A stretch of 28,114 nt of DNA from positions 1 through 28,114 of the forward strand of contig CAZICC010000002.1 in the NCBI GenBank assembly GCA_964537645.1. Direction: 5' to 3'. Under the pieces are notes generated by a model. The model did not search any database and had not been told where the DNA came from. It was given only the letters and a program-made list of their open reading frames with translations. This stretch comes from an uncultured Candidatus Saccharibacteria bacterium (GTDB lineage: Bacteria; Patescibacteriota; Minisyncoccia; CAZICC01). This document shows, piece by piece, positions 1 to 28,114 of this stretch. Position 1 is the first letter of the stretch; the number at the start of each line of letters is the position of its first letter. Both the position numbers and the translations under genes were made by a program.

Positions 1-2
1 GC

Positions 3-494
3 AGCGAACCTTACCTTGAATTGATTGACGCGGCCGCGCGGCTGGGCTTGAAAGTGGCGGCCATCGCGCCTCCGCAGCGGGACGACATTGAGTTCTGCCG
101 CTATCATTACGACATGGCCCTTAACGTCGCCGAAATTCTCAAAAAGGACCCGGGCGCGAAAATAATCGTTTTTGCCGGCGCCACCCACGTTTTCCCGAAT
201 TACATCCCGGATTCCGGCGTGGTTCTGGAGGGTTACCTGATGCGCCAGGACATTCCCGACATCGTCAAAAAACTGGCCGGCGCCGAATCAATCACCTTTG
301 AATGCGTCGGCGGCCTGAAGGACGCGGAATTGCGGAAATATCTCAATTCGGAAAAAGTCCTGGAAAAACACGTTGAAAAGCGCGGCTGGGCCGAGAAAAG
401 ATTTTTCATCTCCGTTCCGCCCGAAATCAGCACCTTGTCGCCGGAGGCGGATTATTACTATATCCATCTGCCCCAGTATTTGAACAAAGAGTAA
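3..494 (+). CDS. 5'-truncated hypothetical protein, possibly ChaN/TraB/EreA-like fold
   Basis: The frame is open from position 3 to TAA at 492-494 and is followed by a terminator. The motif KIIVFAGATHV resembles the conserved VxxGxxH strand of ChaN/TraB-like proteins; the fold call is weak. Confidence 0.6.
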   Translation, partial: SEPYLELIDAAARLGLKVAAIAPPQRDDIEFCRYHYDMALNVAEILKKDPGAKIIVFAGATHVFPNYIPDSGVVLEGYLMRQDIPDIVKKLAGAESITFECVGGLKDAELRKYLNSEKVLEKHVEKRGWAEKRFFISVPPEISTLSPEADYYYIHLPQYLNKE

Positions 495-526
495 AAAAAC
501 CGGTCGCCTAAGGCGACCGGTTTTTT
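494..526 (+). terminator. Intrinsic, potentially bidirectional terminator
   Basis: AAAAAA-CCGGTCGCC-TAA-GGCGACCGG-TTTTTT directly after the stop codon. Confidence 0.9.
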
Positions 527-539
527 GTTTGCGGGATTA

Positions 540-654
540 GCTAACCCGGTGCTACAACTTTGACGCAAAATCCTCCGTTAGTGTTGGCATAGGATGGCTT
601 TATTTTGCAAACGAGCTTTCGGTGACAACAACAATGTTGTAGCACCGGGTTAGC
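540..654. repeat. 115-bp segment bounded by a perfect 19-bp inverted repeat (MITE-like or structured RNA)
   Basis: GCTAACCCGGTGCTACAAC (540-558) is the exact reverse complement of GTTGTAGCACCGGGTTAGC (636-654). Confidence 0.6.
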
Positions 655-676
655 ACTCTTGACATAGGAGTGCTAA
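650..676 (+). promoter_or_regulatory. CIRCE element (HrcA operator)
   Basis: Perfect consensus TTAGCACTC-N9-GAGTGCTAA immediately upstream of hrcA. Confidence 0.97.
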
Positions 677-687
677 CGCATTAAAAT
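659..687 (+). promoter_or_regulatory. sigma70-type promoter of the hrcA operon
   Basis: TTGACA (659-664, inside the CIRCE spacer), a 17-nt spacer, then TAAAAT (682-687). Confidence 0.8.
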
Positions 688-697
688 GGAAATCAGC

Positions 698-1438
698 ATG
701 AACGAGAGGCAAAGCGTCATTCTCAAAACCGTCATTGAGGAATTCGTCAATTTGGCGGAGCCCGTCGGTTCCAAATTTTTGTCCCGGAAATACGACTGGG
801 GAATTTCGGCCGCCACCATCCGCAACGACCTGGCCGCGCTCGTTGACGAGGGCTATTTGAAACAGCCCCACACTTCCGCCGGCCGGATTCCGACGGACAA
901 GGGTTACCGGTTTTTCATCCAGTCGCTGAGGGAGGATAATTTTTCGGCCGAGAAAAGATTTTTGGAAGCAATCAATTCCGTTTTTGAATCCGCCAGCGAA
1001 GAACATCGCCTCTTCAGGGAAATCGCCAGGACTTTGGCCGAACTTTCCGGGAACATGGGCATAGCCGGATTGGTGGACCCCTCCGCGCCGCTCGGGGCAA
1101 GCGATTACGAAATTTCCAAATCCGGAATGTCCCGGCTTTTGCGCCAGCCGGAATTTGACGAAATAGACGAATTCTGGCGGTTCGCCGAAGATTTTGAAAT
1201 GTTTGACCGGAAAATTTTTGAACGCGCGCCGGAACTTTGCGAAGCGCGCCAAGTGCGGGTTTTCATCGGCCGGGAAAATCCGCTGGCCGAAAACGAGGAA
1301 TTGAGCTTGGTCATTTCCGGATACGAAAGAAAAGACGGCCGGAAAGGCGTGGCCGGAATCCTGGGGCCGAAGCGGATGAAATACAACAGGAATATTTCAT
1401 TGGTAGATTATATCTCAAAACTTTTGAGCGCCAGATAG
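698..1438 (+). CDS. hrcA: Heat-inducible transcription repressor HrcA
   Basis: N-terminal wHTH motifs (VGSK, SAATIRNDLAALVDEGYLKQPHTSAGRIPTDKGYR) and C-terminal GILGPKRMKY. The ORF opens at 686, but that ATG overlaps the -10 box, so ATG 698 (MNERQ) is preferred. Confidence 0.96.
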   Translation: MNERQSVILKTVIEEFVNLAEPVGSKFLSRKYDWGISAATIRNDLAALVDEGYLKQPHTSAGRIPTDKGYRFFIQSLREDNFSAEKRFLEAINSVFESASEEHRLFREIARTLAELSGNMGIAGLVDPSAPLGASDYEISKSGMSRLLRQPEFDEIDEFWRFAEDFEMFDRKIFERAPELCEARQVRVFIGRENPLAENEELSLVISGYERKDGRKGVAGILGPKRMKYNRNISLVDYISKLLSAR

Positions 1439-1464
1439 AATTTAGCCCCCTTGCCTCATTGCCA

Positions 1465-1522
1465 AAATCCCAATTTCCAATTTTCAATTTCCAAACAAAT
1501 TCCAAATCTAAAAATTTTAAAA
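1465..1522. repeat. Degenerate heptamer tandem array (CCAATTT-like), single arm
   Basis: CCAATTT CCAATTT TCAATTT CCAAACA AATTCCA AATC between hrcA and the next gene. Confidence 0.7.
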
Positions 1523-1535
1523 CTTCCGTAACCTT

Positions 1536-2462
1536 ATGGAAAAAGAGCCAATTATCATCGGTAAAAATCTGACGTTAGAGGACAAGGAGGAGATAAAAAA
1601 CAGATTGGAAAAGATAAAGGAACAGGCCCGCCAGCCGATCGAGGGCGAATTTGAGAAAACCGAAGACGAATTGAAATTCATTGAACGGGTCAATTCGTAT
1701 ATCGGCGAAGAATTATGGGGACTTGGCCTGGAGGACAAGCCGGAAATCAAGCCGGAGCAGGTCCATCTCCTGCCCAAAGAAGTTTTTGACGAATGGTTCC
1801 CGGAACTGGGTTCGCAGGCCTGCTCATCGGCCAACCGCCGGGCGATTTACATTGACAAATCCGCTTCAACGGGCTTGCGCCTGCCGGTTTTCAAATCCTT
1901 GCTCCACGAGTCGCTTCATCTGGCTTCTCACTACAAATTTCGGTCGGAAGAAAACAAGGGGATGGCTTATCGCTTCGGTTATAAAATTTATAATCCCAAA
2001 AACGACCACGAACATTTTTCCGGCCTGAACGAGGCGGTGATTGACAAGACCGCGAAAGAAATTTTCGCAAAACGGGAAAAAGAACTGGCGGACGAATTCG
2101 GTTTTCCGGAAAGCGAAAAAAAGACGCTTTTCTGGTACGACGAATACGTCAAACCTCTGGAGGCGATAATCGGGAAAATCGCCGAAAAGAACGGCGAAAC
2201 CGGAGAAACGGTCTGGCGGCGGTTCAAAAAGGGGCTTTTCACCGGCGAAATGATGCATTTGCGGGAAGTGGAAAGAGTTTTCGGCAAGGACGCCCTGAAA
2301 GTTTTCGCCGCCCTGGGTCAAACGACAAAATTCTTATCCGTTGACGAAGTCAACGAAAAGGTTTTGCGGTATTTTGAGACCGATGACCCGGAAGAACGCC
2401 AAAAACTCGCCAAAACGATTCTGGGAAAAGGGGCCAAGAAGATACCAATTAATTTTGGATAA
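1536..2462 (+). CDS. Hypothetical protein with zincin-like HExxH motif (paralog 1)
   Basis: 308-aa ORF with LLHESLHLAS and a downstream LNEAVID; colinear similarity to 2489-3403. Confidence 0.85.
   Translation: MEKEPIIIGKNLTLEDKEEIKNRLEKIKEQARQPIEGEFEKTEDELKFIERVNSYIGEELWGLGLEDKPEIKPEQVHLLPKEVFDEWFPELGSQACSSANRRAIYIDKSASTGLRLPVFKSLLHESLHLASHYKFRSEENKGMAYRFGYKIYNPKNDHEHFSGLNEAVIDKTAKEIFAKREKELADEFGFPESEKKTLFWYDEYVKPLEAIIGKIAEKNGETGETVWRRFKKGLFTGEMMHLREVERVFGKDALKVFAALGQTTKFLSVDEVNEKVLRYFETDDPEERQKLAKTILGKGAKKIPINFG
2244..2296 (+). repeat. 53-nt block identical to 3206-3258
   Basis: GGCGAAATGATGCATTTGCGGGAAGTGGAAAGAGTTTTCGGCAAGGACGCCCT is present verbatim in both paralogs. Confidence 0.9.
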
Positions 2463-2488
2463 ATTATAATTTATAATTTTTAGCCAAT

Positions 2489-3403
2489 ATGATGGAACGC
2501 GAACCTATAATTTTTGGAAAAAATCTGACGTCGGAAGAAAAAAAAGAGTGGCAAGACTTGCTTCAAAAAGCAAGAGAAAAATCCCTAGAACCGATTGAAG
2601 GCGAGTTGGAAAAAACGCCGGAAGAATTACAATTTATCGGAAAAATCAACTTATGGACGAATGAAGAATTAAAAGAGATGGGGATATCGGAAGATTTTTT
2701 GGTGAAGCCGGAGCAAATCCATTTTTTGTCTCATGATGATTACAGCGCTAAATTTTTTAAAGATGTCAATTCTGGGGCTATCTGCGATCCCACCACCCAA
2801 ATAATTTTTATAGACAAATCCGCGCGCCGCAGAACTGAATTATATCGAACTATCTTTCATGAAATTCTTCACTTAGCATCTTATTATAAAGGCAAGGTTT
2901 ACCGCGAAGAAAAAAAACTTAGAGAATATAGAAGCGGTTACGGCATTATTTCTGGATTAGAAAAATATCACCAACATTTATCGGCATTCAACGAAGCGAT
3001 GATTGACAAAGTTCGGGGAGAAATTTTTCGGAAACATTTGGACGAATTTTTTGAAGAATTCCAATTGACTCAACAGGAACGCAAAGAAACCTTTCCTTAT
3101 AATCCGTATGAAGATGTTGTGGATATTATAATTGATAAAATAGCCGCGAAGAACGGCGAATCAAGGGATAAGGTTTGGAAAAGGTTTAAAAAAGGGCTTT
3201 TCACGGGCGAAATGATGCATTTGCGGGAAGTGGAAAGAGTTTTCGGCAAGGACGCCCTCAAAATCATTGGGATGGGAGCGATAGCGCCCGACAAACCCTT
3301 TGATTGGGATACTTTTAAAAAAATCAAAAAGTATTTCAAAGTCGACGACGAAACCGAACGACAAAAGATGAATGAAGAGATTTTGAAAACGACTAATCGG
3401 TAA
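2489..3403 (+). CDS. Hypothetical protein with zincin-like HExxH motif (paralog 2)
   Basis: 304-aa ORF with IFHEILHLAS and FNEAMID; shares EPIIxGKNLT, KPEQxH, IDKSA and FKKGLFTGEMMHLREVERVFGKDALK with paralog 1. Confidence 0.85.
   Translation: MMEREPIIFGKNLTSEEKKEWQDLLQKAREKSLEPIEGELEKTPEELQFIGKINLWTNEELKEMGISEDFLVKPEQIHFLSHDDYSAKFFKDVNSGAICDPTTQIIFIDKSARRRTELYRTIFHEILHLASYYKGKVYREEKKLREYRSGYGIISGLEKYHQHLSAFNEAMIDKVRGEIFRKHLDEFFEEFQLTQQERKETFPYNPYEDVVDIIIDKIAAKNGESRDKVWKRFKKGLFTGEMMHLREVERVFGKDALKIIGMGAIAPDKPFDWDTFKKIKKYFKVDDETERQKMNEEILKTTNR
3206..3258 (+). repeat. 53-nt block identical to 2244-2296
   Basis: Direct sequence comparison by eye. Confidence 0.9.
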
Positions 3404-3415
3404 CTGTTCCAATTT

Positions 3416-3856
3416 ATGTTCGAGATGTTTAAAGGCCCGGCCGCTGAAACCGGCGAAAAGGGTCTCAAAAAAGAAGAAGGCGAAGAAATGGCGGAAGTAG
3501 ATTTTGAGAACCTTAAAAAAGGCGACAAGTTGGTGGTGGAAACCGGAGACGATGAGGGCGGGATTTCCAAATACGAAATCATCGTTGACGGGAAAACAAA
3601 GCATGCCCTGCGGGTTTCGGTCAGGAGCGAATGGGGGAAGGAAATCGAAGAGTTCACGGCCCGGATGATGGGCGGCCTGACAATGGAGAAAGGCGAGACG
3701 CGGGGCCTGATAAAAGTCAGCGGCAAGGAAGAAAAGAACTGCCTTTATTTCCAAAATCTCAAGGACGCCAAAACGGAACTGCGCGCCGGGGCGAGGCGCA
3801 CCCGGCCGATAGGAAAAATTGTGGTGATTAAAAAGGAGGAGAAAAAAGAAAGGTAA
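3416..3856 (+). CDS. Hypothetical protein
   Basis: 146-aa ORF that fills the gap between paralog 2 and grpE on the operon strand; no family recognised. Confidence 0.75.
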   Translation: MFEMFKGPAAETGEKGLKKEEGEEMAEVDFENLKKGDKLVVETGDDEGGISKYEIIVDGKTKHALRVSVRSEWGKEIEEFTARMMGGLTMEKGETRGLIKVSGKEEKNCLYFQNLKDAKTELRAGARRTRPIGKIVVIKKEEKKER

Positions 3857-3895
3857 ATTATCTTAATTTCTAATTGACCCAATAAGAATTTAATT

Positions 3896-4489
3896 ATGCT
3901 CGATGAATTAAATAAAAAAGAAGAACAATCCGCCCAAGGCGGACAAGAAGCCGCCGAAAAAGCGGTTGATGAGATTGCCGCGTCGGCTTCGCCTCCTCGC
4001 GATGACAAAGAAGAAACGCCTCGCGATGACGAGAGCGAATTGGAGAAAGCTAAGCGCGAGCGGGGTGAATATCTTGCCGGATGGCAAAGAGCCAAGGCGG
4101 ACTTTTTGAATTACCAGAAAGACGAAAAGAAGCGGTTGGAGGAATTTTTGAAATTTTGCGAAGCTGGGTTGATTGGCGATTTATTGCCGGTTCTGGACAG
4201 TTTCGATTTGGCTTTGAATGAGATTGCTTCGTCGGCTCCGCCTCCTCGCAATGACAAATTGGCCAAAGGCTTTTTCCTCATCAAGTCCCAGATGGACGAG
4301 ATTTTGAAAAAGAGGGGATTGGAGCCGGTGAAATCCGTCGGCGAAAAATTCAACCCGGAATTTCACGAAGCGGTGGCGACGGTTGAGGACTCTTCCAAGG
4401 AATTCCAAACAATCGTTGAAGAAATACAAAAAGGATACGCGCTCAACGGCAGAACGTTGAGAGCGGCAAAGGTGAAGATAATCAAATAA
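3896..4489 (+). CDS. grpE: Nucleotide exchange factor GrpE, with two repeat-derived peptide segments
   Basis: QRAKADFLNYQK, LLPVLDSFDLAL, GEKFNPEFHEAV and QKGYALNGRTLRAAKVKI motifs; lies upstream of dnaK. Confidence 0.96.
   Translation: MLDELNKKEEQSAQGGQEAAEKAVDEIAASASPPRDDKEETPRDDESELEKAKRERGEYLAGWQRAKADFLNYQKDEKKRLEEFLKFCEAGLIGDLLPVLDSFDLALNEIASSAPPPRNDKLAKGFFLIKSQMDEILKKRGLEPVKSVGEKFNPEFHEAVATVEDSSKEFQTIVEEIQKGYALNGRTLRAAKVKIIK
3971..4006. repeat. 36-nt palindromic repeat in-frame in grpE (copy A; partial copy at 4019-4030)
   Basis: GAGATTGCCGCGTCGGCTTCGCCTCCTCGCGATGAC encodes EIAASASPPRDD; 32/36 identical to copy B. Confidence 0.85.
4220..4255. repeat. 36-nt palindromic repeat in-frame in grpE (copy B)
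   Basis: GAGATTGCTTCGTCGGCTCCGCCTCCTCGCAATGAC encodes EIASSAPPPRND; internal ATTGC...GCAAT palindrome. Confidence 0.85.
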
Positions 4490-4602
4490 TTTTGAATTTT
4501 TAATTTTGAATCAATTTTCAATTATCTAATTTCAAAAAATAATTTTAAAATTGAAACATTCAAAAATTTATTCGAAATTCAAAATTCAGAATTTAAAATT
4601 AA
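4488..4602. repeat. AT-rich heptamer-period imperfect hairpin between grpE and dnaK
   Basis: Left arm has TTTTGAA/TTTTTAA units and right arm has AAATTC/AAAATTC units that are reverse-complementary to them. Confidence 0.65.
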
Positions 4603-4608
4603 AATCAG

Positions 4609-4658
4609 TGAGACCTGAAACCTGAAACTTTTTGTTAAGTTTCAAGCTTCAAGTTTCA
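4609..4658. repeat. Second heptamer-period hairpin upstream of dnaK
   Basis: TGAGACCTGAAACCTGAAAC (4609-4628) pairs imperfectly with GTTTCAAGCTTCAAGTTTCA (4639-4658). Confidence 0.65.
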
Positions 4659-4673
4659 TGATTCAAGAAGAAA

Positions 4674-6569
<1,896 letters not shown>

Positions 6570-6592
6570 TTTTGAGCGGCAAAGATTTTTCA

Positions 6593-6619
6593 ACGGCCCC
6601 GACGTTTCGCCGGGGCCGT
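6593..6619 (+). terminator. GC-rich hairpin after dnaK with no U-tract (possible terminator or stabilising hairpin)
   Basis: ACGGCCCCG-N9-CGGGGCCGT. Confidence 0.45.
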
Positions 6620-6645
6620 CACCATTAGCGGCGGAATCGGGAATG

Positions 6646-6654
6646 TGATATGAT
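6646..6654 (+). promoter_or_regulatory. Extended -10 promoter, probably producing a leaderless mRNA
   Basis: TG-A-TATGAT ends 6 nt before ATG 6661; no SD sequence. Confidence 0.55.
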
Positions 6655-6660
6655 GGAAAT

Positions 6661-7692
6661 ATGGTTATCCGTCAGAAAGGCGAAACATTTCTTTTGAACT
6701 ACGAAATCAAGGTTTTGTTTTTGGGAATCGCCGCCTTCATTCTGGCGCTCGCCGCCGGTTTTTTGTTCAACGGGCTTCTTTACGGTTCGCTTTCGCAAAG
6801 TCGCGGCGCTTCGGCTTTTTGGATTCTGGCGGCGGCCGCGCTTTTGCTGCTGGTTGCGATGCTGGCGGTCTCCTCGCTGGTCATCCGGCAAAAAGTCGTT
6901 TATCTGTTTTTCGGCGCGGCGGCGCTGGCTTTGATTTTACCTGTGGCCACCAGGGCGAACGGCTGGCAGTGGCTCGCGGCCGGCGTCCTGTTTTTATGGA
7001 TGGTCTGGGCCCGCCGGCGGATACGAAGCGACCTGGCAAATTTCGTCAAGCCGAAAACCGGCCGGATTTTGAGCCGGGGAGTGAAAAAAATTCTTTCGGG
7101 GCTGGTTATTTTCATCAGCGTTTTTTATTTCTTTTCGCCCCAAATCCGGCAAACCGAAAATTTGTTCGTATCCCGGAGATTGTTTGAAGCCGTCATAGTT
7201 CCCGTAGAAAAACTGGTCCGGGGTTTCGCGCCCGAATTCAGGAAGGATATGACGGTTGACGAAGCAATCTTGAAAATCGCCGGAAAGGCGACTCTTGACG
7301 AAGCGTTGAAAAAAGAACCGCGCCTGAAAGAAATGCCGGCCATGGAAATTGAAAATCTCCGCAGGCAATTTTTTGAACAATTCAAAAGCGAAGTCCCCAA
7401 ACAAAGACAGGAGTTTTCCGCGCGATTGGGCATCGCCCTGAAAGGCGACGAGAAAATCGCCGACGTTTTTTACGATTTCGCGTTGGCCAAATTACGAGAA
7501 TTGCCGGGATCCGCCCGAATGTCCGTCGGATTTTTTCTGGCTTTGAGTTTGTATTTCATTTTAAAAATTGCCGCCCTTCCTTTCGCATGGCTGGCGCTGG
7601 CTTTGGCCGTCGGCCTGTTTTGGATTCTCGCCGCGGCCGATTTCTTTTCCGTCAAGAAAGAAACGATTGAAAAGGTAGTCATGGAAATTTAA
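6661..7692 (+). CDS. Hypothetical polytopic membrane protein
   Basis: 343 aa with several N-terminal hydrophobic segments, a soluble middle domain and C-terminal hydrophobic segments. Confidence 0.85.
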   Translation: MVIRQKGETFLLNYEIKVLFLGIAAFILALAAGFLFNGLLYGSLSQSRGASAFWILAAAALLLLVAMLAVSSLVIRQKVVYLFFGAAALALILPVATRANGWQWLAAGVLFLWMVWARRRIRSDLANFVKPKTGRILSRGVKKILSGLVIFISVFYFFSPQIRQTENLFVSRRLFEAVIVPVEKLVRGFAPEFRKDMTVDEAILKIAGKATLDEALKKEPRLKEMPAMEIENLRRQFFEQFKSEVPKQRQEFSARLGIALKGDEKIADVFYDFALAKLRELPGSARMSVGFFLALSLYFILKIAALPFAWLALALAVGLFWILAAADFFSVKKETIEKVVMEI

Positions 7693-7714
7693 TTGGCACC
7701 GAGTTTTTATGTAA

Positions 7715-7978
7715 CTATGCTGGAATCAGCCGTTTTGGCTGATTTTTTTTGGTCAGCTGGTTTGCCAGCATTTTTTGACGAGGCGTCCCCAAAACTTGGA
7801 GAATCGGACAATGAGTCGGACTAATCCGGATTATCGCCACAACGGCGGCAACTATTGCCAGAGCCAATACCGCGAGACAGAGTATGGCCGGCCATAGCGT
7901 TTTAAAAATGGAATCCCACTCATCCAAATACAAATCGTAGGATACCCGGAAAGAATAACCATTGCGTTCCGGCAGCAA
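7715..7978 (-). CDS. Possible small membrane protein (start uncertain)
   Basis: 3' end of the long minus-strand ORF fills an otherwise empty ~350-bp gap and has one hydrophobic helix (LWPAILCLAVLALAIVAAVVAII); TTG at 7978 is a guessed start. Confidence 0.3.
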   Translation of the reverse strand: MLPERNGYSFRVSYDLYLDEWDSIFKTLWPAILCLAVLALAIVAAVVAIIRISPTHCPILQVLGTPRQKMLANQLTKKNQPKRLIPA

Positions 7979-8008
7979 ATCCCATTGCGTTCGCGGCCGC
8001 CGGATGCC

Positions 8009-8037
8009 TTGCGGCAGGATTATAAAATTGCTACACT
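8009..8037 (+). promoter_or_regulatory. sigma70-type promoter of dacA, probably leaderless
   Basis: TTGCGG-N17-TACACT with a TG extension; ATG 8045 lies 7 nt after the -10 box. Confidence 0.6.
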
Positions 8038-8044
8038 GGAATTG

Positions 8045-9256
8045 ATGACGAGATATTTTTCGGCCAATATTTCCGACATTTTGAAAAATTTGTCGTCCGC
8101 CAGCCTTCAGCCGAAGGATTTCATTGACGTCCTGATAGTGGCTTTCCTTATATACGCCATACTGCTTTTGCTGAAAAGAACCCATGCTTCGTTTATTTTG
8201 GCCGGCATCCTGGTTTTTGTCGTCGTTTACCTGGCCGCCCGCTTTTTCAATTTTTACCTGACTGGCATAATGCTCCAGGCCTTTTTCACTTCCTTCATCG
8301 TCATTTTGGTGATAATTTTCCAGAAGGAACTGCGGAATTTTTTTGAGTGGATTTCCGTTTCCGGCCGGGCGGCCCTGAAAAGAAAATCCTTGACCGAAGT
8401 CAGTGAAAATGAAATCGTCCAGGCGGCCGAATACCTGGCGCACCATAAAATCGGGGCGCTTATGGTGCTGGCGGGCAAACAACCGATAGACCGATTCGTT
8501 GAAAGCGGAATAAACCTGGATGGCGAGATTTCGGTGCCCCTGATTTTGAGCATACTTGACCCCACGTCGCCCGGGCACGACGGCGCCTTGATTATAGAGG
8601 GCAATAAAATCAAAAAATTCAGCGCTCATTTGCCCCTGGCCACCCGATTCAAAAAAATCGGCAATCTGGGCACGCGCCACCGGGCCGCCCTGGGTCTGGC
8701 CCAGTCGTCGGACGCTTTCGTCATCGTCGTTTCGGAAGAAAGAGGGGTGATTTCCGTCGCCCACCAGGGAAACCTGCGGGAACTCGTCGGCGCCGGCGAC
8801 TTGAAAACCGCCCTGGACAGGTTCGTCAAAGAAAAAATCCTGCCTTCCACCGCGCCCTGGTGGCGGAATCTGCTGTTCCATAACCTCCGCGAGAAAATCA
8901 TCGCGGTCGTCTTGGCGGCGCTTCTGTGGTTTATTTTCGCGTCTCCGTCGGGCATCCTCAGCCGGGAATTTGAAGTGCCGATTGAAGTCAGATTCCAGCC
9001 ATTGGGTTTAATCGTTGAAACCAATCCGAAAGCGGTCAACATAACCTTGAGCGGCCGGATACAAAATTTTGAATTATTGAACCCCGGCGGCTTGAAGGTT
9101 TTGATAGACGCTTCCGAATTCCGGGAAGGAACGCAAAAAATCAAAATGGAAGAAAAATTAATCAGCCGGCCCGGCGCTTTTTCGGTCACCGCTTTTTCCC
9201 CGAAAACGATACAAATAACGGCGAAAAAGTCGGCGGAGGGAAGCCAAAATCAATGA
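8045..9256 (+). CDS. dacA: Diadenylate cyclase (CdaA/DacA-type DisA_N domain) fused to a C-terminal TM helix and YbbR/CdaR-like domain
   Basis: N-terminal TM helices, IIFQKELR, HDGALII, GTRHRAALG and VVSEERGVISV, then a TM helix and an EVPIEV...VNITLSG YbbR-like region. ATG 8045 is preferred over the ORF-track start at 7985. Confidence 0.9.
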   Translation: MTRYFSANISDILKNLSSASLQPKDFIDVLIVAFLIYAILLLLKRTHASFILAGILVFVVVYLAARFFNFYLTGIMLQAFFTSFIVILVIIFQKELRNFFEWISVSGRAALKRKSLTEVSENEIVQAAEYLAHHKIGALMVLAGKQPIDRFVESGINLDGEISVPLILSILDPTSPGHDGALIIEGNKIKKFSAHLPLATRFKKIGNLGTRHRAALGLAQSSDAFVIVVSEERGVISVAHQGNLRELVGAGDLKTALDRFVKEKILPSTAPWWRNLLFHNLREKIIAVVLAALLWFIFASPSGILSREFEVPIEVRFQPLGLIVETNPKAVNITLSGRIQNFELLNPGGLKVLIDASEFREGTQKIKMEEKLISRPGAFSVTAFSPKTIQITAKKSAEGSQNQ

Positions 9257-9699
9257 TTATTTCAACGCCAATTTTTAAAAACGGCGGAAATATTCCGCCG
9301 AAATACACCTGCGACGGCGAAAACGTCAATCCGCCTCTGGAAATTTCCGACGTTCCGGCCGGAGCCCGGAGTTTGGTTTTGATTATGGACGACCCGGATA
9401 GTCCGGGCGGCGCGTGGCTCCACTGGTCGGTCTGGAACATTGACCCGAAGACAACCGAAATTATGGAAAACAGCGCGCCGGCCGGAGCGGTTGAAGGCGC
9501 CACCGGTTTCGGCCGGACCGGCTACGGCGGCCCCTGCCCGCGCTCGGGCGAGCACCGGTATTTTTTTCGGCTTTACGCGCTTGATTCCAAATTGAATTTG
9601 CCGGCCGGAGCGCGCCGTCCCGAACTGGAGCAGGCGATGGCCGGCCATGTTTTGGCCGAGGCGGAATTGACGGGGCGATACCGCCGGCAAAACCGATAA
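9253..9699 (+). CDS. YbhB/YbcL family Raf kinase inhibitor-like (PEBP) protein
   Basis: IPPKYTCDGENVNPPL, LIMDDPDSP, WLHW and YGGPCPRSGEHRYFFRLYALD. Confidence 0.95.
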   Translation: MIISTPIFKNGGNIPPKYTCDGENVNPPLEISDVPAGARSLVLIMDDPDSPGGAWLHWSVWNIDPKTTEIMENSAPAGAVEGATGFGRTGYGGPCPRSGEHRYFFRLYALDSKLNLPAGARRPELEQAMAGHVLAEAELTGRYRRQNR

Positions 9700-9707
9700 A
9701 AATTTCA

Positions 9708-10574
9708 ATGACGATGGAAAAGGAAATATTTTCGCGAAAGACGCCTGAAGAAGAAAAATTATCTTCTCCGCTTTTGCGCAAGGAATTCAACGAGGAAATC
9801 GATTCGCTTTTCCAAAAAGAATTTTTAAAGGCGGTGGAAGCGGGCGACGAAATCAAACTGGCCCAATGGAAAAGGCGGTACTTAAACGAATACCCCGACC
9901 AAACCGAAGGCGTGGAGGCGCTTTTCGGCTTGAGGGAATTTTTGCTGAAGGACAAAAAAATAGCCGAAGAAAGGGAAAAAGAGGATTATAAAATAGAAAG
10001 ACGGCGCTTCCAGGATTTGACCGAATACCAGTTTCTTTTCACCCATTTCGTCGTGGAAAACGGCGGCGACGCGGAATTTCTGGAAAAATTCTGGAGGATG
10101 GGGCAAGCCATAAGCGAAAAAACCGGCGCCGCGAAACAATTCGGCAATCTCCGGCAGGGGATTTTGAGCCAGGCGGCGGTATACAGAATTCTTGAATCCA
10201 TCGGCGAAAAGCCGAAACTGTCCCATCCGGCCGAGGACGCCTTCAATGCCGTTGACCTATGGACCGCGGAAAAGGCGGCGGTGCAGGTGAAAGCGAGCCG
10301 GGCCCTGGAAAAACCGGCGGCGCTGGAGTCCGAGAGCGCCGCTTTCCCGGCGGTGGAAGCCAAAAGCGAATTCCAAAGCCGCTACTACAACGCTAAATAT
10401 TTCCACGATAACGCGCGATTCCGGACCAAAATCCGGGATTACGGCCGGCAGATAGGCGAAGAAATCAAGGGATACATGCTTGTCATCCCTTATTCAAAAA
10501 TTGATTCCGCGACCGGCCAACCCTCTCCGGAGTTGGTGAAATTTTTCAAGGATAAATTAAAAACGTCGGAATAA
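9708..10574 (+). CDS. Hypothetical protein, possible PD-(D/E)xK-like fold
   Basis: 288-aa ORF in the operon; contains EDAFNAVDLW...AVQVK. Confidence 0.75.
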   Translation: MTMEKEIFSRKTPEEEKLSSPLLRKEFNEEIDSLFQKEFLKAVEAGDEIKLAQWKRRYLNEYPDQTEGVEALFGLREFLLKDKKIAEEREKEDYKIERRRFQDLTEYQFLFTHFVVENGGDAEFLEKFWRMGQAISEKTGAAKQFGNLRQGILSQAAVYRILESIGEKPKLSHPAEDAFNAVDLWTAEKAAVQVKASRALEKPAALESESAAFPAVEAKSEFQSRYYNAKYFHDNARFRTKIRDYGRQIGEEIKGYMLVIPYSKIDSATGQPSPELVKFFKDKLKTSE

Positions 10575-11137
10575 TGGACATTCTTTCCCACGGCCTTTGG
10601 GCCGGCGCGGCTTATAAAGCCGCCAATAAAACTATCGGAAAAGGCAAAAAGCCGTTTCGCGTTTGGCTGGCGGCTCTTTGGGGAATCGTTCCGGATATTT
10701 TTTCTTTCGGGATTTTGTTCGTCTGGATAGCAGGCCAATTGATTTTCGGCGGATTAAATTTTTACGATTTTCCTATTAATATAGAGCGGCCCGATATGGA
10801 ACCCGCGCCAGGCGATACTTTATTTATTTTCCGCCTGACTTCGTTTTTATACAGCGCCAGCCACAGTTTGGTTGTTTTCGCTTTCGTTTTTGGACTCGCA
10901 ATTTTGGTTTTTCGCCGGTACATCTGGGAAATGGGCGGTTGGCTGATTCACATACTGATTGACATCCCGACGCATTCGTATCAATTTTATCCGACGCCAT
11001 TTTTATGGCCGGTCTCCGATTGGAAATTTGACGGTTTTTCCTGGGGAAATTCCTGGTTCATGTTTTTCAATTATCTTGCTCTGGCAGCCGTTTATTATTT
11101 ACTACTCAAAAAAAGAAAGAAGAAAACCGATGTTTAG
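10574..11137 (+). CDS. Membrane-bound metal-dependent hydrolase (YdjM-like)
   Basis: MDILSHGLW, PDIF, SHSLV and IHILIDIPTH motifs with TM segments. Confidence 0.85.
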   Translation: MDILSHGLWAGAAYKAANKTIGKGKKPFRVWLAALWGIVPDIFSFGILFVWIAGQLIFGGLNFYDFPINIERPDMEPAPGDTLFIFRLTSFLYSASHSLVVFAFVFGLAILVFRRYIWEMGGWLIHILIDIPTHSYQFYPTPFLWPVSDWKFDGFSWGNSWFMFFNYLALAAVYYLLLKKRKKKTDV

Positions 11138-12923
11138 GATTATCGCGTTATTTTTTTCGGTTGCTTTGGCCGCCGCGGTTTCCGGCGCTCTTTTGCGTTC
11201 TTTGATTCCGACTCGGACGGAAGCGGATATTTTCCGCTCCGTTTTTTTCGCGTTTTCGCCGAAAAGCGGCAACGAAGCGGGTCCGACGCCGGCGCTTCCC
11301 GAAAGGCCTGTCGCCGGCGGAGTGGTTCCGCACCATTTGCTCGCCGCAGAAATCATTGAAAAATTTTTCGGGACTCTCGCTTCCGAAATCCAGCCGGAAA
11401 CCATCGTTATTTTAAGTCCTGACCATTTCAACGCCGCGAACGCCCTGGGTTATTCCAGGTTAATCGCTCCGTCCCCGGCTATCGGGGAAATCGACGGCCT
11501 GGCGCTCGACTCCGAGCTTCTTGAAAATTTGTACGACGCGGATATTCTGGTTCCGGGAGAATCTTTCATCGCGCTGGAGCACGGCATAACCGCCCTTTTG
11601 CCGTTCGTGAAAAAATATTTCCCGGAAAGCCGCGCGGTTCCGCTCGTCGTTCCTTTCGCGCTTCCGAAAGAAACCGCGGAAACTTTGGTCGAAACAATTG
11701 AAACCCGAGGAGCCAAAAATTCAATAATAATCGCCAGCGTTGATTTTTCCCATTATCTTCCGGAAAGCGCGGCTTATCTTCACGACGTCAAAAGTATTTC
11801 GACTTTGGTGAATTTTCGAAAAGAGGAATTTGAAAAATTGGAAGTTGATTGCTGGCAATGCTTGTACGCCCTCCGAAAACTGGCCGAATCGCGGGATGCC
11901 GGATACCCGGAAATAATCGCCCATAAAAATTCCGTTGATTTCTGGAAAGGCGAATCGCCGGAAGAGACCACTTCTTATTTCAGCGCGATTTTCAAAAAAG
12001 ACGGCGGCGTTTTGCCCGAAGGTCTTGACGGCCGCTCGGTTATTTTTCTCGGCGATATAATGCTTGGTCGGCACGTGGAATACTTGATGAATAAAAACGG
12101 ATTTTCCTATCCTTTTGAAAAAATCAAGCCGTTTTTCGCCGGGGTGGACGTCGTTTTCGGAAATTTGGAAGGCCCGATTTCGGCGAATCCCGCGAAATTT
12201 CCGAATGGTTCCCTCAAGTTTTCTTTCTCAGCGGCCGCGGCCCGGTCTCTTTCTTCCGCCGGAATCACGCTGGTTTCGCTGGCCAACAACCATTCGTTTG
12301 ACGCGGGGCAAGCCGGACTTGCCGAAACCAGGGACATTTTGAGGAAATCGGGAATTGATTTCGCCGGCGATCCTTTGAAATGCGGGGAAGAATTTTCGTT
12401 CCGGAAAGACAATTTGGTTTTTCTGGCCTTCAACAAAACCTGGCCCGGGATTTGCCCGGAAGACGAAATCATTAAAACCATTGGGTCGCTCAAAAAATCC
12501 GCGCCGGAATCGTATATCGCGATAAGCGTCCATTGGGGAGAGGAATACCGGCCGAAAAGCTCGCCAGACCAGCGGGAACTCGCCCGCCTGATTATTGACG
12601 CCGGCGCCGACGCGGTTTTCGGCCACCATCCCCACGTAGTTCAGGAAATTGAAATTTACCGCCAAAAACCGGTTTTTTATTCCCTGGGGAATTTCGTTTT
12701 TGACCAGTATTTTTCCGAGGAAACCCAGGAGGGCCTCGCGGTCGGCGCGGAAATTTTTCCGAGCCGAACGGCTTACCGCTTGTTCCCTGTAAAAATTCAT
12801 TACGGCCAGCCGGTTTTAATGGTCGGAAAAGAAAAAGAGTTATTTTTGGAAAACCTGGCTTTAAAATCCATTCCGGATTTGGCGCGGTCTATAAAAAATG
12901 GTAAGATTGAATTAGGTTTTTAA
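11130..12923 (+). CDS. MEMO1/AmmeMemoRadiSam protein B-like domain fused to a CapA (PGA_cap) metallophosphoesterase-like domain, with N-terminal anchor
   Basis: MEMO motifs GGVVPHH, LSPDHF, EHGI and ASVDFSHYL; CapA motifs GDIMLGR, NLEGPI, SLANNH, VHWGEEY, GHHPHVVQ and YSLGNFVFDQ. ATG 11130 overlaps the upstream gene end. Confidence 0.88.
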   Translation: MFRIIALFFSVALAAAVSGALLRSLIPTRTEADIFRSVFFAFSPKSGNEAGPTPALPERPVAGGVVPHHLLAAEIIEKFFGTLASEIQPETIVILSPDHFNAANALGYSRLIAPSPAIGEIDGLALDSELLENLYDADILVPGESFIALEHGITALLPFVKKYFPESRAVPLVVPFALPKETAETLVETIETRGAKNSIIIASVDFSHYLPESAAYLHDVKSISTLVNFRKEEFEKLEVDCWQCLYALRKLAESRDAGYPEIIAHKNSVDFWKGESPEETTSYFSAIFKKDGGVLPEGLDGRSVIFLGDIMLGRHVEYLMNKNGFSYPFEKIKPFFAGVDVVFGNLEGPISANPAKFPNGSLKFSFSAAAARSLSSAGITLVSLANNHSFDAGQAGLAETRDILRKSGIDFAGDPLKCGEEFSFRKDNLVFLAFNKTWPGICPEDEIIKTIGSLKKSAPESYIAISVHWGEEYRPKSSPDQRELARLIIDAGADAVFGHHPHVVQEIEIYRQKPVFYSLGNFVFDQYFSEETQEGLAVGAEIFPSRTAYRLFPVKIHYGQPVLMVGKEKELFLENLALKSIPDLARSIKNGKIELGF

Positions 12924-12926
12924 CGG

Positions 12927-13010
12927 TGACGGAATAACACGGATATCATACGGAAAAACTCGGAAATAAAATTCCGCGAAATTCCGTCAGATATCCGCGA
13001 AAATCCGTAA
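12927..13010. repeat. CCGCG/CCGT-type ~10-11-nt-period imperfect hairpin upstream of the beta-propeller gene
   Basis: TGACGGAAT (12927-35) pairs with ATTCCGTCA (12981-89); the 26-mer at 12964-12989 is identical to 15275-15300. Confidence 0.75.
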
Positions 13011-13018
13011 ATCAAAAC

Positions 13019-15145
13019 ATGAATTTATTCAACAAAAAACTCGTCGGGAAAATCGACCCGCTGATTTTAATCTCAATGCTGGCAATCGCGCTCCTCGCGC
13101 TTATTGTTTTTTTGGGCTCGCCGGATTATTTCAGGAAGCCGCCGGCCGAAGAAACTCCGCCGGCCGGAACTCCGATTTTCATTCCCGTTTCTGAAGAAAT
13201 AAAAAAATTCGCCTCGGAAGAAGAATTTGTCTCTTATTTGAAGGAGACGCGGTCTTCCGGTTACGGTTGGGAATTCACGGGGAGTATTGACCGTTTATTG
13301 TCGCCTCAATGGCCGGAAGCGGCGCCCCAATCCGCGGCCGAAAAAGGAGGCGGCGGGGATATGCCGAGCCGCGTTTCCGAAACCACGGTCCAGGTTGAAG
13401 GCATTGACGAACCGGACATCGTCAAAACCGACGGCAAGGAAATATATTTCAGCCGGCCAGCCGGTCCCTGGATTTACAGGGAGCAAATCGGCATTATGCC
13501 TCCTTACCAAAGAACCGGCGACACTTTGCTCATCAAGGCCTTTCCGCCGGCCGATTTGAAAATCAACTCTTCCATTAAAACTTCGGGGAACCTGCTTTTG
13601 ACGAAGAACAAACTGGTGGTTATCCCCGATCCGTCGGCCGGTTATTACGTCGGCGAGCGCGTCATCGGCGGTTACGACGTTTCCAATTCCGCGTCTCCGA
13701 AGCTGAACTGGCAAATAAAACTGGACCAAAAGACGCAAATTGCCGCCAGCCGGCTTTATAAAGATAAAATCTATTTGATAACCAGAAATTACATCCAGGA
13801 ATCCCGGCCTTGCCCGATTAAGCCGTTGGAAATCGGCGGTGTTCCGTTCACGGTTGAATGTCGCGATATTTACCATCCGGTCCGGCCGGTGCCCGCCGAC
13901 ACGACATTCACGGTTATGATTTTGAATCCCGAGACCGGGAAAATTGAAAAATCCGTTTCTTTCGTCGGTTCTTCCGGCTCGTCGGTCGTTTATATGTCTC
14001 CGAACGCCGTTTACGTCACCTACACCTATAACGAAAGTTTCATTAAATTTTTCCTCGCTTTTCTCAAAGAAAAAGGCAAGGGCCTTTATCCCGATGAGTT
14101 GATAGACAAATTGGACAAAATCGACGGTTATGACATCAGCGAGGCGGCCAAAACCGTTGAGTTCCAATCCGTAATTGAAAAATACGCGAGTTCCTTAAGC
14201 GACGACGAAAAACTGCGTCTGCGAAACGAATTAACCAATCGCTTGTCCGATTACCACAACGAACATAAGCGCGATTTGGAAAAAACCGGCATCGTGAAAA
14301 TTTCCACGAACGCCCTCAATATTGAAACGGTCGGCAGCGTGCCGGGACGCCCCCTGAACCAGTTTTCTTTGGACGAATACAAAGATAATTTGAGAATCGC
14401 GGTTACCGTCGGCGGGAGTTCGGGTTGGGGATGGAGATTTTCAACGGTCGGCCAAAGCCAGAGCGCCAACGACGTTTACGTTCTTGACTCCGGGTTGAAA
14501 ATTCTCGGAGCCGCCAAAGATATGGGTTTGACCGAAAGGATTTATTCCGTCCGCTTTATCGAAGATAAAGGTTATGTGGTCACCTTCAGGGAAATAGACC
14601 CTTTTTACGTCCTTGACTTGTCCGACCCGCGAAACCCGGATATCAAAGGCGAACTGAAAATTCCCGGATTTTCTTCGTATCTCCATCCGATAACCAAAGA
14701 CAAAATTTTGGGCATCGGCCAGGAGAATTGGCAGGTTAAAATTTCCCTTTTCGACGTGAGCTCGCCGCAAAATCCCGTTGAAAAAGCCAAATATCTGCTG
14801 GAAGAGGGATGGTCCGAAGTTCTAAGCAACCACCACGCCTTTTTACAGGACAAAAAGCACCAGATTTTCTTTTTGCCGGGCGGCGAAGGCGCGTATGTCT
14901 TTTCCTATAAAGGCGATAAACTGGAATTGATTAAAGCAATCAGCGGCTTGACGCAGGCGCGCCGGGCGATTTATCTCAATGACTATCTTTACGTAATCGC
15001 CGACGATAAAATCACCGTGATGAACGAAATTGACTGGGAAAAAGTTCGGGAATTTGACCTATTCGCGTCAATCCCGCCGATAACCACTCCACCCCCTCCG
15101 GCGCCGACCGTCACCATTCCGCCGTTCCCTTGGCCGGAATTTTGA
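13019..15145 (+). CDS. Membrane-anchored beta-propeller domain protein (COG4880-like)
   Basis: SETTVQVEGIDEPDIVKTDG, GSVPGRPLNQFSLDEY, ERIYSVRF, VTFREIDPFYVLDL and GELKIPGFSSYLHP; N-terminal TM helix. Confidence 0.9.
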   Translation: MNLFNKKLVGKIDPLILISMLAIALLALIVFLGSPDYFRKPPAEETPPAGTPIFIPVSEEIKKFASEEEFVSYLKETRSSGYGWEFTGSIDRLLSPQWPEAAPQSAAEKGGGGDMPSRVSETTVQVEGIDEPDIVKTDGKEIYFSRPAGPWIYREQIGIMPPYQRTGDTLLIKAFPPADLKINSSIKTSGNLLLTKNKLVVIPDPSAGYYVGERVIGGYDVSNSASPKLNWQIKLDQKTQIAASRLYKDKIYLITRNYIQESRPCPIKPLEIGGVPFTVECRDIYHPVRPVPADTTFTVMILNPETGKIEKSVSFVGSSGSSVVYMSPNAVYVTYTYNESFIKFFLAFLKEKGKGLYPDELIDKLDKIDGYDISEAAKTVEFQSVIEKYASSLSDDEKLRLRNELTNRLSDYHNEHKRDLEKTGIVKISTNALNIETVGSVPGRPLNQFSLDEYKDNLRIAVTVGGSSGWGWRFSTVGQSQSANDVYVLDSGLKILGAAKDMGLTERIYSVRFIEDKGYVVTFREIDPFYVLDLSDPRNPDIKGELKIPGFSSYLHPITKDKILGIGQENWQVKISLFDVSSPQNPVEKAKYLLEEGWSEVLSNHHAFLQDKKHQIFFLPGGEGAYVFSYKGDKLELIKAISGLTQARRAIYLNDYLYVIADDKITVMNEIDWEKVREFDLFASIPPITTPPPPAPTVTIPPFPWPEF

Positions 15146-15198
15146 AATGAAAAACTACGCGAAGGTCGGCAATAAAAAGGGTCGGCCGGCTTTTCGCG

Positions 15199-15223
15199 CG
15201 GCGGCATCTTTCAGATGCCGCCG
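15199..15223 (+). other. Perfect 11-bp GC-rich hairpin downstream of the beta-propeller gene
   Basis: CGGCGGCATCT-TTC-AGATGCCGCCG; no U-tract. Confidence 0.6.
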
Positions 15224-15236
15224 ATATCTTAAAGTA

Positions 15237-15321
15237 AGACGGATAAACGCGGATATCAGACGGAAGGGCGCGGAAAATAAAATTCCGCGAAATTCCGTCA
15301 AATACCCGAGAAATTCCGTCA
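15237..15321. repeat. CCGCG/CCGT-type repeat hairpin, second copy
   Basis: ACGGATAAACGCGGATATCAGACGGAA...AAATTCCGCGAAATTCCGTCA...AAATTCCGTCA ends just before ATG 15329. Confidence 0.75.
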
Positions 15322-15328
15322 GTAAAAA

Positions 15329-15544
15329 ATGGAACAATTTTTGACCCAAAATTCCTGGATATTCGTCCTGCTTGCCCTGTGGATCCTTCCCTGGAAAGGA
15401 GTGGCCTTGTGGAAATCGGCCAGGGCCGGCAGTAAATGGTGGTTCATTGCCTTGCTTGCGACAAATACCCTTGGTCTTTTGGAAATTCTCTACATTTTCG
15501 TTTTTAGCGGGACGAAAAAAACGTCCCGGCCGGAAAATGCTTGA
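15329..15544 (+). CDS. Small membrane protein, DUF5652-like
   Basis: WILPWKGVALWKSAR...WWFIALL..NTLGLLEILYIF pattern. Confidence 0.8.
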   Translation: MEQFLTQNSWIFVLLALWILPWKGVALWKSARAGSKWWFIALLATNTLGLLEILYIFVFSGTKKTSRPENA

Positions 15545-16209
15545 AATTTCCCCATCGCTTATCGGTTCTCTCCTGGAATGCCCCAGGTGCCTTTGACTGT
15601 ATTTTAACGAGGGATTGAAACGGCTTCGGGGAATCTTTCCAAGTTTGCCCGACGGAATGGACGAAACCTTTAAGAATTATTTTGACGAATACCGCGCCAA
15701 AGACGAATTGCCTCCGGAAATCGCCGGCCGGATTGGCGCCAAGCTTTTTGGCGACATGGAAAAACTGGACGTCTGGCGCAACATCAATTTCGGTCGGGGG
15801 AGGGATTCAAGGTCGAATTCCCCGAATACGATATTCTGGTGTCGGGCGCCATTGACGAGGTTCTTGTCGCGCCGGACGGCAAATACATCCCGCTTGATTT
15901 CAAGACCCGCGGCTACGCCGTCAAAGAAGATACCCGCGAACATTACCGCTAACCAGCTGGACTTTTACGCCCTGCTTTTTGAAAGAAACGGCCTGCCGCC
16001 GGCCCAAAACGGCTACCTTTTGTTTTTTTTGGCCCAAAAAATACGGCGGCGGAAAAGCGGATTTCAACACGGAGCTCGTGGAAATGGATATCAGCCCGAA
16101 CCGGGCCGGGCAAATCCTGAAAAAGGTCCGGGAAATCATTAACGGCTACAATCCTTCGGCGCATTCTGACTGCGAATACTGCCGCCACCGGAAATCAAGC
16201 AAAAATTGA
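15537..16209 (+). pseudogene. Disrupted PD-(D/E)xK (RecB/Cas4-like) nuclease gene
   Basis: The reconstructed protein reads SPS...ECPRCL*LYF...GAIDEVL...IPLDFKTRG...QLDFYALL...CEYC. It has an in-frame TGA at 15594-15596 and three frameshifts (near 15797, 15950 and the T-run near 16022-16031). Confidence 0.85.
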
Positions 16210-16225
16210 AACGCCCGTTGCGCTA

Positions 16226-16254
16226 TTGCGGCGGCCGCGGCGGCGTGATATAAT
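16226..16254 (+). promoter_or_regulatory. sigma70-type promoter
   Basis: TTGCGG-N17-TATAAT with a TG extension. Confidence 0.7.
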
Positions 16255-16311
16255 TGAATTAGCGGAATTTTAAAATATAATAATCAAACAAAAAGGAAAC
16301 TTTTTCCGACC

Positions 16312-16812
16312 ATGGAAAACAGTTTCCCCAAAAAAATGATACAAACACTGATTCTTTTTTCTTTATTAAATTCCGTCTGGATATTGGTTTTTAAACTCAT
16401 CGGTCCTCTGGTCAGAAAAATGATTCATAAGGAAGCCGTCGAAGAGCAATCGTCAACGATGAAAATATTGATTGACGTCATATTTTTCAGTTTCGCCGCC
16501 AACGGTTTCTATTTTTTCTTTTTCAAGATTATTCCGCTCGATATCGTTATGGACAATATAATGCCGGGATTTTGGGTGTTGACCATTTGGTTCGGAGGAT
16601 TGAGTTTCATTGGTTATCTCAATCTCCAAAGATACATCAGATGGTGGGCGATCGCGATAACGGTTTACTTCGTCGTCATCCTCGCCATTATGCAGTTTGA
16701 AGTCGGGAAAAATACGGCAAACGTCCTTGACCAGTTTTTCAACGTTTTCACCGCTTTTATGACGGTTCTGTTTCCGGCGGAACTGGGGAATTTATTCAGG
16801 AAAATAAATTGA
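16312..16812 (+). CDS. Hypothetical membrane protein
   Basis: 166 aa with about five hydrophobic segments; AT-rich coding sequence. Confidence 0.75.
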   Translation: MENSFPKKMIQTLILFSLLNSVWILVFKLIGPLVRKMIHKEAVEEQSSTMKILIDVIFFSFAANGFYFFFFKIIPLDIVMDNIMPGFWVLTIWFGGLSFIGYLNLQRYIRWWAIAITVYFVVILAIMQFEVGKNTANVLDQFFNVFTAFMTVLFPAELGNLFRKIN

Positions 16813-16843
16813 AAAATACGCTAACCATCAAATTGGAATTTTT

Positions 16844-17284
16844 ATGGTGAATAAAATTCTTCCTTATGTTTTAATGGCCCTTGTTTTCGCGGTTTTCGTT
16901 TACTTCTTTTCTTTCAGGGACAAAGGCGCGCCGCCGGTTCTTCCGCCGAATGGCGCCACCGAACTTCAAATTGAAGACATAATCGTCGGTTCCGGCGAAG
17001 AAGCGAAAAACGGCGATTTGGCGACGGTTCATTACAGCGGCGTTTTGGCGGACGGAACAAAGTTTGACAGCTCTTACGACCGCGGCGAACCTTTCCAGTT
17101 CGTTTTGGGAGCCGGCCAGGTAATCCGTGGCTGGGATATGGGCGTTGCCGGAATGAAAATCAGCGGCAAGCGGAAACTGACGATTCCGTCGGAACTCGGC
17201 TATGGCAGCCAGGCCGTGGGCCCAATTCCGGCCAATTCCATCCTGATTTTTGAAGTGGAATTGCTGGCGGTCAGAAAGCCATAA
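16844..17284 (+). CDS. FKBP-type peptidyl-prolyl cis-trans isomerase with N-terminal anchor
   Basis: VHYSGVL.DGTKFDSSYDRGEPFQFVLG.GQVIRGWDMGV, IPSELGYG and IPANSILIFEVELL. Confidence 0.96.
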   Translation: MVNKILPYVLMALVFAVFVYFFSFRDKGAPPVLPPNGATELQIEDIIVGSGEEAKNGDLATVHYSGVLADGTKFDSSYDRGEPFQFVLGAGQVIRGWDMGVAGMKISGKRKLTIPSELGYGSQAVGPIPANSILIFEVELLAVRKP

Positions 17285-17389
17285 AAAAGCTTGTTTCAAT
17301 CAGTCGCCTCTAATATTGGAACGAGTATTCTAATTTGTCGTTCTCGCTATTCCTCCTTTTCCCTCTCTCTTTCATCCTCTTCATTATTT

Positions 17390-17460
17390 GTCATTCCGGC
17401 CTCCGGGCCGGAATTCGTATTTTCTGGATTCCGCATAACGTTTCGCGTTTACGAAATGAC
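17390..17460. repeat. Head-to-head doublet of GTCATTCC...GGAAT palindromic units (dRS3/REP-like)
   Basis: GTCATTCCGGCCTCCGGGCCGGAATTC (17390-17416) followed by the degenerate inverse unit GGATTCCGC...CGAAATGAC. Confidence 0.7.
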
Positions 17461-17474
17461 GGTTTTTAAACGGT

Positions 17475-17504
17475 CCCCGCGCCTTTTGAACAAAAGGCGC
17501 GGGG
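17475..17504 (+). terminator. Strong hairpin, possible terminator for the FKBP transcript
   Basis: CCCCGCGCCTTTT-GAAC-AAAAGGCGCGGGG; only a weak U-tract follows. Confidence 0.5.
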
Positions 17505-17533
17505 TTGAAATTTAAACCGAATCGGGGTATGAT
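17505..17533 (+). promoter_or_regulatory. sigma70-type promoter of dnaJ (no CIRCE)
   Basis: TTGAAA-N17-TATGAT. Confidence 0.65.
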
Positions 17534-17544
17534 AAATTGATAAA

Positions 17545-17610
17545 AGAACGCGTATAAAAATGATTAAAAATCCGCGTTAATCCGTTTGATATCCGCGGAA
17601 TTCCGTTTAT
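17545..17610. repeat. CCGCG/CCGT-type repeat, degenerate third copy, in the dnaJ leader
   Basis: AAATCCGCGTTAATCCGTTTGATATCCGCGGAATTCCGT resembles 12971-13010. Confidence 0.6.
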
Positions 17611-17613
17611 CAA

Positions 17614-18726
17614 ATGAAAGATTATTACAAAATTTTAGGCGTGGAAAGAAGCGCTTCCGAAGAGGAAATCAAGAAAGCGTTCCGCCGCCTGGCGCACCAG
17701 CACCATCCCGACCGGGGAGGAGACGAAAAGAAATTCAAGGAAATCAACGAGGCCTACCAGATTTTGTCAAACAAGGAAAAAAGGGAGCGATACGACCGTT
17801 TCGGGACGACTTTTGAGGCGCCCGGCGCCGGGTCATGGTGGAGTCAAGGTTCTCCCTTCGGCCGGGGTTTTGATTTCAGCGAATTTTTCCGCCAAAAGGG
17901 GAAAGACGGCGACGCGCCTTTCGGCGGCCAGAGTTTTGATTTTGACTTAAACGACATTTTTGACAGCTTTTTCGGAGCGGCAACCCAAACGCAAAGGCGA
18001 AAAAAAGGCGCCGACATCAGGGTTGATTTGGAGATTTCCCTGGAAGAGGCGTTTTCGGGGCTTGGCAAAAAAGTGGAACTGAAAAAGTTCGTCAAATGCG
18101 CGAGGTGCGCCGGCGGCGGCGCCGAGCCGGGAAGTCCCACAAAGCAATGTCCGGATTGCGCCGGCAAGGGCGAAATCAGGCGGACGAGGCGGAGTTTTTT
18201 GGGCGGCATCAGCGAAATCGCGATTTGTCCGTCCTGCCTGGGCGAAGGGATTAAGCCGGAAAAAAATTGCCGGGATTGCCGCGGAGAAGGCCGTCGCAGC
18301 GGTTTGGAAGAAATAAAAATTGAAGTTCCGGCCGGCATCCAAAACGGTCAGTTTATTAAAATCGCCGGAAAAGGAGAAATGGCCGAAAAAGGAGGCGTGG
18401 CAGGGGATTTATACGTCCATGTCCACGTCAAACCCCACCGGCTTTTCAGGCGCGAAGGCAATGACCTTTATTATGAATTGCCGATTTCGTTCAGTCAGGC
18501 GACGCTCGGTGATAAAATTGAGGCGCCGACCATAGACGGCGCCATTGATCTGAAAATCCCGTCCGGCGCGGAGTCGGGCGCCGTTTTCAAGGTCAAAGGC
18601 AGGGGAATGAAGGGCGCGGGCGGCGGACGCGGGGATTTTTACGTCCAAATCAAGGTCAAAACGCCGAAATCCCTGACGCGCGAACAAAAGGAATTATTGG
18701 AAAAACTGAAAGAGAAAGGGTTGTAA
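17614..18726 (+). CDS. dnaJ: Molecular chaperone DnaJ
   Basis: J-domain with HPD, a G/F-rich region, four CxxCxGxG repeats and C-terminal GDLYV and FRREGNDL motifs. Confidence 0.98.
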
Positions 18727-18749
18727 TTTCCCTTCGGATTTGATACTAT
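18721..18749 (+). promoter_or_regulatory. sigma70-type promoter for tRNA-Lys-secDF
   Basis: TTGTAA (includes the dnaJ stop)-N17-TACTAT with a TG extension. Confidence 0.6.
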
Positions 18750-18759
18750 TTATTTCGTG

Positions 18760-18916
18760 AGGAAATCTGTTCTAATAAAATTTTCATAAGGGACCGGCCG
18801 GAAAACAATCTTTACAAGCGGTATAAAAACTGATAGAGATTCCTCGCTTCGCTCGGAATGACAGAAAAATAAAGGCCGTGGGGTCCCCAAAGAAAATTTT
18901 ATAGAATAGATTTCCT
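18760..18916 (+). mobile_element. ~157-nt MITE-like structured element, copy 1
   Basis: Imperfect ~25-bp terminal inverted repeats (AGGAAATCTGTTCTA...TAGAATAGATTTCCT), an inner GC stem and the core GAGATTCCTCGCTTCGCTCGGAATGAC; homologous to the reverse complement of 21400-21563. Confidence 0.7.
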
Positions 18917-18925
18917 TTTTCTTGT

Positions 18926-18998
18926 CCGCCCATAGCTCAGTTGGTAGAGCAGCTCCCTTTTAAGGAGAGGGTCCCAGGTTCGAATCCTGGTGGGCGGA
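18926..18998 (+). tRNA. tRNA-Lys (anticodon UUU)
   Basis: Full cloverleaf: acceptor CCGCCCA/TGGGCGG, D-arm GCTC/GAGC, anticodon loop CTTTTAA and T-arm CCAGG-TTCGAAT-CCTGG. CCA is not encoded, and there is one G-A mismatch at the top of the anticodon stem. Confidence 0.95.
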
Positions 18999-19007
18999 TA
19001 CGTTTGA

Positions 19008-20516
19008 ATGTTTACTAATCCTGACGAAAAAAAAATAATTCCGAAATCGTCCAAACACCGGCGGTGGGTTTATCTTTTGGTCGCCATAATGCTTTCGGCG
19101 CTGTTTTTCGGTTTTTTGGGATACCCGGCGGCCTGGGACAAATCCGCCGATTTTATCAACGAAAAATTAAGTTTGGAAAATTACGGCTTAAAAATCCCCC
19201 ATATCTGGAAAATTCCTTTCCGCCTCGGTCTGGATTTGCAGGGAGGCACCCATTTGGTTTACCGGGCCGATTTGTCGGGACAAGAAGATGATCCCGATTC
19301 CTCAATGGCCGGCCTTCGGGACGTTATTGAACGCCGGACCAACCTTTTCGGCGTGGCCGAGCCCCTGGTAAGCGTCAACAAGACCGGAAACGACTGGCGC
19401 CTGATAGTGGAACTCGCCGGCATCAAAGATATTGGACAAGCCATTAAAATGATAGGGGAGACGCCGTTTTTGGAATTCAGGGAAGAAAAGAGCGTTTCGG
19501 AGCGCGACGAAATCCTGGCGATGACCCTAGAAGAAGAAACCGCGAATCAAATCAAAGACGCCATCTGTCTGAACGCGCACGCGTTGACCGCTTACCTCCA
19601 GTCCTATCCTTACGTCGGCGACCCTTGCTATATTCCGACGCCGCTTAACGGCAAATACCTGAAACGTTCCGCCTTGGATTTTGACCCGACCACCTACAAG
19701 CCCGTGGTAAATCTGGAATTCAACGACGAAGGGACGAAATTGTTCGCCGATATCACCGAACGGAACGTCGGCAGATTCGTGGCGATTTACCTTGACGGCG
19801 CTCCGATTGAAATTCCGCGGGTCAACGAAAAGATTCCCAGCGGCCGGGCTCAGATTTCCGGCGCTTTCTCCGCCGAAGACGCAAAAATTCTGGTTGAACG
19901 GCTCAACGCCGGCGCCCTGCCGGTTCCCATAAATTTGATTTCCCAGCGCAGCGTCGGCGCGAGCTTGGGCGCCGATTCCCTGCAAAAAAGCATCAGGGCC
20001 GGAATTTTGGGTTTCCTGCTGGTCGCGGCATTTATGGTTGTTTTTTACCGCCTGCCCGGAGTTTTCGCCGTTTCCGCGCTTTTAATCTACATCTCGGTCG
20101 TCTTGATGATATTCAAAACCATTCCGGTGACTTTGACCTTGGCGGGCATTGCCGGATTCATCCTTTCCATAGGTATGGCGGTTGACGCCAATATTTTGAT
20201 TTTTGAACGAATGAGAGAAGAGTTGCGCTCCGGCCGCCGCCTGGCATCGGCCGTTGAAGAGGGGTTTTCTCGCGCCTGGCCGTCAATCCGCGATTCCAAT
20301 ATTTCCACCATCATTACCTGCGTCGTCCTTTACACTTTTGCCGCTTCCATCATCAAGGGATTCGCCCTGACTCTGCTTATCGGCGTAATCGTCAGTATGT
20401 TTTCGGCCATTTTTGTCACCCGGACGCTTTTGAAGGTTTTTCTCGGTCCCGGGCTGGAAAATAAAAATTGGCTTTTCGGCTTGTGCAAACTCCGCGGCGA
20501 AGCCGACAAATCATGA
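19008..20516 (+). CDS. secD: Protein translocase subunit SecD
   Basis: LGLDLQGG, VIERR.N.FGVAEP, AIYLDG, LNAGALPVP, SVGASLG, LTLAGIAG and GMAVDANILIFER. Confidence 0.98.
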   Translation: MFTNPDEKKIIPKSSKHRRWVYLLVAIMLSALFFGFLGYPAAWDKSADFINEKLSLENYGLKIPHIWKIPFRLGLDLQGGTHLVYRADLSGQEDDPDSSMAGLRDVIERRTNLFGVAEPLVSVNKTGNDWRLIVELAGIKDIGQAIKMIGETPFLEFREEKSVSERDEILAMTLEEETANQIKDAICLNAHALTAYLQSYPYVGDPCYIPTPLNGKYLKRSALDFDPTTYKPVVNLEFNDEGTKLFADITERNVGRFVAIYLDGAPIEIPRVNEKIPSGRAQISGAFSAEDAKILVERLNAGALPVPINLISQRSVGASLGADSLQKSIRAGILGFLLVAAFMVVFYRLPGVFAVSALLIYISVVLMIFKTIPVTLTLAGIAGFILSIGMAVDANILIFERMREELRSGRRLASAVEEGFSRAWPSIRDSNISTIITCVVLYTFAASIIKGFALTLLIGVIVSMFSAIFVTRTLLKVFLGPGLENKNWLFGLCKLRGEADKS

Positions 20517-21403
20517 TTAACATCATAGGAAACAGGAAAATTTTTTACGCCATTTCCGGGATTTTCGCCGCCGCGGCTATTTTCGGCCTGGTATTTTTTG
20601 GCCTGTCTCTCGGAATAGATTTTAAGGGCGGGTCGGTTATGGAAGCGGAATTCGGCGAGCGGCTGCCCGCGAACGAAGAAATCAGAACCGTTTTGTCAAG
20701 CCTTGATTTGGGCGATTTTTCCGTCCGAACAATCGGCGAAAAAGCGGTAATGTTTAAATTCAGAGACATCTCCGAAGAAACTCACCAGGTAATTTTGGAA
20801 TCGCTCAGAACTGCATTTCCGGATATTGAAGAAAAACAATTTGAATCAATTGGTCCGACCATCGGCCGCGAGCTTCGCAACAAAGCCGTCACCTCTTCCG
20901 TTGTCGTGCTTCTCGCCATTTCTCTCTATATTGCCTGGGCGTTCCGGAAAGTTTCCCGGCCGGTTTCTTCATGGCGTTACGGCGTGGTCACGCTTGTCGC
21001 TTTATTTCACGACATTTTGATACCGACCGGCGTTTTCGCCTACCTGGGCCATTTCCGGGGCGTGGAAATAGATTCCAATTTCATCGTCGCGATTCTGGTG
21101 ATTCTGGGATTTTCGGTCCACGACACCATCGTGGTTTTTGACCGCACCCGGGAAAATTTAAAACGTTACAACTGGGTGGACTTCGCGGAACTGGTCAACC
21201 AGAGCGTCAACGAAGTGTTGGGCCGTTCAATAAAAACTTCGTTTTCTCTTCTTTTGGTGCTGGCGGCTTTATTCGTTTGGGGCGGCGCCACGTTGAAATT
21301 TTTCGTTCTGGCGCTGATGATAGGTATTTTCTTCGGCACCTACTCCTCTATTTTCATCGCCAGCGCTTTAATCGTTGACTGGGAAAAAAGGTTGAGGAGA
21401 TAA
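20513..21403 (+). CDS. secF: Protein translocase subunit SecF
   Basis: LGIDFKGGS, FESIGPTIG, HDILI, GFSVHDTIVVFDR.RENL and GTYSSIFIAS; ATGA overlap with the secD stop. Confidence 0.97.
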   Translation: MINIIGNRKIFYAISGIFAAAAIFGLVFFGLSLGIDFKGGSVMEAEFGERLPANEEIRTVLSSLDLGDFSVRTIGEKAVMFKFRDISEETHQVILESLRTAFPDIEEKQFESIGPTIGRELRNKAVTSSVVVLLAISLYIAWAFRKVSRPVSSWRYGVVTLVALFHDILIPTGVFAYLGHFRGVEIDSNFIVAILVILGFSVHDTIVVFDRTRENLKRYNWVDFAELVNQSVNEVLGRSIKTSFSLLLVLAALFVWGGATLKFFVLALMIGIFFGTYSSIFIASALIVDWEKRLRR

Positions 21404-21563
21404 GGAAACTTCTTTTTTAAATTTTCTCCGGGGACCCCCCCGCGACCTTTATTTTTTTGTCATTCCGAGCGTAGCGAGGAATCTCTATAAATTTTAATGC
21501 CGTGTTTTAAATTTATTGTTCGGTCGGCCCCAAATGAAAATTTTATAAAAGAAGTTTCCTTAT
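21400..21563 (-). mobile_element. ~160-nt MITE-like structured element, copy 2 (inverted relative to copy 1)
   Basis: Perfect 17-bp terminal IR ATAAGGAAACTTCTTTT/AAAAGAAGTTTCCTTAT; core 21458-21488 matches the reverse complement of 18833-18863 at 30/31. Confidence 0.7.
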
Positions 21564-21580
21564 TGAAGATTGAAAAATGA

Positions 21581-21614
21581 AAAAAACCGCTCCCGTTTTC
21601 GGGGGCAGTTTTTT
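21581..21614. terminator. Bidirectional intrinsic terminator between convergent genes
   Basis: AAAAAAC-C-GCTCCCG-TTTT-CGGGGGC-A-GTTTTTT. Confidence 0.8.
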
Positions 21615-21628
21615 ATTTCATCTAGAAA

Positions 21629-21964
21629 TTAATATCTCGGCGTCCAGCCGAGAATAATTTCCAGGCGGTTTTTGGTTTCCATCGCCGCTTCTACGACCCG
21701 CTCGTCTTTTTCAATTATAAGCAGATCGTAAATGGCGTTGAGGGCGGCCGGATTGCCGCATTCGTCCAGCCACCCCAACACCGCGAAGCGGCATCCAGGA
21801 TTTTCGGACCTAAGCAGCTCAATGAGTTTCTGAAAAGCCCGCTCGTCGCCTTCTTTCGCCAACGCGCCGATTTCATTGGCCACCAGGCAAAGAGGCAAAG
21901 AACATCCTTTGGGGTCGTGAAGAATACTCAATAATTCTTCACGAGTCAGATTGGTTTTTCTCAT
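21629..21964 (-). CDS. Small HEAT-repeat-like hypothetical protein
   Basis: 111 aa with AGGAGG upstream; ERAFQKLIELL...RFAVL.WL...ALNAI..LL..EKDERV pattern. Confidence 0.7.
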   Translation of the reverse strand: MRKTNLTREELLSILHDPKGCSLPLCLVANEIGALAKEGDERAFQKLIELLRSENPGCRFAVLGWLDECGNPAALNAIYDLLIIEKDERVVEAAMETKNRLEIILGWTPRY

Positions 21965-21981
21965 TTTTCCTCCTTTTTCTT

Positions 21982-22179
21982 TTAAATTTTGTCCAATCGT
22001 TTCATTATTCGTCGAATACGCGGCGAAATGCCGGTGGTTTTTTCTTCCGGCAGTTTTCCTTTAAAGTAATCGGAATTTTCATCCGATTTTGGCGGCGGAT
22101 ATGGCGATTCACCGCAATTCGGACAAACATCGCTTCCGGCAGTCCAAATGGAACAGCCGCATCGCCAGCACCTGAACAT
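21982..22179 (-). CDS. Small zinc-ribbon-like protein
   Basis: 65 aa with CxxC (CWRC) and CPNC motifs; GGGAGG SD 5 nt before ATG. Confidence 0.7.
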   Translation of the reverse strand: MFRCWRCGCSIWTAGSDVCPNCGESPYPPPKSDENSDYFKGKLPEEKTTGISPRIRRIMKRLDKI

Positions 22180-22215
22180 ATCGGCCTCCCTTGTTTTTTG
22201 TCAAAGTGCGTTCCA

Positions 22216-22252
22216 TTGACATAATTGTATATTAATATTATAATAGTGTCAA
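22216..22252. promoter_or_regulatory. Overlapping divergent sigma70 promoters
   Basis: Plus strand TTGACA (22216-21)-N17-TATAAT (22239-44); minus strand TTGACA (22252-47)-N17-TACAAT (22229-24). Confidence 0.8.
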
Positions 22253-22338
22253 GTATTTGACATAATCCAAAATATATAGTATTTTTATATCGTGACATTT
22301 TTTAAAATTAATAATAAAACGCACTATCAAAGAAGAAT

Positions 22339-23412
22339 ATGACCCAAGGCAACGTTTCAAAAATCGTCAAAGAAACACTCTCGTTTTTGAACGAAAGAAC
22401 CAGAAACGTGATTGAAAAAAGGTACGGCCTCCGGACAGGCGAACCGCAAACTCTGGAATCAATCGGCAACGAATACAAAATCACCCGCGAACGGGTCAGA
22501 CAGATAGAGGCCAATGGCCTAAAAACATTGGCCGGAGCGAAAGAGCGTCTGAAATCGCTGGCGGATTTTTTGGCGGAAACCAAAAATTACCTGGCGTCCT
22601 TCGGAGGCGTCAGGAAGGAAACGGCTTTGTTCGCCGATTTTGCCAGGGTTGCCGGCGCCGCCAAAAGAAAAATCGCCGATTGCGAAATAAATTTCCTGAT
22701 GGCTTTGGACGACGACTTGGATTTCGCGGCCGAAACGGACGAATTTCACGCGGCCTGGTCTTCGGATAAAGAAATTTATACCCGGATAAAGCAAGGGCTG
22801 AACGACCTCGTGAAAAATCTGGGAACGAGAAACGAATCGTTGGCGTTCGGCCGGCTCGTTGAAGAGTCGCGCGATTGTTTCGGGGCATTGGCCAGGAATC
22901 GCGGAGACGAAATCCTGACGGGATGGCTAGAATTATCAAAACTTATCGCCTCCAATCCTTACGGGGAATACGGCCTAGCTTCCTGGCCGGAAATTCTGCC
23001 GCAAGGCGTGAGAGACAAGGCGTATCTCGTCATAAAAAAAGAAAAAACGCCCCTGCATTTCGTCCAAATCAGCCGTTTGATAGAAAAAACTTTCAGGGCG
23101 GGCCGTCCCGTCAACCACCAGACGGTCCATAACGAACTGATAAAAGACCCGCGTTTCGTCCTGGTCGGGCGCGGCACCTACGCCTTGGCGGACTGGGGGT
23201 TCGAACCCGGCACCGTGAAGGAAATAATCGCCTCCATCCTCAAAAAATACAAAAAACCCATGGCCAAAAACGAAATTCTGGAGGCCGTTTCAAAACAGCG
23301 CCAAGTCAAGGAATTAACCGTGATTTTCAATCTCCAAAACAGAAAGTTTTTCAAGCGGTTCGCGGACGGACGTTACGCCCTGAACGAAGAATTAATCATT
23401 GAAGAGACATAA
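22339..23412 (+). CDS. Sigma-70 region-4 HTH plus HARE-HTH (RNAP delta-like) domain protein
   Basis: N-terminal R.VIEKRYGL....QTLESIG..Y.ITRERVRQIE; C-terminal RDKAYLV...PLHF..I...TVHNELIKDPRFVLVGRGTYALADWG followed by another wHTH-like segment. No sigma region 2 is seen. Confidence 0.85.
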   Translation: MTQGNVSKIVKETLSFLNERTRNVIEKRYGLRTGEPQTLESIGNEYKITRERVRQIEANGLKTLAGAKERLKSLADFLAETKNYLASFGGVRKETALFADFARVAGAAKRKIADCEINFLMALDDDLDFAAETDEFHAAWSSDKEIYTRIKQGLNDLVKNLGTRNESLAFGRLVEESRDCFGALARNRGDEILTGWLELSKLIASNPYGEYGLASWPEILPQGVRDKAYLVIKKEKTPLHFVQISRLIEKTFRAGRPVNHQTVHNELIKDPRFVLVGRGTYALADWGFEPGTVKEIIASILKKYKKPMAKNEILEAVSKQRQVKELTVIFNLQNRKFFKRFADGRYALNEELIIEET

Positions 23413-23440
23413 TCCGATTTCGATATTTAGCGAAATCGGC

Positions 23441-23562
23441 AAATCCGAAATCCTAAATCCGAAATCCGAAACGATATTTAAATTCAAAATTCAAAAAGTT
23501 TAAAATTTGAACATTTGAATTTTGGATTTGTTTAGAATTTCGATATTCGAATTTAGAATTTT
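23441..23562. repeat. Heptamer-period imperfect hairpin (AAATCCG arm / AATTTCG arm)
   Basis: AAATCCG AAATCCT AAATCCG AAATCCG AAAC ... GTTTAG AATTTCG ATATTCG AATTTAG; preceded by a 9-bp stem at 23414-23439. Confidence 0.8.
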
Positions 23563-23568
23563 GCCGTT

Positions 23569-24837
23569 GTGCCTTTGGAAATCGGTTTTTTAAAAGAAAT
23601 CGGACAAATATTCCTGAATTTATGGTGGCTTTACCTGCCTCCGGTTTTGTTTTTCGTTTTTCTTGATTTGTGGGTCGTTTATCTGAAACTGAAAACCATC
23701 TCGGCGCTCAAGTGGCAGCTTCTGGAAATAAAAATTCCCAGGGACATCCAAAAGACCCCGAAGGCGATGGAGCAGATTTTTTCGGGATTGCACGGCATCC
23801 ACGTCTGGGCGTTCACTTTCGCGGACAAATATTTTAAAGGCAAAATTCAAGAATGGTTCTCTTTTGAAATCGTCGGGATAAACGGCGATATTTATTTTTT
23901 CGTTTACACGCCGGTCCAGTTCAGGAACCTTGTTGAAGCCCAGATTTATTCCCAATATCCGTCGGCGGAAATCAACGAAGTTGAGGATTACACGGCGCTG
24001 GTCCCGCCGGATATTCCCGGGCGCGATTACGATTTGTGGGGCACGGAACTGGTTTTAATCAAGCCCGACCCGTATCCCATCAGAACTTATCAGTATTGGG
24101 AGGCGATACCCGAAGAACAACGACTTGATCCTTTGGCGTCGCTGACGGAGGTTCTGTCCAAATTGAAACAAGGCGAACAAATCTGGATCCAATTTTTGAT
24201 AAAACCCACCGGCCTCAAATGGGTTGAAGAAGGAAGAGCGCTGGTGGATAAATTGATAGGCAAAAAACCTAAGAAGAAAGAATCGTTCTGGGGGAAATTT
24301 TCCATCGTGCCGGAATTTTTGAAAAACCTGCTCCGGGCGCCGTTTGCCGAACCGGTTTGGGGCGAGTCCAAGAAAGAAGGCGAAAAAGAAGCGCCGCCAT
24401 CGCTTATAACTTTTTTATCTCCCGGCGAAAAAGAAGTGGTGGAAGCCATTGAAAACGACATAGCCAAACTTGGCTTTGACGTGGCGATACGATTCGCGTA
24501 TCTCGGCCGAAGGGATATTTTTTCGCGCGTCAACGTGGCGGCCGTAATGGGATGCTTCAAGCAGTTCAACGCCCAGAACCTCAACGGCTTTATGCCGAAT
24601 ATCGGCGTGTCAACTTCCGTCCGTTACCCGTTTTTTAAAAAACAGCGGGAGTATTTGAGAAAAAGAAGATTGTTCGCGCGGTATAAATTGCGACTGCCGG
24701 CTTCCAAATATTTCGTTTTGAACATTGAGGAACTGGCCACGGTTTACCATTTTCCGTCTTTCGCGGTGGAAGCGCCGACTCTACGCCGAATTGAAGCCAA
24801 GAAAGGCGGCCCGCCGGCGGATCTTCCGGTAGAGTAA
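23569..24837 (+). CDS. Conserved hypothetical protein with N-terminal TM helix, partner of the downstream VirD4-like ATPase
   Basis: LEIKIPRD..KTPKAMEQIF, SFEI, VEAQIYSQYP.AEI, PIRTY and LNIEELATVYHFP motifs, recalled as typical of genes beside CPR VirD4-like ATPases. Confidence 0.85.
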   Translation: MPLEIGFLKEIGQIFLNLWWLYLPPVLFFVFLDLWVVYLKLKTISALKWQLLEIKIPRDIQKTPKAMEQIFSGLHGIHVWAFTFADKYFKGKIQEWFSFEIVGINGDIYFFVYTPVQFRNLVEAQIYSQYPSAEINEVEDYTALVPPDIPGRDYDLWGTELVLIKPDPYPIRTYQYWEAIPEEQRLDPLASLTEVLSKLKQGEQIWIQFLIKPTGLKWVEEGRALVDKLIGKKPKKKESFWGKFSIVPEFLKNLLRAPFAEPVWGESKKEGEKEAPPSLITFLSPGEKEVVEAIENDIAKLGFDVAIRFAYLGRRDIFSRVNVAAVMGCFKQFNAQNLNGFMPNIGVSTSVRYPFFKKQREYLRKRRLFARYKLRLPASKYFVLNIEELATVYHFPSFAVEAPTLRRIEAKKGGPPADLPVE

Positions 24838-24925
24838 CTAACAATTTACAACTTACGACTTACGACAAGAGGTTAGAGATTATTTAAAAGAACGGCTTGC
24901 GACTTTTGTTGTTTGTTGTTAGTTA
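24835..24925. repeat. Heptamer-period imperfect hairpin (TTACGAC arm / TTGTTG arm)
   Basis: TAACTAACAA (24835-44) is the exact reverse complement of TTGTTAGTTA (24916-25); TTACAAC TTACGAC TTACGAC units. Confidence 0.75.
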
Positions 24926-24932
24926 ATAAATT

Positions 24933-26786
24933 ATGAGCGACACAACTCTTTTCGCGGAAACAAACTTCAGGAACGAGCGCAAAAGGTTCGGCATCAAAGT
25001 CAACGACCGTCGGAAACACGTTTACATCGTCGGGAAAACCGGCATGGGCAAAACGACCCTGCTGGAGAACATGGCCATCCAGGACATCCGGGCCGGCCGA
25101 GGCATAGGCATCGTTGACCCGCACGGCGAATTCGCCGAGAAGATGCTGGATTTCGTTCCGCCCGAACGCCTGGACGACGTGGTTTACATCAATCCGGCCG
25201 ATTTGGACTGGCCGGTGGCGTTCAACGTGATGGAAAAAATCGGTTCCGAACAGCGCCATCTCGTCGCTTCGGGATTGATGAGCGTTTTCAAAAAAATCTG
25301 GATTGACCTTTGGAGCGCCCGGATGGAATACATTCTGAACAACACCATCCTCGCCCTTTTGGAATATCCCGATTCCACGCTGCTCGGCGTCAACCGGATG
25401 CTGGCCGACAAAGATTTCCGCAAAGAGGTGATTTCGCGCGTTACCGACCCGGTGGTCCAATCGTTCTGGACAATGGAATTCGCCCGCTACCACGACAAAT
25501 TCCAATCCGAAGCCATCGCGCCCATTCAAAACAAAGCCGGCCAGTTCACCGCCAATCCGGTCATCAGAAACATCATCGGCCAGCCGAAATCCACCGTTGA
25601 AATACGGAAAATAATGGACGAGGGGAAAATTCTGATTATGAATCTTTCCAAAGGGAAAATCGGCGAAGACAACAGCCGGCTGCTCGGCGCCCTGATGATT
25701 ACCCGCTTGCAACTCGCGGCGATGTCGCGGGTTGACATTCCCGAGGACGAACGACGCGACTTCTTCCTTTACGTTGACGAATTCCAGAATTTCGCCACCG
25801 ATTCCTTCAAATATATCCTGTCGGAAGCGCGGAAGTACCGCCTTTCTTTGACTTTGGCCCATCAGTATATCACCCAAATGGAAGAAACCGTGCGCGACGC
25901 CATTTTCGGAAACGTCGGCACCCTGATTCTTTTTCGGGTCGGGGCGGCAGACGCTGAATTCCTGGAAAAAGAATTCGCGCCGGAATTCACGGCCGACGAC
26001 CTGGTTAATCTGGGATTGGGCGACATTTATCTGAAACTGATGATAAACGGGGTGGCGTCGCATCCTTTTTCCGCCCACGGATTGGGGCCGGTTCAAATGC
26101 CGGAAAAATCCCGCAAAGAAGAAATTATCGCGAAATCGCGGCAAAAATACGCCCTCCCGCGCCTGCAAGTGGAAGAAACGATTAAAAAATGGGCCGAACC
26201 GACGGTTTCTTCCGCCGCGGCTTCTTTTGGGGCCGCCCCTTCAACGGACGCCGGCGGCGCGCCCGCGTCGCCGAAGCCGGGTTTTGAATCGGAATGCTGG
26301 GAATGCGGGAAAAAAACCACGACGCCCTTCCAGCCCGACGGCAAGCGGCCGGTCTATTGTCCGGTTTGCCTGGAAAAATTCCGGAAAGGCGAAATTTTGC
26401 CGCATACGGTTCACGAAAGCAAAATTTCGTCCCGAACGGAACCGAGGGGCCGTCCGCCTTACAGCGTTTCTCCCGGCCGCCGGCCTTCGCCGCCGCCCGG
26501 GCCGCGAATGGCCCGCGGAACGACTTCCGAACCGGTCGGGCGCGAAGTACCGAAACCAATTTCGCTTTCCGAAGCACTGGAATCGGAACGACTGGCAAAA
26601 ACCGCAACGGACGGTTCTGGGCCGGAAAATAAAAAAAAGAAAGAGATCAACCTCGGCGATTTGAGGAAGACGCTGGAAGAATCGCTCAAAAACGTTTCCG
26701 CCGGCAGAGAATCGGGCAAAGAGCCGGAGAACGGAAGCGCGGAAAATAAAAAAACCATCAAGCCAGGGGAAGTGGTAAAATTTTAA
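24933..26786 (+). CDS. VirD4/TrwB/HerA-like P-loop ATPase with a C-terminal CxxC-x17-CxxC domain
   Basis: Walker A GKTGMGKT, DPHGE, Walker B LYVDEFQNF and SEARKYRLSLTLAHQY; C-terminal CWECGKKTTTPFQPDGKRPVYCPVC. Confidence 0.9.
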   Translation: MSDTTLFAETNFRNERKRFGIKVNDRRKHVYIVGKTGMGKTTLLENMAIQDIRAGRGIGIVDPHGEFAEKMLDFVPPERLDDVVYINPADLDWPVAFNVMEKIGSEQRHLVASGLMSVFKKIWIDLWSARMEYILNNTILALLEYPDSTLLGVNRMLADKDFRKEVISRVTDPVVQSFWTMEFARYHDKFQSEAIAPIQNKAGQFTANPVIRNIIGQPKSTVEIRKIMDEGKILIMNLSKGKIGEDNSRLLGALMITRLQLAAMSRVDIPEDERRDFFLYVDEFQNFATDSFKYILSEARKYRLSLTLAHQYITQMEETVRDAIFGNVGTLILFRVGAADAEFLEKEFAPEFTADDLVNLGLGDIYLKLMINGVASHPFSAHGLGPVQMPEKSRKEEIIAKSRQKYALPRLQVEETIKKWAEPTVSSAAASFGAAPSTDAGGAPASPKPGFESECWECGKKTTTPFQPDGKRPVYCPVCLEKFRKGEILPHTVHESKISSRTEPRGRPPYSVSPGRRPSPPPGPRMARGTTSEPVGREVPKPISLSEALESERLAKTATDGSGPENKKKKEINLGDLRKTLEESLKNVSAGRESGKEPENGSAENKKTIKPGEVVKF

Positions 26787-26804
26787 AACCATTGATAAAA
26801 ACCC

Positions 26805-26833
26805 TTGACAGAGTCCGTTATCGGTGCTAAACT
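26805..26833 (+). promoter_or_regulatory. Strong sigma70-type promoter
   Basis: TTGACA-N17-TAAACT with a TG extension. Confidence 0.75.
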
Positions 26834-26839
26834 GATAAT

Positions 26840-26911
26840 GTGAGTGCCGTACCGAAAGGTACCCAAAGCTATTTGTCGTAGAAAGCCCGCCTTTGGCGGG
26901 TTTTCTATTTT
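26840..26911 (+). ncRNA. Candidate ~70-nt small RNA or attenuated leader
   Basis: Lies between the promoter and an intrinsic terminator; contains the GNRA-capped stem GTACC-GAAA-GGTAC; no Rfam family recognised. Confidence 0.35.
26879..26911 (+). terminator. Intrinsic terminator
   Basis: TAGAAAG-CCCGCC-TTT-GGCGGG-TTTTCTA-TTTT. Confidence 0.85.
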
Positions 26912-27019
26912 ATCCCGCGAATCACGAATAGCGCGGAATAGATTTGATTTTTAAATTATACGCAATTATAATATCATTGTCCTTTAAAAATAAAATAACC
27001 TCTTGAAGAAGGAGGAGTA

Positions 27020-28114
27020 ATGAAAAATCTGAAAATCGGATTTTTACTGCATTTTTATCAGCCTTGGTGGCAATTCCCGGAAACATTGCGAAAAATCGCC
27101 GACCAATGCTACCGTCCCGTGACCGAGCTGCTGGAAAAGACGCCGGGCTTCTGCTTTTCGGCCAATATCAACTATTCGCTGCTGGAACTTTTGGATTTAA
27201 ATTCCGTTAAATTGTCAATCGATTTCACTTTCAATAATTTCCGGAAAATTATTTACGATTTCAAGAAAGCGGCCGAAACGGGCAAAATAGAGCTTTTGGG
27301 AAGCGCGGCGTATCATCCGATTATGCCTTTGATTCCCAAGGACTCGCGGATTTTACAGATGCTGGCCGACAGTGAGTTCAAAAAAACGCTCTGGGGCATT
27401 GAACGGAATTGCGGCGGCATATTCCTGCCGGAAATGGCCTGGTCGCAAAACATCCTGGCGAATCTTAAAGAATGCGGCTATCTCTGGACTGTTCTGGATG
27501 ACGTTTCGTTTAAGCCCCAGTATGATTATGTCCCTTTTGACCATATTCCGGACATTCAAGGCGGTTTCAAAGTATTTTTGCGCTCTAATTACTGGAGCAA
27601 TCAAATCGCCTCGGGCATTTTGGATTTCAAAACATTTCGGGAAAAATTTAATTACGAATTTCCGCGATGGACCGAAAACCGGCCGGCCTACCTTGTTATC
27701 GCTCTGGACGCGGAAACATTCGGCCACCACCATCCGCGACTGATAAAAGATTTCTTGCGGCCGATGCTGGAAGAATGGGGGAGCGGCGGTTCCGGAATTT
27801 TGACGCCGATTGAAAAAATCGGAGAGATTTTTCCGGCGAAAACCCTGGCAAAAATCAACGACGGTTCCTGGTCAACCTCGGCGGACGACTGCTGGCGCGA
27901 CGACCCTTTTCCGCTTTGGAAATCAAAATATAATCCGCATCATCAAAATCTTTGGCGACTTGTCAATCTGGCGTTGCTGAATTTCGGGGAACCCGAAACA
28001 AATCTGGATTGCCTGAAAGTCGTCTCTTCCTGCCATTGGTGGTGGATTTCCGGCCAACCGTGGTGGAAGCCGGAATTCATGAAATTCGGCGCCCGGAAAG
28101 CGATGGAAATCGTC
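27020..28114 (+). CDS. Glycoside hydrolase family 57 protein (3'-truncated by the window edge)
   Basis: Absent from the ORF track because there is no stop. Manual translation from ATG 27020 (SD AAGGAGG) gives LHFYQP, LLGSAAYHPIMPL, IFLPEMAW (nucleophile Glu), ALDAETFGHH (acid/base Asp) and SCHWWW. Confidence 0.9.
   Translation, partial: MKNLKIGFLLHFYQPWWQFPETLRKIADQCYRPVTELLEKTPGFCFSANINYSLLELLDLNSVKLSIDFTFNNFRKIIYDFKKAAETGKIELLGSAAYHPIMPLIPKDSRILQMLADSEFKKTLWGIERNCGGIFLPEMAWSQNILANLKECGYLWTVLDDVSFKPQYDYVPFDHIPDIQGGFKVFLRSNYWSNQIASGILDFKTFREKFNYEFPRWTENRPAYLVIALDAETFGHHHPRLIKDFLRPMLEEWGSGGSGILTPIEKIGEIFPAKTLAKINDGSWSTSADDCWRDDPFPLWKSKYNPHHQNLWRLVNLALLNFGEPETNLDCLKVVSSCHWWWISGQPWWKPEFMKFGARKAMEIV

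Follow-up and report, generated by a model that had tools for sequence, protein, structure and literature searches.

Two nearly identical 36-nt segments are translated in frame within a single grpE gene, and the question raised by this locus is whether they are sequence proper to the gene or repeat DNA that has come to be read as protein. An initial annotation, made on the window (by which we mean the whole stretch of 28,114 nt analysed here), took the second view and proposed that a REP/dRS3-like repeat was being recruited into a conserved protein, at insertion-tolerant sites, in a genome resembling those of the candidate phyla radiation (CPR). Our analysis leads to a similar answer. We consider it highly probable that the segments, called cassettes below, are widespread short imperfect-palindromic REP-type repeats that were fixed in grpE at tolerant sites and are translated there as passengers. 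The coordinates of the features are collected in Table 1.

Table 1. Positions of grpE, its cassettes and the other repeat units of the window
Feature	Position	Strand	Basis
grpE coding sequence, 197 aa, host gene of the cassettes	3896-4489	+	ORF list; Pfam PF01025
Small palindrome of another kind, TCCGCCCAAGGCGGA (SAQGG), N-terminal tail of grpE	3929-3943	+	fold
REP cassette copy 1, 36 nt, GAGATTGCCGCGTCGGCTTCGCCTCCTCGCGATGAC, in-frame EIAASASPPRDD, residues 26-37	3971-4006	+	
Partial copy, 12 nt, CCTCGCGATGAC, cassette 3' end, read as PRDD	4019-4030	+	
REP cassette copy 2, 36 nt, GAGATTGCTTCGTCGGCTCCGCCTCCTCGCAATGAC, in-frame EIASSAPPPRND, residues 109-120	4220-4255	+	
Canonical CGTC-type REP between the FKBP gene and dnaJ, TGTC head	17389-17417	+	sequence, fold
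27-nt REP core, TGTC-ATTCCGAGCG-AAG-CGAGGAAT-CTC, downstream of dnaJ	18836-18862	- (head strand)	sequence
Second 27-nt REP core, downstream of secF	21459-21485	+ (head strand)	sequence

The host gene encodes a GrpE protein by both its full-length profile match and its invariant residues. The product matches Pfam PF01025 over profile positions 8-165 of 165 (E = 4.5e-40, 137.5 bits) and aligns end to end with the PDB structures 4ANI and 1DKG, with no segment missing or extra. Every family-invariant residue is retained when the protein is compared with the 2005 GrpE homologs retrieved, and the invariant columns are intact in an alignment of 26 sequences, namely the window protein and 25 homologs. 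The gene has the operon context hrcA ... grpE-dnaK, with hrcA (686-1438) before it and dnaK (4674-6569) after it, while dnaJ, an FKBP gene and secDF are found further along the window. The best named relatives of the DnaK, with 72-77% identity, belong to Azambacteria, Sungbacteria, Portnoybacteria and Giovannonibacteria (Patescibacteria/Parcubacteria), in line with the CPR-like character assigned to the genome at first. A suppressor tRNA called by ARAGORN in the window was rejected, its anticodon loop CTTTTAA being that of tRNA-Lys(UUU).

The two cassettes are identical at 32 of 36 positions, or at 37 of 41 when the flanks that they have in common (AT on the 5' side and AAA on the 3' side) are counted. 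All 12 positions of the partial copy agree with the 3' end of copy 1, and the GCGAT variant is common to both. All these copies were found in frame, with the identities, flanks and coordinates first described. A 15-nt sequence with the form of the partial copy, ACGCCTCGCGATGAC, is also present in the N-terminal tail of one ortholog (L005). The pattern GAGATTSC-N8-30-GSAATGAC has three matches in the window, which are copy 2 and the intergenic cores downstream of dnaJ (+) and of secF (-), against 0.01 in shuffled sequences; the resemblance of the cassette ends to these cores, remarked on earlier, is confirmed. Copy 1 departs from the exact pattern through a single A-to-G change (GCGAT). Within the window, the 36-nt ATTGC subtype is confined to grpE.

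The CGTC/TGTC head of copy 1 lies on the minus strand, and its 3' outer-stem arm is mutated (GCGAT): the A-T and T-A pairs are retained, while the third pair is broken on the head strand and is a G-T wobble on the sense strand. The outer stem of copy 1 is lost in the predicted fold. In copy 2, RNA folding retains a hairpin with a 5-bp outer and a 3-bp inner stem. Both cassettes fold weakly, with z-scores of about 0 to -1.4, so that the word "palindromic" used of them in the initial annotation suits the family, with the qualification that the grpE copies themselves are only weak hairpins. Five of the six frames of the 36-nt unit are open; the peptide read in grpE carries less charge and is less hydrophobic than those that the other frames would give.

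Copies of the cassettes occur far outside this gene. A scan of metagenome contigs with the exact inner subtype, GATTGC-NN-CGTCGGCT-N-CGCCTCCTCGC, returned at least 140 copies at no fewer than 120 loci, whose G+C content ranges from 40 to 76%. Among the matches listed, eight copies agree with copy 2 at every position; they come from three loci (L274, L331 and L350), one of which (L331) is a non-coding array holding six of them, and none of the three loci has the flanks of the window around these units. The commonest variants among the matches listed carry the tail TGG on the sense strand, that is CCA on the head strand, and between copy 1 and common metagenome variants of the GCCGCG subtype there are 2-3 differences. 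Furthermore, in the source run, a subsurface metagenome, the word depth is 211 for copy 1 and 263 for copy 2, compared with 4.4-5.9 in the adjoining grpE, a ratio of about 40-60 between cassettes and flanks; other organisms could be partly or wholly the source of this depth. The contigs of that run that match the stretch number 33, and 20 of these match over part of their length, piled up on the cassettes. Because identical or near-identical 36-mers occur at other places in unrelated contigs and the depth is in such excess, the cassettes are dispersed repeat DNA and not native grpE sequence. The view that they represent non-coding repeat DNA is therefore upheld, and the contrary case, that the repeat has no other genomic copies, falls with the further copies found in metagenome contigs and in the source sample.

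To define the family, a viral collection was first scanned with the loose pattern GAGATTGC-N15-25-GCAATGAC. About half of the matches there were due to chance; this pattern was rejected as a family definition and was tightened. The family has the form GAGATTGC-(C/T)NCG, followed by a variable hairpin and then by CTCGCAATGAC, the flanks being conserved. When genomes were scanned with GAGATTGCYNCG-N8-24-CTCGCAATGAC, taking one per species, at least 163 copies were found at a minimum of 120 loci. Among the matches listed, the copies are 31-47 nt long, with modes of 34, 36 and 38 nt, and the record titles carry at least 15 phylum-level labels. These include Chloroflexota, Planctomycetota, Patescibacteria, Bacillota, Bacteroidota, Ignavibacteria, Armatimonadota and Atribacterota, as well as Omnitrophota, Nitrospirota, Latescibacterota, Margulisiibacteriota, Leptospirales, alpha-, gamma- and 'delta'-proteobacteria, and others. 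The base 3' of ATGAC is A in 92 and G in 48 of the 162 copies among the matches listed, which corresponds to TGTC or CGTC on the opposite strand. Read on the strand opposite to grpE, the element consists of a (T/C)GTC head, ATTGC, an internal loop, a variable inner hairpin, GCAAT and a tail of CTC or CCA.

Covariation was assessed on 33 distinct 38-nt copies, in which the scan constrains the inner helix at its closing G-C pair alone and leaves the six other pairs free. Six of the seven pairs vary on both sides, with 54 compensatory cells. The observed score was reached by none of 500 shuffles, and the signal was abolished when the pairing register was slid. Since six pairs change in this way, and in a manner that shuffles do not reproduce and that depends on the register, the element can be described, at the level of sequence, as a conserved frame around a freely covarying hairpin. 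The proportion of coding to intergenic copies was evaluated on the genome copies listed: a frame open for 120 nt on either side surrounds 42 of 151 evaluable copies (28%), while positions drawn at random from the same loci have one in 75% of cases. Therefore, most copies lie in non-coding context and the family is mainly intergenic.

Some units are nevertheless read in frame in proteins other than GrpE. A GMP synthase (L155) contains an in-frame inverted pair, VIARPRSGAAIS and EIASEGAPRND, within its amidotransferase domain, a PD-(D/E)XK nuclease of 941 aa (L152) contains in-frame EIASPPAVARND, and a PD40-repeat protein (L160) also has in-frame units; all three proteins were confirmed with Pfam. 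In an uncharacterised long ORF (L368), SLRGGEADAAIQ is found in the translation, which is the sole basis for this case. Rfam has no family for the element, as searched with the window at gathering thresholds and with four repeat-bearing loci at E <= 1. For the conserved internal loop, the idea of a kink-turn or another named RNA motif was rejected by eye, since the loop has strands of unsuitable length. Searches of the literature with the sequence strings of the repeat gave chance primer matches only, and those combining CPR with REP, or RPE with GrpE, found nothing specific.

No transposase domain was detected in the window ORFs scanned with Pfam. The 2144 ORFs that lie no more than 2 kb from any of 407 elements were compared all against all. 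The families that recurred were ubiquitous ones, ABC ATPases and response regulators among them, and with nothing else recurring near these elements a co-occurring mobilising gene was rejected as a candidate. The absence of an evident transposase agrees with the published statement on CGTC REPs (PMC3733652).

The window has three to four intergenic units, which follow the FKBP gene, dnaJ and secF downstream at a distance of 55-110 nt. The unit after the FKBP gene has a perfect 9-bp stem, ATTCCGGCC, with a 4-nt loop (-17.5 kcal/mol, z = -4.0), and is followed by a degenerate unit in the opposite orientation at about 17425-17461. The core downstream of dnaJ is the centre of a MITE-like palindrome of ~160 nt (about 18760-18917), and the core downstream of secF is the centre of an inverted copy of this element (about 21400-21560); the two composite elements share 83% identity. 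The 27-nt cores have 5+2 bp around a 2x2 internal loop and a 3-nt hairpin loop, and that of the dnaJ unit was found in nine contigs of the viral collection. The small palindrome in the N-terminal tail of grpE has an RNA fold of -9.5 kcal/mol (z = -3.5). This SAQGGQ palindrome has no match in the viral collection, was rejected as a widespread repeat on that account, and may be lineage-specific. A hairpin scan of the window genes for further in-frame GC-rich hairpins gave none that was convincing.

The comparison with orthologs was based on the alignment of GrpE with the 25 homologs and on a codon alignment with the DNA of the eight closest orthologs. The nearest orthologs, with 84-85% nucleotide identity in the core, have the loop AQ(I/F)GETSDPKF and no cassette in the tail. 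Copy 1 is absent from all eight orthologs examined. None of the orthologs aligned conserves the cassette peptide, which disposes of the objection that orthologs might keep it with diverged codons. The loop that holds copy 2 is only 5 residues longer than that of the nearest ortholog, not 12, and neither an empty site with identical flanks nor a target-site duplication was found among the orthologs. A simple insertion model was therefore rejected for the loop copy, and of the two outcomes envisaged earlier, insertion or replacement, the alignment resembles the second.

An AlphaFold2 model was built from the 26-sequence alignment, with a mean pLDDT of 75.9. Residues 1-41 are mostly below 50; this stretch contains copy 1 and stops just before the partial copy. 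In the predicted fold, residues 43-112 form a long helix and residues 119-139 a second one, joined by a turn at 113-118; the lowest confidence within the folded part is at residues 111-120. In the model, copy 2 thus covers the end of the first helix, the turn and the start of the second helix, a segment that we take to be the tip of the helix pair which each monomer gives to the four-helix bundle of the GrpE dimer (as in 1DKG). When solved GrpE structures are aligned with the protein, the gaps in this segment amount to just 1-2 residues. Because these gaps are so small and the connector of the nearest ortholog is only 5 residues shorter, copy 2 takes the place of the native turn; it resembles a replacement more than a net gain of 12 residues. 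The description of the two sites as insertion-tolerant finds support here, since the tail is predicted to be disordered and no other part of the fold varies as much among orthologs as the helix-turn-helix tip.

These observations can be brought together in the explanation preferred above. REP-type elements normally build up in intergenic DNA. Two 36-nt units very probably became fixed inside grpE, their length being a multiple of three and their frame free of stop codons, and would persist where GrpE tolerates change, that is, in the disordered N-terminal tail and at the tip that joins the two helices. The encoded passenger peptides, EIA..PPR(D/N)D, are small, polar and proline-rich, and the loop copy would form the helix-turn-helix connection itself. 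We infer that the peptides are translated and are neutral or nearly neutral. Judging from the sequence, the cassettes most likely have no function and are passenger peptides.

A further point is how a second copy arose. As read from their subtypes, GCCGCG and GCTTCG, the two copies were perhaps acquired separately, a reading to which we lean slightly over the copying of one from the other. The alternative, which we regard as possible but rather less likely, is a single REP acquisition, probably in the loop, after which an intragenic copying event, by duplication or gene conversion, produced the tail copy and the partial copy. Common orientation, common frame, the shared AT/AAA flanks and the overall identity of the cassettes all suit such an event, as does the lack of a third copy of the subtype within the 28-kb window. 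The complete identity of the partial copy to copy 1, together with the unusual GCGAT that they share, shows that the tail does undergo local duplication or conversion. However, three of the four differences between the cassettes fall at positions that are polymorphic in the family (GCCGCG against GCTTCG, and a loop base), and both subtypes are common; therefore two source subtypes fit better than drift after duplication, an argument that is partly circular, those positions having been left free in the scan. The shared frame is weak evidence for copying because so many frames of the unit are open.

Orthologs provide another setting for the loop copy. At the helix-turn-helix tip, the nine orthologs, with the window included, have at least four different cassettes, so that this one site has been used repeatedly. 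A more distant ortholog (L003) has at its tip a related unit whose ATTGT/ACAAT arms are compensatory and whose inner hairpin is not the same, and shares the flanks AATGAGATTG...AAATTGG(C/T)CAAAGG with the window; this could reflect an older insertion or recombination instead of a recent event. In two others (L004 and L008) the loop is TCCGCCCAAGGCGGACAA, with 18 nt identical to the N-terminal tail of the window at 3929-3946, and a close variant of the same 18 nt is found in the N-terminal tail of L003. The tip of L006 and L007 has an LRQAQG cassette, while L007 and L008 have a STGSGQA cassette in the loop of the beta-domain. Both sequences are widespread, LRQAQG having 37 and STGSGQA 45 loci in the viral collection. 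On these grounds, the tip and the N-terminal tail of GrpE might be a recurrent landing site, rebuilt by different REP families in Parcubacteria, which we think unlikely. It is conceivable that the DNA there is targeted by the mechanism that spreads CGTC-type repeats, or else that exchange of the turn tunes the stability of the chaperone cofactor; the helical region of GrpE is a thermosensor in other bacteria. If the landing-site reading were true, REPs of pan-bacterial distribution would regularly supply the small CPR proteomes with peptide segments that are structural and more than decoration.

It is quite improbable that the cassettes are kept for a function, whether in GrpE stability or thermosensing, as a flexible tail, or as mRNA hairpins that modulate grpE-dnaK translation. 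Copy 2 does form an integral helix end, turn and helix start, with a length about that of solved GrpE structures, and the variety of cassettes at one tip could be read in the same sense. Against a function, the peptide is not conserved among orthologs, the grpE hairpins are weak and that of copy 1 has lost its outer stem, and the same repeat decorates unrelated proteins. A published analysis also argues against functional constraint on intragenic REPs (PMC3733652).

An assembly artefact, in which a high-copy metagenome repeat gave a chimeric join or a collapsed repeat within grpE, is very improbable: Logan contigs of the source run do end or begin within copy 2, where the depth rises, and overlap there by only 24 nt, so that for the join one depends on the original assembly and on a GrpE alignment that continues across it, but one Logan contig spans copy 1 with grpE on both sides and reaches the end of copy 2, another begins within copy 2 and continues into grpE, each cassette is flanked on both sides by grpE in frame in a protein that aligns with GrpE structures throughout, and related cassettes occupy these sites in independent orthologs recovered from other samples.

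The presence of selfish DNA inside protein genes is already known from Rickettsia and other bacteria, and the grpE case is a further example. It extends the phenomenon to a CPR bacterium and to a core chaperone cofactor, and the repeat-encoded residues would here be an integral helix-turn-helix connection and not an added loop. There are also practical consequences. The identical 36-nt sequence in unrelated organisms breaks assemblies at these places, and recurring peptides such as EIAS..PRND, SLRGGEADEAI and VIARRRSRRSNL can mislead homology searches, gene calling and metagenome binning. Finally, conserved flanks around a covarying stem, with no evident transposase, sharpen the question of how CGTC-type REPs spread and are maintained.

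The closest known system is the CGTC-tagged REP superfamily (Di Nocera, De Gregorio and Rocco 2013, BMC Genomics 14:522; PMC3733652). It is defined by an unpaired CGTC/TGTC (or CCTC) head, a stem initiated by A-T and a 3-nt tail that is mostly CCA, and comprises four named families with a single stem of 8-9 bp and a loop of 4-5 nt (PMC3733652). A dedicated transposase is absent, intragenic units are known, and five phyla have been reported; CGTC-1 corresponds to the Neisseria dRS3, and in R. conorii CGTC-1 is RPE-6 and CGTC-4 is RPE-4 (PMC3733652). An intragenic CGTC-3 unit of R. palustris is given as VIAGLDPAIH (PMC3733652), which back-translates to CGTC-ATTGCCGGG...CCCGGCAAT-CCA, with the head, the stem start and the tail as in the grpE element.

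All copies in the window have TGTC on the head strand. Their stems start with A-T pairs (ATTGC/GCAAT in copy 2, ATTCC/GGAAT in the units at 17393, 18836 and 21459), and their 3-nt tail is CTC, which is CCA in the commonest external copies listed. The stem and loop lengths of the published families are seen in the unit after the FKBP gene, and roughly in the 27-nt cores. They are not those of the grpE cassettes, in whose 36 nt an internal loop separates an outer helix of 5 bp from an inner one of 3 bp. The family is multi-copy, dispersed and predominantly intergenic, with at least 120 loci in each of the two scans, and has no dedicated transposase on what is weak negative evidence. It thus shares with CGTC-tagged REPs the (C/T)GTC head, the ATTGC/GCAAT stem start, the 3-nt tail, a mostly intergenic position that is often downstream of genes, occasional in-frame intragenic units, the lack of a dedicated transposase and an occurrence in several phyla. 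It differs from the published families in its length of 36 nt, its 5-bp outer helix, its pyrimidine-rich loop (YNCGTC / TCCTC) and its variable inner hairpin, and also in its spread, with at least 15 phylum labels, Patescibacteria included, against the five phyla published. Because of its bipartite stem with a conserved internal loop, we class the grpE subtype, on sequence features, as a structural variant within the superfamily and not as one of the four named families, judging by the published descriptions of these.

The label "REP/dRS3-like" was thus well chosen, the head, the AT-initiated stem and the 3-nt tail being those of the superfamily that includes dRS3, RPE-4 and RPE-6 (PMC3733652). 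The intergenic units of the window (TGTC-ATTCC...GGAAT-CTC) resemble dRS3 (ATTCCC-N8-GGGAAT) in size class, in the head and in a stem that starts with ATTCC/GGAAT. In Neisseria, dRS3 elements are integration sites for phages and IS elements, whereas nothing similar to this role was seen in the window. REPIN/RAYT systems are GTAG-type REPs mobilised by a Y1 HUH transposase. They have in common with the present family short GC-rich hairpins that are dispersed, sometimes in inverted pairs, and mostly extragenic, but they have a GTAG head and a cognate RAYT gene; here the head is TGTC/CGTC, no RAYT or other Y1/HUH transposase was detected in the window and none recurs near the elements, so the family does not belong to them.

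The Rickettsia palindromic elements (RPE) are said to have been described by Ogata and colleagues in 2000 and 2002 as selfish elements in frame within conserved protein genes. The peptides that they encode lie at surface or tolerant positions, and two RPEs are sometimes found in one gene; the classic RPE-1 is 100-150 nt long. The grpE element is likewise a selfish palindromic repeat translated in frame within a conserved gene, twice in the same gene. It differs in occurring in another phylum, in its length of 36 nt and in that a native turn appears to be replaced with no bulge added. By analogy, the grpE element would work like an RPE. The precedent invoked for it at the outset is a sound one, with RPE-4 and RPE-6 as members of the CGTC superfamily, and through this published equation the two systems are linked indirectly (PMC3733652).

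The REP repeat to which the two in-frame cassettes of grpE belong fragments metagenome assemblies. In the sequencing run of the source subsurface metagenome (X1), word depth rises from ~5 to over 200 at positions 3972-4005 and 4210-4277, and the assembled contigs of that run (Logan) begin or end inside the second cassette. In such metagenomes the repeat could give rise to chimeric joins or to errors in binning. Coordinates of the other features found in the window are listed in the table.

Features of the window, with positions and strand
Feature	Position	Description
GC-rich perfect hairpin	500-520 (+)	CCGGTCGCCTAAGGCGACCGG, immediately 3' of the first ORF
Two ORFs	2489-3856 (+)	304 and 146 aa, between hrcA and grpE
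Perfect small palindrome	3929-3943 (+)	TCCGCCCAAGGCGGA, read SAQGG; N-terminal tail of GrpE
CGTC-type REPs, tail-to-tail pair	17389-17461 (+)	Between the FKBP gene and dnaJ
MITE-like long palindrome	18760-18917 (+) and 21400-21560 (inverted)	~160 nt, each copy centred on a 27-nt REP core
tRNA	18925-18999 (+)	ARAGORN label 'tRNA-Stop, anticodon tta'
617-aa ORF	24933-26786 (+)	TrwB/TraG-type coupling-protein, HerA-like ATPase and treble-clef zinc-finger domains

The two intergenic 27-nt REP cores are part of a longer MITE-like palindrome, with terminal inverted repeats of ~25 nt (AGGAAATCTGTTCTAATAAAATTTTC / GAAAATTTTATAGAATAGATTTCCT). Its two copies share 83% identity and, mutually inverted, flank the tRNA gene, secD and secF on both sides. 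For copy A the predicted folding energy is -55.4 kcal/mol (z = -4.3). In the enclosed tRNA the stem arms GCTCC and GGAGA flank an anticodon loop that reads CTTTTAA. This is the canonical loop of tRNA-Lys(UUU), so ARAGORN's suppressor label probably reflects a register artefact; with Rfam the gene scores 69.6 bits as an ordinary tRNA. In the pair upstream of this region, the first REP is perfect (TGTC-ATTCCGGCC-TCCG-GGCCGGAAT), and the second, which is degenerate, points the other way; its head is CGTC and its tail CCA (TGGATTCCGC...CGAAATGACG). The hairpin near the start of the window looks like a terminator and is outside the CGTC family.

The small palindrome in the tail of GrpE may be a lineage-specific cassette, since the viral collection yielded no copy of it. 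In two orthologous GrpE proteins (L004 and L008) the same 18-nt sequence makes up the helix-turn-helix tip; a third (L003) has a close variant in its tail. ORFs of similar size to the two upstream of grpE occupy the same place, between hrcA and grpE, in these three orthologous loci and in a fourth, L002; the two ORFs have no matches in Pfam and may belong to the heat-shock operon as lineage-specific genes. In this small CPR-type genome, the 617-aa ORF may be part of a module for conjugation or DNA transfer.

In other genomes the REP family is also found within a coding sequence. The GMP synthase gene of L155 (CAYNRM010000012.1, a record labelled as a Gammaproteobacteria MAG) harbors an inverted REP pair in frame at ~4466-4543, within the glutamine amidotransferase domain. 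The pair encodes the peptides VIARPRSGAAIS...EIASEGAPRND, and the Pfam domains on either side are intact. Some organisms carry dense arrays with units ~50-150 nt apart, as seen in L133 and L185 (Chloroflexus), L172 (Caldatribacterium) and L331 (1.9 kb), where the array is made up of six units, each identical to the second cassette of grpE.

Follow-up and report, generated by a model that had tools for sequence, protein, structure and literature searches.

The 28,114-nt stretch of DNA analyzed here (the window) contains two similar palindromes of about 157 nt that bracket tRNA-Lys, secD and secF in inverted orientation, and this arrangement raises the question of what the two elements are and whether their placement matters to the genes between them. 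An earlier note on this DNA had proposed that the two copies align end to end and that their fold is selected at the RNA or ssDNA level. The first part agrees with our analysis, as both elements lie where they had been placed and the + strand of copy 1 aligns over its full length with the reverse complement of copy 2 (85% column identity). The features of the locus are collected in the table.

Table. Features of the tRNA-Lys-secD-secF locus and of the two palindromic elements around it (window coordinates)
Feature	Position	Strand	Remarks
Candidate tRNA promoter TTGTAA-17 nt-TACTAT	18721..18749	+	inferred, 8/12 consensus positions
Copy 1, composite palindromic element, 157 nt	18760..18916	+	AGGAAAT...ATTTCCT; dnaJ-tRNA spacer
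Core of copy 1, Ssn-related-motif-like hairpin; forward strand GTCATTCC-GAGCGAAGCGA-GGAATC	18838..18862	-	
tRNA-Lys(UUU), bracketed gene 1	18926..18998	+	Rfam tRNA 69.6 bits
secD, bracketed gene 2	19008..20516	+	Pfam families on orthologue
secF, bracketed gene 3	20513..21403	+	PF02355, PF07549
Copy 2, composite element, 158 nt, inverted vs copy 1	21403..21560	-	AGGAAAC...GTTTCCT
Core of copy 2; forward strand GTCATTCC-GAGCGTAGCGA-GGAATC	21459..21483	+	
Intrinsic terminator common to secF and the convergent gene	21589..21615	+	

Copy 1 ends 9 nt upstream of tRNA-Lys in the spacer that follows dnaJ, and copy 2 lies between the secF stop codon and the terminator. As had been noticed before, copy 2 starts at the stop codon: the final A of the TAA (21401-21403) is its first base, and its palindrome reaches beyond the element itself, to 21400-21563. 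The tRNA, whose anticodon loop reads CUUUUAA in the Rfam tRNA model, had been called tRNA-Stop(tta) by ARAGORN, with a register that is off by one base. Upstream of copy 1, a -35-like TTGTAA (18721-18726) is followed after 17 nt by TACTAT (18744-18749), ending 10 nt before the element; the promoter scanner did not report this pair, whose match to the consensus is below its threshold, and a relative (L121) has a promoter-like TTGCAA-17-TATGCT with 14 nt between its end and the tRNA. The proposed location of copy 1 between promoter and tRNA is plausible, though weakly supported. Only spurious ORFs of at most 50 aa overlap the element, and neither a transposase nor a GIY-YIG gene (the latter sought by tblastn) was found within the 28-kb window. 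Several further intergenic palindromes, unrelated to the element, are present in the window, and they too vary between relatives.

The element consists of arms of about 40 nt around a centre of about 75 nt; the inverted-repeat arms pair over 24-26 nt at 83-92%, with additional inner arms. Being short, non-coding and bounded by terminal inverted repeats, it has the make-up of a MITE. The centre common to both copies spans 43 nt at 95% identity (BLAST), and within it lies the 25-nt core GATTCCTCGCTWCGCTCGGAATGAC, present at exactly two places in the window (18838-18862 on + and 21459-21483 on -, in this spelling), with an expected count of 0 in 100 shuffles. Full copies that can be read number two, the remaining ones being contig pieces and 30-nt loose ends. 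Copy 2 is flanked by TA on both sides (21401-21402 and 21561-21562, TA/AGGAAAC...GTTTCCT/TA) and several of the loose ends read ...TTTA/AGGAA and TTCCT/TA..., whereas copy 1 is flanked by gtg/.../ttt, without TA. The TA of copy 2 also prolongs its palindrome, so that a duplication and the repeat itself are indistinguishable there.

Comparison of the dnaJ-tRNA and secF junctions with their counterparts in relatives, as the earlier note had suggested, revealed empty sites. We compared three close relatives with SecF proteins 84-88% identical. In two of them (L121, 88%; L122, 84%) both junctions are empty, the order dnaJ-tRNA-secD-secF is retained, the dnaJ-tRNA spacers measure 50-75 nt and the terminator comes directly after the secF stop codon; in the third (L123) another, different palindrome occupies the secF site. 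Since the orthologous sites are empty, the two elements are insertions. A nearer strain in X2, the sister run of the source sample X1, also lacks the element at secF, with a contig that is identical at 48 of 51 nt at the end of the gene and runs straight to the terminator region. Further copies do exist in these runs. Contigs of 3-6x depth contain parts of the element at 80-95% identity and then continue into divergent flanks, from which we count at least 6-10 more diverged or partial copies at similar depth in the source metagenome, a number that refers to the community as a whole; summed over the arms, contig depth is 4-12 times that of unique flanks. The inner arms recur in a 227-nt contig of X2, together with a third version of the outer arm that is again self-complementary (AGGATTTTGTTCTAAAA / TTTTAGAACAAAATCC) and a centre that is not alignable at 80%, and the core on a 752-nt X1 contig is decayed. 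A lone arm is present on a 1339-nt X1 contig. The composite element is known from one study; no match came from scanning metagenomes, from viral contigs or from records of plasmids and phages. Empty sites together with further diverged copies in the source metagenome bear out the MITE-like nature that had been suspected.

The same comparison speaks to the idea that the copies flip or exchange the 2.5-kb tRNA-secDF segment, or mark it for recombination or transformation control. Inverted copies with an identity of about 85%, rising to 95% in the 43-nt centre, and a distance of 2.5 kb could be read in this way, and in Neisseria certain genes are surrounded by clusters of NTS repeats and DNA of the form NTS-gene-NTS has a reduced transformation efficiency (PMC11893778). 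However, relatives without the elements show the same gene order and orientation, no recombinase gene is nearby, and two random insertions have a prior of one half of being inverted. In X1 the parental junction is assembled without mismatch and no inversion joint was seen, although contigs drop rare variants. We therefore regard such a cassette as very improbable, and the inversion of the segment that had been put forward finds its counterpart neither in the relatives nor in the source sample.

Each copy folds into one long hairpin, of -55.3 kcal/mol (z -6.5) for copy 1 and -49.7 kcal/mol (z -5.7) for copy 2, values that no shuffle equals. The stems differ between copies and each copy nevertheless stays self-complementary, as had been claimed: with RNAalifold on the two copies only, 46 pairs were obtained, 10 of them kept through double-sided changes, 1 with a one-sided change (A-U to G-U) and 0 broken. 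Some of the 10 double changes hinge on the alignment by MAFFT, in which the register is shifted by one base; unambiguous by eye are four pairs in AATCTGTTCTA/TAGAATAGATT versus AACTTCTTTT/AAAAGAAGTT and one in GGCC/GGCC versus GACC/GGTC. A long hairpin selected in the transcript, as pre-tRNA leader and secF 3' UTR, with a role in processing, stability, termination or copy-copy pairing, would account for the folding (z about -6), for the double changes with no broken pair and for the location of both copies in probable transcription units, one after the candidate promoter and the other between stop codon and terminator; a single G.T wobble is also present in each copy, both times on the same strand of the element. 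Against it, the opposite strands fold equally well (-55.3 vs -57.2 kcal/mol for one copy and -49.7 vs -51.6 kcal/mol for the other), and the copies are opposite relative to transcription, so that one RNA would be the complement of the other instead of a second copy of it. Close relatives have the operon and lack the element at both sites. Rfam 15 matched only the tRNA, and no hit overlapped copy 1; even at E<=10 it yielded no match to the element, the hits far below gathering (PyrR, GibS and others) that reach into copy 2 being centred on the terminator. The conserved features of the core, moreover, fit the site of an ssDNA-specific nuclease, Ssn, that does not bind RNA (PMC11893778). Taken together, these observations do not sustain the idea that the fold is selected as RNA, and we consider a structured RNA improbable.

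Mirrored changes in the arms are also expected from correction of palindromes at the DNA level. They may even be entirely unselected, the product of template switching during replication or of mismatch repair in a snapped-back hairpin within neutral junk DNA; in bacteria, quasi-palindromes are well known to mutate by template-switch correction. The equal folding of the two strands is consistent with this account, as are the three readable arm pairs, each self-complementary and mutually different in an 11-nt segment, and the differences between relatives in the other, unrelated palindromes of the window. We take neutral correction to be a serious possibility, somewhat short of an even chance. 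It is compatible with our main explanation and addresses only why the arms stay paired, leaving unexplained that the centre and core are conserved best.

The core leads far beyond this genome. The 25-mer GTCATTCC-GAGCGNAGCGA-GGAATC is unchanged in at least 120 genome loci from many phyla (among the matches listed, Acidobacteriota, Chloroflexota, Planctomycetota, Patescibacteria and others), and all 200 of 200 loop matches in these at least 120 loci have the form (T)GTCA, 5-bp stem, GAGCGNAGCGA, stem, TC. Among the matches listed, the sequence around the core is not conserved, and the core is mostly intergenic, with 24% of occurrences within crude ORFs vs 81% of random positions. The stem covaries in the same set, its variants ATTCC, ATCCC, ATCCT, ACCCT, ATTCT and ATTTC all being compensated, and neither the loop GAGCGNAGCGA nor the GTC...C on its flanks varies. 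On its GTCA strand the core would present the very stable GCGNAGC mini-hairpin, a structure that forms with any N (PMC13037366), between tandem G.A pairs. Nesting of the core in long complementary flanks was found in 6 of 127 occurrences vs 2 of 120 controls among the matches listed; as this is rare elsewhere, the composite is not a general feature of the core motif. Inverted doublets are frequent, and among the matches listed their GTCA ends point outward in 43 cases and the opposite way in 4. In the window they point inward, unlike these doublets and the ssn units elsewhere, a further argument against a cassette.

Short, palindromic, intergenic and dispersed repeats that often form inverted doublets recall REPINs, and the long inverted repeats of the composite resemble a MITE, which makes it conceivable that we are dealing with a REP/REPIN moved by a RAYT (a Y1 HUH transposase) or with a classical IS end, without any GIY-YIG link. 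We think this unlikely. The 5' tetranucleotide is GTCA, not GTAG, and clustering of the ORFs of at least 90 aa from the at least 120 loci revealed no recurrent neighbour gene and no recurrent Y1 gene, the largest clusters in the loci among the matches listed being response regulators, SDRs and ABC ATPases. The only small gene with the hairpin design on both sides, among the matches listed, encodes a GIY-YIG protein, with the exact core in one locus (L110).

Four fetched loci, all from genomes other than that of the window, have the core design on both flanks of GIY-YIG genes of 90-100 aa. In the IS-like L110 (Chloroflexota), 37-bp perfect inverted repeats that end in the exact core flank a GIY-YIG ORF of 94 aa. 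Variant cores, with stems ATCCT/ATTCT and thus not the exact 25-mer, flank the ORF of L128, the downstream one (GATTCTTCGCTACGCTCAGAATGA) encoding the C-terminus of the protein and its stop codon; in L145 (Roizmanbacteria) and L146 (Daviesbacteria), hairpins of this design likewise surround GIY-YIG homologues at 70-72% identity. The associated proteins match Pfam PF01541 (E 1e-16), and NCBIfam and PADLOC searches assigned them to no specific family. Among solved structures, the UPF0213 protein 1zg2 is nearest to them (E 0.0016), and the catalytic Tyr, Tyr and Glu of the L128 protein are at positions 7, 18 and 65, compared with 6, 17 and 64 in SsnA. Small single-domain GIY-YIG nucleases of the SsnA type bind as ssDNA the Ssn-related motif (SRM), an oriented hairpin repeat of 20-50 nt with GTC before and C after the palindrome, a class which includes the NTS that contains the Neisseria dRS3 (Chenal et al., 2025, Nat Commun; PMC11893778). 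Cleavage takes place a few bases 5' of the GTC, on one strand only and in ssDNA only; the GTC is needed for cleavage and the C for binding, and an IS-like origin of the system was advanced only as a hypothesis (PMC11893778). Our core has the GTC before and the C after its palindrome, and its design flanks small single-domain GIY-YIG genes, exactly in L110 and as variants in L128, L145 and L146. The published search string HGTCWYN(0-2)YYVSBRHN(0-5)WNVSBRGN(0-2)RNCYNB matched nothing in the window, including both cores, while the NTS control was found; the core departs from the string at the GA after the stem. Two SRM-like 34-mers are located inside grpE (3973-4006 and 4222-4255). The earlier description, a long hairpin with a dRS3/REP-like core inside it, was therefore apt, with an SRM/NTS design that flanks GIY-YIG genes elsewhere. 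What the earlier note had named as counting against its proposal, such as an exact match to a described IS end or MITE, did not turn up as feared, yet the core does match a described class of repeats.

The elements are best read as selfish repeat DNA and not as a dedicated regulator of the genes that they flank. Each copy is probably a lineage-specific, non-coding palindrome of MITE type with a nested Ssn-type ssDNA hairpin, inserted independently of the other, and the inverted bracketing of tRNA-Lys-secD-secF is most likely incidental. The host would be a Patescibacteria genome related to Candidatus Azambacteria in which two short intergenic spacers were presumably hit separately. We picture the element as a two-layer mosaic, with family-defining arms of about 40 nt (AGGAA...TTCCT) and, at the apex, a 25-nt core that appears to be an Ssn-related motif (NTS/dRS3 type) in variant form. 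It would act at the DNA level: when the region becomes single-stranded during replication, repair or DNA uptake, the arms may snap back and expose the core hairpin on the GTCA strand, where it could be bound or nicked by a nuclease whose gene lies in another part of the genome. Complementarity of the arms could be kept by hairpin-templated correction, by selection on the ssDNA hairpin or by both, and spread may depend on a trans-acting enzyme, the candidates being an Ssn-type nuclease and a DDE transposase that targets TA. Effects on neighbouring genes would be side effects, copy 1 presumably adding 157 nt to the pre-tRNA leader and copy 2 closing the secF stop codon with its first base and adding 158 nt of 3' UTR, predicted to form a hairpin, before the terminator. 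A bolder proposal, to which we assign a small chance, is that the core and the small GIY-YIG gene make up a true mobile system, the L110-like unit, with inverted cores whose GTCA ends point outward, being an IS driven by a GIY-YIG ssDNA nuclease, and doublets and composites being its non-autonomous derivatives spread across phyla, including the Candidate Phyla Radiation. If true, it would add a class of nuclease which, to our knowledge, is not known to act as a transposase.

These results turn a puzzling structured element into a testable one, an inserted palindrome that presents at its apex a candidate target of an ssDNA-specific GIY-YIG nuclease. Beyond the published work on Ssn, they point to a variant with a 5-bp stem and GCGNAGC that escapes the search string and is yet unchanged in at least 120 genomes of many phyla, to copies of the same design that flank genes in Patescibacteria, whose tiny genomes had been considered repeat-poor, and to a hairpin that can ride as passenger in another palindromic element, with SRM-like repeats even within grpE. 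For annotation and assembly, the element accounts for spurious ORFs with peptides such as CHSERSEES and SFRAKRGIS and for contig breaks at the locus. Mirrored changes in DNA palindromes, finally, should not be taken as RNA covariation.

Among known systems, SRM/NTS with SsnA share with our core a hairpin that has an orientation, its 5' side being GTCATTCC and its 3' side GGAATC, GTC and trailing C included, as well as an intergenic, highly repeated occurrence and a place on both sides of single-domain GIY-YIG genes of 90-100 aa. The core differs in its stem of 5 bp instead of 6-7 and in its loop, the constant 11-mer GAGCGNAGCGA; in the window one motif alone tops the 157-nt palindrome and no ssn gene is visible, whereas SRM/NTS occur in gene-flanking clusters. 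Neisseria dRS3 (ATTCCC-N8-GGGAAT) is of related design and a different repeat from the core (ATTCC-N11-GGAAT). REPs carry a GTAG tetranucleotide, are lineage-specific and are moved by RAYTs, which are Y1 HUH transposases. With REPIN/RAYT the core has in common inverted doublets of fixed geometry and a single small gene between the same repeats (L110), but its tetranucleotide is GTCA, its gene encodes a GIY-YIG nuclease and an identical 25-mer spans phyla. Rickettsia palindromic elements are repeats that invade spacers and even coding regions of a small genome, to which the SRM-like 34-mers in grpE may be compared, though no clean in-frame insertion has been demonstrated in grpE. The NIMEs of Neisseria, RS segments flanked by dRS3, are likewise mosaic repeats around a dRS3-type hairpin, placed at their edges and not centrally as in the window. 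The Correia element of Neisseria is a MITE of about 150 bp with long inverted repeats and a TA duplication, and it forms a hairpin in transcripts. Our element has no sequence similarity to it and no identified parent IS, but resembles MITEs of this type in being non-coding, about 150 bp long and built on long inverted repeats, in its insertion near genes (leaders and 3' UTRs), in its variable presence among close relatives and in the TA at several termini. What sets it apart from them is an outer arm segment that is hypervariable between copies and yet self-complementary, and the nuclease-type hairpin at its centre.

The plus strand of copy 1, the first of two palindromic elements bracketing tRNA-Lys-secD-secF, aligns over its full length with the reverse complement of copy 2 at 85% column identity, so the end-to-end alignment described in the earlier note is reproduced; by BLAST the 43-nt centres are 95% identical. 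At the apex of each element lies a 25-nt hairpin, GATTCCTCGCTWCGCTCGGAATGAC, here called the core, which occurs exactly twice in the 28-kb window and in none of 100 shuffles. Each copy folds into a single long hairpin (z −6.5 for copy 1, −5.7 for copy 2). For the pair, RNAalifold predicted 46 base pairs, with no pair broken, one one-sided change and 10 double-sided changes that still pair; some of the latter rest on a shift of the alignment register by one base, and five are unambiguous by eye. The compensatory stem changes noted earlier therefore hold, and the observation of two bracketing structured copies is confirmed. To decide which strand matters we compared the folds under RNA and DNA parameters, and in either copy the two strands form equally good folds, which rules out a strand-specific fold as a pointer. 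Rfam returned nothing for either copy, and the two lie in opposite orientation relative to transcription. Together these three results suggest that the elements act at the DNA level and speak against the selection on an RNA fold that had also been considered.

Coordinates of the two copies, the genes between them and other repeats in the window
Feature	Position	Strand	Remark
Copy 1	18760-18916	+	direct reading of the sequence
Copy 2	21403-21560	-	reverse complement matches copy 1; palindrome reaches 21400-21563
tRNA-Lys(UUU)	18926-18998	+	Rfam alignment, standard register, anticodon loop CUUUUAA
secD	19008-20516	+	bracketed gene
secF	20513-21403	+	bracketed gene
Other intergenic palindromes	540-654, 4487-4601, 12927-12989, 23448-23561, 24835-24925		63-115 nt; sequence-unrelated to the two copies
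SRM (Ssn-related motif)-like 34-mers in frame inside grpE (3896-4489)	3973-4006, 4222-4255		partial copy at 4020-4030

A protein look-up found no exact match to the window SecF on record; its nearest homologues are labelled Candidatus Azambacteria, and the organism is placed in Patescibacteria. For a comparison of the junctions we fetched the contigs of three close relatives, L121, L122 and L123 (SecF 88, 84 and 85% identical, respectively). Both L121 and L122 carry dnaJ-tRNA-secD-secF in the same order, with a dnaJ-tRNA spacer of ~50 and ~75 nt, respectively, and a terminator directly after the secF stop codon; in L121 the tRNA is also closely preceded by a good promoter-like site. In X2, the sister run of the source metagenome, a contig identical at 48/51 nt over the secF end continues straight to the terminator region. 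The empty sites that the earlier note had proposed to look for in relatives thus exist at both junctions in L121 and L122 and at secF in the X2 strain, and they show that copy 1 and copy 2 are both lineage-specific insertions. Inversion of the bracketed segment, which had been proposed as a consequence of the paired elements, finds no support, as the gene order is the same in relatives without them. In L123 (966-1148), and also in the further locus L124, a different palindrome of ~180 nt occupies the exact same place between secF stop codon and terminator, flanked as TA/GTCG...CGAC/TA (slash, edge of the palindrome). Two of the five other palindromes in the window start where the upstream gene ends, at its TAA stop codon. 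L121 lacks the insert found between 23413 and 23568 (its spacer is 5 nt), and L123 has another one in its place. These differences show that turnover of palindromic inserts is general in this clade.

TA flanks copy 2 at either end, and the first A of the element doubles as the last base of the secF stop codon. When the copy and one TA are removed, ...AGA TAT TGA remains, so the pre-insertion SecF would have been one residue longer. Effects of this kind on the neighbours (a pre-tRNA leader longer by 157 nt, a new stop codon for secF and a hairpin ahead of the terminator) are real but incidental. ARAGORN called a 'tRNA-Stop' with anticodon tta at 18925-18999 against Lys-UUU in the Rfam register; in the alignment the uppermost pair of the anticodon stem is a G27.A43 mismatch, which probably made ARAGORN slip by one base and produce the suppressor call as an artefact.

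The window sequence is present in one subsurface-metagenome run, X1 (88% of sampled words), and we aligned the contigs of X1 and X2 to each element at ≥80% likeness. At least 6-10 more contigs, at 3-6x depth, match the arms or the centre at 80-95% and then pass into unrelated flanks, and contig depth summed over the arms exceeds that over the unique flanks 4- to 12-fold. The exact core reaches 470x in the sample, because it is common to many other organisms there. One contig of 1529 nt includes a complete third copy, which in its centre resembles copy 2 more than copy 1, and a 752-nt contig has a decayed core. On a 227-nt X2 contig the same inner arms are joined to a third outer-arm variant, AGGATTTTGTTCTAAAA / TTTTAGAACAAAATCC, again self-complementary, around a 71-nt centre that is not alignable at 80%. 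Several pieces end in ...TTTA/AGGAA or TTCCT/TA.... Taken together, these pieces define an element family by its arms, within which the core-bearing centre is one variant that has itself multiplied. Searches elsewhere were negative: the composite of arms and core-bearing centre was not among the 18 loci from a metagenome scan with GGAATGACANAAAAATAAAGG, from which the source contig was likewise absent; this pattern had no match in viral contigs; neither plasmid nor phage records contained a blastn match to copy 1; and the spurious 46-aa ORF that spans copy 1, used as a protein query for miscalled genes, gave no candidate.

The core itself is widespread. A scan that took one genome for each species recovered the exact 25-mer from at least 120 loci, and the matches listed include Acidobacteriota, Chloroflexota, Planctomycetota, Nitrospirota, Gemmatimonadota, Bacteroidota, Proteobacteria and Firmicutes, together with four Patescibacteria MAGs (L006, L041, L052, L117) and one Nanoarchaeota-labelled bin (L013). 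Among these listed matches we found no conservation beyond the core, and it avoids genes, lying inside crude ORFs in 24% of occurrences against 81% of random positions. The 5-bp stem varies among them (ATTCC, ATCCC, ATCCT, ACCCT, ATTCT, ATTTC) with the partner always matching; fixed are the loop GAGCGNAGCGA, where N is any of the four bases, the 5′ (T)GTCA and the 3′ TC. On the GTCA strand the loop includes GCGNAGC, flanked by two G.A/A.G oppositions; GCGNAGC is a 'mini-hairpin DNA' that is stable with any N (PMC13037366). Where a partner core lies within 60 nt, the GTCA ends point outward in 43 cases versus 4 in the opposite arrangement, again among the matches listed. No protein family of ≥90 aa recurs next to these cores, so a transposase or other gene linked to the core is ruled out within ~4 kb on each side for ORFs of that size. 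Nor is the core generally nested in larger palindromes (6/127 occurrences versus 2/120 controls), while the same measure gives z −5.4 and −6.5 for the window copies. A second nesting case in Patescibacteria is L041 (Roizmanbacteria), where a 14-bp inverted repeat, TAACCTTCGAGGTT/AACCTCGAAGGTTA, encloses the core. Given the rarity of nesting elsewhere, the composite is best seen as a local invention, a palindromic MITE-like element carrying one core at its apex.

Three further observations concern the surroundings of the core. One or two partial (CTC)GGAATGAC repeats, at 8-25-nt spacing, lie on its TGAC side in 15/135 occurrences (loci include L001, L013, L026, L028, L043, L065, L082, L086, L106, L108, L115 and L116) and on the other side in 3. 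In Acidobacteriota-type loci (L008, L017, L018, L021, L025, L074, L102 and metagenome loci L129-L144) TTTTTCCGCAGCCTGT or its complement recurs as another conserved motif 15-30 nt beyond the core, which suggests a larger lineage-specific composite there too. In 21 viral-classed contigs (IMG/VR, L147-L167) the exact core is present too, in several of them as inverted doublets; neither the composite nor a GIY-YIG homologue appears in the stretches fetched.

A literature search with the exact core strings or their peptide translations gave no match, and only the related Neisseria string GTCATTCCCGCG led us to the Ssn nucleases. The 28-nt Neisseria Transformation Sequence (NTS), CGTCATTCCCGCGMAVGCGGGAATCYRG, contains dRS3 and is bound by SsnA, a 94-aa GIY-YIG protein, only as ssDNA and on one strand; the cleavage site of SsnA lies a few bases upstream of the motif, RNA and dsDNA are left untouched, cutting depends on the three bases before the palindrome and binding on the C after it, and ssn genes in several phyla are flanked by related 'SRM' hairpins (Chenal et al., 2025, PMC11893778). 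By analogy with SsnA, the TGAC side of the core is where an Ssn-type nuclease would cut. In a Chloroflexota MAG (L110, 1935-2365), 37-bp perfect inverted repeats, each the exact core plus 12 more bases with GTCA ends outward, surround a single 94-aa GIY-YIG ORF, and this unit is IS-like. At locus L128 (155-451) a 99-aa homologue lies between variant cores (stems ATCCT/ATTCT), and the downstream hairpin, GATTCTTCGCTACGCTCAGAATGA (stem ATTCT/AGAAT), supplies its seven C-terminal codons (DSSLRSE) as well as its stop codon; 20 nt beyond this hairpin there is a partial GGAATGAC. Their protein family has >3000 members, including Roizmanbacteria and Daviesbacteria homologues (70-72% identical) whose genes have flanking hairpins that keep the design but differ in the stem. 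The window contains no GIY-YIG gene of this type. It does contain two SRM-like repeats in grpE, GATTGC..CGTCGGCT.CGCCTCCTCGC.ATGAC, with none expected by chance. They encode EIAASASPPRDDK and EIASSAPPPRNDK, have stems ATCGC/GCAAT (3973-4006) and, matched, ATTGC/GCAAT (4222-4255), and sit in segments that vary in homologues, the N-terminus and the loop after LDSFDLAL; their clean in-frame insertion is unsupported, since the homologues' loops are variable and of similar length there.

How the elements moved can be framed in two ways. The TA flanks may point to a transposase that targets TA and works on the arms; the alternative, and the more novel option, is an Ssn-type nuclease acting on the core. 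In a single-stranded state of the DNA, the arms may snap back and present the core, and their complementarity could be maintained by hairpin-templated correction, by selection for the ssDNA hairpin, or by both. A genuine transposon system made up of the core and its GIY-YIG gene, with non-autonomous derivatives including such composites, seems to us rather unlikely. Of the earlier interpretation, the MITE-like insertion and the dRS3/REP-like core stand and the inversion lacks support. Naming the core dRS3/REP-like was a good call: it shares GTCATTCC...GGAATC and both critical positions with the NTS and flanks GIY-YIG genes elsewhere. Since the window core falls outside the degenerate SRM string as published, we file it as a variant of the SRM design rather than a proven member. 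The feature most likely combines two known kinds, a MITE-like palindrome and an Ssn-type hairpin.
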